64,000 bases of DNA from an uncultured delta proteobacterium (GTDB lineage Bacteria; Desulfobacterota; Desulfobacteria; Desulfobacterales; SG8-13): positions 744,001-808,000 of the forward strand of contig CAWKCK010000003.1 in assembly GCA_963848135.1 (NCBI GenBank). The letters run 5' to 3'. The translations under genes and the position numbers were made by a program. The notes beneath the pieces were generated by a model. It saw only the letters and a list, made by a program, of their open reading frames with translations, was not told where the DNA came from and made no database searches. Of this stretch, positions 1-64,000 are shown piece after piece (the stretch's first letter is position 1; each line of letters starts with the position of its first letter).

Positions 1-54
1 CGCCTTAAGCCTCTCTACCGCCGCATTCGAGAAATAACCGGGTATCCGGAGTAA
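1..54 (+). CDS. C-terminal end of an upstream gene, possibly an FGGY-family carbohydrate kinase (partial)
   Basis: Frame 1 reads RLKPLYRRIREITGYPE then TAA TAA. This resembles C-termini I associate with FGGY kinases, but only 17 codons are visible. Confidence 0.35.
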   Translation, partial: RLKPLYRRIREITGYPE

Positions 55-61
55 TAACCGA

Positions 62-93
62 CTGGGGGGTCATACATCTGGGGGGTCACACAT
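62..93. repeat. 16-bp tandem duplication
   Basis: CTGGGGGGTCATACAT followed directly by CTGGGGGGTCACACAT (1 mismatch). Confidence 0.8.
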
Positions 94-241
94 CGGCAGT
101 CGCCCTATATTGTGCATTTCCGGCCTCTATCCGCAATCTTTACAAAAATTCACGCTTGTGCGATAAAATTGGTTTGCCATCACCGTCGGTGCGGCCGCGA
201 ATTTCAAGAATACTGCTCCATGCATTCAAAATGGCGCTCTC

Positions 242-1939
242 ATGCTCCTGGAACTTTCCATCCGCAATTTTGCCATAATCGATGATCTGAGAATTCACTT
301 TTCAGATGGACTCACCATTCTAAGCGGTGAAACCGGTGCTGGAAAATCGATCCTCATCAACGCCGTCAACCTGCTTCTTGGCAGTCGGGCGTCAGCGACT
401 TTGATCCGGACCGGTTGCAAGGCCGCCGAGCTGGAGGCCCTGTTTAAATTACCACCGGACAGCAAGGCCGCCATAACCTTGGCTGAAAATGGTTACCCTT
501 CCGAAGAGGCTCTATTGATCCGGCGGATCATTTCACGCAGAGAAAGCAATAGAATCTATATCGGCGACCGCTTGGCGACAATGCAGTTGCTCGGCGCCGT
601 CACCGAAAACCTGGCCAGTATTTCCGGGCAGCACGCCCATCAGAACCTTCTCAAAGATGAACAGCACCTGTTAATCCTCGATAAATTCGGGGGCCTGTTG
701 CCCCTGCGCCTGGCGCATGTCGACTGTTATCGTCAAGTGCTGCCGCAGATGGAACGAGTGAACAAGCTCAAATCGCTCAAAAACCGCCAGGCGCAGCAAA
801 GCGAATTGGCGCAATTTCAGAAAAAGGAAATTGAAGAAGCCTGCCTAAAGAAAGAAGAGGACATCGCGCTTGAACAGGAGCGCAGCCGGCTTAAAAACAG
901 CGAGTTTTTGTCCCAGGCGGTGTATCAGTCCATCGAAGAACTTTACAGCCGCCACGGATCAGTTGTCGAGCAATTGGCTGCTGTGCGTCACAATTTAGAC
1001 AAGGCCGCTCGAATAGATACCGTCTTGACGCCCAGGCTTGAGTCCTTGTCAGAAATATCTTTTCACCTTGAGGATCTGGTCGCAGATCTCAGATCTTATC
1101 TTAAAAACGTCCAGACGGATGACAGCCGGTTGGAGGCGGTGGAAGAGCGGCTGGATTTGATCAACAAGCTCAAACGTAAATACGGCGAATCGCTGGGCGA
1201 CGTTTTTATGCATCTTGATACCATTTCCCGGCAATTATCTGAACTTGGAAACCTCGATGGAGAAATTGCCGAGGCAGAAGAAACGCTATCGATACTGCAT
1301 AAACGACTGGCTGACCTGTCAACCCGTCTCTCGCAGGCGCGGGGGGCAGCGGCCGCGGGGTTGGCTGGAAAAGTAGAAGCTGAATTGGCAAGCCTGAGCA
1401 TGCCCCAGACGCGATTCGAGGTGGCGATACGTCGCCTCCCGGTTGAAGAACCGACCGCTTCTTGCCTGCAGATTGACGGTATGCAGATTAATGAAACCGG
1501 TGTCGATCGTGTAACTTTCAAAATCGCCCCGAATATCGGCGAGGACCTCAAACCGTTGGCCGCCATTGCATCCGGTGGTGAACTGTCCCGAATTGTACTG
1601 GCCTTAAAAGCCATATTGGCGGCAACTGAAACGGTAGAGACTGTCATTTTCGATGAAGTTGATGCCGGAATCGGCGGTGGGACGGCAGAAGTCGTGGGTG
1701 TCAAGCTTTTAGAGCTGGCCCGCCACCACCAGGTCCTCTGCATCACCCACCTACCGCAAATAGCCAAGTTCGGTGAACACCATTTTGGCATCTCAAAACA
1801 GGTCGTTAACGGTCGGACCCTGACGGTTATCCATCCGTTGGATAATAAGGGACGCGTCGAAGAGATCGCCCGTATGCTTGGTGGTGTCGACATTACGGCC
1901 ACAACATTAAATCATGCCCGGGAACTATTGAAGCGCTGA
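242..1939 (+). CDS. recN: DNA repair protein RecN
   Basis: MLLELSIRNFAII start, Walker A GETGAGKS, long coiled coil, signature ASGGELSR, Walker B IFDEVDAG, ITHLPQ, EEIARML; 565 aa. Confidence 0.97.
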   Translation: MLLELSIRNFAIIDDLRIHFSDGLTILSGETGAGKSILINAVNLLLGSRASATLIRTGCKAAELEALFKLPPDSKAAITLAENGYPSEEALLIRRIISRRESNRIYIGDRLATMQLLGAVTENLASISGQHAHQNLLKDEQHLLILDKFGGLLPLRLAHVDCYRQVLPQMERVNKLKSLKNRQAQQSELAQFQKKEIEEACLKKEEDIALEQERSRLKNSEFLSQAVYQSIEELYSRHGSVVEQLAAVRHNLDKAARIDTVLTPRLESLSEISFHLEDLVADLRSYLKNVQTDDSRLEAVEERLDLINKLKRKYGESLGDVFMHLDTISRQLSELGNLDGEIAEAEETLSILHKRLADLSTRLSQARGAAAAGLAGKVEAELASLSMPQTRFEVAIRRLPVEEPTASCLQIDGMQINETGVDRVTFKIAPNIGEDLKPLAAIASGGELSRIVLALKAILAATETVETVIFDEVDAGIGGGTAEVVGVKLLELARHHQVLCITHLPQIAKFGEHHFGISKQVVNGRTLTVIHPLDNKGRVEEIARMLGGVDITATTLNHARELLKR

Positions 1940-1993
1940 GCGTGATGTCTGTCAGGTGCACATGGCGATGTGCCCTGTCACGCCTTCAGCCGC

Positions 1994-2022
1994 TTGACAA
2001 GCACGATTATATAAAATATATT
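1994..2022 (+). promoter_or_regulatory. sigma70-type promoter
   Basis: TTGACA-N17-TATATT about 40 bp upstream of the zinc-ribbon gene. Confidence 0.6.
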
Positions 2023-2061
2023 TCTCCTTTTAGCAAATATTTCAAATTAAAGGAATGAGTG

Positions 2062-2307
2062 ATGCCAATATTTGAATTCAAATGTTCAAAGTGTTTTGAA
2101 TGTTTTGAAATCCTGATCATGAAGGAAAATGATTCTGTCGAAATGTGTTGTCCGAAATGTGGTGCTGAAGATTTCGAGCGTATTCTAAGCTGCACCAATT
2201 TTGCAGTGAATTCCGGATCAGGTGTCAATAAAAGCACCAAAACTGAGACGCGGCAATGTTCGGGGGGGTCCTGCTCTACACTCGAGATTCCCGGACCATC
2301 GCGTTAA
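2062..2307 (+). CDS. FmdB-family zinc-ribbon protein
   Basis: MPIFEFKCSKC...CPKCG motif and a C-terminal CSGGSC; AAGGA RBS. Confidence 0.9.
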   Translation: MPIFEFKCSKCFECFEILIMKENDSVEMCCPKCGAEDFERILSCTNFAVNSGSGVNKSTKTETRQCSGGSCSTLEIPGPSR

Positions 2308-2454
2308 TACACCAAGTTTGCCCATGCCGCCCTGCCAGCGCGTCCGTGCATTTCACTACGACTTCAGGTACTGCCAACGGTGAATATAAGGCGCCCTGAC
2401 GGCTGATAGCACTCCGTGAGTGCGGGCCCAAAAAGTCTGATCTGATCACCTGCC

Positions 2455-3135
2455 ATGCAGCAAATCCATAAACAGGAAAAAGAACAGTTTAAAAAACTAT
2501 TCACCCAGGAGCATATTGACCGTTTTGAAGAGCGTTTCAAGATCCTTGAGGCATTTCTGAAAACCGAGCAACATGTTACCGAAGCAGAGCTGCGGGAGTG
2601 TCTTCAGAGGGATAGCGTTGACTTTTCAAAAGAATTCATCCATGAAACCCTGGTTCTGATGTGCCGTTTCGGCTTTGCCCGAAAGAACCGGTTTAATAAT
2701 GGCCAGGTTCGATATGAGCACCACCATATCGGTCATCATCACGATCACATGATTTGCACCAAGTGCAAAAATATTGTCGAGTTCCGTAACGATCAGATAG
2801 AAACGCTGCAATTAAAGATCGCTGCCGAATTCGGGTTCCATGTGCTTCAACATAAAATGGAACTCTATGGAATTTGTACCGACTGCCTGAAAGATCGGGA
2901 GCAGTTGATGTCGCTTGTCAATGCAAGACAGGGGGAACAGTTAATTATCAGAGAGATCAACGGCGGCGCCGGGGCCCGGATGCGTTTGTTGACAATGGGG
3001 CTTAGAGTCGGCGATCCTATCGAAATAATTACCAATCAGAACAAAAGCCAAGTCGTGATCGCGGCCGACTTCAATCGGTATGCGCTCGGGTATGGACTGG
3101 CAGAGAAGATTCTTGTGGAACTGATACAGCATTAG
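2455..3135 (+). CDS. Fur-family transcriptional repressor with C-terminal FeoA domain
   Basis: Fur core (HVT..., HHHDHMICTKC, HKMELYGICTDC) followed by a FeoA-like segment (RMRLLTMGLRVGD...RYALGYGLAEKILV). Confidence 0.9.
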   Translation: MQQIHKQEKEQFKKLFTQEHIDRFEERFKILEAFLKTEQHVTEAELRECLQRDSVDFSKEFIHETLVLMCRFGFARKNRFNNGQVRYEHHHIGHHHDHMICTKCKNIVEFRNDQIETLQLKIAAEFGFHVLQHKMELYGICTDCLKDREQLMSLVNARQGEQLIIREINGGAGARMRLLTMGLRVGDPIEIITNQNKSQVVIAADFNRYALGYGLAEKILVELIQH

Positions 3136-3184
3136 TGCTGAAAAGGGGAATGCGGAAAGAAGCACAATTGCAGGGATAAACAGG

Positions 3185-4120
3185 GTGACCGACAGACTTC
3201 CGTCATACATACGTCTCATCCAAGACAACAGGATAGCAGATAGAATCCAGGCAACCAGGAAAATTATGCGTGCATGCACTCTTTGCCCCCGGGAGTGTCG
3301 AATCGATCGCATCGCCGGTCAGACGGGTATCTGCAAAACCGGTGCAAATGCCTGGGTCTCAAGCGCCAGTCCTCACTTTGGTGAAGAAGCGCCCCTGGTA
3401 GGAACAAATGGATCCGGCACCATATTCTTCACCCATTGTAATCTGATGTGCACTTTTTGCCAAAACTACGACATCAGCCATCAGGGGATTGGACAAGAGG
3501 TCACTGACGTGCAGTTGGCCGCAATGATGATTGAGCTGCAGGGGATGGGCTGCCACAACATCAATTTTGTCACGCCTTCCCATGTCATACCGCAGATCCT
3601 CGAGGCACTCCTCATTGCCGTTGAAGACGGTTTGAGGGTGCCCTTGATATACAACAGCGGCGGTTATGACAGTATCGAGACACTGAAACTGACCGAAGAC
3701 GTTTTCGATATCTACATGCCCGATTTTAAATTCTGGGATTCCCGGATTGCCGCCAAAACCTGTGACGCCGCCGACTATCCGGCGGTTGCCCGCCAAGCGA
3801 TCCGGGAGATGCATCGACAGGTTGGTGACCTGGTTATCAATGACAACGGGATTGCCAGCCGCGGGTTGTTGGTGCGCCACCTCATTCTTCCCCGTGGGTT
3901 GGCCGGTACAAGAGATATCATGCGTTTTATCGCCAATGAAATCTCACCCGACACATATGTGAATCTCATGTCTCAATACAGACCCTGCGGTCGGGCCGCC
4001 GATATACAATCGCTGGCAGCCAGACCCACGGCGGATGACTTTTACGAAGCCCGTAAGGCCGCGGCAGAAGAAGGGCTTCAGCGCCTCGATCGTCCACGAC
4101 GCGCTTTGGGGTTTCATTGA
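3185..4120 (+). CDS. Radical SAM protein, PflX-like
   Basis: CTLCPREC, HFGEE, GSGTIFF, CNLMCTFCQN (CxxxCxxC), NINFVTP, YMPDFK, LLVRHL, MSQYRP. Confidence 0.9.
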   Translation: MTDRLPSYIRLIQDNRIADRIQATRKIMRACTLCPRECRIDRIAGQTGICKTGANAWVSSASPHFGEEAPLVGTNGSGTIFFTHCNLMCTFCQNYDISHQGIGQEVTDVQLAAMMIELQGMGCHNINFVTPSHVIPQILEALLIAVEDGLRVPLIYNSGGYDSIETLKLTEDVFDIYMPDFKFWDSRIAAKTCDAADYPAVARQAIREMHRQVGDLVINDNGIASRGLLVRHLILPRGLAGTRDIMRFIANEISPDTYVNLMSQYRPCGRAADIQSLAARPTADDFYEARKAAAEEGLQRLDRPRRALGFH

Positions 4121-4158
4121 GCGGACACCCTCAACAAAAAAAATATTTGATCTAACTT

Positions 4159-4794
4159 ATGAATAAAATATACGCCGTCGGCGATATTCACGGATGCTAC
4201 GACAAACTCATGGATTTGATGGACAAAATCGACATTGACTTCGAATCCGACACGCTTGTATTCCTTGGTGATTACATCGATCGGGGGCCACAATCTTTTG
4301 AGGTCGTCGAGTATCTTGCCGATCTGAAATTGAAACATACCAATACGGTCTTTCTGAAGGGCAATCATGAAGAAATGCTGGAGAAATACCTCTCGGGCGA
4401 TGACCGGCTCACCTATCTGGTCAACGGCGGACAGCAAACACTGGAAAGTTACATGAACCGCCCCCGGGAAGAGGGTGAGCCCCCGATTCCCCGTAAGCAT
4501 CTCGATTTTTACAGCAGCCTCAGGATTTTCTACGAAACAGAAAATTACATCTTTGTACATGCAGGATTGAAAAATAAAGTGCCAATCGAGAGTCAGAAAA
4601 CCGAGGATCTCCTTTGGATTCGGAAGCGTTTCATTCAATCCAAATATGATTTCGGCAAGATGGTTGTGTTCGGTCACACCCCGCTGCACGAACCGTTGCT
4701 CTTACCAAATAAAATAGGTATTGATACGGGTGCCGTATACGGTAACAAGCTCACATGCATTCGGTTGCCGGAACTGGTATTTTACACAATTTAA
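4159..4794 (+). CDS. Metallophosphoesterase (PPP-type Ser/Thr protein phosphatase family)
   Basis: GDIHG, GDYIDRG, GNHE, VHAG, FGHTP and IDTGA motifs. Confidence 0.93.
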   Translation: MNKIYAVGDIHGCYDKLMDLMDKIDIDFESDTLVFLGDYIDRGPQSFEVVEYLADLKLKHTNTVFLKGNHEEMLEKYLSGDDRLTYLVNGGQQTLESYMNRPREEGEPPIPRKHLDFYSSLRIFYETENYIFVHAGLKNKVPIESQKTEDLLWIRKRFIQSKYDFGKMVVFGHTPLHEPLLLPNKIGIDTGAVYGNKLTCIRLPELVFYTI

Positions 4795-4864
4795 CTCGGA
4801 AAGTTCTTTAAATATCCGGACGATAAGTAGGCAGCGGGCAATCAGGCATTTTGGGTGAATATAG

Positions 4865-5296
4865 ATGAAGTATTATGCCTTGGTTAGTTTTCTATTCTTG
4901 TCCCTTTTCAGTGCAACGGCATTGGCCGAGCGTCTTGCAATTACCGGCAGTATTGCCAATATCCGCTCTGGTCCGGGGGCCGCACACGATGTGATCTGGA
5001 AAGTGCAACGCTACTATCCCTTTGAGGTTATAAAAAAAGAAGGGAGCTGGATCCAGTTTCGAGATTTTGAGAATGATGTCGGCTGGGTTCATGATACTCT
5101 GACGGGGAAAATTCAAACCGTTATTACCAACAAACCGCAATGCAACATCCGCCAGGGACCCGGGACCCAGTATGAAATCGTATTTACCGTCGAAAACGGT
5201 GTACCCTTCAAGGTATTGGATCGCCAAGGCGACTGGTTGCATATCGAGCATGCGGATGGTGACCGGGGGTGGGTCCACTCCTCGTTGGTGTGGTAA
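4865..5296 (+). CDS. Secreted tandem bacterial SH3 domain protein
   Basis: Signal peptide ending ALA; two repeats, ANIRSGPG...GWV and CNIRQGPG...GWV. Confidence 0.9.
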   Translation: MKYYALVSFLFLSLFSATALAERLAITGSIANIRSGPGAAHDVIWKVQRYYPFEVIKKEGSWIQFRDFENDVGWVHDTLTGKIQTVITNKPQCNIRQGPGTQYEIVFTVENGVPFKVLDRQGDWLHIEHADGDRGWVHSSLVW

Positions 5297-5372
5297 CAAT
5301 TCGATTTATCTCATCATGAGAGGCGGCGGCCATTGTTACCTGCGGGCCTGAAAGATATTCTACAATACGCGT

Positions 5373-6401
5373 GTGAATTCAAAGACGGATCGATTCATGG
5401 AAGTTAGGGAAAAGTTAAAATCTGAAAATAAATTGATCGTTGGTGTCGGATCGGCCCTGGTGGATATTCTTTGCAATGAAGATGACGCCTTTCTCGAGCA
5501 AACCGGTGCGGCCAAGGGGGGCATGACCTTAGTAGACAGGGCGTTCATCGAGAATACCCTTTCGCGGGCGTCCGGCAGCCCTTCGATTGTACCCGGTGGG
5601 TCGGCGTGCAACACCGTGGTCGGTGTCGGAAAGCTGGGCGGTCAGGCCCGATTTGTCGGTAAATGTGGCAACGGTACTTGGGGCCAGCTGTTCCGAGAGG
5701 ACCTTGCTAAGAACAACGTGGATCCGGTGCTTTTTCCTTCCGATTCCCCCACCGGCCGGGTACTGTCGATAATCACACCGGATGCCCAGCGATCGATGTT
5801 TACCTACCTGGGAGCTTCCTCAGAAACACAACCGGGAGAATTGACCAACGGCTGTTTCAATAAGGCCGCTGTCGTCCACATTGAAGGTTATCTGCTCTTC
5901 AATCCGGAGCTTATTATGACTGCCGTTAGCGCCGCTCGTCAGAGTGGTGCACTGGTTTCACTGGACCTGGCCAGCTATACGGTTGTCGAAGAATCCAGGG
6001 AGTTGCTAAACCGAATCGTCAGCAAATCCGTTGATATCGTCATTGCGAATGAGGACGAAGCGCGGGCATTTACCGGTTGCACCGATGAAAGGAAGTCTCT
6101 GGCAGCCCTGGCAAAAAAGGCTGCCATCGCCATTGTTAAAGTCGGAGAGCGTGGCAGTTATATCGCCAGTGGGGACCGAATGATTCAAATTGACGCCGTT
6201 GGTGATGGACGGGCGGTGGATTCAACCGGTGCCGGCGACCTGTGGGCATCCGGGTTTTTGTATGGGCTGGTAAACGGTTTTTCGCTCGAAAAATGCGGGC
6301 AGTTAGGTTCAGCCTGCGGTTACGAGGTGTGTCAGGTGGTCGGCGCGAATATACCTGACGAAGGATGGACGCGAATAAAGAGAGTGTTGGAGGGGTGTTG
6401 A
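5373..6401 (+). CDS. PfkB-family kinase (adenosine kinase-like); alternative start at ATG 5397
   Basis: GSALVD, PGGSACNT, RSMFTYLGAS, ANEDE, DSTGAGD. Confidence 0.9.
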   Translation: MNSKTDRFMEVREKLKSENKLIVGVGSALVDILCNEDDAFLEQTGAAKGGMTLVDRAFIENTLSRASGSPSIVPGGSACNTVVGVGKLGGQARFVGKCGNGTWGQLFREDLAKNNVDPVLFPSDSPTGRVLSIITPDAQRSMFTYLGASSETQPGELTNGCFNKAAVVHIEGYLLFNPELIMTAVSAARQSGALVSLDLASYTVVEESRELLNRIVSKSVDIVIANEDEARAFTGCTDERKSLAALAKKAAIAIVKVGERGSYIASGDRMIQIDAVGDGRAVDSTGAGDLWASGFLYGLVNGFSLEKCGQLGSACGYEVCQVVGANIPDEGWTRIKRVLEGC

Positions 6402-6402
6402 T

Positions 6403-7128
6403 ATGGCAAAAGGAAAAAAGGTCACGCGCAAGAAATTGCTAAAGGAACCAGACGAATTTTTGACCTTTTCGGCCAAACTGTTCAATATTATTGTTAAATA
6501 CAAATTCCAGGCGCTCGGCGCCATAGGGGGTCTCGTCCTGATCGTCCTGGTGATTTCAGGATTCAGCTATTATGCCCACAGGCAGGCCAGCCAGGCTGAA
6601 GCACAATTGCAAAAAAGCTGGAACCGATATGAATCCCTTCGCAACGAAAAAGGCCCACTGGAAGCGTATCAAGCCGTCAGTTCCGAATTTGAAAATATAC
6701 TGGTCAATTTTGGTGGTCAACCGGGAGGGAAAGCCGCCCGCGTCGTATTGGCCAATATCTGTTACAATGGCGGCGATGCCGACAAAGCAATTGCCCTTTA
6801 CGAAGCCGCCCTCGAAGATTTCGCAGATCCGTTTTACCGTGGACAAATTTTAAACGGGTTGGGCTATGCCCACGAAGCAAAAAACGAGCTTGAAAAGGCG
6901 GCAGAGTATTTTGAAACAACTGCGGCGGGAAGCAATGCCGCGCTCAGGGGGGAGGCACTCTTTAACCTCGGGCGGTTATACGGCGCATTGGAAAACATTG
7001 AAAAAAGCATGGCTGCCTACCAGAAGATCATCTCCGAACATCCCGATTCGCTTTATGCTGATTTGGCGCGAGAGCGCATTGGGACCACTGCTATCAACCC
7101 GGTTGTTTCGGCATCCCCACCAGAGTAA
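6403..7128 (+). CDS. Membrane-anchored TPR protein (YfgM-like)
   Basis: Basic N-terminus with RKKLLKEPDEF, one TM helix, TPR repeats. Confidence 0.8.
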   Translation: MAKGKKVTRKKLLKEPDEFLTFSAKLFNIIVKYKFQALGAIGGLVLIVLVISGFSYYAHRQASQAEAQLQKSWNRYESLRNEKGPLEAYQAVSSEFENILVNFGGQPGGKAARVVLANICYNGGDADKAIALYEAALEDFADPFYRGQILNGLGYAHEAKNELEKAAEYFETTAAGSNAALRGEALFNLGRLYGALENIEKSMAAYQKIISEHPDSLYADLARERIGTTAINPVVSASPPE

Positions 7129-7191
7129 ATATGGCCGAGCAGTAAAAGGTTCTCTCATGTCGGCCATAAAGGAGGAAATCAGACGATCATT

Positions 7192-8568
7192 TCATCTGGT
7201 GACCTCCAGGTCGTACTTCTTGATTTTCTGATTCAAGCCGCTCTTGCCGATTCCGAGCAATTCCGCAGCTCTCGCCTGGACGTAATTGGTTTTCTTCAGT
7301 GCCCTTAGAATCATCGTTTTTTCGATCATTACCAATGTATCCTGAAGTTTTGCATCTGCCGGGATGCTCTCCAGGTAAAGGTCGTCATGAACGGTATCTC
7401 TGAAACTTTTCGGCAGATCGGTGGGTCTTATCATCCCACCGGGGCTCATTATCATCAGGCGTTCAATGAGGTTTTCGAGTTCGCGCACATTTCCTGGCCA
7501 GCTGTACTCGTAAAAGAGTCTTTCAACCTCGGGATCAATGCCGGATACCGGGATACCATGCTTGCGTTCTTGGGCGTATTTTTTAATAAAGTGATTCACC
7601 AGCAGGCGCAGGTCCTGCTGCCGTTGCTTGAGTGATGGCAATTCAATATGAACGACGTTGAGCCGGTAGTAAAGATCTTCCCTGAATCGCCCTTGTTGCA
7701 TTTCCTCTTTCAGGTTTCGATTCGTAGCGGCAAGCACCCGGATGTTGACCGTAATCGGTTTTATTCCACCCACACGTTCGAAAACCTTTTCCTGCAGAAC
7801 CCGCAGAAGCTTGACCTGCAAGCCGGTGGACATTTCGCCGATTTCATCTAAAAAAAGGGTACCCGTATCCGACAGTTCAAACCGACCTTTTCGCATGGCC
7901 ACGGCACCAGTGAAGGCGCCTTTTTCGTGTCCAAATAGCTCACTTTCAAGAAGGGTTTCTGCCAGTGCAGAACAGTTGACAGCCACAAAGGGCTTATCCC
8001 GGCGGGAGCTGTTGAAGTGAATTGCTTTGGCGACAAGTTCCTTGCCCGTACCACTTTCCCCCTCGATGAGTACCGTCGCACTGGTCGGGGCGACTTTCCG
8101 GATCGTATCGAAAACCTGTTGCATGGGCTTGCTTTTTCCGATGATATTGCCGAAGCTATATTGTGAGGATACCGCATCGCGCAGGTCACGGTTCTCCTTG
8201 ATCACTCTGTACATGGATATTGCCTTGTTGACATAGATGATCAGGCGGTCATTGTCGAAAGGTTTCAATATATAGCTGTAAGCACCCTTCTGCATGGCTT
8301 CCACTGCCTTGTCGACCGTACCGTGTGCCGTCATCATGATAACCGGCAGTTCAGGATCTTTGGTTTTGATTTTTTCGAGTAACTGGATGCCATCCATCAC
8401 GGGCATCTTCATGTCGGTTAGCACCAGATCAACGTCTGAACTCGCCAAAATCTCAATGGCCTCCGGGCCGCTGTTGGCAGTGTATATCTCAAATCCTTCT
8501 TCTTCCAAGACGGCACCGAGAATTCGCGGGTAATTTTTTTCATCGTCAACAATCAGTATCGTTTCCAT
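7192..8568 (-). CDS. Sigma54-dependent response regulator (NtrC/PilR family)
   Basis: Receiver ILIVDDE...TDMKMP, GESGTGKE, GAFTGA, LFLDEIGE, FREDLYYRL, WPGNVRELEN, Fis-type HTH. Confidence 0.95.
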   Translation of the reverse strand: METILIVDDEKNYPRILGAVLEEEGFEIYTANSGPEAIEILASSDVDLVLTDMKMPVMDGIQLLEKIKTKDPELPVIMMTAHGTVDKAVEAMQKGAYSYILKPFDNDRLIIYVNKAISMYRVIKENRDLRDAVSSQYSFGNIIGKSKPMQQVFDTIRKVAPTSATVLIEGESGTGKELVAKAIHFNSSRRDKPFVAVNCSALAETLLESELFGHEKGAFTGAVAMRKGRFELSDTGTLFLDEIGEMSTGLQVKLLRVLQEKVFERVGGIKPITVNIRVLAATNRNLKEEMQQGRFREDLYYRLNVVHIELPSLKQRQQDLRLLVNHFIKKYAQERKHGIPVSGIDPEVERLFYEYSWPGNVRELENLIERLMIMSPGGMIRPTDLPKSFRDTVHDDLYLESIPADAKLQDTLVMIEKTMILRALKKTNYVQARAAELLGIGKSGLNQKIKKYDLEVTR

Positions 8569-8570
8569 GT

Positions 8571-10019
8571 TCAACCTTTCCGGTCGCAGGGCAACTGGAC
8601 AATGACCCGAGCCCCTCCTTCAGGAGTATTTTCAATCCGAATATCGCCGCCATGAGCGTCGATAATGTTTTTTACAATTCCCAGCCCCAACCCGGTTCCC
8701 TTATCCTTGGTGGTAAAATAGGGGTCCCATATTTTTTCAAGCAATTTTTCCGGGATACCAGCACCTTGGTCGGTAAAGCTGATTTGCACGGCCCCGTCGA
8801 CGGGTTGAACCCGGATTGAAATTTCCCCTCCGTCGGGCATGGCCTGCAAGGCATTGATGAAGATATTTAAAAATGCCTGATAGAGCATGTCCACGTCCGC
8901 CTTGACTTCCGCCAGATCGCTGTCGATTGAAATATGGACATCGTGCCCCTTGTTCTTCATCTGGGGCGCCAGATAGGTTATATTTTTTTCAAGGATGTCC
9001 TCTACGCGATAGGGTGCCAGGCGGGGAGATCGGGGCCTGGCATAATTTAAAAAGTCGGTGATGATATTGTTCAGACGGGTGGATTCTTCGACGATAATGT
9101 CGGGTATCGCGTTGCTCGGTTCCAGCTTTGCCATTTTTTTCTTTAACAGCTCGGCTGAACTGAAAATAATGCCTAAAGGATTCCTGATTTCATGGGAAAT
9201 AACGGCCGCCATTTCCCCAAGAGAAGAAAGATGGGCCGCCCGATTGAGCTGCTCTTTCAGACGCAGTCTTTCCTGGGCCCGGTTTTCGATGATACCCTCA
9301 CCCCTTTTCACAACAAAAATGAGAATCAGAAAGAGCGTCAGCATCATCAGGGCGCTGGTCGTCACGACATAAACCTGGTACTTGAAAATCGATTTGTACT
9401 CGGCAGACAGATCCTGCACGATTTCAATCACGCCCAAAACCGGTCCCGATATTCGCGAAGGGAGCTGCTCCGCGCGTAACGGCGCAAAGGTGATAAAACG
9501 ACTTTCCTTCGGAATTCCCAACAGAATTTCCCAAAAGTTTCCCCGTTGAGACTGCCGTGACAAGGTCTGGCCATTTATTGCCGCCTGGTAACTGTTGCCG
9601 CCCATATTCATTTTACCGATCAGGTCGCGGTCAAAACTGTATGAGATCACATTGTTCATGTCGTAGATATTGACCATTTCCACCTTGAAACTGTGAAGCG
9701 TATTACGAACGACCTTATCCATGAGCTCATATTGCTCATCATTTCGGAGTTGTATCTTGCCGAAACGCAACACCACTGGCATTACAAATTGCAAAAATAT
9801 TTGATGGTTGAGATTTTCGATGATCACAAACGCATATTCTTCACTTTTCTCCTGCTGCATTGCGCGGGCCCAGTGAATATTTAACATCGAAAGAACTAAA
9901 GTCCCTAAAAATATAAGGCTCAAACTGGTAACGGCAAAATATTTAACCAGTCGAAACGGTTTGATTCTCTCCTCAACCGATTGAGCATCAACAGTCAATG
10001 TTTGCACACCTTTCGTCAT
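8571..10019 (-). CDS. Sensor histidine kinase
   Basis: Two TM helices flank a periplasmic domain; H-box SHEIRNPL, N-box, DQGAGI, FTTK, GTGLGL. Confidence 0.95.
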   Translation of the reverse strand: MTKGVQTLTVDAQSVEERIKPFRLVKYFAVTSLSLIFLGTLVLSMLNIHWARAMQQEKSEEYAFVIIENLNHQIFLQFVMPVVLRFGKIQLRNDEQYELMDKVVRNTLHSFKVEMVNIYDMNNVISYSFDRDLIGKMNMGGNSYQAAINGQTLSRQSQRGNFWEILLGIPKESRFITFAPLRAEQLPSRISGPVLGVIEIVQDLSAEYKSIFKYQVYVVTTSALMMLTLFLILIFVVKRGEGIIENRAQERLRLKEQLNRAAHLSSLGEMAAVISHEIRNPLGIIFSSAELLKKKMAKLEPSNAIPDIIVEESTRLNNIITDFLNYARPRSPRLAPYRVEDILEKNITYLAPQMKNKGHDVHISIDSDLAEVKADVDMLYQAFLNIFINALQAMPDGGEISIRVQPVDGAVQISFTDQGAGIPEKLLEKIWDPYFTTKDKGTGLGLGIVKNIIDAHGGDIRIENTPEGGARVIVQLPCDRKG

Positions 10020-10517
10020 AGGATCCGGGGCGCGCGGAGAGGGGCAATGCGCCTGCTGAATCGATTTCTCCGATAAGCCGGCTTATCCGGTGAAAGCAGT
10101 TGAAATGACGGGTATAAGTGAACTTAAAGCAGTGGCTGTTGTTAGCATGCTCGGTAAAAAATTACAATCGGCTTCGAAAGTGTGCCTTCCCACTGGTTCG
10201 AACGCGTCGAAACCGGGGTATTTCTCCAACCGCCAAAGCCAACGACGCTCCGAACTCTAATCACCTGTCGCCGGATGATACCCAAAATAAACGGATCTGT
10301 TTTAACGCTGGGGCTAAACCCCCAGGCAAAACGGCCGATATACACATTGAGGCGCGAGTGGTTAAATAGATCTGAAATGGCTGGAATATAGTGTGATCGT
10401 CCAAATGCTTCAAGCGGAGAAGATTGACCAATATGTTTGGCCCTTCAGCCATTTACTATTTCGGCCACCGACAACGGGCTTTATGCGATAGAAGAGGGTG
10501 CACGGGTAATAAAATTA

Positions 10518-11253
10518 GGGTCTTGACTAGGACAGCGTAACCAAAATACGCTCAATCCCAGTCATGGCAATAAAAAACAAGTATATAAAGCGTTCAAAGA
10601 TTACAGAAGCCAAATTCAGGCAATTAGTTAAGTTATTCGCACATGACCTGGATGCACAAACGATTGCCTCTTTAACAAACCTTAATCGTAATACCGTTAA
10701 CCGTTACCTGCGGCTCATTCGCAACCGCATAGCCGAGGTATGTGAAACCCAATCGCCGTTTAAAGGCGAAATCGAAGTCGATGAATCATACTTCGGTGGT
10801 AAACGCATCAAGGGCAAACGCGGCCGCGGTGCTTTTAAGAAAACCCCTGTGTTTGGTATTTTCAAACGTGGCGGCAAAGTCTACACTGAAATCGTTCCAG
10901 ATTGCGCTAAAGCCACTTTGCAAGGCATTATCAGGGGACGCGTCGACCCCGATAGCGTTATCCATTCAGATCGCTGGCGCGGTTACAACGGACTGGTTGA
11001 CCTGGGTTACAAAAAGCATTACCGCGTCAGCCATGGTACCAACCAATTTGCCAAGGGGCACAGTCACATCAATGGTATTGAATCCTTCTGGGCATATGCC
11101 AAACACCGTTTGATGAAGTTCCATGGCATTGCTGAATCGACTTTCTACCTACATCTGAAAGAATGCGAATTTAGATTCAATAACCGTAACAAAAATATTT
11201 ACTTATTATTGCTTAAAATGTTTAGAAATAGGCCTCTGTTCTAGTCGAGTCCC
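10518..11253 (+). mobile_element. IS1595-family insertion sequence (IS1016-like, 736 bp)
   Basis: Left end GGGTCTTGACTAGGACAG versus right end reverse complement GGGACTCGACTAGAACAG (15/18 match). TAAAATTA is repeated on both flanks (10510-10517 and 11254-11261). Confidence 0.93.
10564..11244 (+). CDS. IS1595-family DDE transposase
   Basis: EVDESYFGG, GKRGRGA..KTPVFG, IHSDRWRGY, HINGIESFW, LHLKECEFRFN; the stop codon lies inside the right TIR. Confidence 0.95.
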   Translation: MAIKNKYIKRSKITEAKFRQLVKLFAHDLDAQTIASLTNLNRNTVNRYLRLIRNRIAEVCETQSPFKGEIEVDESYFGGKRIKGKRGRGAFKKTPVFGIFKRGGKVYTEIVPDCAKATLQGIIRGRVDPDSVIHSDRWRGYNGLVDLGYKKHYRVSHGTNQFAKGHSHINGIESFWAYAKHRLMKFHGIAESTFYLHLKECEFRFNNRNKNIYLLLLKMFRNRPLF

Positions 11254-11531
11254 TAAAATTATATTACCTGAAATTAAAAAAATGTGTTACAATGTACTCC
11301 ATTGAAACTCATTAAATAGAATCGCAGCCGGGACCCAAGATATGGGTCAATACATTTCCAAACATCGCAACATGATGTAACTATCTATAATTATATATAA
11401 TTATTAAACAATTAGCTTGACTTAAACACAATAGAATGCGATCATTAATAAGACCGAAAAGAGTGAACCCAAAAATTCAATCAACGATATCCTCTAAGAA
11501 TTCTGCCATACCAGTAAAGCTGATCGGGCGA

Positions 11532-11729
11532 ATGAAAGAAAACGCATTAAAGAAAACCAGGGAAGCCCTGCTGATGAGCAAAGCCGAACTCGCACGGGCT
11601 GCAGAGGTATCGCCGATTACGATAACCCGAATTGAAAATGGTTTACCATGTCGCATGGAAACCAAGCGCAAGATCATACTGGCCCTCGGACTCGAGCTTT
11701 CAGACAAAGACAAAATATTTAAAGACTAA
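11532..11729 (+). CDS. Small XRE-family HTH protein, first gene of the pil operon
   Basis: LKKTREALLMSKAELARAAEVSPITITRIENG; ends 10 bp before pilM. Confidence 0.85.
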   Translation: MKENALKKTREALLMSKAELARAAEVSPITITRIENGLPCRMETKRKIILALGLELSDKDKIFKD

Positions 11730-11739
11730 GAGAACGCAT

Positions 11740-12792
11740 ATGCTATTCGGAAAAAAGGACAAACTCGTCGGGCTTGACATCGGCTCCAGAACAATAAAAG
11801 CCGCCGAAATCGTCGATTCACCCAAAGGCCGGACACTGAAGCGATTCGGCATGATCGACCTCACTCCGGGTCTGATCGAGGACGGTACGATCAACGAACC
11901 CGAGGATGTTGCCGACAAAATTAAAGAGCTGTTCAAGACCTACAATATTAATGAAAAAAATGTTGCGGTATCGATCGGCGGCTATTCGGTTATTGTTAAA
12001 AAGATCAACGTTCAGACAATGGCCGAGGACCAACTCCAGGAGAGCATTCATTTCGAAGCCGAACAATATATTCCCTTCGATATCAGCGATGTCAATCTGG
12101 ATTTTCAAATTCTGGGGCCGAACGAGAATAATCCCAACCAGATGAATGTCTTCCTTGTGGCCGCAAAAAAGGAAATGGTCAATGATTTCATCAACCTTGT
12201 GACCATGGCGGGATTAAATCCCTGCATCATTGATGTCGAAGCGTTTGCCCTTCAGAATGTTTTTGAAGTCAATTATGAAGTCAAAGACGAGAACATCGCC
12301 TTGATCGACATTGGCGCAAGCAAAACCTCGCTCAACATCCTTAAGGGCAGTAACTCGGTTTTCATGCGGGATGTCGCCTTGGGTTGCGGCCAGATCAACC
12401 AGAAGATTATTTCATTGATCAATAGTTCGTTCGATGAATCGGAAGCGATCAAACTTGGGGGCCAGACAGATAAAATTTCTGCAGAGGACTTGAAGGAGAT
12501 CGTTATCGGTGTCGTTTCTGACTGGTGCACGGAAATACGCAGAGCCATCGATTTCTACTATTCAACCTACCCGGAAGATCAGATCAAAAGGATCATGCTC
12601 AGTGGTGGCGGTGGTAACATCTCGGATTTCCGCCAGCTTCTGGCGAATGAAACATCATCCGAAGTGACGACCATAAATCCGTTTGGCAACTTTGTCTTAG
12701 ACAGCAGCTTTGACCCTGCGTACATTGAACAAATTGCTCCCCAGGCCGCAATTACAATGGGCCTGGCCATAAGAAAGATTAACGATAAATGA
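11740..12792 (+). CDS. pilM: Type IV pilus assembly protein PilM
   Basis: LVGLDIGS, EAEQYIPF, IDIGA, LSGGG, GLA; actin-like fold. Start ATG 11740 is in frame with the ORF called at 11632. Confidence 0.95.
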   Translation: MLFGKKDKLVGLDIGSRTIKAAEIVDSPKGRTLKRFGMIDLTPGLIEDGTINEPEDVADKIKELFKTYNINEKNVAVSIGGYSVIVKKINVQTMAEDQLQESIHFEAEQYIPFDISDVNLDFQILGPNENNPNQMNVFLVAAKKEMVNDFINLVTMAGLNPCIIDVEAFALQNVFEVNYEVKDENIALIDIGASKTSLNILKGSNSVFMRDVALGCGQINQKIISLINSSFDESEAIKLGGQTDKISAEDLKEIVIGVVSDWCTEIRRAIDFYYSTYPEDQIKRIMLSGGGGNISDFRQLLANETSSEVTTINPFGNFVLDSSFDPAYIEQIAPQAAITMGLAIRKINDK

Positions 12793-13391
12793 TACGCATC
12801 AACCTGCTCCCTTTCAGGGCCGCCCGGAAAAAAGAAAACATCCGACGCCAGATTTCGGTCTTCTTTCTTTCAATTTTTCTAATGCTGGCCGTCCTCACCT
12901 TATACAATATGCATCTCGGAGGACGGATAAAGGCACTCAAAAAGAACGTGACCGTCACGGAAAGTGAACTGCAAAAATACCAGAAGATTACCCGGCAGAT
13001 CGAAGATATCAAAAAGAAACTGGCGATTCTGCAGAAAAAGACCGAAGTCATCCGCAAATTGGAGACTGACCGTTTCGAGCCGGTTCAGATACTCGAAGCC
13101 ATGACCGAGAAGATCATTGCCAAGCGGATGTGGTTCACGTCATTTAACGACCGTCCCAAGAATATCAAGGTTACTGGCATTGCGCTGGACAATAAAACGG
13201 TGGCCGACTTCATGACCCGCCTGGAAGGATCGGGGTGGTTTAGTGCTGTCAAGCTGAATACTTTAGAAAAGCATGTGGTCCAGGGCTCGAGCCTGAAAAA
13301 GTTTTCGATTGTTTGTAAAAAAAAGGTCGATACGAAAGACACACAAGTTAGTTCACCGAACAAAGCGAATAAGAAAAGAAAACGAACATGA
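12789..13391 (+). CDS. pilN: Type IV pilus assembly protein PilN
   Basis: MIRINLLP motif, TM helix, coiled coil; ATGA overlap with pilM. Confidence 0.93.
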   Translation: MIRINLLPFRAARKKENIRRQISVFFLSIFLMLAVLTLYNMHLGGRIKALKKNVTVTESELQKYQKITRQIEDIKKKLAILQKKTEVIRKLETDRFEPVQILEAMTEKIIAKRMWFTSFNDRPKNIKVTGIALDNKTVADFMTRLEGSGWFSAVKLNTLEKHVVQGSSLKKFSIVCKKKVDTKDTQVSSPNKANKKRKRT

Positions 13392-14032
13392 AAAAACCTG
13401 ATCTGTCATTGGATGCCTTTGAACCGTTTTTCGACAAAATCGAAAAACTTTCCAAAATCTATCGCCTCCTGATAAGTGCAGGGATCTTTCTGGTCTTCAT
13501 CGCTGCAGCGGTTTTCTTGTTCTATATGCCAAAATACAAGACCATCGATACGCTTGACAAAAAGCTTGCAAAACTCGATGCGGAGCTTCAAACGGCAAAG
13601 AAAAACGCCAAAGATCTAAAGAAGTTTCAGAAAAAAATGAAGGATGCCGAAGACCAATTTAAGATCGTTATGAAGTCACTTCCGGAAAAAGAAGAGATAC
13701 CATCACTGCTCACCAGCGTTTCAGACTCCGGAATAGAATCCGGCCTAGAATTCCTTTTATTCAAACCGAAAAATGAAGCGAAAAAAGATTTCTACGCCGA
13801 GATACCGGTTGCCATGAAGGTTAACGGCGATTTTCATAACGTTGCCATTTTTTTCGATCGGGTCGCCAGGCTGTCGCGGGTCGTCAATATCAGAAACATC
13901 TCGATGAAACCTGTTAAAGGGACCGATGCACTGGTCACATCATGCACAGCCGTGACATATAAGTTTATTGAAAGTGCTCCGCCTGCAAAAAAGAAATCGG
14001 CCAAGAACAAGAAAAAGAAAAGAAAAAAATAA
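13388..14032 (+). CDS. pilO: Type IV pilus assembly protein PilO
   Basis: TM helix and coiled coil, LPEKEEIPSLL, FYAEIPV...GDFHN...RVV; ATGA overlap with pilN. Confidence 0.93.
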   Translation: MKKPDLSLDAFEPFFDKIEKLSKIYRLLISAGIFLVFIAAAVFLFYMPKYKTIDTLDKKLAKLDAELQTAKKNAKDLKKFQKKMKDAEDQFKIVMKSLPEKEEIPSLLTSVSDSGIESGLEFLLFKPKNEAKKDFYAEIPVAMKVNGDFHNVAIFFDRVARLSRVVNIRNISMKPVKGTDALVTSCTAVTYKFIESAPPAKKKSAKNKKKKRKK

Positions 14033-14061
14033 CCAATGCTTAAACACAGAAACGATTCGAT

Positions 14062-15114
14062 ATGAGCAAACTGCGCGGTATCATTACACTGGCCTTATTG
14101 TCTTGTTTTGTTGTGGCAACCTGGGGTTGCGATTTTCAAAAGCAGACACTTCCAAAGCCCAAGGTGGTTAGAAAGAAAATTGTCGCTCCGAAAGCGCCCA
14201 CCGCAGTCGCCCGCAATAGTGCCCAGTCCGCAACGCCGGCTGCCACCATCGCTAAACCGGGGAAAAGCGTCCGGACATCGCCCCCGGTGGTGAAGAGAAT
14301 TTCAGCGGCAGAACTCAGGCCCAAATCCGATATTGCCGCAACACCGGCGAGTGGGAAAGCCTCACACGTGGTCGCCAAGAACATAGCGGCTCCGGTGACA
14401 GGACCGATTGCCATTTCACAGCCGAAGGCCCAAAAGCCTTCAAAGGCACCCGGCACGAAGGCGAAAAATGCATCAGTTGGGCAACCGGCAGAAAATCCGG
14501 AGGATAGTGGGTTACCGCCAGAGGCGGCTCGGCCCCGGCCGGCTCCCTCCGCGACCGTTGTCGTAGAGGTAAAGCCCGCGACAGAAGCCGTGCCTTCATC
14601 AGCCGCAGTGATTCAACCGGCAACAGCACCACTACCGCCCGAACCTGATACGGGAATATCGGCCGGTCCGGCCGCAACGGTTGCTGCCGTCACGCCCACT
14701 GTGAGTAAAAGCGCCACGACCGCTGGCAAGCAGAAGGAGGGGGTCCCTGCACATTATAACCCGCAAGGCAGGATCAATCCTTTTGAGCCACTTTTTAGGG
14801 ATGAGCCCGAAGCGCTGCCTCTCACAGCCAAGAAAAAAAGACGGGTCCCACGGACACCACTGGAAAGAATCGACCTCGGACAGCTAAAATTGGTTGGCAT
14901 TATCGTGGCCAGCAGCGGCAACAGGGCCCTGGTACAGGAAGCCTCCGGTAAGGGATATATTATTAAAGAAGGGACCTATATCGGCCTTCATTCCGGAAAA
15001 GTTACTGAAATAAAAAAAGATCGTGTTGTTATCGAGGAAGAAACCGATGAAGTTGTCGGAACACAGAAAATGCGTAACAAAGAACTCGTACTCCCGAAAC
15101 CTCCCGGAGAATGA
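14062..15114 (+). CDS. pilP: Type IV pilus lipoprotein PilP with a long Pro/Ala-rich linker
   Basis: Lipobox-like TWGC; C-terminal YNPQGRINPF...TPLERIDLGQLKLVGII...GYIIKEGTYIG domain; lies between pilO and pilQ. Confidence 0.9.
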   Translation: MSKLRGIITLALLSCFVVATWGCDFQKQTLPKPKVVRKKIVAPKAPTAVARNSAQSATPAATIAKPGKSVRTSPPVVKRISAAELRPKSDIAATPASGKASHVVAKNIAAPVTGPIAISQPKAQKPSKAPGTKAKNASVGQPAENPEDSGLPPEAARPRPAPSATVVVEVKPATEAVPSSAAVIQPATAPLPPEPDTGISAGPAATVAAVTPTVSKSATTAGKQKEGVPAHYNPQGRINPFEPLFRDEPEALPLTAKKKRRVPRTPLERIDLGQLKLVGIIVASSGNRALVQEASGKGYIIKEGTYIGLHSGKVTEIKKDRVVIEEETDEVVGTQKMRNKELVLPKPPGE

Positions 15115-15118
15115 TCTC

Positions 15119-17956
15119 ATGAGCACCGTATTTGCAAAAGTCGAAAAACGCACAGCACTGGCCATTTTTCTTATCGTCCTGTTCGGGCTGTCAAATGGTT
15201 GCACCGCCAACAAGCCGGTGGTCAATGAAGCGCCCAGCGGTCAGCAGCTTTCCGATTCAAAGCGCATCACCGGGATTACCGCTTCTGAGGACGATTCGTC
15301 CTATGTTGTCATGGTCAACGGTAATCGTCAGCTCACTTATACATCAGTAAAACAAAACCTGCCCCTGGGTATTTTGTTTTACTTTCAGGACACGGAAATC
15401 GACGGTGCTGTCGAGCCTCTCGTTTTATCGAACAATGAAATCATTGACTCCGTCGAAGTGTCTCCGATCAATGATAAACAGGATATTTCACGCCTGTTGA
15501 TCAGTTTGAAACAGGACGTTCCATATGAAGTAACGGCTGAAATGAAAGGCATCAAAATTTCTTTTGCCAAGCCCCATGGCAGCGCGATCAGTGAAGCACC
15601 GGCGAGTGAATCCGACATCCGTGATGTGCCCGCGGCTGCTGAACCGTCTGCCGCTGAGACAGCCACTGCTGTTCCGGCCTCCCGTCTTGAAGGTGTTTAC
15701 GTAAAGAAAATGGAAAATCAGACCCAAATAAACGTCAACGCCGACGGGACCATTGAAAACTTCAAGGTTTTCGCTTTGGATAAACCCGCCCGGATCGTAA
15801 TCGATATGCCAAATTTGAAAAGCCGCACCCAAGGTGAACAGGTGGTAAAAGCGGACTCCGAATCGGTGCGGCAGATTCGTTACTTTGGTTACCCCAAAAA
15901 GATCCGGATGGTTGTCGACACCCATTCGGCGTATTTGAAATCGTACTCGGCGGTTTCGACCCCGACCGGACTGCTGGTTCAGGTTGGAACAGAAGGCACC
16001 GTGACGGCGACAGAACCGCTTATTGCCGCCGAGAAAGCACCGCAGCCCGTTGTATCGACACCGGTACCGGCAGTAACCGAGACGGCCTCAACAGGAGGGA
16101 CTGCAGGTGCTGTTAAGGATAAAACGGCCTGGATAAACCGCCTTGACTTCATCACGGAAGATGCCGGTCAGTCGACCCTTATCGTCGGCACAACACGTCC
16201 GGTCACTTATGATCTCAAAAATACCACGGATACCCTATTGCAACTGCAACTGAACGATACGAAGCTACCAAAATACCGTGACCGTCCGCTGATCACAACG
16301 CGGTTTGAGAGCGCCGTTAACCGAATAACGCCCGTCTATAAAGATGCGGAGCCGCAAACAACCTTGGTGGCCATAGAACTTCGGGAGGCCGTTTCATACG
16401 ATATTGAACAAGAGGACGATGTTCTGATGATTCGGTTTGGTGCATCCACCATACCTCCCAAACCGATCGATCAGGCTGACCTGCCAGATTGGAAACAGGT
16501 TTTGGCCCAGACAGAGGTCGTAACCGAGAGCAAAGAGGCGTCACAGCCACAAATGCCAACGCCTGCTGATCCGTCGGCCACAGTGACCGTTCAAAGTGTT
16601 CAAGAAACACCGAGCGTTATTGAGGTTTTGGGAGCCGAAGTGCCTGTTGGGCAAGCGTCAGCGCCCGGTGTGATGACGATGACAATGGGTGCCCCTATGT
16701 CACCGGCGATGTCGGGCTACGCGACGCCAAAACGGTACACCGGTGAAAAAATAGCGTTGGATTTCTATGAAACGGACATTAAAAATGTGTTTCGTATCAT
16801 TCGTGAAATCAGTGGTAAAAACTTCGCTATCGACAAAGATGTTACCGGAACTGTGACACTGACTCTCGAAAAACCGGTTCCCTGGGATCAGGTCCTGGAT
16901 CTGGTTTTAAAGATGAATCGCCTTGGAATGGTGTATGAGGGCGATATTATTCGAATTGCCACGATATCGACACTGACAGCCGAAGAGAAGGCCAAGCAGG
17001 ATCAGATTGCCGCTGAACAGAAATCCCGGGCAGTGATCAAGGCCTTGGAGCCCTTGGTGACGGAATACATTGCCGTTAACTATTCGGATGCCGGCGGTGA
17101 GGTCTTACCCCTCGTTCAAAAGGTGCTGACAAAAGAGCGCGGAAGTGTCAGTGTCGATCAGCGCAATAACCAGTTGATCGTTACCGATACCGCAACCAAG
17201 ATTGGTCAGATTAAGGAAATTGTCAGCCGGATCGATACCGTGACTCCGCAGGTTATCATAGAGGCCAAGGTTGTTGAAGTCAGCGACGAGTTTTCGATGG
17301 AACTGGGTATCGACTGGCAAATGTCCTGGGGGCCGGGCACAATCGGCAATTTTGGTGTCGGTGGTGATGTTGCCATGAACTTCCCGTCGGCGTCTTCATC
17401 GACCGTGGGATTCAATTTCACCAAACTCGGTGGAACGCCATTGACACTCGAAGCCACTCTCAACGCGGTTGAGGCCAACAAACAAGGGCGGATTATCACT
17501 GCACCGAAAATCGTCACTCTGGACAACAAAAAGGCCAAAATCAAGCAGGGTGTCGAGTGGCCCTATCTGGAGCGGGATTCATCCGGTAATGCCACCGTAA
17601 AATTTAAAAATATAGACCTGCTTTTGGAAGTGACCCCAACGGTGACACCGGACGATCGCATTCTGATGAAGATATTCATTACCAAAAATGATATCGGTGT
17701 CATCACATTGGGCGTTCCGTCCCTGAATACTAACGAGGCGCAGACCGAACTGTTGGTCAACGATGGCGACACAATCGTCATCGGCGGCATCATCAAGAAA
17801 AACGAGCAGGAATCTTCTACCGGTTGGCCCGGTGTTAAACACATCCCGCTGGTGGGTTGGTTATTCAAAACCGAGTCGGATTCGAAAACCAACAATGAAC
17901 TGCTGATTTTCATCACGCCGAGGATCGTGCAACTCGAGCAGCGTCAAGTCCTTTAA
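15119..17956 (+). CDS. pilQ: Type IV pilus secretin PilQ
   Basis: AMIN-like repeats (e.g. FALDKPARIVID), YTGEKIALDF, VPWDQVLD, QVIIEAKVVEV, IPLVGWLFK, ELLIFITPRI. Likely start at ATG 15119. Confidence 0.95.
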   Translation: MSTVFAKVEKRTALAIFLIVLFGLSNGCTANKPVVNEAPSGQQLSDSKRITGITASEDDSSYVVMVNGNRQLTYTSVKQNLPLGILFYFQDTEIDGAVEPLVLSNNEIIDSVEVSPINDKQDISRLLISLKQDVPYEVTAEMKGIKISFAKPHGSAISEAPASESDIRDVPAAAEPSAAETATAVPASRLEGVYVKKMENQTQINVNADGTIENFKVFALDKPARIVIDMPNLKSRTQGEQVVKADSESVRQIRYFGYPKKIRMVVDTHSAYLKSYSAVSTPTGLLVQVGTEGTVTATEPLIAAEKAPQPVVSTPVPAVTETASTGGTAGAVKDKTAWINRLDFITEDAGQSTLIVGTTRPVTYDLKNTTDTLLQLQLNDTKLPKYRDRPLITTRFESAVNRITPVYKDAEPQTTLVAIELREAVSYDIEQEDDVLMIRFGASTIPPKPIDQADLPDWKQVLAQTEVVTESKEASQPQMPTPADPSATVTVQSVQETPSVIEVLGAEVPVGQASAPGVMTMTMGAPMSPAMSGYATPKRYTGEKIALDFYETDIKNVFRIIREISGKNFAIDKDVTGTVTLTLEKPVPWDQVLDLVLKMNRLGMVYEGDIIRIATISTLTAEEKAKQDQIAAEQKSRAVIKALEPLVTEYIAVNYSDAGGEVLPLVQKVLTKERGSVSVDQRNNQLIVTDTATKIGQIKEIVSRIDTVTPQVIIEAKVVEVSDEFSMELGIDWQMSWGPGTIGNFGVGGDVAMNFPSASSSTVGFNFTKLGGTPLTLEATLNAVEANKQGRIITAPKIVTLDNKKAKIKQGVEWPYLERDSSGNATVKFKNIDLLLEVTPTVTPDDRILMKIFITKNDIGVITLGVPSLNTNEAQTELLVNDGDTIVIGGIIKKNEQESSTGWPGVKHIPLVGWLFKTESDSKTNNELLIFITPRIVQLEQRQVL

Positions 17957-17973
17957 CATCTAATAAAAAGATC

Positions 17974-18005
17974 GCGGCCCGTCTTTCGGTTATAAGGCGG
18001 GCCGC
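17974..18005. terminator. Hairpin terminator between convergent pilQ and the TPR gene
   Basis: GCGGCCCGTCTT-N8-AAGGCGGGCCGC, with an A-run before and a T-rich tract after. Confidence 0.75.
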
Positions 18006-18010
18006 TGCTA

Positions 18011-18058
18011 TTTTATACCACTTTTCAATAATGATTCCGAAATACGGAAAGGTGGTAA
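18011..18058 (+). repeat. Dispersed repeat, hairpin-1 module only (copy D)
   Basis: TATACCACTTTTC...TCCGAAATACGGAAAGGTGGTA matches copies at 32317, 34852, 38881 and 40183. Confidence 0.75.
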
Positions 18059-18127
18059 TAATGATTGTCAAAATGAAAGCCTTGTCATTGTCCGCCCCCT
18101 CTTTGAAACCGAAAGAACTTATCCCCC

Positions 18128-18892
18128 TTAGCGAATGTATTGCAATTTTACCAGTGCTCTCTTGGCCTCCTGAGCTTCCGGTGAGGCCGGTTTGAGTTGG
18201 ACGACCCTTTCATAGGCCGCTTTGGCTTTGGGGATGTTCTTCAGCAAAACATAAGCTTCACCGAGATCGTAGTATGCTTCGGCAAACTCCGGGTAAAGGT
18301 CGGTTGCAGCAGACAGGGCGGCCACGGCTTCGGCGCCCTTGCCCATCGCAACATATGTCCGCCCCAGCCCTCTAAGCGCCGGAGGGAAGTTCGATTCCAG
18401 AGCCAGCGCATCTAGATAATATTTTTCAGACTCCTTAAAGTTCTTTTTTTTGTAATAGGCAAAACCGAGATTACTCAAAGGATAATGGGGTGTCGCATAC
18501 AACAGATCGCTGGTAACCTCTTTGAATACCGCGATGGCATCATCCCATTTTTCTTCCTCCAAATAGGCGACGCCAAGGTTGTTTTTGGCGACCGCATAGT
18601 CCGATTTCAAGGTTAATGCGTTCTTGAAGTGTTTGACGGCCAAATCCGGTTTACCCTTGGCAAGATAAACCTGACCCAGGTAGTTCTGGAGGATATGGTC
18701 ATTCGGGTACAGGTTTTCCGCGTCTAATAGGTACTTGAGGGCCGTCGTATAATCACCCGCCAGGTAATACTGTTTTCCCAGATCGCGCCAGGCAATTTCC
18801 CTTTTGCGCACATCCGCATTGTTACTGGCACATGCGGTTATAATAAGGATACCCACCCAGCAAACCGTCAATAACCATAGTTTGATTCTCAT
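18128..18892 (-). CDS. TPR lipoprotein, type IV pilus pilotin (PilF/PilW/Tgl-like)
   Basis: Lipobox ITAC, TPR repeats, AKNNLG and DLLYATP...NLG motifs; adjacent to pilQ. Confidence 0.8.
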   Translation of the reverse strand: MRIKLWLLTVCWVGILIITACASNNADVRKREIAWRDLGKQYYLAGDYTTALKYLLDAENLYPNDHILQNYLGQVYLAKGKPDLAVKHFKNALTLKSDYAVAKNNLGVAYLEEEKWDDAIAVFKEVTSDLLYATPHYPLSNLGFAYYKKKNFKESEKYYLDALALESNFPPALRGLGRTYVAMGKGAEAVAALSAATDLYPEFAEAYYDLGEAYVLLKNIPKAKAAYERVVQLKPASPEAQEAKRALVKLQYIR

Positions 18893-18963
18893 GCATGCCT
18901 CCCCCAATGAGGTCTGGCGTTAGAAAATACCACCAACAGTGATTTAAAGCAGCAAACTCAATT

Positions 18964-20460
18964 TTATATCAGTTTTAATCTACGAGCGACTTCTTCGGAT
19001 ATACTCTTGACGAACATATCGAGATCCTTGCCCGTCAGTGGCCTACCGGGTTCCGGCACCTTTTTGAGATTCGTCGGTCTTACGTACTGCGGCATGTTAA
19101 CGAGGTCCCCATCGGCTTTGATTTCGAACTCCGGTGGAAACGCATCGTCGAAATACATTTGCTGAAAACCGGCGAACTTCAACGCATGGGCAGTGGAATC
19201 TACGATTGCAATTTCATCTTCGGAAACCAGACCATTCTTCCTGGCCGTCACCAAACCCGCTAAGGATTCCCCGCCATGGGTACAAGCGATGTGGCCGTTT
19301 CTATTGGCCAGAAGTTCCCAGTCCATAATAGCCTGTTCCGTCACCTCAACCATATGAACACGTTGACCGCCGGCTTCCTGATTGTAGCGATTGACCAAAT
19401 GGATAACCCGGGGCATGGACACAGGATTACCGATCATGGCCGCTTGAGCGACAGAGGGTTTTACGGTGACGGGCACAAATTTTCTCATCTCCGGGACAGG
19501 TTCCCGATAGTAACGAAATACCGGATTGGCATGTTGCGACTGCACACCGATTATTTTTGGCAAGCTGTCAATGATGCCGGTTTCATAAAATTTAAGGAAA
19601 CCATTCATCACGGCAGTAATATTCCCGGCATTGCCTATCGGTAGGACAACGACTTTATCGTGCAAATCATATTCAAAATCCTGTGCGATTTCATAGGAAT
19701 AGGATTCTTGCCCCAAGATCCGCCAGGCGTTTTTCGAATTGAGCAAGGCCACATCATACGTTTCCGAAAGTCGCTCGACAACTTTCATGCAGTCGTCGAA
19801 CACACCGGGGATTTCAAAAACAGCGGCACCGCTGCCGAGAGGCTGTGAAAGTTGTTGCGGGGTAATATTTTTGTGGGGCAGCAGAACGGCCGATTTGATA
19901 TGGGGATTCAAATATGCGGCGTACAGGGCAGCAGCTGCCGACGTGTCGCCAGTCGAGGCACAGACGGCTAAGACATCGGATACCAATTCATGTTTGATCA
20001 GATAATTTATATATGTGAGGGCACTGGCCATACCACGGTCTTTGAAGCTGGCGCTTGGATTTTGCCCGTCGTTCTTGAAGTAATACCTCAGGCCGACCTT
20101 CTCCTGCATAAAGTCGTTGGCCTCGATTACCGGCGTGTGCCCCTCACCAAGATACACCACGTCCTCAAACGGGATTACCGGACCGATAAACTCCTGGTAG
20201 CGATAGATTCCCTTGAGGGCTGGCAGAGAGAGCATTTTTCGGTAGTCAAAGATACGATGCCAGGTCGCGCTATCGATCTGCCGTAATCTGTGGAATGAAC
20301 GATCTTCTAAGAGGAGCACCTGGCGGCACTTAGGGCAGGTATATAAAAGCTTTGCGATTCCATATTCCTCACGGCATCCCAAACAGCGGTAGACCAGTTC
20401 CCCTGTCGGCCGGGGAATGATGAGAGGGCGGATATCTTCAGGGAATTCTTCTATTTTCAC
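18964..20460 (-). CDS. thrC: Threonine synthase
   Basis: [18 protein letters not shown] (PLP lysine), [23 protein letters not shown]. Confidence 0.95.
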
Positions 20461-21731
20461 GGCTTAATGACTTCCAGGCCACCCAGATAGGCACGCAAGG
20501 CCTCCGGCACGACGATGCTACCGTCGTTTTGCTGATTATTCTCCAGGATCGCGGCCACAGTTCTTCCAACTGCCAAGCCCGAACCATTCAATGTGTGAAG
20601 GAGATCAGTACCTTTCTGGCCTTTATGCCTAAACCGGATATTCGCCCGGCGGGCCTGGAAGCTTTCACAGTTGGAACAGGATGAAATCTCGCGGTACATG
20701 TTTTGTGCCGGCATCCAAACCTCGATGTCATAGGTTTTTGCCGCTGAAAAACCCATGTCTCCGGTGCAAAGGGTAACAACCCGATAGGGTAGGGCCAGTC
20801 GCTGAAGGATGGTTTCGGCATTGCTCAACATTTTCTCAAGTTCGTCGTAGGACGTTTCCGGCAGCGTCAGCTTTACCATTTCAACCTTGTTGAACTGGTG
20901 CTGTCGAATCAACCCGCGGGTGTCTTTACCGTAAGAGCCGGCTTCGGATCGAAAGCAGGGGGAGTAGGCCGCGTAATAGATCGGCAGTTGGTCTGCGTCC
21001 AGGATTTCACCCTGGTGGATATTTGTGAGCGGTACTTCGGCAGTTGGAATCATAAAGTAATCCCAACCTTCTAATTTGAAAAGATCATGCTCGAATTTAG
21101 GCAGTTGGCCGGTATGGGTCATACTCTGCCGATTGACGACAAATGGGGGCAAAACTTCTGTATAGCCGTGTTCAGAGCCGTGCAAGTCGAGCATAAAATT
21201 TATCAACGCTCTCTCCAAGCGCGCGCCGATGCCTAAATATAACGGGAATCTTGCACCGGTAATTTTGGATGCCCGTTCAAAGTCCAGAATGCCGAGTTTA
21301 GTGCCCAGGTCCCAGTGAGCTTGCGGGATAAATTCGAATTGTGGCGGTGTGCCCACTTGCCTGAGTATAGGGTTATCGTTTTCGTCCTTCCCTTCGGGTA
21401 CTGAGGCATGCGGGATATTTGGAATTTCCATTAATATCTTATTGACTGTTTCTTCGTGAACGACCAGTGTTGATTCTAAGGTCTTTATTTTTGACCCAAC
21501 TGCACGCATCTGTTCCACGCGATCTTGTGCATCGACACCGTCTTTTTTCAGTTCGGCGATTCGATTGGACACGACATTTCGTTCGTGTCGCAACGTCTCA
21601 AGCTCCAATAGGACCTCACGGCGGAGATCGTCTGCGGATTCGAATTCGGAGAGATCGAGATCCGACTGACGAGCGTTCAATGCACGTTTAATCTCCGCTA
21701 AATTCTGCCTAAGAAACTTGATTTCCAGCAT
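20457..21731 (-). CDS. serS: Serine--tRNA ligase
   Basis: [52 protein letters not shown]. Likely start MLEIKF at 21731. Confidence 0.97.
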
Positions 21732-21996
21732 ATCTGTACCTATGTTTATTGTCGTTTTTTCGGTATATTCCTGCTCAGGTAGATGCCATGACAAAATACC
21801 GCCTGAAATTCAACCGATGTAGCAGTTCTATAACAGGATTTGTAAGGGCAGGGATCCGGCCGAGGACGACGTTTAAAACCGGAAAAGTGCAGAAATCATC
21901 TAACATGAGGTTAGTTTTTAGTCAATGATGAATACAGGTTGACGCGGCTCGGGTTTATCTATAAGGTCATCAGAATTTTGTGAGGGGATAGTGTTT

Positions 21997-22584
21997 ATGG
22001 AAGAAATTCAGAAAAGCAAGGACGATATTCGCAAAGAGATTGCCACCGCAATAGGTAAAATTCCCAAGAACACGCTTGCTGAAAAAACCAAACAAATTGA
22101 GGATCGCCTCTTTGATTTTGCCAATTTCCTCGAAGCGAAAATTGCCTTAATGTATCTCGATAACCCGAGTGAAGTTCAATCAAAGGCGATTATTAAGCGG
22201 ACCTTTGACATCAACAAGATTGTTGTTTTACCTCTGCTTGATACGGGATCCAAGAAATTAAAACTCTTCAAAATAGATGATTTTTCAAAAGATCTTATCC
22301 CCGGTGGTTCAGCCCACCTGCGACCGGATTTTGATCAGTGCCGTGCCGTTCCGATTGACTGCATTGATATTGCAATTATACCCGGAATTGCATTCGATGA
22401 AAAAGGGGGGCGAATCGGCTCTGGCGATGGATACTACGACAGACTCATTCCACAGCTACCGATTACAACGCGCAAGGTGGCCCTGGCATTAGACGATCAA
22501 ATTATCCCCATGGTACCGCTAGAATCACACGACAAGTATGTGGACATTATTATTACGGACAAGCGAATCATATATAAAATATGA
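21997..22584 (+). CDS. 5-formyltetrahydrofolate cyclo-ligase
   Basis: IPGIAFDEKGGRIGSGDGYYDR and ESHD...D.IIT motifs. Confidence 0.92.
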   Translation: MEEIQKSKDDIRKEIATAIGKIPKNTLAEKTKQIEDRLFDFANFLEAKIALMYLDNPSEVQSKAIIKRTFDINKIVVLPLLDTGSKKLKLFKIDDFSKDLIPGGSAHLRPDFDQCRAVPIDCIDIAIIPGIAFDEKGGRIGSGDGYYDRLIPQLPITTRKVALALDDQIIPMVPLESHDKYVDIIITDKRIIYKI

Positions 22585-22929
22585 CGCACTTTACCCGTTA
22601 CCGCGCATTCCGTGATACGAAACCGATTGATTCTGGCCCTCCCGCTTTTCAACAACCTTATTTCGAATCCCTGCCTTCGATGGAATGATCAAGCTATATT
22701 GTTGACCTAAACCGGTGGAACTGATAGTAAAAATTCCGACATGCGCTTAAAATCAGATGATTCGCCGCGGGGATTCATTCATGATAATGATAGATGGCGT
22801 GGTCTTTAAGTGTCCCGCTTATATACGCGGGGTGCATCGAGAGCCTGCCGTCATCTGTATGCCAACAAGAGCTAAATCGATCACCTGTGAAAGAGTTCGG
22901 TGACGGCAGAAACCGTCGCCGGAGAACGT

Positions 22930-23592
22930 ATGATCGAAAAGGAATCGATAAAATTCGAACGTCAGCGCGAGGAAATGGTCAATCGCCAGATTGAGGGACG
23001 TGGTATTACTGACCAGAATGTGCTGGCGGCTATGCGTAAGGTCCCCCGACACCTTTTTGTCAGTGAAGCTTTAAGGGATCAGTCCTACGGCGATTTCCCC
23101 CTTCCTATTGGCGAGCAGCAAACGATTTCCCAACCATACATTGTTGCCGAAATGACTCAGGCGCTACAGATCACGAAAGACAACCGCGTACTCGAGATCG
23201 GGACGGGTTCCGGGTACCAGGCCGCTATTTTAGCGGAAATAGCCTACAAAGTTTACACGATCGAAAGAATTCACTCATTGTTGATCAAGACACGTCGTCT
23301 TTTCGATCAGCTTCGCTATCACAACATTATTACACGCTATGGTGATGGTACAGTCGGATGGGTTGATGAGAGTCCTTTCGATGCGATTATCGTTACCGCC
23401 GGGGCGCCGAAAATACCGGATGTCCTCATTGCTCAGCTTGCCAGCGGTGGACGGATGGTGGTTCCCGTGGGCGACCAGCACTCGCAGGAAATGATAGTGA
23501 TATATAAGGATGAACAAGGTGTACATCGTTCCAACCTCGGTGGGTGTCGATTTGTCAAATTGGTTGGTGAAAATGGTTGGAGCGAACGCTAA
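22930..23592 (+). CDS. pcm: Protein-L-isoaspartate O-methyltransferase
   Basis: VPRHLFV, QTISQPYIVA, VLEIGTGSGYQAA, PFDAIIVTA; GGAG RBS before ATG 22930. Confidence 0.96.
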   Translation: MIEKESIKFERQREEMVNRQIEGRGITDQNVLAAMRKVPRHLFVSEALRDQSYGDFPLPIGEQQTISQPYIVAEMTQALQITKDNRVLEIGTGSGYQAAILAEIAYKVYTIERIHSLLIKTRRLFDQLRYHNIITRYGDGTVGWVDESPFDAIIVTAGAPKIPDVLIAQLASGGRMVVPVGDQHSQEMIVIYKDEQGVHRSNLGGCRFVKLVGENGWSER

Positions 23593-24173
23593 TGTTTAGA
23601 AAAGTCTATAACTGGGTACTGCATTGGGCTGAAACACCATACGGTTCATGGGCGCTTTTCCTTCTGGCGTTTAGTGAATCCTCCTTTTTCCCCATTCCTC
23701 CGGATGTTCTTTTGATCGCTCTCGCAGTAGCCGTGCCACGCAAGTCGATGCGATTTGCGCTGATTTGTTCGGTCGGCTCAGTTCTGGGAGGATGTTTTGG
23801 CTATTTGATCGGCTGGCAATTCATGAGTAGTGTCGGTGAAAAAATTGTCGTCTTTTACGGATTGGACAGCAAAGTCGACTACATTGGCAATCTGTACAGG
23901 CATTACGATGCCTGGGCCATCGGGATCGCTGGGTTTACCCCAATCCCATATAAGGTTTTCACAATTGCCGCCGGCATGTTTAAAATAAATTTTGTCGTGT
24001 TTATCCTCGCATCCTTCGTTTCACGCTCGGCGCGGTTCTTTCTTGTCGGTGGTCTCATCTATCTTTTCGGACCCAGAATACAGCTTTTTATCGAAAAATA
24101 TTTCAACATTCTGGTCGTGGCCTTTACCGTTCTTTTGATCGCCGGTTTCGTGGTTATCAAACATTTTTTCTGA
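23592..24173 (+). CDS. YqaA/DedA-family membrane protein
   Basis: ESSFFPIPPD, GFTPIPYKVFTI, SRSARFF; TAATG overlap with pcm. Confidence 0.92.
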   Translation: MFRKVYNWVLHWAETPYGSWALFLLAFSESSFFPIPPDVLLIALAVAVPRKSMRFALICSVGSVLGGCFGYLIGWQFMSSVGEKIVVFYGLDSKVDYIGNLYRHYDAWAIGIAGFTPIPYKVFTIAAGMFKINFVVFILASFVSRSARFFLVGGLIYLFGPRIQLFIEKYFNILVVAFTVLLIAGFVVIKHFF

Positions 24174-24238
24174 TCAGCCGGCAACCCATACTTTGCCTGA
24201 AGATTCATGCCCTATCGGTGGCCATATGTATCGGTAGC

Positions 24239-25174
24239 CTAATGGTCGGTTTTTTCCAGGAATTTTTGCAACGGATTTTCATCGGCCAGTCCTTTGGTCA
24301 GGTATGCCATAAAAGCCTGTCCGGGCGGTGAAAGGCTGCGGTGTATGTGTCGTGTGAGATAGAAATGGCGCCTGAGGTTCAGACCTTTGATTCTTAAGGC
24401 TTTGAGCGTTCCGGTATTCAGCTCGTCGGCAACGGCGATCGGAGAGACGATCGAAAGACCGATATTGTTCTTTATCCCCTGGACGACGGATTCAGTGCTA
24501 CCGAGTTCTGAAACGATATTGAATTGCTCCAGGGCGTATCCGCTTTTCTGTAAATTGTGCTGAATTGATTTGAGCGTACCTGAACCTGATTCACGCACAA
24601 TGAACCGCTCCCGGAGCAACATATTCAAATCGATGCTGCGTCTGTTGTTCCATTTGTGATCACGGGGGACAATCAGACGCATTTTATCTTCCAGCAAGAC
24701 TTTTTGCTCCAGGTGATTGTCTGAAATGCGGGCGCCCACAACCCCCAATTCAATCTTTCCTGACAGAATGTCGGTTGTGACTTTACCGGTACCCCCAACC
24801 CTCAGGGAGACATATACTTTAGGGAATTTCCTGAGGAATCCGGCGATCAACTGTGGTAGCAGATAACCGCCGGGAATGGTACTGCCACCGACGATCAAGT
24901 TGCCTTCCACAGATTCCTTGAATTGCTTTAGTGCTTCTTCGGTTTCGTCCCGCAAGCCGATCAACCGTTGGGCATAATGGTAGAGAAGTTCACCTTCCTT
25001 TGTGGGAACGGCCTCTTTGGCCAATCGGTCGATCAACCGGCAGCCGAAATGATTCTCGAGGTCCTTGATATGACTGCTGACTGTCGGTTGCGAAAGACGG
25101 GCCCGCTTTCCCGCTTTGGAAAAACTTCGCTGCTCGACGACTTTGCAGAAAATATTGAGCTGCCAGAGGTCCAT
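24239..25174 (-). CDS. LysR-family regulator (CysL / selenium-metabolism-associated-like subfamily)
   Basis: SFSKA...LSQPTVSSHI HTH, GGSTIPG.YLLP, RESGSGT. Confidence 0.9.
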   Translation of the reverse strand: MDLWQLNIFCKVVEQRSFSKAGKRARLSQPTVSSHIKDLENHFGCRLIDRLAKEAVPTKEGELLYHYAQRLIGLRDETEEALKQFKESVEGNLIVGGSTIPGGYLLPQLIAGFLRKFPKVYVSLRVGGTGKVTTDILSGKIELGVVGARISDNHLEQKVLLEDKMRLIVPRDHKWNNRRSIDLNMLLRERFIVRESGSGTLKSIQHNLQKSGYALEQFNIVSELGSTESVVQGIKNNIGLSIVSPIAVADELNTGTLKALRIKGLNLRRHFYLTRHIHRSLSPPGQAFMAYLTKGLADENPLQKFLEKTDH

Positions 25175-25234
25175 TGCGTAAGCAAGCGTCTTGGGAGGGT
25201 GGAATTGCTGAGTGGTTTGTCGGCACTCTGGTTG

Positions 25235-25729
25235 TCACGGTGCGGACTGTTTACGAAATTTTTCTTTTAACTTTTTCAAGACCATCGCTGGTACCATGCC
25301 CTCAATGTTACCGCCAAACCGTGCGGCTTCTTTGATAATAGAGGAACTGGTAAATATCCACCGGAGGCCCGTCATCAAAAAAACAGTTTGAATTTCACGG
25401 TTGAGTCGGCGGTTCATCAGGGCCATTTGGAATTCGTACTCAAAATCCGAAACCGCCCGCATGCCGCGTAGAATCGCCGTGGCTTTACGTTTCGCGGCAT
25501 AGTCCACCAGGAGACCGTCAAAACGATCGATTTCGATATTTGACAACCCCTTCATACTTATCTGCAACATGTCCAACCGTTCCTCGACGGAGAACAACGT
25601 TTCCTTGCCGGGATTGTACAATATGGTGACGATGATTTTGTCGAACAGCTTCAATCCGCGCTTGACGATATCCAGATGCCCGTTTGTTACCGGATCGAAG
25701 GATCCCGGATATATTGCTACCTTGCCCAT
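25235..25729 (-). CDS. coaD: Pantetheine-phosphate adenylyltransferase
   Basis: AIYPGSFDPVTNGHLDI, RGMRAVSDFEYE, SSSIIKE. Confidence 0.97.
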   Translation of the reverse strand: MGKVAIYPGSFDPVTNGHLDIVKRGLKLFDKIIVTILYNPGKETLFSVEERLDMLQISMKGLSNIEIDRFDGLLVDYAAKRKATAILRGMRAVSDFEYEFQMALMNRRLNREIQTVFLMTGLRWIFTSSSIIKEAARFGGNIEGMVPAMVLKKLKEKFRKQSAP

Positions 25730-25814
25730 CGCTATGCTCATAATATTTGAGAGATTCAAAACCGAGGTCAGCTGCCGATAGTCGCGTCCGGGCCTGTAAA
25801 AGGCGCGCTTTATT

Positions 25815-26369
25815 TCATAGCATACATTCTAAAATTGAAACAAGGGTTTTCCCATAGCGCCGCTGGTCGTGGAGAACAAAATTATCCAAATCGGCCGGCA
25901 AAAGTTCGCGGGGAGAATGCTCGATGACCAGGCGGTTGCGGGGGGCCAGTATCGGATGGTTTTGAAAATGTTTCAAGCTGGTCCCGATAAGGTTCATGTT
26001 GTATGGAGGATCCATGAAAACGAGGTTAAAAGGGCCGTTCGACGTATTGAGACAATTGAGACCGGCGGTGACATCCCACCGGACGACACGTGAGCGGGAT
26101 TCGAGCCGACAGAGGGCCAAATTGCGGGAGATGATAGCGATGGCTGACGGGTTATTGTCGATGAAGACGGCGGAATGTGCGGTGCGGCTAAGAGCTTCAA
26201 TACCATAAGCACCCGTACCGGAGAAAAGGTCCAAAACAACAGCCTCCGGCACCCATTTTGCGATAATATTGAAGATTGTTTCGCGCAATCGGTCAGCCGT
26301 TGGACGGATGTCTGTACTTTTTACGGGCGACAACCTTCTGCCGCGTAATATTCCCCCGATAACTCGCAA
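25815..26369 (-). CDS. rsmD: 16S rRNA m2G966 methyltransferase
   Basis: RVIGG...RPTADRLRETIFN, LDLFSGTG, FMDPPY, RRYG; upstream of coaD. Confidence 0.95.
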   Translation of the reverse strand: MRVIGGILRGRRLSPVKSTDIRPTADRLRETIFNIIAKWVPEAVVLDLFSGTGAYGIEALSRTAHSAVFIDNNPSAIAIISRNLALCRLESRSRVVRWDVTAGLNCLNTSNGPFNLVFMDPPYNMNLIGTSLKHFQNHPILAPRNRLVIEHSPRELLPADLDNFVLHDQRRYGKTLVSILECML

Positions 26370-26483
26370 GTGACTATCTACCCATTATGATGTGGCCGGT
26401 AAAATATGGCGAAAGTTGCGCAACTTCGATTTTTTTAGATAAGAGATAGATATAAAGTTATTCATGAAATAAGCGGAGTGATA

Positions 26484-27842
26484 TTAATTGATGATTTTTT
26501 TTATTTTCTTATAAAGGTAGCTACGCCCAACCCCAATCATTTCAGCGGTCCGGCTGATATTGTTCTTATTTTCTTTAAGTTTCTTTTGGATATATTCTTT
26601 TTCAAACTCCTGCTTGGCTTCTTTGAGATTGTCGATTGAAAGTAGGCCGGACTCATCGGCCATTAAATCCGACCTGGTGTCGGGGCTGTATGCATCGGGG
26701 AGTTCCGCGATATCGATGACATCTTTTTCAACCATTATGACCAGCCGTTCCACGAGATTCTTGAGTTCTCGAACATTACCCGGCCAGGATGATCGGCGCA
26801 AAGCTTCAACAGCGTCCTGAGATATCTTCTTTTTCTCTTTTTGAGTTTGCTTGGCAAATTCATCGATAAAAATATCGACCAAGATCGGAATGTCTTCCAA
26901 TCGTTCGCGAAGCGCCGGAACCTCAATTGGCACCACGTTCAAGCGATAGTATAATTCTTCTCGGAATTGGCCGCTTTCGATTTCTTTTTCCAGGTCTTTG
27001 TTGGTGGCGGCAATGACGCGGACATCCACAGAGATGGTCCGGCTGCCGCCGAGGCGGTTGAACTTCTGCTCTTCCAGCACCCGCATCATTTTTGACTGTG
27101 TTCGCAAGCTCATATCACCGATTTCATCGAGAAAAATAGTCCCGCTGTGTGCCAGTTCAAATTTACCCATTTTCTTCATTGATGCCCCGGGGAACGCGCC
27201 TTTTTCATGTCCGAAGAGTTCGCTTTCGATCAGTTCTTCAGGAATGGCGGCACAGTTGACGGTGATCAATGGCTGGGAGGCCCGGCGGCTGAGTTGGTGG
27301 ATGGTGCGGGCCACAAGTTCCTTCCCGGTGCCGTTCTCGCCTTTTATCAATATCCACGTGTCGGTTGGTGCGGCCACGCCGATTTGTTTTTTGAGCTGTT
27401 GTATTGGGGGACTGTTACCGCTGATGGAATTTTTTTCGATCATTTTTTTTCGCAGGTAGCGGTTTTCTTCCTCTAGCCGGCGATAATTCAAGGCGTTGTT
27501 GATGGCAACGATAACCTTATCGATGGATAGCGGCTTTTCGATCAGATCATACGCCCCCATTTTGGTTGCCTTCACGGCGGTTTCTATCGTTCCGTGGCCC
27601 GTGATAATGATCACTGGTATGTAAGGGTTGTTTTTGCGGATCTCCTGCAACGTGTCGATACCGTCGAGCCCCGGCATCCAGATATCGAGCAACACCAGGT
27701 CGGGCGAATCGCTTTCGATATTTTTCAGGGCTTCATAGCCATTGGGCGCTGTGTGGACTTCGAACCCTTCGTCAGTCAACAGGCCCCCAAGAGACTGGAG
27801 AATAGACGGCTCATCATCAACGATCAAGATCGTGGGATTCAT
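26484..27842 (-). CDS. ntrX: NtrX-like sigma54-family response regulator
   Basis: Receiver LLDIWMP, GENGTGKE, IESELFGHEKGAFPGA, C-terminal HTH; follows an NtrY-like kinase; AAGAGGAG RBS. Confidence 0.85.
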   Translation of the reverse strand: MNPTILIVDDEPSILQSLGGLLTDEGFEVHTAPNGYEALKNIESDSPDLVLLDIWMPGLDGIDTLQEIRKNNPYIPVIIITGHGTIETAVKATKMGAYDLIEKPLSIDKVIVAINNALNYRRLEEENRYLRKKMIEKNSISGNSPPIQQLKKQIGVAAPTDTWILIKGENGTGKELVARTIHQLSRRASQPLITVNCAAIPEELIESELFGHEKGAFPGASMKKMGKFELAHSGTIFLDEIGDMSLRTQSKMMRVLEEQKFNRLGGSRTISVDVRVIAATNKDLEKEIESGQFREELYYRLNVVPIEVPALRERLEDIPILVDIFIDEFAKQTQKEKKKISQDAVEALRRSSWPGNVRELKNLVERLVIMVEKDVIDIAELPDAYSPDTRSDLMADESGLLSIDNLKEAKQEFEKEYIQKKLKENKNNISRTAEMIGVGRSYLYKKIKKIIN

Positions 27843-27943
27843 TACCCGAACTCCTCTTACTGTATTGTTGAAAGTCAAATATCATGGCTGCCGGAGGACA
27901 TCACTTTTCATCTCAACAAAAGGTCATATGTCTGGTCTGTTGG

Positions 27944-30181
27944 TTATACCGGCAGCTCGATCACAAATTTCGCCCCGGTCGGCTGATTGTTTTGGACGCT
28001 GATCACCCCATTGTGGTCGCCGACGATCGTACTGACAATCGTGAGACCCAGGCCCATTCCGGCCTTTTTCGTTGAAAAGTTGGGTTCGAACAGGCGGGTC
28101 TTGTCGGCATCCGAAACACCGGGCCCGTTGTCGGCGACTTCGATCCGAACCCGATTTAATATTGGATCGTATGACAAGGTGATCGTAATTTCACCTTTAC
28201 CCTTTATGGCCGCAATTGCATTTTCCAGCAGGTTAATCATGGCCTGCTTGATTTGTTTGCGATCAAGGTTCATCATCGGAACCCTATCGGCCAGTTGTGT
28301 CTGAAAAACGATTTCAGTATAGCCTTCCATGTAGAGCGCTACGGTTTCCTCGATTATTGGCAGCAGTTCGCAAGGCTTAAGATCGACGCTCGGGAATTTG
28401 GCGAAGGCTGAGAACTCGTTGACCAAATTACGAATAAGCTCAACGTGATCGATGATCATTCGGATGCATTCATCGAAAACGGGATCCTCGTGGTCCTTTG
28501 CAAATTTTCGTTTCAATCGTTGGGCGGAAAGCGTAATCGGTGTGAGGGGGTTTTTGACTTCGTGTGCAATTCTGCGTGCCACCTCCCGCCATGCGACCAT
28601 CCGCTGGGCTCTTTCCATCTCTGTCAGGTCATCGAATACCATCACAATGCCCATGTGATTGCCAGTATCATCCCTGAGCGCATTGACATGGGTCATAAAA
28701 CTGCGTGGCCGGCCCTCGATGATCAGCCGTAACGGCAATTGGAAAGCATCGTTCTTCGAGAGCGTGAGGCTGTCCATAATTTCGTTGGCCAACCATCGAA
28801 ATTGGCCGTCCAACAGGTGTTCATAACCGCGATTGAGTACCGCGTCGGTTTTAATTCCGAGCATTCTTTCAGCGGACCGATTGATCGTCTTGATGATTCC
28901 GTCAGCATCAAGTGTAATGACACCAGCGGAGACGTTTTTAAGGACGACTTCCATATATTGCCGTTTTTCTTCGATTTCTGCATTTTGTTGCTGAAGTTTG
29001 GCGGCTGAGAGCTCGAGCTGCTCACGGCTGACACGCAAATCCCGAGTCATCTTGTTAAATGAATCGACCAGACTGCCGATTTCGTCGTCGGCAACGCGTT
29101 CAATAGTAAAACTCAATTCACCCTCGGCCACACGCCGGGTTCCCTCGGCCAATTCTTTGATGGGTATGCTCATTGAACGGGCGAGATAAAAACCTAACCA
29201 GATGGCACAGAACAGAACCAACAAGGCTACGATCGACAAAACGATGTAGTACGTATTTTGGATCGGTTTTTTCAGTAACTTGATTTGCTGGTACTCTTCA
29301 AAACCTCTTGTTATGGATTTCATGCTCTGGGAGATGTCCGGTACCAGAAGGATCGAAATGATAAGGTAACCTTCTATCTGATCGTGGTCGGCTCCGAAGG
29401 GAATCGTTCCCACCGTCCGAATCAACTCTCCTTTAGTGACGTACTCTGAATGCGTCCAAACATTTTTAGGAATCGCATTTTCAAGAAGTACGTGGGAAGG
29501 GACGATTCCAAAAACTGTACTTCCAAGATCTTCGGAAAGGGAAAAGGTCAACCGATTGGCATTAATATCGTAAACTTCGATTGCAGCAATATTGAATTCA
29601 CGCTGAACAACGCGTATATAGCGCGAGAGTGCAGTGGAATTATTAGGATTTAGGAATTCCTTTTTAACGATCTGGTAGGATGCTCTTTCGAGGAAGAACT
29701 GGCTGTTGGTCTCAACCTGCTGATAAACGCTTCGCCCCACGACGAGTGAATTCTCAAGCGCCTGTTCTACCGGAACGTTAAACCAGAAGTCGAGACTGGT
29801 GGTGATAAAGTTTATGGAGAAAAAAAACAAGACAATCGTCGGCAGAAGGGTAAGCGCAATGAATGCTACCGTGAGGCGCGTTCGAAGCTTGGCACCCATA
29901 ACTTTGCGCTTACGTTCGTAAAGCAGTTTAACCAGGTTGCGAAAAACCAGAAAAATCAGCAAGATCAACAGCAGCAAATTGATATTGATGAGGATAAACA
30001 TCAAAATGGTGTTGGAGACAGGGATGTCTGTACCGAAATTAATTACCCGAAATTCTGCAAGGGTCAGAAACGCGACAATGACAAATATGACGACAATGAG
30101 AATGACCTCGCGCTTGCGCCTTTTTTTGTCGGCCTGTTTCGGCGTTAGAGATATGTTCCTGTTTGCCTTGGTCTCATTCAT
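27944..30181 (-). CDS. ntrY: NtrY-like HAMP/PAS sensor histidine kinase
   Basis: GAKLRTRL, HAMP and PAS domains, AWREVARRIAHEVKNPLTPITLSAQRL, GMGLGL. Confidence 0.9.
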   Translation of the reverse strand: MNETKANRNISLTPKQADKKRRKREVILIVVIFVIVAFLTLAEFRVINFGTDIPVSNTILMFILININLLLLILLIFLVFRNLVKLLYERKRKVMGAKLRTRLTVAFIALTLLPTIVLFFFSINFITTSLDFWFNVPVEQALENSLVVGRSVYQQVETNSQFFLERASYQIVKKEFLNPNNSTALSRYIRVVQREFNIAAIEVYDINANRLTFSLSEDLGSTVFGIVPSHVLLENAIPKNVWTHSEYVTKGELIRTVGTIPFGADHDQIEGYLIISILLVPDISQSMKSITRGFEEYQQIKLLKKPIQNTYYIVLSIVALLVLFCAIWLGFYLARSMSIPIKELAEGTRRVAEGELSFTIERVADDEIGSLVDSFNKMTRDLRVSREQLELSAAKLQQQNAEIEEKRQYMEVVLKNVSAGVITLDADGIIKTINRSAERMLGIKTDAVLNRGYEHLLDGQFRWLANEIMDSLTLSKNDAFQLPLRLIIEGRPRSFMTHVNALRDDTGNHMGIVMVFDDLTEMERAQRMVAWREVARRIAHEVKNPLTPITLSAQRLKRKFAKDHEDPVFDECIRMIIDHVELIRNLVNEFSAFAKFPSVDLKPCELLPIIEETVALYMEGYTEIVFQTQLADRVPMMNLDRKQIKQAMINLLENAIAAIKGKGEITITLSYDPILNRVRIEVADNGPGVSDADKTRLFEPNFSTKKAGMGLGLTIVSTIVGDHNGVISVQNNQPTGAKFVIELPV

Positions 30182-30300
30182 GTGAAAAAGGGAAAAAGAA
30201 AGGTGACGCCGCTATTCCTTCACTAACGGCACAATGCCGCTGGTTTTACCCATGGCAATTTGTGGCGATTTGGCGGCGGCATAGCGGGCGGAATCCGTGG

Positions 30301-30873
30301 CTAATATATGAAATCGATTGTATACCAATCCGTTTCGACGTCCCATAAGGAAAAGAGTATATAGTGTAGATATAGTGGCAGGGTTAGCTTACTGACCTCA
30401 GCCTTTGCCCGGATTTGGTACTGGCGGCCCTTTTCCAGTTCCTTCAGTGGATACACTGGCAGGGCATCGATTTCGGTCATCCATTTTTGAGCTTGTGAGA
30501 AAGAACGGGTAACCATCGGCTCTCCTTCTCTCCACGAACGTTTGATCGTAAAGTCTTTCTTTAGATTGTCATATTTGATGGTGTGTGAGAGGGTGATATC
30601 GGTAATTTTTCTGTCGACCCACCAGTTGCGGATTTGGTAAAGGTTGATATAAAATGTGAATGTTGCCGGAACACCGCTGATGATGGCTTCCTTGAGTTTT
30701 TCTGTAAAGCTTCCCTCAAGATTGAAACTGAGCAGGAGATCGTAACGCGTATTACTGACGGTAATGTGGGTCAACACCGCGTCCTGGGCCAGCAACGGGT
30801 TGCTACCACACAATAGCGTGATAAATAGCCCTAAACAGACGACGCTTGTTTTCACGGGGTTTACCGAAGCCAT
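30301..30873 (-). CDS. DUF4390-family periplasmic protein
   Basis: Signal peptide, EAIISGVP, R.WW.D, IKYDNL, LPLYLHY...WDVETDW; typical position upstream of ntrY. Confidence 0.8.
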   Translation of the reverse strand: MASVNPVKTSVVCLGLFITLLCGSNPLLAQDAVLTHITVSNTRYDLLLSFNLEGSFTEKLKEAIISGVPATFTFYINLYQIRNWWVDRKITDITLSHTIKYDNLKKDFTIKRSWREGEPMVTRSFSQAQKWMTEIDALPVYPLKELEKGRQYQIRAKAEVSKLTLPLYLHYILFSLWDVETDWYTIDFIY

Positions 30874-31114
30874 GCGGTCAAATACGCCCCTCTTGGTTCT
30901 TTGACAAAAAGCATCTAATCGCAATGAGTGTCTGCAAAACAAGAGATATAAGCTATAAAGCAGACGGTATCCATGCACGATTCGGTGAAATGATTTGTAA
31001 TATACCGTGCATATGCTTGTGCAGCAGTTATTCAATGCCTTTTTGGACCGAATGATCCAATGGCGCATTTTAAGCGCAATCGGATGGGTCTTCAAAACAT
31101 ACACGAAAACCTTA

Positions 31115-32020
31115 TTAAATGGCAACAGATTTTGGCTGTGAAGCCGGAGGTGACGATGAACCGGGGACCCAGCGGGTTTCCCAGGACTCCTTCTGGGAGA
31201 AGAATTTTTCGAGGAAGGCGTGATTGAATGCATGCCCGGATTTGACGACATCCAAATGACCGAGAATCGGCATTCCCAGTAGGGAAAAATCACCGAGACA
31301 ATCTAGAACTTTGTGGCGGACAAACTCATCGGGGAACCTGAGACCGTCAGAATTGATGATATGTTCTTTGTCGATGACCACTGCGTTGTCTAATGATCCG
31401 CCCAAAGCCAATCCATAGCGTTTCATATATTCGACTTCGTCTAAGAAACCGAAAGTTCGCGCCCGGCAGATTTGGGTGGAAAAAGCTTCGTCTGTGATCT
31501 CTATGGAGAGGGTCTGTTTACCGATCAACGGGTGTGCGAAATCTATGGTGCACGTGATTTGGAAACGGTCAGAGGGATATGCCGTGACGGATTTGTCACC
31601 ATCGATCAGTTCGATGGGTTTTTTGAGTGTAAAAAAATGTCGTGGCACCCCCTGTTCCTCTATACCGGATTTCGTGATCAATTCAGTGAAATGACCAGCA
31701 CTGCCATCCATTACAGGCACTTCATAGGCATCGAGTTCAATCAATGCGTTGTCGATTGAAAGACCCGCGAATGTGGCCATCAAGTGTTCGATCGTGGATA
31801 CGATACATCCATCACTGCCAATGACCGTAGCCAGGCTGGTATCCACCACACGGTTAAACTGGGCGGTCACGCCAGGCGCGCCCGGCAAATCCACTCGAAC
31901 GAATCGGATTCCTTGATTGATGGGCGCTGGCTTGATTGTTAAATGGACAGGTTTTCCAGAGTGCAATCCGATGCCTTCGCACCGGACTGTCTTCATCAAA
32001 GTCCGTTGACATAAATGCAT
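31115..32020 (-). CDS. lpxC: UDP-3-O-acyl-N-acetylglucosamine deacetylase
   Basis: QRTL...GIGLHSG, STIEHLM, EVPVMDGSA, ARTFGF, GGSLDNAVV, EFVRHKVLD, SGH. Confidence 0.97.
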   Translation of the reverse strand: MHLCQRTLMKTVRCEGIGLHSGKPVHLTIKPAPINQGIRFVRVDLPGAPGVTAQFNRVVDTSLATVIGSDGCIVSTIEHLMATFAGLSIDNALIELDAYEVPVMDGSAGHFTELITKSGIEEQGVPRHFFTLKKPIELIDGDKSVTAYPSDRFQITCTIDFAHPLIGKQTLSIEITDEAFSTQICRARTFGFLDEVEYMKRYGLALGGSLDNAVVIDKEHIINSDGLRFPDEFVRHKVLDCLGDFSLLGMPILGHLDVVKSGHAFNHAFLEKFFSQKESWETRWVPGSSSPPASQPKSVAI

Positions 32021-32316
32021 GTTAATAACGTCCTTCCATTGGCCGTCCGTCGGATAGTCAACTCAGACGTAATATATTTCTCACATACGGGAGAAAAATA
32101 CAATCAAAAAAGCGACAATATTAACCCGTTTCATGTTCCCGTGCAGCTGTCGGGTTACCTGTCGCCGGATGTCAGCGGCAGCGGGGGTGAAAAAATCGGC
32201 CGGTTTTTGGGTCTGATTATCCCTATTCGCGAGATGTATCTAACTAGGTCTTATCGTAAGGAACTTCAAGGGCATGTCAAGGCATGCGGTGCGATCGGGT
32301 CGAGGAGTGAGGCAGA

Positions 32317-32418
32317 TTTATACCGTTTTTCAAAAATATAATCCGCGATACGGAAAGGTGGTATACGTGGTTGATGAAAAAACGGTCGTATAACGGAACA
32401 TTTTTTCATCAACCACTA
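32317..32418 (+). repeat. Dispersed two-hairpin repeat (copy A)
   Basis: TATACC...GGAAAGGTGGTATA followed by a perfect 16-bp inverted repeat, GTGGTTGATGAAAAAA-N18-TTTTTTCATCAACCAC (32367-32416). Confidence 0.85.
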
Positions 32419-32461
32419 ACATCTGCCGATCGTGAAATATTTTCAGTTAGGAACGAATTGA

Positions 32462-32541
32462 CGTGTTTAGCCTTATCTGATAGGGGTTCACAAAAATGAG
32501 TCGGCTCCATCCGTAACGGGGACACCAGAAGACCACGGATG
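32462..32541 (+). promoter_or_regulatory. Structured leader, possibly a degenerate or minimal cobalamin riboswitch
   Basis: Ordered words AGGG, TTCA-CAAAAA-TGAG, CGG-CTCCAT-CCG-TAA-CGGGGA and CCAGAAGACC resemble the Cbl riboswitch core without the P6 extension. An alternative stem CATCCGT/ACGGATG is possible. Confidence 0.3.
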
Positions 32542-32565
32542 CGGATCAATCGGATATCCAATGGC

Positions 32566-32608
32566 AAAAGGGTTCCACTGACCATGATTGCGGTTAACGG
32601 AACCTTTT
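32566..32608 (+). terminator. Attenuator-like hairpin in the leader of the dehydrogenase gene
   Basis: AAAAGGGTTCC...TGACC-N8-GGTTA...GGAACCTTTT followed by a T-rich tract, about 105 nt upstream of the start codon. Confidence 0.55.
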
Positions 32609-32713
32609 ATCGTTTGTTTCAGGCTGAATGTTTTTCACCGTTGCCTCTTTTCAATTCGAACTTTATTGCCAATCATCGCGACGATGCGTCTGGCTGGAGG
32701 TGTGAAATTAAAT

Positions 32714-33682
32714 ATGAAATGCATTATGGTAACCGAAGTCGGTGGTTTCGAGGTAAAAGAACTTCCGGTTAAAGAACCACGGGTGAATGAGGTCCTTGTG
32801 CAGGTCGAAGTCACCGGAATGTGTCGCACTGACCTCAAGATCATTCGATCGGGACACCGGGATCTGGTGCTGCCGCGCATTCCGGGTGAGGAGGTTGTCG
32901 GGATTGTCCAGCGAAAAGGGGAACGGGTTACTAATGTCGCAGAGGGTGATCGCGTCTACGTCTACCCCGGAATCTGGTGCGGAAAGTGTCCGGCATGCGC
33001 CGCGGGGGCCGAGAATCTATGCCGGGATATGAAGATTATGGGATTTCACCGTGATGGAGGATTTGCTGACTTTGTGACGGCGCCTGCACAAAGCGTCATC
33101 AAGGTATCGCAGGGCCTGTCACCGGAACACGCCGTGTTTGCTGAACCATTGTCATGCTGTTTAAATGCTCTGGAACTGGCTCAAGTCGCTGGTGGTCAAC
33201 ATGTTGGAATATGGGGGAGTGGTCCGGCCGGTACCCTTCTCTCAAGAGCTTCCCGGGCCTTGGGGGCAAAGCCGACGTGCATCGAAACCGACGAACGCCG
33301 TCGGCACCTGATCAATGGATACGCCACTTGCCCTGAGGATCTGCGGTTCGATGTCTGTGTGGTCGCCGTGGGAAGCCTGAAGGCCTACCGTGAAGCCATA
33401 TCTCACCTGAATCCTCGGGGGCGGTTGGTGATTTTTTCCGGTCTTCCCCCCGATGACCGCGTTTTGCACCTTGATCTGAATCATATTCACTATACGGAGC
33501 AAACCGTTGTCGGTGCCTACGGTTGCAGCTTCCGCCACGGCGAGGAAGCACTCGCTCTGATTTCGAGCGGCAGGGTTGGTGTCAATGACATGATTTCTCA
33601 TCGCTTGCCACTTACCGATCTCGACCGGGCACTGGATCTTGTCGCCTCAAGACAGGGAATGAAAATATTACTCTACCCATAG
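32714..33682 (+). CDS. Zn-dependent medium-chain dehydrogenase (polyol/threonine dehydrogenase-like) with a GEE variant motif
   Basis: CRTD, PGEEV in place of GHE, structural Zn CGKCPAC..C, AEP, GSGPAG; GGAGG upstream of ATG 32714. Confidence 0.9.
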   Translation: MKCIMVTEVGGFEVKELPVKEPRVNEVLVQVEVTGMCRTDLKIIRSGHRDLVLPRIPGEEVVGIVQRKGERVTNVAEGDRVYVYPGIWCGKCPACAAGAENLCRDMKIMGFHRDGGFADFVTAPAQSVIKVSQGLSPEHAVFAEPLSCCLNALELAQVAGGQHVGIWGSGPAGTLLSRASRALGAKPTCIETDERRRHLINGYATCPEDLRFDVCVVAVGSLKAYREAISHLNPRGRLVIFSGLPPDDRVLHLDLNHIHYTEQTVVGAYGCSFRHGEEALALISSGRVGVNDMISHRLPLTDLDRALDLVASRQGMKILLYP

Positions 33683-33698
33683 TAGCGGAGATTATACC

Positions 33699-34841
33699 AT
33701 GTGGACAGATGAATCCTTAAAATCGTTTGGATGGAATATCCAGAAATTGATTGATAAAAAAGATTTATCGCGGGAGCAGAGCCAGGAAATGTTCCGCGAA
33801 GTTCTGCTCAACCAGCAACCGGAACTGCAGCAGGGTGCATTTCTGGCGGCCCTGACGGCCAAAGGGGAAACGCCCGCTGAAATTGCCGGTGCCTGGCAGG
33901 CTATCCTTGATCTTGACACCGAGACGGTCACTGAGGATTTAGGGAAACCATTGGTTGAAAATTCGGGTACCGGCATGGATCAGCTGAAAACATTCAATGT
34001 CAGTTCGGCGGCCGCGATTGTTGCCGCGGCCGCCGGAATCCGTATGGCGCGCCATGGGGCGAGAGCGCTAACGTCAAGCTGCGGCACCGTTGATCTGCTC
34101 GAAGCGATTGGTATCAACGTGGAATGCGACATCGAAACCGTGGGGCGCAGCATCAAGGCCGCCGGTATTGGGTTGTTCAACGGCATGAGCGCTATGGTTC
34201 ATCCCCGGTCACTGGCCCGGATTCTCAGTCAAATCCGGTTTGGATCCACCCTGAATGTTGCCGCTTCCCTGGCAAGTCCTTGCCAGACCACCCATGCGCT
34301 GCGCGGTGTTTATTCCGTTGAAATGGTACCGAAAGTGGCAGAAATTATGAAAGCCATCGGCATCGAGCAGGCAATGGTTGTACACGGATTTGACGCTGAA
34401 AATGACAAAGGTATGGACGAGTTGTCCAACATTGGTGAAAGCATTGTGCTGGAGGTCCGTGCGGACGGGAGTGACATATCGCACACGATCGCTCCCGAAG
34501 ACGTCGGTTTGAAGCGCTCTAAATATGGGGACATTGCCGCCACCGGCGATGTGCGTAAGGAGGCCGTCCGTTTCCTCAAAGTTATCGGTGGGGTAGGCCA
34601 CGATGGGTGCATAGATATTACCTGTCTCAACGCCGGGGCGATTCTCTATCTGGTGGGCAAGGCCGAGGATATTACCACAGGTGTCGCCATGAGCAGAGAA
34701 ATTATCGGCAGTGGCCGGGCTTTGCAAAAATTGACCGAATGGGTAGATGTCCAGTCGGATCGGGAAAAAAGCGGTATGTGCACATTGTTGACGGTGGCTG
34801 AGATTTCTGGGGTGAAGGAGATGATGCGACCTTATCTATAG
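33699..34841 (+). CDS. Anthranilate phosphoribosyltransferase-like protein (divergent TrpD paralog)
   Basis: TrpD fold motifs (GAFLAAL..KGET..EIAG, GTGxD..TFNVS, VVHG, GMDE, LNAGA) with altered substrate motifs; no other trp genes nearby. Confidence 0.85.
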   Translation: MWTDESLKSFGWNIQKLIDKKDLSREQSQEMFREVLLNQQPELQQGAFLAALTAKGETPAEIAGAWQAILDLDTETVTEDLGKPLVENSGTGMDQLKTFNVSSAAAIVAAAAGIRMARHGARALTSSCGTVDLLEAIGINVECDIETVGRSIKAAGIGLFNGMSAMVHPRSLARILSQIRFGSTLNVAASLASPCQTTHALRGVYSVEMVPKVAEIMKAIGIEQAMVVHGFDAENDKGMDELSNIGESIVLEVRADGSDISHTIAPEDVGLKRSKYGDIAATGDVRKEAVRFLKVIGGVGHDGCIDITCLNAGAILYLVGKAEDITTGVAMSREIIGSGRALQKLTEWVDVQSDREKSGMCTLLTVAEISGVKEMMRPYL

Positions 34842-34851
34842 GCAACGGCAA

Positions 34852-34947
34852 TTTTACCCTTTTCAAAATATTATTATTGAAATACGAAAGAGCGGTATGA
34901 GTGGCTGTAAAATGAACGTTCGAATAATGGAACGTTTTTACGACCAC
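34852..34947 (+). repeat. Dispersed two-hairpin repeat (copy B)
   Basis: TTTACC.TTTTCAAAATA...GAAATACGAAAGAGCGGTATGA GTGGCTGTAAAA..AACGTTCGAATAATGGAACGTTTTTACGACCAC aligns with copies A and C. Confidence 0.75.
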
Positions 34948-35050
34948 CGCTATTAGCGGGGGAAATTGGCATTTTCTGTGTGCCATTCAATCAAAAAATT
35001 TCAACAGCCTGTTAAATCTTGGTATCGAATTCCTATCCGTTGGAGGCACC

Positions 35051-36586
35051 GTGCTGGCCAAAATTCTTAGTAGCGCCGTGATCGGTATCGACGGCTTTTT
35101 GGTCGAAGTCGAAGTGGACATTGCCCGTGGTTTGCCCACGTTTACCATTGTCGGACTGCCGGAAGCATCGGTAAAGGAAAGTAAGGAACGGGTAAAGGCG
35201 GCCATAAACAATTCCGGCTACGATTTTCCCGACGATCGCATCACCGTAAATTTGGCACCCGCAAATATTAAAAAAGAGGGCACCGGTTTTGATCTGCCAA
35301 TCGCTCTCGGAATACTTACCGCTATTGGTGTTGTGCCCAAAGAATCACTAACCAAGCATTGTGTGCTGGGCGAACTCTCCCTTGACGGGCGAATCAAACC
35401 GGTCAAAGGATCACTGCCAATGGCAATGGCGGCAAAGGGAGCCGGGTATACCGGTATCGTCGTGCCGCTTGGAAACGGGCGTGAGGCATCGGTCGTCAGC
35501 GGAATTGATGCCATTCCGGTAAGAACGCTCGCGGAACTGGTAGAATACTTACGCGGTGCTGTCCGTATCGCACCACTCAAGGCCAATCTTGACGAGCTCT
35601 TTAACCGCGATCGGGTATCGGATTTAGATTTCAGTGAAGTCATGGGGCAGGCGCATGTTAAGCGTGCTCTGGAGATCGCTGCCGCAGGCGGGCACAATTT
35701 GTTGATGATCGGTCCGCCCGGCTCCGGCAAAACAATGCTCGCGAAACGAATAGCGACCATTCTGCCGCCACTCACCTTCGAGGAGGCCATCGAAACCACC
35801 AAGATTTTCAGTGTCGTGGGCCTGCTGGCGCACAACCAGACCCTGATCACTCAGCGCCCTTTCCGCTCGCCCCATCACACGATTTCAGATGCAGGATTGA
35901 TCGGCGGTGGCCATATACCGAGACCGGGAGAGGTGAGTCTGGCGCACAACGGCGTTCTGTTTCTGGACGAGCTGCCTGAATTCAAAAAGCATGTGCTGGA
36001 GGTTTTGCGTCAGCCACTTGAGGATTTGAGAGTCACTATTTCCCGTGCGGCTCTAACGATCACCTATCCCTCACGATTGATGCTGGTTGCTGCCATGAAT
36101 CCCTGTCCATGCGGATATTTGACCGATACAAAGCACCAGTGTCGTTGCACCTATCAGCAGATTCATCGTTACCGTTCCAAGATATCAGGTCCCCTTCTCG
36201 ACCGTATCGATCTTCATGTGGAGGTTCCAGCTGTACCTTACAAAGATCTGGCAGCGCAAACCAGTGCTGAATCTTCGGCCGATATCAGGACCCGCGTCAA
36301 CGCGGCTCGGGCCATACAGTCCCATCGGTTCCAACGGTCTAAAATATATGCCAACGCTCAGATGGGAAGCCGCCAGTTGAAGCGGTTTTGCGGTGTTGAC
36401 GACAATTCGCGACGATTACTGGAAACCGTCATCGACAAGCTAGGCTTGTCTGCGAGAGCGTACAACCGGATTTTAAAAATTGCCCGTACCATCGCCGATC
36501 TTGCCGGAGTTGAAGCCATTTCCTCGGAACATGTTTCAGAAGCGGTTCAGTACCGCAGCTTAGACCGAAAACGGGTTCCGGCCTGA
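35051..36586 (+). CDS. comM: ComM / YifB-family Mg-chelatase-like AAA+ ATPase
   Basis: [73 protein letters not shown]. Confidence 0.95.
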
Positions 36587-36660
36587 CGATCGGGCTGCCG
36601 AAGGGCGCGGTTGCGAATACCATATACGAATAGTTACGCTTACGGGGGGTATACAGCCGT

Positions 36661-38724
36661 TTACGTCAACTGTTTCAAGTCGGAGCTGCGGATGTGAAGG
36701 TCCCGCTGCGGATATGGAATCTCGATTCCGGCCTTTCTGAGTTCATCGAAAATGGCAAAATAGAGGGCACTGCGGATTTTTCTCCGGGGCGTTTCGCGCA
36801 CGTCGATCCAGAACAGCAGCTCGAAATTTATTGAGTTGTCTGCATACTCCACAAAGCGGACTACGGGCGGCTGATGATCGGAAACCAAGGGTTCGGCCGA
36901 AGCCACATCCAGCAAGATCTTCTCCACCAGCCGCGGATCTGCATTATACGACACGCCTACCAATAGCTCGATCCGGATCATTGGTGAGGAATGAGAGTAA
37001 TTTACGATCGTATTCGAGATGAGATTCGAGTTCGGGATCAGATATTCGATATCGTCCCGGGTTCTGACCCGGGACGATGCCAGATCAATATCGGTGACGA
37101 TGCCCATGGTTTTTTCAACCTCAATCCAATCGCCCTTGCGGATACGTCCACCAAAGATGATCGTAAATCCGCTGATAATATTTGCCGCCATGTGTTGCAG
37201 ACCAAGCCCGATTCCAATACCGGCAGCACCCGCGAATACCAATAAAAATCGTAAATCGATCCCGACGGCTTTAAGCGATATCATAAAACCGATTAACAGC
37301 AGCGTATATTTCAGAGAAATGTTAACGGCGTAACCCAGACCCGGGTCGATACCGAAAGCCGGATACACCCGGTAGTCCAGATAGGCTTGAAGCAGGCGTG
37401 TTGAATATACGAAGGCCAAAAGGATCAAGATGGCTTTGATAATGATCCAGAGGGTAATGTCATTGCTGCCGAGTTTGGCAACCGGAAACGAGATGATTTG
37501 CACCAGAGGTTCGAGGAGCCCCAGCAGGTTCAAAACAATGCCGGTTGTCGCCGTTGCCGTGGCATACAGAAGAAGTGATTTGCATGATTTATAGAGCATG
37601 CGAACGGTATCGTCGTGGCGATCCTTGCCGGCATACCATTTCTCGAACCATACCCTCAGGTTGTGGTAAATCAGCATGATAAGCACATAGGCGCCAGCCG
37701 TAAACCAGGTCTTCAAGAGAACGACACGGCCGAGCTGGCGGTATCCAATGCACCAGAGAAGGGCCACCATAAAGGACAGAATAATGAAGGGGTAGTAAAA
37801 CCGGCGAAATTGGTGGACGAAAAGCCGATAGGGGCCGTAAGGAAGGTCGGGCAACAACGACATAAAGACGGATTTCATCAAATGAAGCAGAAACAGGACC
37901 ACCACGATCGATATCGAGATAACGAACTTTAGCAGCGCGACGACATCCGCACGGATGCTAAAAGCCTCCGCACTCCAGATAACGATAAATCCGGCCAGAA
38001 TGTAAAATAGGGTCAGGCGCGCAAGATTAAAAATTTTTCTTCCATAAAGGGCGGTACGCGGAAATAGATTCTGGGTTAAAGCTTCACGCAGCAGAGCGGT
38101 GATCAGCGCGCCGACGACCCAAAGACCCAACAAACGGCCTATCAGTTGAAACCAGGCGGCCGGGTAGGAAATAAAAGCATTGATCAGCGCGAATAGGCCC
38201 AGCAGCAGCAGCGGTATCAAAGCGGCTACGACAACTTTCAATAGGGACAAAATGTAGGGAAACAGTTTCGGTGGTAGTTTCCCCTCAAACGGTCGTATAA
38301 TGCTCTCGATACGCTTCAAAACCTTTTTACGTCCGATGAGGCTATAGATTACGGCGGCGATAAAGGTCAAAACGACCAAAGAGCCGACCATCCCCAGAAC
38401 CCGGCCCTGTTCCAAGATTCTGTTTACCAATTCCGGGAGCAGTAAGGGGAGTTCGAGCGTCCAATGGTATAGATCGTTAAGGGTTTTCATGTTCCAACCC
38501 AGCGGCGAGGGCTCGAACAGAGAACGGGCTCTCTTGGCGAACTCTTCGCTGACATTTTCAGCCTGTTCGATCAGGGTCGATTGCATCCCTTGGCCGATGC
38601 TGAATTCGGGCACTGACTTGTTTTTGTCGGTATCACCATTGTTTTCCGCTGCAGACAACGTTGCAACGAAGAAAACGAAAGTGAGAGCAACACATATTCT
38701 TGACAACCTGCGGCCAAATGTCAT
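36661..38724 (-). CDS. Large MscS/MscK-family mechanosensitive channel
   Basis: Signal peptide, many TM helices, GIGLGLQ...NIISG, IPNS, VGVSY, GIEIPYPQRDLH. Confidence 0.93.
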   Translation of the reverse strand: MTFGRRLSRICVALTFVFFVATLSAAENNGDTDKNKSVPEFSIGQGMQSTLIEQAENVSEEFAKRARSLFEPSPLGWNMKTLNDLYHWTLELPLLLPELVNRILEQGRVLGMVGSLVVLTFIAAVIYSLIGRKKVLKRIESIIRPFEGKLPPKLFPYILSLLKVVVAALIPLLLLGLFALINAFISYPAAWFQLIGRLLGLWVVGALITALLREALTQNLFPRTALYGRKIFNLARLTLFYILAGFIVIWSAEAFSIRADVVALLKFVISISIVVVLFLLHLMKSVFMSLLPDLPYGPYRLFVHQFRRFYYPFIILSFMVALLWCIGYRQLGRVVLLKTWFTAGAYVLIMLIYHNLRVWFEKWYAGKDRHDDTVRMLYKSCKSLLLYATATATTGIVLNLLGLLEPLVQIISFPVAKLGSNDITLWIIIKAILILLAFVYSTRLLQAYLDYRVYPAFGIDPGLGYAVNISLKYTLLLIGFMISLKAVGIDLRFLLVFAGAAGIGIGLGLQHMAANIISGFTIIFGGRIRKGDWIEVEKTMGIVTDIDLASSRVRTRDDIEYLIPNSNLISNTIVNYSHSSPMIRIELLVGVSYNADPRLVEKILLDVASAEPLVSDHQPPVVRFVEYADNSINFELLFWIDVRETPRRKIRSALYFAIFDELRKAGIEIPYPQRDLHIRSSDLKQLT

Positions 38725-38880
38725 GGTCGATCCTCATATTCTGTAATCATTTATGTGGGGCAAAAGATTGCGTCACACGTTTCGCCGGGCGTGGTGCCGA
38801 TACCTGTCATTGGAGTTCCAAAGATAGCGGGTTTGAGCGCGCGATAAAAATTGGCAGCGCGGAGAAATCATTACCGAGCG

Positions 38881-38980
38881 TTACACCGCTTTCCAATTAT
38901 AAAATCCGAAAATGGAAGGGGAGTATAAGTGGTTGTAGAAAAAAACATTCGAAAAACGGAACGATTTTTTAGAACCACTA
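38881..38980 (+). repeat. Dispersed two-hairpin repeat (copy C)
   Basis: TTACACCGCTTTCC...AATCCGAAAATGGAAGGGGAGTATAA GTGGTTGTAGAAAAAAACATTCGAAAAACGGAACGATTTTTTAGAACCACTA. Confidence 0.75.
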
Positions 38981-39036
38981 TATAATCTTTTTCGTCAAAA
39001 CATGAAAGGGCCACCTCAGCCTGAAAAAAGATTCAT

Positions 39037-40032
39037 ATGAATTTGGACCGCATACCGGAAATTGAGAAAAGTCTGTTGATCGTTCACCAGGGCGCTCTCG
39101 GCGACTTCATTGTTACATTCCCCGTATTGAATGCCCTCAGGGTGTCATTCTCCCGTATCGACGGTTTGTGCCGGTCGTCTTTTGGGCAGTTGGCTGTCGA
39201 TATGGGCGTATTGGATCGTTACCACCCGCTGGAGTCCGCTCGTGTCGCCAGTTTCTACACGGACCGAATCGATCCCGAATTGCGTCAGAGCGTATCAGCG
39301 TACAGCCACATTCTGCTGATCTCATTCTCCTCGATTTTGGAACTTTCCATGAGAAAAATCAATGCAGATCGGGTTTTCCGCATCGAGCCCTGGCCTGAGG
39401 AGATGCACGGCGAACAAGTGACTGAATTTTTAGCGAACCGGGCACAGAAGTGCGGCATCCTTTCGCATGGGGATGGTGAGAGATTCCACAATGCTTTTAA
39501 TGCTGCGGCACAAGGCCGGAAGACATCTATTTCAGCAGGGGCAATGCTAATTTTCAGCCCGGGAGCCGGCAGCATAAAAAAACGCTGGCCGCTGGAACGG
39601 TTTCTGGCCGTCTCGGCCAAGATGTTATCGGAAGGCTTGCGGTCGGTGATGCTTCTGGGGCCGGCCGAGGCGGATATCGAAGTGGCCTTGAGACAGCGGA
39701 AGGAACCTCAGCCGGCTGTCGTTAAATGTGAGTCTTTCCCGGATCTGCTTGACATTTTTGATTCTGCCGATGGATACATTGGGAATGATTCGGGTATCAG
39801 TCACCTGGCAGCATTTCTAGGATTACCGACCGTGGTTATTTTCGGGCCGTCAGATCCTGTGCGTTGGCGCCCATTTGGTGCCAATGTAAGGGTTGTCGCA
39901 CCTTCTGAAACTTGCTGTCCTTGTACGAACACCACAAGAACAAATTGCCGTGAGCTTGTATGTTTGAGACAGATAACTCCGGACAGGGTGTTGGCAGAGT
40001 GGCACCATGCCTTTGACGCGGACAGTTTATAA
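39037..40032 (+). CDS. Glycosyltransferase family 9 (heptosyltransferase-like)
   Basis: HQGALGDF, PGAGS..KRWP, IGNDSGISHLAA, FGPSDP..WRP. Confidence 0.9.
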   Translation: MNLDRIPEIEKSLLIVHQGALGDFIVTFPVLNALRVSFSRIDGLCRSSFGQLAVDMGVLDRYHPLESARVASFYTDRIDPELRQSVSAYSHILLISFSSILELSMRKINADRVFRIEPWPEEMHGEQVTEFLANRAQKCGILSHGDGERFHNAFNAAAQGRKTSISAGAMLIFSPGAGSIKKRWPLERFLAVSAKMLSEGLRSVMLLGPAEADIEVALRQRKEPQPAVVKCESFPDLLDIFDSADGYIGNDSGISHLAAFLGLPTVVIFGPSDPVRWRPFGANVRVVAPSETCCPCTNTTRTNCRELVCLRQITPDRVLAEWHHAFDADSL

Positions 40033-40182
40033 AATATGGGCTTGCGTGGCCGGAGATATTCGCGGTTCACGGCAGGTGGGCGCAGATTCATTTCCAATTG
40101 GCTTATACTGAAAGACTACATATGGCCCGAAGCGTTATACTTTCTCAGGTCAGGGCGGTTCGATAGGCGAACAGCATGGCGG

Positions 40183-40227
40183 TTATATCGCTTTTCTAAA
40201 ATAAATTCCGTAAACGTAAAGGTGGTT
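40183..40227 (+). repeat. Degenerate hairpin-1 module of the dispersed repeat (copy E)
   Basis: TTATATCGCTTTTCTAAAATAAATTCCGTAAACGTAAAGGTGGTT aligns with copies A and D. Confidence 0.6.
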
Positions 40228-40257
40228 GAAGCAGCGCATGATGAGCTGAGAAACTTA

Positions 40258-40443
40258 CAAAATGCGAACCCCCGTGGGCTGGAAGCCCACGGGGGTTCAA
40301 AAAGGGCATTGCGAATCGAAACATGATCAACTCAGCACAGTTTCAGAACAAGGCAGCAAGGTCAGTCTACAGGAACAATCGCTCAAGAAGAGTCTCGCAA
40401 CAACTCTAACGCAATCGGAATGAATGCCCACTATCAAAAATTT
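40258..40443 (-). ncRNA. Candidate small RNA (~185 nt)
   Basis: Minus-strand TTGACA promoter (40479-40474), no credible ORF, a GGGCATT/AATGCCC closing stem, and a perfect 15-bp GC hairpin at the 3' end. Confidence 0.4.
40266..40298. terminator. Strong intrinsic terminator-like hairpin
   Basis: GAACCCCCGTGGGCT-GGA-AGCCCACGGGGGTTC is a perfect 15-bp stem; on the minus strand it is followed by GCATTTTGT. Confidence 0.75.
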
Positions 40444-40449
40444 CCGGGG

Positions 40450-40479
40450 GTTTTAACCCATGGCGTATGGGTCTGTCAA
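40450..40479 (-). promoter_or_regulatory. sigma70-type promoter with a palindrome in the spacer
   Basis: TTGACA-N18-TAAAAC on the minus strand; ACCCAT-N5-ATGGGT at 40456-40472. Confidence 0.5.
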
Positions 40480-40684
40480 CAGAAAAAAATATTTAAACCG
40501 GCGTAAAAGGGGGCTTTGCAGAAGGACCGCTGAATCTGGCGGTCACGGCGTTTGACTCATTGTTGGGTGATGTCATCGCGATAATGCGAAAGCATTCATC
40601 TCTTGGCAGAGATGGAATGGCTGAACCTCTACACCATGGCAAAGCGATTGCATTGAAATGCAAGTTAAAATCCGCGGGGGAGGA

Positions 40685-40930
40685 TCAGCCGATCTTACCC
40701 CTTCTGGAGTCGTAACAGCGCCGTTCGACATAACCGCCCTGCTGATCGTCCCATACGGCTTCGTTTTCGTGAATCGCTTTAGAACCGCCTTCCCAGGCGC
40801 CGCAGGCGACAACGGCGGTTTCCCCCAGAGTGAACTTGTTTCCGCAGGCCGGGCAGCCTTCAGCATTAAGCTCGTTGAGTTTCTGAAGATCGATCATAAA
40901 TTTATGTTTTGAAAATGCGTTGTTTTTCAT
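40685..40930 (-). CDS. Small Cys-containing hypothetical protein
   Basis: 81 aa with CPACG, ACG..W, IHENEA and ERRC; AGAGG RBS. Confidence 0.75.
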   Translation of the reverse strand: MKNNAFSKHKFMIDLQKLNELNAEGCPACGNKFTLGETAVVACGAWEGGSKAIHENEAVWDDQQGGYVERRCYDSRRGKIG

Positions 40931-41210
40931 GAGTGCCTCTTGTTTCTGTAATTAAAAAGTGCCAGTTGGAAAGTGCGGTTCTTTCCCGAATACCCGGATT
41001 TCTGTCAACTACGAGAGAGACTAAGAGCGTTTGACCCGGGTGTCAAGCCGGTGGCATGAGCCGAATTGGCTGTCAGTTTTATTCTTGAACGGATCTGAGG
41101 CCGAGCGGATAACCGCCCCGGAAACCAGATCTTTCGAAGCCTCCCGCAGTGGCAGAATAGGTTCTTCACCACTCTACCGTAAAGGATTTTACGTTTCGGT
41201 CGGTAAAATC

Positions 41211-42746
41211 ATGGACTTAAAAATAAATCCGAAAAACCTTTATCTCCTCATTGTTCTGGTTTTCGTTTTGCTCTTAAGCGGCTGCTCTGGTCGGTATTTC
41301 CGCAAAGCCAGTCAGGCGCCACCGTTGTCTAAACCCAGCCATCTGTTCGAACAACCAGAAATTGAATATTGGAGCCGCATTGTTTTCAACGGCGCCAAAA
41401 TCGGCTTCTCCCATTTCCACCAAACACCATCACCAGCCGGCAAGAACCGGTTTGACATTCATTCAGAGGCGTATTTCCGGTTCCGTTTTTTGCTGATCGA
41501 CAAAAAAGCCAATCTTAAATCTTATGACCTGGTCGCCGCTGACCTTTCACTCATTCGTTTCGATTATACCATCGGTTTGGATGATAGTCAGATGGCAGTA
41601 TCCGGCCAGCTGAGCGGGAATCAGCTGACGATGACCATCCACGGCGGGGGGGAAATGGTCCAACAAAGCATCCTGACAGCATCCCCGGTTTATCCCTCAA
41701 GCGCCATTCTTCTCTATCCGCTACTCCACGGGCTTGAAGTTGGTCGCCAGTACCGGTTTGATGTTTTCGACGGGCAGACACAGAAAATAGAGCCCGTAGA
41801 ACAGGAAATTACCGCTTATGAAGAAAGCGAGCTCTACGCAGGTCCGGCCTTCAAAATACAAACCCGGTTCAGGGGGCAGACGGTGACAACCTGGATGGAC
41901 CATCGGGGACTGCCGCTGCTGGAAATGTCACTGGGCGGAATTGTCATCTCGGCCCTCGAGAGCCAGAAAGAGGCCCTGCGATACCTTACCCAGGCTGCTT
42001 TTAACAAGGAAGAGACATTACGCGACTTCAGCCTGATAAAAAGCGACCCTCTTGACCACGGCCCCGAAGAACTACAATCGATGACCGTGGCTATTTCAGG
42101 TTTGACCAATTCGGTGGATATACCCGATGATGAACGACAGGTTTGTCACCGCGAGGGGAATGCTCTTATCTGTCAAATATCGAAGTTTTCCCTTGGTCCC
42201 GGGGCTGACAAAACACTGCTACCCGGGGGAGAGAGTTCCTATCGGCGTTATCTGCTACCCACGTTTGCTATTTCTTCAGAACACCCCGATGTCCGCCGGA
42301 CTGCCACCGTTATCGCAGCGGGTGTGCCAGATGATCAGCACCGCCTGCGCGCATTAATCGACTGGATGCAGACCCATGTCAAACGTGAGGCGATCGATGT
42401 ATTTACCGCCCTTGACGTTTTGAAAAGCCGACGAGCAGAGTGCCAGGGTCACGCCATGCTCTTTGCGGCTTTTGCGCGGAGCCTGGGTATACCAACCCGA
42501 ATCGTCAACGGGATCGTATATGTTCCCCGTTTAAGAGGATTTCTATACCACAGCTGGAACGAGAGTCTGCTTGACGGCCGTTGGATGGCGGTGGATCCCA
42601 TTTTCAGTCAACTCCCGGCCGATGCGACCCATGTCAAGCTCGTGGAAGGTGATGCGCTTAGCGACCTTCTGCCTTTGGTGAACATGATCGGCAAACTCAG
42701 GGTGAAAATTCTATCAGCCTCCGTGGGGTCCAGCCAAACCTACTGA
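41211..42746 (+). CDS. Transglutaminase-like domain lipoprotein
   Basis: Lipobox LSGC; C-terminal triad region AECQGHA...RSLGIPTRIVNG...YHSWNE...W..VDP. Likely start at ATG 41211. Confidence 0.88.
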   Translation: MDLKINPKNLYLLIVLVFVLLLSGCSGRYFRKASQAPPLSKPSHLFEQPEIEYWSRIVFNGAKIGFSHFHQTPSPAGKNRFDIHSEAYFRFRFLLIDKKANLKSYDLVAADLSLIRFDYTIGLDDSQMAVSGQLSGNQLTMTIHGGGEMVQQSILTASPVYPSSAILLYPLLHGLEVGRQYRFDVFDGQTQKIEPVEQEITAYEESELYAGPAFKIQTRFRGQTVTTWMDHRGLPLLEMSLGGIVISALESQKEALRYLTQAAFNKEETLRDFSLIKSDPLDHGPEELQSMTVAISGLTNSVDIPDDERQVCHREGNALICQISKFSLGPGADKTLLPGGESSYRRYLLPTFAISSEHPDVRRTATVIAAGVPDDQHRLRALIDWMQTHVKREAIDVFTALDVLKSRRAECQGHAMLFAAFARSLGIPTRIVNGIVYVPRLRGFLYHSWNESLLDGRWMAVDPIFSQLPADATHVKLVEGDALSDLLPLVNMIGKLRVKILSASVGSSQTY

Positions 42747-42808
42747 TTTACGATATGATTGACGAAGTTGACGGCAGGCAACCGCCTGATTCATAGGGAG
42801 ATCCGCCG

Positions 42809-43849
42809 ATGCAGAATACAGGATTGACGTTCGAAGCCCAAAGAATTAACGCGCGGTTTGTCGATCCCGCTGGTCGATCGGTGGAGCGGGTGATAGAAAT
42901 CCGAACACATCCCATCACCGGCCGTACCTGCCGAATTGCCTTCAGCCGCGCGAATGAAAAAGATATCGGCAATGAAACCTTACCCGAAGCACCTCCCGAC
43001 CGGAATGACAGGGCTTCCTGTCCATTTTGCCGGCCACAGGCGTTTACAGAAACCCCTCGTCTCGATCCCCAGTTGGGCCCGGAAGGTCGCATGATGCAGG
43101 GTGAATCGATTCTGTTTCCCAACCTATACCCTTACGGTAGATATTCTGCCGTCAGCCTGATTGGCGATAGGCACTTTGTTGAAATCGGCACAGCTTCGCT
43201 ATCAACGTACACTGATAGTTTCATCAACTGTGGCAATTACCTCCGGCGGGTCCGCGAGCATGATTCGTCGGCAATTTATATGGCCATTACCCAGAACCAT
43301 TTACCGTCGGCCGGCGGGTCACTGCTTCACCCTCATCTGCAAATTAATGCCGACGCATCTCCCCCCAACTATCATCGCTTTTTACAAAATCGGGCGGACC
43401 GGTTCTATCGACTGTCCGGTCACCACCTTTTCAGCAGTTATTTGACGCACGAGAAAAAAAACGGCACGCGTTATATCGGTCAGACCGGCAGTTGGGAGTG
43501 GGTCTCAGCGTTTGCACCCGAGGGGTTTTACGAAGTCTGGGGGATTCTGCCCGGGGTGTGTTCTCTTGAAAACCTTCGCCAAAAAGATTGGTTGCACCTT
43601 TCCGAGGGTCTTCTCAGCATCCATCGCTATTACCGTAGCCTCGGTCGCAATGGATACAACCTGGGGATAATGTCGGTGGAGGAACCGGACAGCCGTCTTG
43701 ATCTGCGTACCGTCATCCTGGCTCGCTCGAACCATGCCCGGTGGGTACGTAGCGATCATACCGGTTATGAAGTCATGTTGGGAGACATGACCACTTTTTC
43801 GGCTCCTGAGCAAACAGCCGCTGACGCCCGGGCATTTTTCCGCAATTAA
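42809..43849 (+). CDS. Galactose-1-phosphate uridylyltransferase-like (GalT/HIT superfamily) protein
   Basis: EIRTHPITG, CPFC, FPNLYPY, AGGSLLHPHLQ (HPHxQ nucleophile motif); GGAG RBS. Confidence 0.85.
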   Translation: MQNTGLTFEAQRINARFVDPAGRSVERVIEIRTHPITGRTCRIAFSRANEKDIGNETLPEAPPDRNDRASCPFCRPQAFTETPRLDPQLGPEGRMMQGESILFPNLYPYGRYSAVSLIGDRHFVEIGTASLSTYTDSFINCGNYLRRVREHDSSAIYMAITQNHLPSAGGSLLHPHLQINADASPPNYHRFLQNRADRFYRLSGHHLFSSYLTHEKKNGTRYIGQTGSWEWVSAFAPEGFYEVWGILPGVCSLENLRQKDWLHLSEGLLSIHRYYRSLGRNGYNLGIMSVEEPDSRLDLRTVILARSNHARWVRSDHTGYEVMLGDMTTFSAPEQTAADARAFFRN

Positions 43850-43900
43850 GGAGAAGGCGTTAAATGCGGAGTGCCTGGCGAGCTGTACAGCGGATCGGCG

Positions 43901-44611
43901 TTAGAAATAGCGCCATCTATCGTCGAGGAACTGCTTATAAATTCGGTAGTAGTCGGTGTCTTCGTATTCAACGGAGTGGATTGGCGCATGATCGAAACTT
44001 AGAATCCTGGCGTCCGGGCAGGCCAGCAGAATCGGTGAGTGCGTGGCAATGATAAACTGTGCATTGTCGGAGGCGGCCGTTTTTCTGAGTAGCTTCAAGA
44101 GTTCTATCTGGCTTTTCGGTGATAGTGCGGTCTCCGGTTCGTCCAGGATGTACAATCCTCTAATTATAAAGCGCGAATGGAAAAATGACATGAGAGATTG
44201 ACCGTGTGATTGCTGCATCAGAGACGTGCCACCGAAGTATGCCAGCACATCGGGGTCGCTGGTCGCCCAGTCGTCTAAAATCTGGGCAAAATTCCTGAAG
44301 ACTTGTGAATCAAAGAAGGATCCGCCGACAGGGCCGCCATTCCAATCGAGGTCGATGGCCTGGTACAGGTAATTTTCATAGGGACTGGCGGAATAGCGGA
44401 TGCGTTGTTCTCCCTGCCAGATATTGACACCGCTGCGCTGGGCAACTGCTTTCAGGAGCGTCGATTTGCCGGTACCGTTGTCGCCGCAAAAAAAAGTGAT
44501 CGGCGTCCGAAAGTGAATGGATGCCGTCCGCCTAAGGATCGTCAGATTAAATGGAAAGTGGTTCTCGGTCGGGAACCGGTTGTGGGCGATGATTACTTTT
44601 TGAAGATGCAC
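43901..44611 (-). CDS. ABC-type/AAA ATPase (COG3910-like)
   Basis: GDNGTGKSTLL, QSHGQS, LYILDEPETALSP, QFIIATHSPILL; GGAGGTG RBS. Confidence 0.88.
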   Translation of the reverse strand: MHLQKVIIAHNRFPTENHFPFNLTILRRTASIHFRTPITFFCGDNGTGKSTLLKAVAQRSGVNIWQGEQRIRYSASPYENYLYQAIDLDWNGGPVGGSFFDSQVFRNFAQILDDWATSDPDVLAYFGGTSLMQQSHGQSLMSFFHSRFIIRGLYILDEPETALSPKSQIELLKLLRKTAASDNAQFIIATHSPILLACPDARILSFDHAPIHSVEYEDTDYYRIYKQFLDDRWRYF

Positions 44612-44749
44612 CCGCTCACCTCCAATCCACAGATACGATACTCATCGTTCGTATTTTTCATGAATATTCTTCAGCACAGTCAAGTAAGGCATAAGTTTAG
44701 CACGAATATATTTATTTTGCTGTTTGAAATTAGCGCAATATAATTCTTG

Positions 44750-44777
44750 TTGACAGATATTGCCACAATGTGGGAAT
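44750..44777 (+). promoter_or_regulatory. -35 element overlapped by a candidate operator palindrome
   Basis: TTGACA (44750-44755) then ATTGCCACA-A-TGTGGGAAT (44759-44777, arms match 8/9). Confidence 0.4.
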
Positions 44778-44890
44778 TATTAGTATTTAGGTGGAATTTA
44801 ATACAGGCATTGCCGGTGCATAGAGTGCCCTCACAGTTGTAGCGGTTCTCTGCGGCAGGGCTGGACGGAAACGGATGAAAAGGATCGGTT

Positions 44891-45271
44891 ATGGACAACA
44901 AGGAATTCAAGCGCTACCGCAAGAAACTTGAAAAGACGCAAAAAGAAATGGCCCAATTGCTTGGTGTCTCCATTAAGGCGATTCACAGTTACGAGCAGGG
45001 TTGGCGGACCGTGCCGGCGGCTGTCGAACGGCAGGTATTTTTTCTCATTTCCCGCAAACAGCCAGATGGTCATTCGGCCCAAAATTGCTGGAAGGCGAGA
45101 AACTGCCCCGATGAACGCAGGGCCAATTGTCCGGCTTGGGAATTTCAAACCGGCAAGATGTGCTGGTTCATCAATGGGACGATTTGCAACGGAACCATTC
45201 AGAAATCATGGAAAGAAAAAATGGCTGTTTGCCGATCCTGTAAGATCTTCAAGAATCTGATTGCTGCATAG
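44891..45271 (+). CDS. XRE-family HTH regulator with a Cys-rich 'two-CW'-type C-terminal domain
   Basis: TQKEMAQLLGVSIKAIHSYEQGWR HTH; NCW...C...CPAW...CW...GTIC...CRSC (7 Cys); AAGGA RBS. Confidence 0.85.
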   Translation: MDNKEFKRYRKKLEKTQKEMAQLLGVSIKAIHSYEQGWRTVPAAVERQVFFLISRKQPDGHSAQNCWKARNCPDERRANCPAWEFQTGKMCWFINGTICNGTIQKSWKEKMAVCRSCKIFKNLIAA

Positions 45272-45465
45272 CCCTCCTGACCAATCATCATTTGCCGCCT
45301 GTTGGATAGCATCATCCCATCACCCTAAACATTCTATGGCCGTGGTTGCCAGGGTCCCCCTTCGGTAGACCAGCAACAGTTTACCTGAAAATTTTATGAA
45401 ACTTTTTCAGCTTATGTTGTAATGCGACTATAAGTACTCCGTTTTTTCATGATAATATATTTGCC

Positions 45466-46641
45466 ATGAGTGAATACATCGAACACGATATCCAAGGGCA
45501 GTCGGTGGGAACAGTGGCGAAAAAGACTTTCACTTTTGCCGAGTCTCCCGCTGAGATGGTCCTTGAGAGCGGCACGCATTTGGGGCCCATTTCGATTGCT
45601 TATGAAACATACGGGGCTCTGGCACCTGACCGATCGAATGCCATTCTTTTGCTCCACGCCCTTTCCGGTGACGCCCATGCGGCCGGGTATTACGACCCGG
45701 AGGATCCCAAGCCGGGATGGTGGGACATCATGGTTGGGCCCGGCAAGGGAATCGATACAGATAAATACTTTGTCATCTGTTCCAATATTCTTGGCAGCTG
45801 CATGGGGTCAACAGGCCCGCGCTCAACCGATCCGGCCACCGGGCGACCCTATGGTAAGAATTTCCCCATGGTGACCATCGGTGATATGGTTCGGGCGCAG
45901 AAGGCCTTGATCGATCATCTGGGTCTCGGTCGACTACTGGCGGTGATCGGCGGGTCTATCGGTGGAATGCAAGTCTTGGAATGGACCGTCCGTTATCCGG
46001 AAATGGTTTATGCGGCCATCCCTCTGGCGACGACCACCAGACATTCAGCGTTGGCCATTGCATTTAACGAGGTGGCCCGACAGGCGATTATGGCCGATCC
46101 GGAGTGGAACAACGGAAACTACTATGGTGGCCGGCGGCCGGATACGGGATTGGCTGTTGCGCGGATGATCGGCCACATCACTTACCTTTCCGATGCGGCC
46201 ATGCGTCACAAATTTGGACGCAGGCTCCAAGATAAAAATGACGTTTCTTTCAACTTCGACGCCGACTTTCAGGTTGAGAGTTATTTGCGCTATCAAGGGA
46301 CCAAGTTTGTCGAACGCTTCGATGCCAATAGTTTTCTTTACATTACCAAAGCGGCTGATTACTTCGATCTTGAGCGACAATACGGTGGCGGTTCGCTGGT
46401 AGAAGCCTTTTCCGTCGCCGTCGCCAAGTTTCTCGTAATTTCTTTTACTTCCGACTGGTTGTATCCGACCTACCAATCCCGGTCGATAGTGCAGGCCATG
46501 AAGAAAAACGGGTTGGAAGTCAGTTTTTGCGAAATTGAGGCGGATTGGGGACACGATGCGTTTCTCCTCCCCAATGAACGGCTGACAAATTTGATTAAAG
46601 GGTTTTTAGCACGTGTCCACTCTGAATTTCGACAACAATAG
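45466..46641 (+). CDS. metX: Homoserine O-acyltransferase (MetX family)
   Basis: HALSGDAH, GWWD..GPG, GGSIGGMQ (nucleophile Ser), FDANS, GHDAFL. Confidence 0.96.
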   Translation: MSEYIEHDIQGQSVGTVAKKTFTFAESPAEMVLESGTHLGPISIAYETYGALAPDRSNAILLLHALSGDAHAAGYYDPEDPKPGWWDIMVGPGKGIDTDKYFVICSNILGSCMGSTGPRSTDPATGRPYGKNFPMVTIGDMVRAQKALIDHLGLGRLLAVIGGSIGGMQVLEWTVRYPEMVYAAIPLATTTRHSALAIAFNEVARQAIMADPEWNNGNYYGGRRPDTGLAVARMIGHITYLSDAAMRHKFGRRLQDKNDVSFNFDADFQVESYLRYQGTKFVERFDANSFLYITKAADYFDLERQYGGGSLVEAFSVAVAKFLVISFTSDWLYPTYQSRSIVQAMKKNGLEVSFCEIEADWGHDAFLLPNERLTNLIKGFLARVHSEFRQQ

Positions 46642-47233
46642 GATCCGGTTCGACCTTCAGATTATTGCTTCGTGGATCGAACCGAACGCCCGGGTGCTGG
46701 ATCTTGGATGCGGCGAGGGGGATCTGCTTTTTTATTTGAAGGCGCGCAAAGGCGTTCACGGAACCGGTATCGAACATGATGAGGAGAAGGTTGCGCAATG
46801 TGTTGAAAAAGGCGTGACGGTTCTCCAGGGAGATATCAATGCTGAAGTCCTTGACTATCCTGACGGCGCTTTCGACTATGTCATTTTGAGCCAGACCCTG
46901 CAGCAGGTTTATGAACCGGCCGCTTTGCTTCGTTCAATTTTACGCATAGGGAATAAAGCCGTTGTGAGCTTCCCGAACTTCAGCCATTGGCAGGTGCGAT
47001 TTCAGGTTGTGACAACCGGGTATGCGCCGGTCACGCGACAACTCCCCTACCAGTGGTATGATACACCCAATATACGCGTAATATCACTCAAAGATTTCCG
47101 AAAGTTCGCCCGCACCGTCGGCTTTAAAATCTTTAAGGAAACAGCCATCAGTGTCCACGAACGTAAGGGCAAGACCGTCCAATGGATGCAGAATTTGCGG
47201 GCCACCTACGGTATATTTCTCGTTGGAAAATGA
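46613..47233 (+). CDS. metW: Methionine biosynthesis protein MetW
   Basis: RFDLQII, VLDLGCGEG, FDYVILSQTLQ, VSFPNFSHW, LPYQWYDTPNIR; overlaps the end of metX. Confidence 0.95.
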   Translation: MSTLNFDNNRIRFDLQIIASWIEPNARVLDLGCGEGDLLFYLKARKGVHGTGIEHDEEKVAQCVEKGVTVLQGDINAEVLDYPDGAFDYVILSQTLQQVYEPAALLRSILRIGNKAVVSFPNFSHWQVRFQVVTTGYAPVTRQLPYQWYDTPNIRVISLKDFRKFARTVGFKIFKETAISVHERKGKTVQWMQNLRATYGIFLVGK

Positions 47234-47793
47234 ACGGGGGCCGCAAGGCCGGCAACTCGCTTGCGACCGCTGGGGACGCCACCGCATTTCTCCGACGCGT
47301 TTTCTGTTAATGTGTTTAACCCTTTTTCCCTTTCTAACGATCGAAGAAGATATTTTTCGCGGTTGCCGACAGGGATACCCCCATGATGAAGCCCCCGTCG
47401 CCGATCCTCTATCCCTTGCAACGGCACCGCTGCGGTGCATCGTTCGATTGCCCGATTATCCCTGCCTTTCGGCGTTTCAACTGCTGATGCGTAACGCAAT
47501 GTTCCCTGATAAAATGATTTCGAAAATGTGAGGATTAAGTTATATTTCTGACCCCATATCATTCAAATACACCGTTTCCGAACCAGCGGTCCTGTCGTAG
47601 CGTACTTTCGATGTATTCTGCAACAGGATTCGAGCGCCAATGCTAATGCGAATGATATGGCTTTCGGTGGATGTCCGATCCACGGTCCGAAATCCCTATT
47701 CCTGTGGGGGCGGCGATCGGATCGGTCCGACTTTGTTGACAATTCGCAATTCAGGATTAAGTTCACCCCATTATTTACAGCGATAATCCGCAC

Positions 47794-47852
47794 CTGACAG
47801 TTCCGGTCATTCTGACCGGGCGATACTGTGCTGGTCAGGCGACCACTGTCAG
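47794..47852 (+). promoter_or_regulatory. Three-way-junction RNA structure in a 5' leader
   Basis: CTGACAGT/ACTGTCAG encloses CCGGTCA-TTC-TGACCGG and GGTC-AGGC-GACC; it lies downstream of a TTGACA and just upstream of the GGAGGA RBS. Confidence 0.45.
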
Positions 47853-47879
47853 ATTCGATACGGAAATGGAGGATTTTAC

Positions 47880-48557
47880 ATGGCATTTGAGACCAAGGAG
47901 GAAGTGCTTGAGCGGGTGCTCGCAATGGAGAAGCCCAAGTGCCCCCATTGTAACGAAGAAATGAATTTGTGGGAAGTACCGCCCCTTAATTTCAGCGATG
48001 GTTTGGGTTGGGGAGCGCCGTACCTGTTTCTCTGTTTCAACGATAACTGTTCGCTATACACCCAGGGATGGGATCACCTGAAAGAAAACTATGCCCACAC
48101 GGCCTCGTACAGATGCATGAACTATCCCGGTACGAGCCAGTTCGAGCTGATGCCCGTTTTTAGTCCCATGGGGGCTCAGGGCCAGATTATCGATGAAGCC
48201 GCCATGGTTGCTCAAGAGGCACTTAAGGAATCCATAAAGCGGGGATTTTCAGTCCTTGCAGAGTGTTACGTCACAAAAGATGGCCCGTCGGTATTAAGAA
48301 TACTGCTTGATCCCTCCGAACCGATGCGCGTACGCACCAAGGCAGCGGAGATGCTGGGGGACATCGGGGAGCTCGATGCGATCGAATCGCTACGAAATCT
48401 CAAGGTCGGCAACCAGATTCTCGAGACCAAACTGAAGGAAGCGGTAAAGAAGATTCATGAACGCACTTTCACAAGGGAATGCCCTTTCTGTGCCGAAATA
48501 ATCAAAAACCGCGCCAAGAAATGCAAACACTGCGGAGAGGATGTGGCCGGGCTTTGA
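47880..48557 (+). CDS. Zinc-ribbon / HEAT-like repeat hypothetical protein
   Basis: N-terminal CPHC...CFNDNC, a HEAT-like segment VRTKAAEMLGDIG, C-terminal CPFC...CKHC; GGAGGA RBS. Confidence 0.8.
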   Translation: MAFETKEEVLERVLAMEKPKCPHCNEEMNLWEVPPLNFSDGLGWGAPYLFLCFNDNCSLYTQGWDHLKENYAHTASYRCMNYPGTSQFELMPVFSPMGAQGQIIDEAAMVAQEALKESIKRGFSVLAECYVTKDGPSVLRILLDPSEPMRVRTKAAEMLGDIGELDAIESLRNLKVGNQILETKLKEAVKKIHERTFTRECPFCAEIIKNRAKKCKHCGEDVAGL

Positions 48558-48670
48558 GCCGGTAATAAAGGCCAGGCAGACAGCGTGCGGCTTCGATCCA
48601 CCCCGTGCCCTCAACCCTCGGGAGCGTCCAGAATTTCAAGCTTACTCGGAAAAAAAGCGTTCTGAGGGGG

Positions 48671-49231
48671 TCATTTGCGGGGAGGCAGGTTTTTGGCCAC
48701 GTTTACATATTCACGGTTATACGTACGGAAAATGAGACGCTCCCGTTCGATGCGTCCGGCAGGGCAGGGCCGCAATGAAAAAAAATCCATTATTTTGCGG
48801 GCTGCGGTCTTTTTTGGAATCGCCGCCAAACCGTCGCCGATTTTTTTCCCCGAATTTGTATTGTAGACCACGGCGTTCACACCATCCGACACGACCGCAA
48901 AAGGAATCTGGTAGCGCTGATCCAGCAACCTTGCCGCAGCAATAATTTCCCTCTCGCATGACTCCAATGACCCGGGAACACATTTGAAGACCATGCAGCG
49001 ATTGGCGCCTCCGTCTACGCTGACCACAAGGTCAACCGTAGAGGCGTACCGTTCGCCGGCCACATCGAAATCGATGTCCGTTCCCACCTCGATATCTTCC
49101 CTGGTAAAACCCTTATCTTGTATCAGCATCCGTTCTACGGCCTGGCGGTTTGCTTCTGCGCCGACCTCGGGGATGTCCTCGCCGGTCACGAAATCTTTAA
49201 TCATTCTGTAGGGTTTGAGAATTTCAGTCAT
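48671..49231 (-). CDS. Stand-alone HsdR N-terminal-like (restriction-endonuclease-fold) protein
   Basis: EANRQ...LIQDKGF...DI, VDLVV, FKC, AVVSDG; pattern typical of HSDR_N-like proteins. AAGGAG RBS. Confidence 0.65.
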   Translation of the reverse strand: MTEILKPYRMIKDFVTGEDIPEVGAEANRQAVERMLIQDKGFTREDIEVGTDIDFDVAGERYASTVDLVVSVDGGANRCMVFKCVPGSLESCEREIIAAARLLDQRYQIPFAVVSDGVNAVVYNTNSGKKIGDGLAAIPKKTAARKIMDFFSLRPCPAGRIERERLIFRTYNREYVNVAKNLPPRK

Positions 49232-49255
49232 TGCCGAACTCCTTTATTATACCCA

Positions 49256-50800
49256 TCAGGATGTTAGTAGTGACGATCCGGTCATCTCTTTGGGTTTTTC
49301 GATCGCGAGCAATTCGAGGATTGTGGGGGCGATATCGGCCAGAACACCATTTCGCAGAACGGTACCACGGCGGGAGTCGTCCACCAGAATCAAAGGGACG
49401 GGATTGAGGGTATGGGCGGTATGGACACCGCCTTTTTCATCGACCATTACCTCTGAATTTCCATGGTCTGCCGTAATCAGCGCTACCCCGCCCATGGTCC
49501 TTATCTGTTTAATAATTCGACCGATAGACCGGTCCACCGCTTCACAGGCCTTAACAGCCGCGGGCAGAACTCCGGTATGACCGACCATATCCATGTTGGC
49601 GAGGTTCATGACAATGACATCGTAGCGGCCGGATTTCAACCTTTTGAGCACTTCATCAGTGACCGGAACGACACTCATTTCGGGCTTCAGGTCATAGGTG
49701 GCGACATCGCGTGGCGAGGGGACCAGGCACCTGTCTTCAAATGAAAAGGCCTTTTCCTCCCCACCGTTAAAAAAATAGGTGACATGGGCATATTTTTCCG
49801 TCTCTGCAATCCGTAGCTGCCATAGGCGCTCCCGGCTGAATACTTCACCAAGCAGTCCCTCTAAATGAACGGGAGGGAAGGCAACAGGCAATTCAAATCT
49901 TTCGTCGTAGAGCGTCATGCATGTAAAAACGCAGAGTTTGGGGAAAACATCCCTCTGGAAGCCGTCGAAATTCGAAGCGGTAAAGGCCCGGGTAATTTCC
50001 CTTGCGCGGTCGGCCCGGAAGTTGAAAAAAATGATACTATCCTCGTCTTTTATGGGCATCAGGGGAATTCCGGTAGCATCGGTAACAACGACCGGTTCTA
50101 TAAACTCGTCGGTTTGATCTCGCTGGTAAGAATCTTTGATCGCAGCGATCGGATTGCGGCTCTTGCGACCTTCGCCTTGAACATAAAGCCGGTAGGCTCT
50201 TTCAACCCGCTCCCAGCGGTTGTCACGATCCATGGCATAATAACGCCCGCAGACGGTAGCGATTTTTACGTGGTCATCGGAATCTAAATGCCGTTGCAGC
50301 CGTTCCAGGTAGGTGGCACCGCTGGTCGGAGGGGTATCACGACCGTCAAGAATGGCATGTATGTGTACATTCTGTAGCCCGGCCTTCCGGGCCATGTCGA
50401 TTAATGCCTCGAGGTGAGTCAATTGGCTGTGAACCCCACCGTCGGAAACCAAGCCCATCAGATGCAGTGTGGACCGCCTCCGGGCGGTTTTCGATATGGC
50501 GTCCTGCAGAACGGTGTTGCTGTGAAAGGATCCATCGGTGATGGCCTGATCGATTCTCAGAAGGTCTTGATAGACGATCCGACCGGCACCGATATTCATG
50601 TGTCCCACTTCTGAGTTACCCATGATACCTGCCGGGAGTCCGACGGCCTGGCCTGAACATTTTAGCCGGGTTGAGGGATACGAATATTCGAGCTTGTCCA
50701 GGTTAGGCGTCTGGGCGATATGAACCGCGTTGCCCATATCGCCGGGGTTAATTCCCCATCCGTCCAGAATGATCAGCATTAAGGGCTTGGGTCTATTCAT
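49256..50800 (-). CDS. gpmI: 2,3-bisphosphoglycerate-independent phosphoglycerate mutase
   Basis: LIILDGWG, MGNSEVGH, SDGGVHS, GRYYAMDRD, NFRADR, AETEKYAHVT, DMVGHTG, TADHGN. Confidence 0.97.
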   Translation of the reverse strand: MNRPKPLMLIILDGWGINPGDMGNAVHIAQTPNLDKLEYSYPSTRLKCSGQAVGLPAGIMGNSEVGHMNIGAGRIVYQDLLRIDQAITDGSFHSNTVLQDAISKTARRRSTLHLMGLVSDGGVHSQLTHLEALIDMARKAGLQNVHIHAILDGRDTPPTSGATYLERLQRHLDSDDHVKIATVCGRYYAMDRDNRWERVERAYRLYVQGEGRKSRNPIAAIKDSYQRDQTDEFIEPVVVTDATGIPLMPIKDEDSIIFFNFRADRAREITRAFTASNFDGFQRDVFPKLCVFTCMTLYDERFELPVAFPPVHLEGLLGEVFSRERLWQLRIAETEKYAHVTYFFNGGEEKAFSFEDRCLVPSPRDVATYDLKPEMSVVPVTDEVLKRLKSGRYDVIVMNLANMDMVGHTGVLPAAVKACEAVDRSIGRIIKQIRTMGGVALITADHGNSEVMVDEKGGVHTAHTLNPVPLILVDDSRRGTVLRNGVLADIAPTILELLAIEKPKEMTGSSLLTS

Positions 50801-51191
50801 CGAATTCGTCCTCCACTGGGTCGAGAGGGGGTAGGTTTTTCATGCTCTCTGTTGCGACACGCTTTGCGTCAATCCACAGACCTTCCAAATCGTAGAAAGA
50901 CCGCACCGGTTCGTAAAAAACGTGAATGATGACATGGCCGTAATCGATCAGAACCCAATGCCCTTCTTGAAGACCTTCGATGCTCAGTGGTTTTAGATGG
51001 TTTTTTTTCAAGGCGTTCTGCGTGTGCTCGGCGATGGCCTGAACCTGCCGATTCGAACGACCGCTGCAAATGATAAAAGCATCGGCAACAGAGGACAGCT
51101 TGCGAACATCCAGGACGATCAATTCCCCGGCCTTTTTTCCCAGAACAGCCCGGACGTAGACATCAAGGTCATCGGTAAACTGATTGGTCAT
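50793..51191 (-). CDS. rsfS: Ribosome silencing factor RsfS
   Basis: KKA...LDV, ICSGRSNRQV, WVLIDYG.VIIHVF...R.FYDLEGLW. Confidence 0.95.
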   Translation of the reverse strand: MTNQFTDDLDVYVRAVLGKKAGELIVLDVRKLSSVADAFIICSGRSNRQVQAIAEHTQNALKKNHLKPLSIEGLQEGHWVLIDYGHVIIHVFYEPVRSFYDLEGLWIDAKRVATESMKNLPPLDPVEDEFDE

Positions 51192-51868
51192 AAATAGAGT
51201 CCTCGGACAGTGATGTAGTCTATCACTTTATCGGGAACCAAATACTTTGTGGAGTAACCCTGTCGGATCAAGGCCCGGATTTTTGAAGAAGAAATATCGA
51301 GCATGGTGACATCAAAAGCGTGTATTGGCATCAAATTCGGATGGGAGAAAACAGGGCAAGCACCCGCGGCCACGTATTCAGCGGAGATGACGCTTCTAAT
51401 ATAATCGTTCAGCGGCTGCCATTTGTCTATATTTTGCGCCTGTTGCGGGGCGGGGCGGGAGGTGATAATGAATGTAACGGTTTCCAGAAGAGCGCGGTGG
51501 GATTTCCATGTGTCGAACTCCAAAAAAGCATCCAGTCCGACGATCAGAAAGAGGCGAGTATCCCCCGGCAATTGGGCTTTGAAATGCCGAACCGTATCGA
51601 CAGTATAAGAGGGGCCTGACCGTTTCAGCTCTACATCGGAGACATTCAAGCCGGGATGACCGGATACGGCCAGCCGGATCATTTCCAAGCGAGTTCCCGC
51701 GGCAATCATGTTACCGGAAGCCTTGTGCGGGGGAGTTGCTGCCGGAACGAGGTAGCACTCGTTCAGAGGGAAGCCTTCCACTACCTCCAGTACTGTGCGA
51801 AGGTGTCCAAAGTGCACAGGATTGAAAGTTCCGCCAAACAAGCCGATATTCTTTTTCGTGTCGCTCAA
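51188..51868 (-). CDS. nadD: Nicotinate-nucleotide adenylyltransferase
   Basis: GLFGGTFNPVHFGH, PPHK, SYTVDT, GLDAF..W, ISSSKIR. Confidence 0.96.
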   Translation of the reverse strand: MSDTKKNIGLFGGTFNPVHFGHLRTVLEVVEGFPLNECYLVPAATPPHKASGNMIAAGTRLEMIRLAVSGHPGLNVSDVELKRSGPSYTVDTVRHFKAQLPGDTRLFLIVGLDAFLEFDTWKSHRALLETVTFIITSRPAPQQAQNIDKWQPLNDYIRSVISAEYVAAGACPVFSHPNLMPIHAFDVTMLDISSSKIRALIRQGYSTKYLVPDKVIDYITVRGLYL

Positions 51869-51910
51869 AGCTCCCTGTGGATCTGAGTGGTTTTTAGAAC
51901 GGAAACGACG

Positions 51911-54298
<2,388 letters not shown>

Positions 54299-54478
54299 GA
54301 GTTATCTCCTAATATACTTGCTGCGCTTTTACTCGCCGACAGGCTGGCGGTTTCATTTATTTTGAAATGGCTTCAATCACTCAATTCTGATGGCAAGTGC
54401 TCTCGACGAGCCATTCGAGAGCCGGTAGAATTTAGAACCCTCGTGCCGTCCGGCAGAAAGAGCACGTGAAAAACGCGC

Positions 54479-54790
54479 TTACATGTTGATACTGTCTATT
54501 TTCACCGCCGTGTACTGCTGCCGGTGTCCTTGCTTGCGGCGGTATCTTTTGCGTCTTTTGTATTTGAACACGAGAATTTTTTTGGCTTTGCCCTGTTCGA
54601 CGATGTGCCCCGTAACGGCAACATTCTCCAGTTCGGGCTGTCCGATGGTGACAGCGTCACCATCGGCGTACATAAGGACCTTATCGAACGAAACGGACGC
54701 GCCGACGTCACCCGAGATTTTTTCGACTCTCAGTATCTGGCCTTCCCGGACTTTATACTGTTTTCCGCCCGTCGCAACTACAGCATACAT
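54479..54790 (-). CDS. rplU: 50S ribosomal protein L21
   Basis: MYAVVATGGKQYKV...KYKRRK.YRRKQGHRQ; AAGGAGG RBS. Confidence 0.98.
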   Translation of the reverse strand: MYAVVATGGKQYKVREGQILRVEKISGDVGASVSFDKVLMYADGDAVTIGQPELENVAVTGHIVEQGKAKKILVFKYKRRKRYRRKQGHRQQYTAVKIDSINM

Positions 54791-54844
54791 ATATCCTGCC
54801 TCCTTAGTATCTGACCAAGATCACACGTAATTTAAAAAAGAATT

Positions 54845-54873
54845 AATATGGATGGTTGCATTGCTTTTGTCAA
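54845..54873 (-). promoter_or_regulatory. sigma70 promoter of the rplU operon
   Basis: TTGACA-N17-CATATT on the minus strand. Confidence 0.6.
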
Positions 54874-55023
54874 GCAAAATATAAGCAATACCATTTGAGC
54901 GTTTGCGGAAATAGGATTGGACATCCGGTTGATTATCCGTATATTATGGGGCGTCGGGTAGGCGGCAGTATAACATACCAAAATTTAAACACATTCATTC
55001 GAAATAACCGAAAGGTCAATCTT

Positions 55024-55491
55024 ATGAAAATTGTCTCAATCGCCGTGAGCCGAAAAAAAGGCACGCGCAAACAATGCGTCGATTCCGCTGAATTGGCCGT
55101 CGAACACGGCCTGAAAGGCGACGCGCATTCAGGGCCCTGGCATCGACAGGTCAGTTTCCTTGCGGCAGAGAGTATCGATCAAGCGCGCGACAGCGGACTT
55201 GATGTCGAATTCGGCTCTTTCGCCGAAAACATTGCAACCGTAGGAATCGACTGGGTGGCGGTTCCGGTGGGGACACGGTTCAAACTGGGTAATACGGCCC
55301 TGGTGGAAATAACCCAGATCGGCAAAGAGTGCAAAAACAAATGTGCCATTTATTACCAGGCCGGTGACTGCATCATGCCACGCGAGGGTGTCTTTGCCCG
55401 TGTCATCAATGGCGGTGTTATTCGCGCCGGCGACGCAATTGAACGCTTGGACCCATCGTCAGATACAAAAAAAGGTCTGGATGTACCGTAG
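55024..55491 (+). CDS. MOSC domain protein
   Basis: GLKGDAH...HRQVS, FGSFAENI, TQIGKEC..C, CIMPREGVF, G.IRAGD. Likely start at ATG 55024. Confidence 0.9.
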   Translation: MKIVSIAVSRKKGTRKQCVDSAELAVEHGLKGDAHSGPWHRQVSFLAAESIDQARDSGLDVEFGSFAENIATVGIDWVAVPVGTRFKLGNTALVEITQIGKECKNKCAIYYQAGDCIMPREGVFARVINGGVIRAGDAIERLDPSSDTKKGLDVP

Positions 55492-55611
55492 ACCAAATCG
55501 TCCCGAAGGTGCTGACCGTCCATTGTCCAAATATATCTTTACCGGAAGGGACAGGCCGATAAATTATCGGGAATATACGCGGCACCTCAGGCCTCTTTCG
55601 GCAGCCGCTCG

Positions 55612-57171
55612 TTATACGCTCATCAGTGGTCGAACCGAAGGGAAGCGGGTGCGGTCCGTATGGGGCAGGAACTTGGCGGCGGAAAATCGATTCATGAAAT
55701 CCTGATTGACGTTGAGTTCGAGGTAGGTAATCCGCGTTCGAATCTGATCGATCTGATCCATTAGGCGATCCGATGACAGCAGAAAAGTGGCGCCCTCCAG
55801 GGAGCTGTTTCCGAGTGTCCTGTATGTCTCGAGGGGCAGGTCCGGTAGCATACCGATAGTGATGGCGGAAGATGGTTGAATAAAGGTACCGAAGGTTCCG
55901 GCCACAAGAAAATTTTCAATGTCCTCCAGCCGGATGCCAACCGTTGCCGTGATTGTTTCCAGAATCGTGTACATGGCTGCTTTGGAGCGGATGAGGCTGT
56001 CAAGGTCGACCTGGCTGATCGTCAGGTGTTGACCGGTGGCGGACGCGTCAGTGGCAACGATAACCAAGTTCGGAACGCCACCGATATCAACCAATCGATT
56101 GCCGCATACCTGCGGGTGGAATCGCCCGCGGATATCTATCTTGCCGGAGAGAAAGAGCGCGGCGGCAAGGTCGATCATCCCCGATCCGCAGATACCGTGC
56201 GGCGGCTGATTCCCTATGGTATGCAGATCGAAGTCGCCCGTGTCACGATTGTATCTTACCCGGTCAATAACGCCCGGGCCGGCCATCATTCCCATTTGGG
56301 TCACGCCGCCTTCAAGCGCCGGACCAGCGGCACCGGCGCAGGCGATCAACCACTCTTTGTTTCCCAGAACGACCTCGGCATTGGTGCCCACATCCACCAG
56401 TAATGCGGTTTGATCCGATTGATGAACCCCCGAATAGAGAAGCCCGGAAATCAGGTCCCCGCCGAAATAACTGCCGATGTTTGGAAAAATGAATACCCTG
56501 GCATTGGGGCTTGCCCGAAGGCCCAACGCGGCACTGGGAATCAGTCCGGGCCGGTTAACTACAGGAATGTAAGGCTCCCGTATCATCCAGGATGGGGCCA
56601 GTCCAAGCAGCAGGTGGGTCATGGCGGGATTGCCTGCTACGGCGATGAGGTATACGTCCGCTGGATCCCTTGAGCATGACCGGCAGAGTGGTGCCAGATG
56701 CTGATTGATGCCATCGCAGATCAATTGCTGCAGGTGGCCCAGTCCGTTTTGATTATCGGCATAATGAATGCGTGCGAGAATATCGGGTCCGATTTCGATC
56801 TGGGGATTGTCGAAGGTGGTTTCGGCCAACACGCTGTGGTCCACCAGATCCACCAACCGTAGTACCACCCGGCTGGTGCCGAGATCAACTGCCAAACCTG
56901 CCGGGTGGCGTTCGTCGTCAGCCGATTGCAGGCCTGTCAGCACCCATTGGGCCCGGTCCTTGAAAAGGATACATCGCACCCGGTAGCGCCATTGCCTCAA
57001 TAAAAATGGAAGCTGTCGCAGCAAGTCCAAGTCGATGGACAGATCGAGCTGGGGGATTTCCAAACGATTTTTCAGGGCCTCGATCATTCGATCGACATCG
57101 GCGGTGTTGTTCTTCAGGTCCGGCGGATGTATTGCCAGGGTCTTGACCCAGCCTTCTTCCTTTTGGTGCAT
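55612..57171 (-). CDS. RACo/AcsV-like ASKHA ATPase (reductive activator of corrinoid proteins family), lacking the N-terminal [2Fe-2S] domain
   Basis: AVDLGTS, NPQ..G.DILARI, AGNPAM, SYFGGD, VDVGTNAE, AGPALEG, GICGSG, AGTFG, GNSSLEGA, FLPHTD. Confidence 0.88.
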   Translation of the reverse strand: MHQKEEGWVKTLAIHPPDLKNNTADVDRMIEALKNRLEIPQLDLSIDLDLLRQLPFLLRQWRYRVRCILFKDRAQWVLTGLQSADDERHPAGLAVDLGTSRVVLRLVDLVDHSVLAETTFDNPQIEIGPDILARIHYADNQNGLGHLQQLICDGINQHLAPLCRSCSRDPADVYLIAVAGNPAMTHLLLGLAPSWMIREPYIPVVNRPGLIPSAALGLRASPNARVFIFPNIGSYFGGDLISGLLYSGVHQSDQTALLVDVGTNAEVVLGNKEWLIACAGAAGPALEGGVTQMGMMAGPGVIDRVRYNRDTGDFDLHTIGNQPPHGICGSGMIDLAAALFLSGKIDIRGRFHPQVCGNRLVDIGGVPNLVIVATDASATGQHLTISQVDLDSLIRSKAAMYTILETITATVGIRLEDIENFLVAGTFGTFIQPSSAITIGMLPDLPLETYRTLGNSSLEGATFLLSSDRLMDQIDQIRTRITYLELNVNQDFMNRFSAAKFLPHTDRTRFPSVRPLMSV

Positions 57172-57280
57172 AGTCGTTGATTTCTGTAACTTTCGCTAAC
57201 ATATAGCCGGGCTCAGGGTGATGGGGCAGTTTCGCCCGGCCCTTGTCGCTGACGGGTACACCGCGTCCGTATCCGCAGGA

Positions 57281-58027
57281 TCATCTCAGTTTTTCCAATT
57301 TTTCCATGATACGATTTGTTACCTCGCCGGCTGCGCCTTTTATCAAATAGTCACTGACACTGTTCGTTAACGGGGTGGGTTCGGGATTGATTTCAATTAC
57401 CCGGGCACCTGATTGCTTGGCGATGATCGGGATGTTTGCCGCTGGTTGTACGTATGCCGATGTCCCGATAACCAGCATAACATCGCACTGTTCCGCAGCG
57501 ACCTGCGAACGGAAGAGGTGTTGGGGCGGGATCGGTTCTCCGAAAAATACGCATTCAGGTCTTAGAATACCACCGCATTTGCAGTTCGGGGGCAATCGGT
57601 GCAAATCCACGCTTCGTGTCGTGACTCTTCGGTTGCACTCCATGCATCTCTGCCAGGCAAAATTGCCGTGAAATTCAATGACATCCGTGTTGCCCGCGTC
57701 ATGGTGAAGACCGTCGATATTCTGGGTGATAACGGTCTTGAGGATTCCCAAGGATTCCAATCGCGCCAAGCCCCTATGCGCATCGTTTGGCCTGGCCTGG
57801 TCGACCACGTCTTTCATTCCTTTGATAAGTACACGCCAGACCTTCTCCGGGTTCTGCAGGAAGGCATCGATGTGGGCATACTCCATCGGATCGATTTTAT
57901 CCCAGAGACCGCCCTTGCCCCTGAACGGGGGGATGCCGCTTTCAACGGAAATGCCGGCACCGGTCAGTGCGACGACATTTTTTGCACGAGCGAGGTCTCC
58001 CGCCGCCTTGTCGATCAAATCATTCAT
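57281..58027 (-). CDS. cobB: NAD-dependent protein deacylase (sirtuin, CobB-like); alternative start at 58069
   Basis: TGAGISVESGIPPFRG, ITQNIDGLH, EFHGN, CMEC...CKC, IGTS..V.PA, IN.EPT. Confidence 0.93.
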   Translation of the reverse strand: MNDLIDKAAGDLARAKNVVALTGAGISVESGIPPFRGKGGLWDKIDPMEYAHIDAFLQNPEKVWRVLIKGMKDVVDQARPNDAHRGLARLESLGILKTVITQNIDGLHHDAGNTDVIEFHGNFAWQRCMECNRRVTTRSVDLHRLPPNCKCGGILRPECVFFGEPIPPQHLFRSQVAAEQCDVMLVIGTSAYVQPAANIPIIAKQSGARVIEINPEPTPLTNSVSDYLIKGAAGEVTNRIMEKLEKLR

Positions 58028-58065
58028 ATCGCCTGACGTCTTTATTCCACTCTGAAGAGCGGGGA

Positions 58066-58905
58066 TCATAGTTCGAATTTCATGTTGCTTTGAACGCCGA
58101 AACACTTGAGCCGGCGTCCTTTTGCGGCGATCGTCTTGCGGCAATCTTTCACTATCCGATCCATCCCCCGGTCGGTGCGGTCCTGGTTAAGGTGGAACAA
58201 ACCGAGCTGCTTGACATCCGCCTCGAAAGCCAGGCGCAAGACATCGGTGTACACGGAATGACCCCAGTCCAAGAATGTGGCGTACTCCCGGGGTGTGTAT
58301 TCTGCATCGTGGAAGAGCAGATCGGCTTCGGATGAAAATTCCATGTAGTCGTGATAGGGACGACCGCCACGGTGAACATGACCGAGTTCATTGTCGGTGA
58401 GAAATACGAATGTCTTCCCGTCTTCTATAAACTTATATCCACTGCCGTTGTTGGGGTGACTGAGCGGGATCGGGACAACCTGGACCGAACCGATCTCAAA
58501 ATCCGTAGGGCACGCATCTTCATAGCGCATCTTGGCTTTTATATCCGAGTATTTGACCGGAAAATTCGGAGGAGCCATGACCTTGGATAGAATCGATTCC
58601 ACAAATTTACTGTGAAAAGGGCAGCGGTGCATCCAAAATTCGGAGTATTTGGAATAGAGCGGTTTGAAATACGGAAAGCCCATGACATGATCCCAATGGG
58701 CGTGGGTGAAGATAAAGTGAAATTTACGGCGGTTTTCCTGGACCAGTAGATTCCCGAGACGCCGGACGCCGGTTCCTGCATCGACGATGATGATGTCGTC
58801 ACTTTTGGTGCGGATTTCGATGCAAGTGGTATCTCCGCCGTATTTGAGGTATGTTCTTCCGGAGACAGGAATCGACCCTCTGGAGCCCCAGCACTTAATT
58901 ATCAT
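58066..58905 (-). CDS. MBL-fold metallohydrolase (phosphodiesterase-like)
   Basis: GSRGSIP, YGGDTTC, DAGTG, THAHWDH, TDNE, WGHS, LFH. Confidence 0.9.
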   Translation of the reverse strand: MIIKCWGSRGSIPVSGRTYLKYGGDTTCIEIRTKSDDIIIVDAGTGVRRLGNLLVQENRRKFHFIFTHAHWDHVMGFPYFKPLYSKYSEFWMHRCPFHSKFVESILSKVMAPPNFPVKYSDIKAKMRYEDACPTDFEIGSVQVVPIPLSHPNNGSGYKFIEDGKTFVFLTDNELGHVHRGGRPYHDYMEFSSEADLLFHDAEYTPREYATFLDWGHSVYTDVLRLAFEADVKQLGLFHLNQDRTDRGMDRIVKDCRKTIAAKGRRLKCFGVQSNMKFEL

Positions 58906-58987
58906 CGGCTAACCTATTTCCTCAATCGTAAATTCAGAGTCTCACGGGTGCCGCCATTCGAAGTGGCGGCATGCAAATCCGTGATGG

Positions 58988-59854
58988 TCAAGGAGTTGCT
59001 CCCGGGTTTGTCCCCAATAACGTGTGCCATATACCGTCACCTTCCCAGCGTTTCAGGACATCGGCTCCCGATTCAGCCAAAAAGTCGGACACCGCATGGG
59101 CCTGGCTTCGCATCAAACCGGACAGCACGAACCATTTTTTCTGTCGAAAACCGGCGGTTTTCAATATCAGGCGCATGACATCGTAATGTATGTTGGCAAT
59201 AAGCACGTCTGCCGGGTGATCGATAAATGATTCCGCTCTGCCTTGAACGGCCAAAATACGGTCCTCTACCCGGTTCAGGCGAACATTCCTGGTTGCCGTT
59301 CGGGCGGCAAGAAAATTGATATCAACAGCCAGGGTCTTGCGACTACCCAGCGCTGCAGCAGCAAGTGCCAGCACACCCGTGCCTGTGCCGAGGTCAAGAG
59401 CCGTGCGGGGGACCGAATCGGTTGCATACACCCGTTCCAGGGCCTGAAGGCAATCACGGGTTGTAACATGTGTGCCTGTACCGAAAACAACGCCGGGGTC
59501 GAGCACGAGCCGTAAAATCTCTTCGGTCGACCCATCATTTTCCAGACCCTTTTCCCACGGCGGCGCGATGATGAAGCGGCCGGCGGAAAATGCGCTCGGA
59601 TGTTCTCCAAGCCATTCGGCGTAGGTCATGTGGTATGCATCGATTAGCGTAAGTTGGGGCTGAACATTCAGGATCGCATCTATCCGCCCAGCACTGCGGC
59701 GGGCGTAAAAAAGGAACGAATACCCGTCCTCTTCCCAGTTGCCGATGAAACCTGGCGCTTCCAGGTTCATATCCGGATTCACGCGACCTTTCAGATAATA
59801 GATATATAAGTCTTCGAGTGGTCCTTCGACGACCGCTTCTCTGTGGTTATTCAT
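58988..59854 (-). CDS. prmA: Ribosomal protein L11 methyltransferase-like (PrmA family)
   Basis: PPW, LDPGVVFGTGTHVTT, LDLGTGTGVLA, ANI, LSGL; start overlaps the end of the CBS gene. Confidence 0.8.
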   Translation of the reverse strand: MNNHREAVVEGPLEDLYIYYLKGRVNPDMNLEAPGFIGNWEEDGYSFLFYARRSAGRIDAILNVQPQLTLIDAYHMTYAEWLGEHPSAFSAGRFIIAPPWEKGLENDGSTEEILRLVLDPGVVFGTGTHVTTRDCLQALERVYATDSVPRTALDLGTGTGVLALAAAALGSRKTLAVDINFLAARTATRNVRLNRVEDRILAVQGRAESFIDHPADVLIANIHYDVMRLILKTAGFRQKKWFVLSGLMRSQAHAVSDFLAESGADVLKRWEGDGIWHTLLGTNPGATP

Positions 59855-60530
59855 CCTCGAATTTCGGCAGTTGATCCAGATACCATTCCATGGGGTCCAG
59901 CAATGTAAAGCCCATGTCTTTTAGTTTGTATTTGATGCGGGCCACGTTCTGGGTCATCAAGTATGGAAAGACGGCGCGTTTGTCTTCTTCAAAATAACGT
60001 GCCACCAGAATGCTGCCGAAGGAAATGCCCTCTTCTGTGATGGCGTCGACGATTTTTTTCAACTGTCCGACCTTTTCTTCCACCAGGATACACAGCAGGG
60101 TGCCCGGATCGCCGATACCGAGCACGTTGATGAATGCCCGCAGAAGATCCCGGACAGAAATGATGCCCTTGAGGTGGCCCTGGCCGTCCACGACCGGGAG
60201 GGCACCCACCTTGAGCTCCTGGATCAGCAGTAATGCATCCTGGATGGTGTTGTGCAGGTCAATGGTTTTGGGGTCGGCCGTCATAATATCTCTGACCTTG
60301 AGATCCCTGATCTTTTCCACTTCGGCACTATCGGTCGGATCTTTCATTAGGCTGTAGGGTAAGACACTGCGGATATCGCGGTCCGTTAAGATACCGATCA
60401 ATCGTCCATTCGGGTCGACCACCGGCAGGTGTCGAATGCGGTTTTGGGCCATTTTTTCCTGGGCGTCATAAACACCGGCCTCCGGTACTATTGTGATTAA
60501 TTTGCGGGTCATCGTTCGGCTGACAAACAT
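59847..60530 (-). CDS. CBS-pair + ACT domain protein (AcuB-like)
   Basis: IRHLPVVD...GILTDRDIR, V..IMT, VGALPVVD...GIISVRD, ACT-like EEKVGQL; GGAGGA RBS before ATG 60530. Confidence 0.9.
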   Translation of the reverse strand: MFVSRTMTRKLITIVPEAGVYDAQEKMAQNRIRHLPVVDPNGRLIGILTDRDIRSVLPYSLMKDPTDSAEVEKIRDLKVRDIMTADPKTIDLHNTIQDALLLIQELKVGALPVVDGQGHLKGIISVRDLLRAFINVLGIGDPGTLLCILVEEKVGQLKKIVDAITEEGISFGSILVARYFEEDKRAVFPYLMTQNVARIKYKLKDMGFTLLDPMEWYLDQLPKFEDE

Positions 60531-60621
60531 TATGTTCCTCCAATGTGTGGTCGTGAATCGTGGTGCGGATGTCCTTTCGGATGTCGCTTGGATCTTTATA
60601 ACGGCTTGCTCGCGCCGGGCC

Positions 60622-61572
60622 CTATCCGTCCAGCAGCATTGCCACATGGTTCCGGCCGAGTTCCGGCAGACGCTGGAGGCAGTAGCCGCCCTCGAGCACG
60701 GAAACGAGGTGTCCGTGGCAAAGCTGGTCGGCCATGGACATAATTTTTTTCATCACCCACGAATACCACTCGGTTGTCAAATTGATGCCGGACATGTCGT
60801 CGTCCTGATGGCCGTCGAATCCGGTCGAAACAAGCACAAATTGAGGTTTGAACCGGTCAAAGTCCTTGAGCAGGTGATCATCGATCAATACCATGTATTC
60901 CTTGTCGCCCTGGCCGGGCAGGACCGGATTGTTTTTGGTATATCCATACCCGGACCCGGTTCCATACTCGAATTCTCTGCCTGTCCCCGGGTAGGCGAAG
61001 GTCGGATGCTCATGGATGGAGTAGTAAAATACGGTTGGATCCTGTTCGAAGATGTGCTGGGTTCCGTTTCCATGGTGGACATCGAAATCAATGATTCCAA
61101 CCCTTTCGATCTGCCAATTCTGCTGCAGATAACGTGCGGCGATAGCCACGTTGTTAAAATAGCAAAAGCCCATGGCCTGGTCGTGTTCGGCATGGTGACC
61201 TGGTGGGCGGATCGCGCAGAATGCATTGTCGATTTCGCCCGACATCACCATGTCGATGGTTTTAAGGATTCCCCCCACGGCCAGATAGGCCGTGTCATAG
61301 GTTTCGGTGCACATCTGGTTGTCCGGATGTTCGAAGTTTTTCCTACCCGCGTAGCAGCTATCACAGAACCGGTCGATGTAGGCACTGTCATGGACCGCTT
61401 CGATCCATTTGCGCTCTGCGGGTACAGCCTTTATGCGGTGCAGTTTGGGGAGAAGCCCTCCCTCTTCAATACCTTTGTATATGGCTGAAAGTCGCTCCGG
61501 GACCTCAGGGTGATAGGGGCCGGTCTCGTGGAGCAGATATCTTTCATCAAATAAAAAGCCAGTTTTTCTCAT
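60622..61572 (-). CDS. Zn-dependent histone deacetylase-family protein (AcuC/HdaH-like)
   Basis: HPEVPERL, RPPGHHA, GFCYFNN, DFDVHHGNGTQ, YPGTG, GFD.H..D, LEGGY. Confidence 0.95.
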   Translation of the reverse strand: MRKTGFLFDERYLLHETGPYHPEVPERLSAIYKGIEEGGLLPKLHRIKAVPAERKWIEAVHDSAYIDRFCDSCYAGRKNFEHPDNQMCTETYDTAYLAVGGILKTIDMVMSGEIDNAFCAIRPPGHHAEHDQAMGFCYFNNVAIAARYLQQNWQIERVGIIDFDVHHGNGTQHIFEQDPTVFYYSIHEHPTFAYPGTGREFEYGTGSGYGYTKNNPVLPGQGDKEYMVLIDDHLLKDFDRFKPQFVLVSTGFDGHQDDDMSGINLTTEWYSWVMKKIMSMADQLCHGHLVSVLEGGYCLQRLPELGRNHVAMLLDG

Positions 61573-61598
61573 ATCGTGATCCGTAGTCTGAAAGTGTG

Positions 61599-62348
61599 TT
61601 AGTGAATGAAGTTTTCAAAAATACGATAGGCAGCGCGCACCGAACGGCTGTCTTCGGGCAGTTCTATGGTTGGGCGGCCATCAAGATCGAATTGGTATAC
61701 GGATTCGTCGGCGGGAACGGTCCCGGCGAATTCAAGCCCACCGGTTTCAAGGATTTCGCGAACCGCATCTGACGGCGGCTCCTTGACCTGGTTGATGATG
61801 GCACAACTCTTTCCAACGACGATATTAAGATCGCTGGCCAGCTTGTTGATGCGCACGGCGGCCTGTATACTCCGGCGGGATGTATCCGAGACCACCAGAA
61901 GTAAATCCACATTTTGAGTGGTCAGGCGGCTGATATGTTCCATACCGGCTTCGTTGTCCATGACAAGGTACGGATAGTTGTCCTGAAGGCGATCGAGAAA
62001 GTTTGTCAGCAGGGTATTGGCCGCACAGTAACAGCCGGCACCTTCGGGTTGACCCATTACGATAAGATCGTATCCTTCTCCCTCCACTATCGCTTCCTCG
62101 AGGCGCATTTCCATGAAGATATCCTTCGTCATACCGCTGGGAACTTGGCCTTTTTTCATGTCCTCGCGAGCGTTCCCGAGGGTGGTGTTTAATTTGAGGC
62201 CCAGGACCTCGTTGAAATTGGCGTTGCAGTCGGCGTCGACCGCCAAGACGGGGGTCTTGCCGGCTTTAACCATATATTTGACCAACAATCCGGCAAGAGT
62301 TGTTTTACCGGTTCCGCCTTTACCGGCGAGAGCAACTGAGAATGGCAT
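61599..62348 (-). CDS. CooC/AcsF-type nickel-insertion ATPase (CODH/ACS maturation)
   Basis: GKGGTGKTT, VDAD.N.N, GCYC metal motif, DNEAGMEHISR; AAGGAG RBS. Confidence 0.92.
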   Translation of the reverse strand: MPFSVALAGKGGTGKTTLAGLLVKYMVKAGKTPVLAVDADCNANFNEVLGLKLNTTLGNAREDMKKGQVPSGMTKDIFMEMRLEEAIVEGEGYDLIVMGQPEGAGCYCAANTLLTNFLDRLQDNYPYLVMDNEAGMEHISRLTTQNVDLLLVVSDTSRRSIQAAVRINKLASDLNIVVGKSCAIINQVKEPPSDAVREILETGGLEFAGTVPADESVYQFDLDGRPTIELPEDSRSVRAAYRIFENFIH

Positions 62349-62403
62349 CTGATTTTTCTCCTTTTCGTGCGAATATTAGCACAGTTTTCAATCGTGTTGA
62401 ATT

Positions 62404-62432
62404 TATTTAGGCCAGTTGAGCCATACAGTCAA
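62404..62432 (-). promoter_or_regulatory. sigma70-type promoter of the CooC-HDAC operon
   Basis: TTGACT-N17-TAAATA on the minus strand, about 55 bp upstream of the start codon. Confidence 0.5.
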
Positions 62433-62788
62433 GTGTCATCGGATCCGGATTACCGTGAGAGAAATTATTGAATGCCCCCCCAGTCCATAGGCATATCAGG
62501 CAGATTGGCTGGCAATCTTAACGGGTCTCAAATACCTTGCCAAGGAGGCGAATCATGTGCTAATTGTTACAAAATCATATAAATATCAATACTATCGGAA
62601 TTGCAAAATCAAATCACGCTTCGATCGGATACGAGGATATTCATCAACTTTATAGTGGGGCAGACCGGTGAAGAATCAAGGGCAATGTTCGAACGGTAAG
62701 CCCCTTTATCGCAACGTATTCTTCAAGCCAATGAAATGAGTGTGAGTGACGACGAACGAGTAATGTCCAAACGATCACAGGAGGATGC

Positions 62789-63943
62789 ATGGAATTTGAA
62801 CTGAACAAAACGCAGAAAGATATCCAGAAAGCCGTAAGAGAGTTCGCTCGAGGAGAGTTTGACAAAGATCTGATCCTGGAACTTGAAAAAAAACATGAAT
62901 TTCCAGAAAAAATATGGCGCAAGGCCTGTGATCTTGGATTGATCGGCGTCCACTTTCCGGAAGAGTACTCCGGGCAAGGTTTGGGCTGTCTTGAGGATAT
63001 TCTGGTGATCGAGGAGCTGTGCCGCGGAGATTCGACCATGGGCAGCGCGATTGCCCTGTCGAGTTTTGCCTCCGAAATTATTCTGCACTGGGGCAGTGCT
63101 GAAATGAAGGAGAAATACCTATCCGCGGTGGCCGAAGGCCGGATGCTTTCTGCCGGTGCTTTCACAGAGCCGGATCACGGTTCCGATATTACCTTGATGG
63201 ACACTACCGCCGTAAAAGATGGTGACGAATGGGTTATTAACGGTACCAAAACATTTATTACCAATGGGGGCCTCGCCGGATTCTACTCCGTCATGTGCCA
63301 GACTGAATCTGAGGTAAATCCTACCTACCGTGGGATCAGTATGCTTTTGGTCGAGTCCGATCGGAAAGGGCTGTCGACCATGGATGTGGGCAACAAAATG
63401 GGCATTCACATGATGGCCACGGCCGAGGTGAATTTCAAGGACGTTCGGGTTCCCATCCAAAACCTGATCGGGGAGGAGAACAAGGGTTTTTACCATGTGC
63501 TGCATTTTTTTGACGAGAGCCGGATTCAGGTCGCCGCCCAGGCTCTGGGAATCGCCCAGGGTGCCTTCGACCGGGCACTTGATTATGTCAAGAAGCGGGA
63601 ACAGTTCGGCCGAAAAATCGCCCAGTTTCAGGTAACCCAGCACAAACTGGCGGACATGGCCACAAAAATTGAACTGGCGCGTCTTATGACGTACAAGGCG
63701 GCTTGGAATTTCGATCAGGGGCGCATCGATCCGAAGCTGACGTCCATGGCGAAGATGGTCGCGGCCCGGACGGCCGTCGAAGTCGCCGATGAAGCGATCC
63801 AATTGTTGGGCGGATACGGTTATATGACCGAATACGAGGTTGAACGGTTTTATCGTGATGCCAAGATCACAGAGATTTACGAAGGAACCAAGGAGATTCA
63901 GAAGAATACTATCGCCAGTGCTGTGCTGGGCAAGTTAAAGTAA
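62789..63943 (+). CDS. Acyl-CoA dehydrogenase
   Basis: AFTEPDHGSD, NGTKTFITNG, KMG, REQFGRKI..FQ, QLLGGYGY, YRDAKITEIYEGT; AGGAGG RBS. Confidence 0.96.
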   Translation: MEFELNKTQKDIQKAVREFARGEFDKDLILELEKKHEFPEKIWRKACDLGLIGVHFPEEYSGQGLGCLEDILVIEELCRGDSTMGSAIALSSFASEIILHWGSAEMKEKYLSAVAEGRMLSAGAFTEPDHGSDITLMDTTAVKDGDEWVINGTKTFITNGGLAGFYSVMCQTESEVNPTYRGISMLLVESDRKGLSTMDVGNKMGIHMMATAEVNFKDVRVPIQNLIGEENKGFYHVLHFFDESRIQVAAQALGIAQGAFDRALDYVKKREQFGRKIAQFQVTQHKLADMATKIELARLMTYKAAWNFDQGRIDPKLTSMAKMVAARTAVEVADEAIQLLGGYGYMTEYEVERFYRDAKITEIYEGTKEIQKNTIASAVLGKLK

Positions 63944-64000
63944 TTCCCGGCGGCAACACCACCATATACGCTTAGAGTTCCTCAGAGAACAGAAAGAGGG

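Follow-up and report, generated by a model that had tools for sequence, protein, structure and literature searches.

The window, by which we mean the whole stretch of 64,000 nucleotides that was analysed, contains two genes that are separated by 16 bp and lie on the forward strand between a divergent lpxC and a gene for a YifB/ComM-family ATPase (Table 1). The upstream gene encodes a dehydrogenase of the MDR zinc type, the downstream gene a phosphoribosyltransferase paralog derived from TrpD. An earlier note on this DNA had described such a two-gene unit between lpxC and comM without nearby trp genes, and this layout is confirmed by the open reading frames and their profile matches. None of the eight neighbouring genes that were scanned (27944-40032) was recognised as a cob gene. 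Elsewhere in this genome, a canonical trpEGDCFBA operon is found on contig C1, and the anaerobic cob operon, complete and including cobT, lies on contigs other than that of the pair, the only cobT of the genome being on contig C2.

The same flanks, lpxC and comM/yifB, recur around the pair in three genomes of the same genus (G003, G006 and G007). Of 16 genomes of the genus, only 4 have the pair, and it is thus dispensable for cobamide synthesis in that genus. In those without it, neither the pair nor comM was found in the 1.5 kb beside lpxC. The ratio dN/dS relative to G007 is 0.16 for the dehydrogenase gene and 0.11 for the TrpD-like gene, near the values of the flanking genes; as judged from these comparisons, neither gene is disrupted and both evolve under purifying selection.

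Two copies of a dispersed repeat enclose the unit in the same orientation, as the earlier note had seen. Copy A has inverted arms of 21 nt (32367-32387 and 32396-32416; 90% complementary) and is an insertion in the leader relative to G007. Copy B is diverged, with about 70% likeness to copy A (local alignment score of 77 in the same orientation vs 31 for the reverse complement), and no counterpart of it was found in the downstream spacer of G007. Genome-wide, the repeat gave 92 matches at E<=1e-5, of which 77 are at least 80 nt long. A composite transposon formed by the two copies was considered and rejected, since in relatives the pair occupies the corresponding place between lpxC and comM without repeats; the repeats therefore did not bring the unit in.

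Table 1. Features of the locus, with positions counted in the window. L029 is a related locus; RF00174 is the Rfam cobalamin riboswitch and R1 our own model of it.
Feature	Position	Strand	Details
lpxC, divergent left flank, outside the module	31115..32020	-	PF03331 356 bits; TIGR00325 327.8 bits
Dispersed repeat, copy A, MITE/REP-like	32321..32420	+	about 100 nt; 100-nt gap in alignment to L029
Conserved promoter-proximal leader block	32440..32515	+	aligns to L029 8627-8702, 80% identity
5´ remnant of cobalamin riboswitch, end of leader block	about 32485-32515	+	31 nt
3´ remnant of cobalamin riboswitch	32516..32554	+	39 nt; no RF00174 or R1 match
Expression-platform hairpin and U-rich run, retained	32567..32619	+	hairpin 32567-32608; MFE nested stem of 10 + 5 bp
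MDR zinc-type dehydrogenase	32714..33682	+	ATG start at 32714; 322 aa
TrpD-derived phosphoribosyltransferase paralog	33699..34841	+	380 aa
Dispersed repeat, copy B, diverged	34855..34952	+	same orientation as copy A
YifB/ComM-family Mg-chelatase-like ATPase, right flank, outside the module	35051..36586	+	TIGR00368 664.6 bits

Two enzymes with altered active-site motifs

The dehydrogenase has the domains PF08240 (93.6 bits) and PF00107 (33.6 bits), and its matches place it in the polyol/threonine-dehydrogenase branch of the MDR zinc dehydrogenases. The nearest solved structure is 4ej6 (E 1.8e-44) and the best NCBIfam match is Tdh (145.9 bits). With members of this branch (4ej6, 2dfv) it shares the GroES-like and Rossmann domains, the catalytic Cys37 and a four-cysteine structural zinc site, in which C89, C92 and C95 are conserved at 90% or more and C103 is invariant. 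It differs from them in falling below the equivalog cut-offs for L-threonine 3-dehydrogenase (TIGR00692, 145.9 vs 380 bits; NF003808, 145.1 vs 458) and in its catalytic region, where PGEE stands in place of the GHE of 4ej6 and the catalytic His is replaced by Glu. The MDR catalytic zinc triad of Cys, His and Glu is thus predicted to be incomplete in this protein. PGEE is found in most bacterial members, GHE is retained in an archaeal and Dehalococcoidia clade, and a GHRDL motif lies near PGEE in the clade to which the present dehydrogenase belongs.

The second protein has the two-domain architecture of TrpD (EC 2.4.2.18), with PF02885 at 61.3 bits and PF00591 at 173.9 bits, and is matched over its full length by solved AnPRT structures such as 9ucw and 5noe (E 1.7e-49). 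It passes the TIGR01245 cut-off (246.4 vs 199.05 bits); the canonical trpD product of this genome scores 427 bits, and the two are 33-35% identical. The GTGGD loop and the KHGNR and GPLTNP motifs of TrpD have roles in PRPP and anthranilate binding, and the DE pair is its metal (Mg)/PRPP site. In the TrpD-like protein the TFN.S block and the DE pair are retained, and the other three motifs of the genome's own TrpD are replaced by GTGMD, RHGAR and ASLASP. Residues G90, T91, G92, M93 and D94 of the altered loop are the same in all 50 family members compared, as are D240 and E241 of the DE motif, and A121 is conserved at 90% or more. The N-terminal part in addition matches nucleoside and AMP phosphorylases (1e-11 to 1e-12). 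The observation in the earlier note that both enzymes have altered active-site motifs therefore holds, for the dehydrogenase against 4ej6 and for the transferase against the TrpD of the same genome. Further differences from TrpD are the MDR dehydrogenase partner and the B12 riboswitch in relatives.

A leader that has lost its aptamer core

In all three same-genus carriers, the pair is preceded by a leader that matches the cobalamin riboswitch over its full length (98-109 bits). The corresponding region of the window yielded no Rfam family at the gathering score and no RF00174 match at E<=10 on either 3251 or 710 bases, and R1 found no match in the window at E<=1. Alignment to L029, the riboswitch of which spans 8672-8857, reveals that L029 8819-8868 aligns to the window at 90% identity directly after 8702. 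The deletion junction falls between 32515 and 32516; of the aptamer's 186 nt, 116 are gone, its core among them. Contigs from two runs (X3 and X1), which belong to two studies, span the junction; on this evidence from alignment and assembly the deletion is real. What remains in common with RF00174 are a 5´ stretch of 31 nt, a 3´ stretch of 39 nt and the hairpin further downstream; the difference is the lost core, and the leader matches the family at no threshold tried. The cobalamin-riboswitch-like words reported in the earlier note are thus genuine as the two ends of an aptamer that the closest relative has in full, but they do not form a working riboswitch. Since the core is deleted, the leader should no longer sense B12, with a presumed effect on expression. 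Three other RF00174 riboswitches are present in this genome.

The attenuator-like hairpin that had also been noted is there, with its stem and U-rich run, and it resembles a terminator, but it was absent from the output of a simple terminator scan. A homologous hairpin is present in the leader of G007. The whole-leader fold has a z-score of -0.85, and an anti-terminator pairing of the deleted segment with the 5´ arm of the hairpin that is left scored no better than shuffled sequences (94 of 500 reached its score). The window offers a natural experiment, in which close relatives differ in whether a B12-sensing aptamer stands before the same genes.

Conservation of the pair and association with CobT

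We collected 80 related loci, from Desulfobacterota, Thermoleophilia, Dehalococcoidia, Firmicutes and Calditrichales as well as the archaeal Methanomassiliicoccales, Methanotrichaceae and ANME-1. In 76 of them, the gene for the dehydrogenase immediately precedes the TrpD-like gene in the same orientation, and this arrangement together with the GTGMD-type signature, by which we define the cassette, is found in the window. No trp genes stand beside the pair in those related loci whose neighbours were scanned. RF00174 is detected upstream of the pair at the gathering score in 10 of 19 short loci, and R1 was built from these short-locus matches. With R1, a riboswitch is found before the pair in 49 of the 80 loci, corresponding to 49 of 60 bacterial loci whose upstream DNA was long enough (it is absent from the other 11) and to none of 15 archaeal loci. 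A figure legend in one study lists trpD and a dehydrogenase among genes that include cbiZ, cobN, metE and nrdD (PMC8620254), a list that may have a bearing on the cassette. No description of the dehydrogenase/TrpD-like pair was found in the literature searched.

Genes for CobT or other steps of nucleotide-loop assembly, of bacterial or archaeal type, occur in 22 of the 80 loci, and bacterial cob nucleotide-loop genes lie within 10 kb of the pair in 17. A search for distant orthologs among 40 relatives found four, each of which adjoins cobT; one of the four adjoins cobQ-cobU-cobS-cobD-cbiB, and in one (G034) the dehydrogenase is fused to CobT in an ADH::CobT protein of 723 aa. Six further clusters of ADH::CobT fusions measure 675-711 aa. 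Fusions of this kind had been mentioned in the earlier note, and they do exist. A search for longer TrpD-like fusions returned a single unusual 787-aa protein that contains a peptidase domain and otherwise fusions of canonical TrpD; TrpD-like::CobT and ADH::TrpD-like fusions were absent from it. The archaeal-type CobT (TIGR00303, 317 and 391 bits) adjoins the pair in loci L089 and L077 and stands beside it in L100 and L108, as identified by clustering; such adjacency occurs in Methanotrichaceae, and L102 holds a DBI_PRT fragment. In a sample of the phylum, cobT is present in all 11 strong carriers of the pair, this genome included, a figure to be read without a phylum base rate as control. It is adjacent to the pair in 4 of the 10 other strong carriers, and in two of these lies within open frames of 707 and 717 aa.

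The neighbours of the pair in Methanomassiliicoccales are unrelated to cob genes, CbiR-like TIM-barrel genes lie near some loci, and many loci are without a nearby cob gene. The window is among the latter: the traits that accompany the cassette elsewhere, a cobalamin riboswitch in front, an adjacent cobT or both, are lacking here, where the riboswitch is deleted and cobT is on another contig. Adjacency to cobT in several phyla, the ADH::CobT fusions and RF00174 in most bacterial relatives nevertheless tie the pair to corrinoid metabolism, as the earlier note had suspected, and this comparative evidence supports the link well.

Possible roles in lower-ligand metabolism

We consider the two genes to be one operon that probably encodes a conserved, uncharacterised pair of cobamide enzymes acting together with CobT on the lower-ligand or nucleotide-loop branch. 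The TrpD-like protein, having kept the PRPP/Mg site and rebuilt the acceptor site, would transfer phosphoribose from PRPP to a nitrogen acceptor other than anthranilate. The ribosyl or ribulosyl chain so formed, or the base, may next undergo an NAD(P)-linked redox reaction catalysed by the dehydrogenase, and CobT would act on what results or on a partner substrate. Enzymes of the TrpD type, using PRPP, form beta-N-ribosides, whereas an alpha-ribotide is required for cobamides; the TrpD-like protein is therefore no plain substitute for CobT. Among relatives, the cobalamin riboswitch would repress the operon. In the present genome, the core is deleted and the 100-nt repeat has been inserted upstream; the leader should thus be without B12 sensing, and both genes are intact.

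Several other functions could be imagined. The pair may supply a co-substrate to CobT, with the TrpD-like protein remaking nicotinate mononucleotide from PRPP and the nicotinate set free by CobT, or making another ribosyl donor, and the dehydrogenase as an accessory. The tight link to CobT of both bacterial and archaeal type, each NaMN-dependent according to NCBIfam, is in keeping with this, as is the retention of PRPP-site residues beside altered acceptor-site residues. It gives no role, however, to a dehydrogenase that is all but obligatory across the related loci and leaves unexplained why this enzyme, rather than the transferase, is fused to CobT; we regard it as improbable. A role in salvage or remodelling, in which the TrpD-like protein cleaves a lower-ligand riboside or ribotide, or a fragment of a foreign cobamide, and so frees or exchanges the base at low B12, seems quite unlikely to us. 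The fold is common to the nucleoside and AMP phosphorylases matched by the N-terminal part, repression by a riboswitch suits any function needed at low B12, and CbiR-like genes are found near some loci; against this, the best full-length match is TrpD and not a phosphorylase, and the family without exception keeps the DE motif, which is typical of the TrpD site for PRPP and Mg.

Isozymes that do without B12 are often under cobalamin-riboswitch control. Accordingly, the pair could take the place of a B12-dependent reaction, as metE and nrdD do, and have no part in the making of cobamides, which would suit the many loci, that of the window included, that have no cob gene nearby. Repeated adjacency to two distant types of CobT and the ADH::CobT fusions are hard to reconcile with such a bypass, which we consider very improbable. 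That the TrpD-like protein serves tryptophan synthesis as a second, ordinary anthranilate phosphoribosyltransferase is what its TIGR01245 score and the name 'anthranilate phosphoribosyltransferase', given to its homologs in public sources, would suggest. This is almost certainly wrong: the genome has a canonical trpD in a full trp operon, a check that the earlier note had proposed, the two proteins share just a third or so of their residues, the altered acceptor-side motifs are invariant across the family, and the context is one of B12 and CobT and not of trp genes. Thousands of database entries under this name are probably mis-named.

A more specific form of the cobamide reading is that the pair makes a lower ligand of the benzimidazole type by a route that needs neither oxygen nor ThiC/BzaF, one candidate product being the 5-methylbenzimidazole of some sulfate reducers. 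We hold this to be possible but doubtful. The TrpD-like protein would N-ribosylate an aromatic amine with PRPP, redox chemistry by the dehydrogenase might turn the ribose C1´ into C2 of the imidazole, as an anaerobic counterpart of the last BluB steps, and the base would go to a dedicated CobT, in some cases one that is fused to the dehydrogenase. To our knowledge, several natural ligands, 5-methylbenzimidazole included, are neither products nor intermediates of the Bza pathway. In the portions of the cobamide literature searched, BluB and BzaF/BzaAB(CDE) are the only routes given to benzimidazole lower ligands, and no other source of such ligands, 5-methylbenzimidazole included, was found there. 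A two-enzyme cassette that is controlled by a B12 riboswitch, adjacent or fused to CobT of both bacterial and archaeal type and present in organisms as different as sulfate reducers and methanogens offers a concrete candidate for a missing step. If this route did exist, the strain of the window would be a natural regulatory mutant in which B12 feedback is lost.

In this genome, which is 98.65% complete, no match to the ThiC family (PF01964) was found and none to BluB (TIGR02476) above the cut-off, the best scoring 101 vs 150 bits. BluB, the aerobic 5,6-dimethylbenzimidazole synthase, has a flavin-destructase fold and depends on O2, unlike the pair; the likeness is presumably limited to a possible chemical analogy, the origin of a base carbon from a ribose-type chain. 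Anaerobic benzimidazole operons are described as bzaAB/bzaF-cobT-bzaCDE (PMC7617358). As far as that account goes, they resemble the cassette in having accessory genes directly beside cobT, which in relatives of the pair stand behind a cobalamin riboswitch, an operon logic shared with routes that supply a lower ligand; they differ in consisting of ThiC-type radical SAM enzymes and methyltransferases without sequence relation to the pair.

The 11 strong carriers have 0, 1, 2, 2, 1, 1, 1, 0, 2, 1 and 1 copies of ThiC-family genes, a count in which BzaF and ThiC are taken together, as NCBIfam did not separate them in carriers, the eight copies all having their best score with ThiC models. Two copies are found in 3 of these 11, vs about 60 of 301 sampled genomes by hand count, and a profile test in the phylum sample showed no complementarity between the pair and ThiC/BzaF-family genes. 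In one carrier (G187), the second ThiC-family copy adjoins another cobT, and at least one carrier thus seems to hold both a bza-type system and the pair, each with its own cobT.

A dehydrogenase/TrpD-like gene pair and its linkage to CobT

ORF coordinates and domain calls bear out the two-gene unit that the earlier note had placed between lpxC and comM: an MDR dehydrogenase gene is followed on the plus strand, after 16 bp, by a TrpD-like gene, and both are intact (see table). Pairwise dN/dS against the closest relative, G007 (pair proteins 91% and 88.5% identical), is 0.16 for the dehydrogenase and 0.11 for the TrpD-like gene, and 0.10 and 0.06 for lpxC and comM, respectively. The TrpD-like protein scores over the NCBIfam trpD cut-off (246.4 vs. 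199.05), and the genome has a canonical trpD elsewhere (427 bits), within a complete trpE-G-D-C-F-B-A operon on contig C1. The dehydrogenase is far under all NCBIfam equivalog cut-offs, the top match being threonine dehydrogenase (145.9 vs. 380). On the left flank, the DUF4390 ORF in its longest form shares about 180 nt with lpxC; its true start is probably further downstream, since the relatives' alignment begins only at about residue 130–165.

Features of the pair's locus and of related loci (window coordinates, the window being G000:C3:744001-808000, unless prefixed by genome and contig or by locus)
Feature	Position	Strand	Remark
DUF4390 longest ORF	30301-31293	-	
lpxC	31115-32020	-	left flank of pair
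Repeat copy (the 100-nt insertion)	32321-32420	+	21-nt inverted arms
Deletion junction	32515/32516		
Nested hairpin and U-rich run	32567-32619		
MDR dehydrogenase gene, 322 aa	32714-33682	+	Pfam ADH_N + ADH_zinc_N
TrpD-like gene, 380 aa	33699-34841	+	Pfam Glycos_trans_3N + Glycos_transf_3
Diverged repeat copy	34855-34952	+	same orientation as insertion copy; none there in G007
YifB/ComM-type ATPase gene	35051-36586	+	right flank of pair
Further repeat copy	38885-38980		
Riboswitch of G007, 186 nt	L029:8672-8857		
Part deleted in the window, 116 nt	L029:8703-8818		
Cobalamin riboswitches elsewhere in G000 (genome of the window)	C1:239239-239423; C3:607747-608043; C17:1263880-1264083		intact
SAM riboswitch (RF00162), 57.5 bits	L048:4183-4278	-	one Desulfobacterales locus
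CbiR-like TIM-barrel gene	L025:2085-2882		G000:C2, near cobT
CbiR-like TIM-barrel gene	L018:1569-2372		
CbiR-like TIM-barrel gene	L020:4540-5346		
CbiR-like TIM-barrel gene	L040		~2.9 kb upstream of pair

The altered active-site motifs noticed earlier in both enzymes are confirmed by alignment. Relative to the genome's own TrpD, the TrpD-like protein has GTGMD for GTGGD, RHGAR for KHGNR and ASLASP for GPLTNP, and retains the TFN.S block and the DE pair; we take these TrpD motifs to serve PRPP, metal and anthranilate binding. Residues G90, T91, G92, M93, D94, H119, R122, D240 and E241 are invariant in 50 members of the TrpD-like family. The dehydrogenase retains Cys37 and the four structural-zinc cysteines and carries PGEE at the GHE site of its solved relative 4ej6, its family comprising a GHRDL/PGEE clade and a GHE clade.

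Among 40 relatives searched, close orthologs occur at the same lpxC-comM site in three other genomes of the genus, where the pair is present in only 4 of 16 genomes, and distant orthologs (45–52% identity) in four other families. The distant orthologs have the dehydrogenase and cobT in the same operon in all four cases; at one locus the TrpD-like gene precedes a 723-aa dehydrogenase::CobT fusion, and at one the pair is divergent from cobQ-cobU-cobS-cobD-cbiB. Six additional fusion clusters (675–711 aa) were found in the protein collection, so that the dehydrogenase-CobT fusions mentioned in the note are real. A wider scan, with one genome per species, gave at least 536 relatives, and the 80 loci kept span Desulfobacterota, Thermoleophilia, Dehalococcoidia, Firmicutes, Calditrichales, Methanomassiliicoccales, Methanotrichaceae and ANME-1. 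In 76 of these the dehydrogenase gene immediately precedes the TrpD-like gene and shares its strand; it lies downstream in one (L102) and was not found in three, one of which is truncated by a contig end. Bacterial nucleotide-loop genes occur within 10 kb of the pair at 17/80 loci; archaeal-type CobT (TIGR00303) adjoins it at two loci (L089, L077) and, as judged by clustering, at two more (L100, L108), and L102 has a DBI_PRT fragment, bringing the cob-linked loci to 22/80. Across the phylum (301 evenly drawn genomes, each at least 90% complete), the family profile matched 15 genomes at E<=1e-80, 11 of them strongly. All 10 strong carriers besides G000 have cobT (counted in carriers only), adjacent to the pair in four, two of which have it within open frames (707 and 717 aa). 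The association with two distant CobT types, the fusions in several lineages and the riboswitch of most bacterial relatives support the proposed corrinoid link and a predicted place for the pair in cobamide metabolism, specifically with CobT.

TrpD-like copies with in-frame stops, or present only as fragments, were seen in L012/L023 (G001:C27), G233, G064, G284 and G121, which suggests that some lineages are losing the cassette. The G001 remnant covers residues 48–232 with two TGA codons and has no dehydrogenase beside it.

Cobalamin riboswitches and the truncated leader

Of 19 short loci, 10 have the cobalamin riboswitch RF00174, at gathering score, ahead of the pair. With a model built from those ten matches, and counting riboswitches that end 300–2000 nt before the TrpD-like start, it is upstream in 49/80 loci. 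All 49 are bacterial, out of 60 bacterial loci whose upstream DNA is long enough (five others are cut upstream); no riboswitch was detected by this model in the remaining 11 or in any of 15 archaeal loci. The three same-genus carriers all have it, at 98–109 bits. Loci of the Thermoleophilia type (L057, L060, L062, L065, L066, L069, L071, L075, L076, L086 and L105) have a second cobalamin riboswitch in the interval that separates the TrpD-like gene from cobU-cobT, so that cassette and nucleotide-loop operon would be switched separately. L066 combines riboswitch and TrpD-like gene without a recognisable dehydrogenase, and in L048 a SAM riboswitch stands back to back with that of the pair.

The riboswitch-like words described in the window's leader are real; they are the two ends of a cobalamin riboswitch that survives in the leader only as a deletion remnant. 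No Rfam family reaches gathering score there, RF00174 has no match at E<=10 on 3251 or on 710 bases of the window, and our own model has none in the window at E<=1. Alignment to the G007 leader revealed a 100-nt insertion and a 116-nt deletion of the riboswitch core, leaving 31 nt of its 5´ end and 39 nt of its 3´ end. The attenuator-like hairpin, nested and followed by a U-rich run, is kept downstream of these remnants as in G007. The deletion is not an artefact of assembly, since contigs from two sequencing runs of different studies cross the junction without gaps: 378 nt from X3 (32275-32652, one difference) and 468 nt from X1 (32441-32903, 13 differences); one of the two could be the sample from which the genome came.

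The insertion is a copy of a high-copy, hairpin-bearing MITE/REP-like repeat of about 100 nt; the genome has 92 matches to it at E<=1e-5, and 77 of them reach 80 nt or more. In two runs, contigs with loose ends at 32320 and 32373 are consistent with other copies of it. The two same-orientation copies around the pair are present as described earlier, and they are later arrivals rather than the vehicle of the unit, because G003, G006 and G007, which lack these copies, have the pair at this locus too.

Probable function and the lower ligand

The TrpD-like enzyme probably catalyses PRPP-dependent transfer to a putative nitrogen acceptor other than anthranilate, after which the dehydrogenase would perform a polyol-dehydrogenase-type redox step on a likewise putative substrate; together, the two steps would supply CobT or work alongside it in the lower-ligand branch. 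TrpD-type chemistry gives beta-ribosides, and the enzyme thus cannot simply replace CobT, which makes the alpha-ribotide.

A benzimidazole, perhaps 5-methylbenzimidazole, route, as specifically suggested in the note, is possible. Methanothrix soehngenii makes a 5-methylbenzimidazolyl cobamide, for which the literature search returned no confirmation. In the retrieved portions of PMC7617358, bzaABCDE/bzaF is the anaerobic route, and the 5'-methylbenzimidazolyl-cobamides of sulfate reducers are cited (Kräutler, Kohler and Stupperich, 1988). A ThiC-family profile test in the phylum sample gave no support for a benzimidazole or 5-methylbenzimidazole route: the 11 strong carriers have 0, 1, 2, 2, 1, 1, 1, 0, 2, 1 and 1 copies, and about 60 of the 301 genomes have two (hand count). 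NCBIfam did not separate BzaF from ThiC. Carrier G187 has a separate cobT next to its lower-scoring ThiC-family copy, and its four CobT-family genes (one each on C1 and C3, two on C5) include one that lies in the 717-aa frame adjoining the TrpD-like gene. This suggests that a genome can have both the ThiC-family and the pair system, with a separate CobT for each, and hints that different lower ligands have CobT paralogs dedicated to them.

A full-text literature search found no paper describing the pair, and the retrieved parts of PMC4230183, PMC8123684 and PMC12452182 contain nothing on it. The legend of a Chlorobium low-coverage-region figure in PMC8620254 has trpD and a dehydrogenase along with cbiZ, cobN, metE and nrdD; the function of the two is not discussed in the retrieved text.

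PF01964 (ThiC/BzaF) was found in none of the 20 genomes searched in the window's family (G000, 98.65% complete, and G001–G019), whether or not the pair is present, and the whole lineage seems to lack the usual thiamine pyrimidine synthase. No BluB scores above cut-off in G000. Its contig C2 carries a complete anaerobic cob operon with the single cobT; none of the three riboswitches found elsewhere in the genome stands before this operon. Xylose-isomerase-like TIM-barrel genes resembling CbiR, a cobamide-remodelling phosphodiesterase, recur near cob genes or the pair; the one in G000 scores 67 bits vs. a cut-off of 105.
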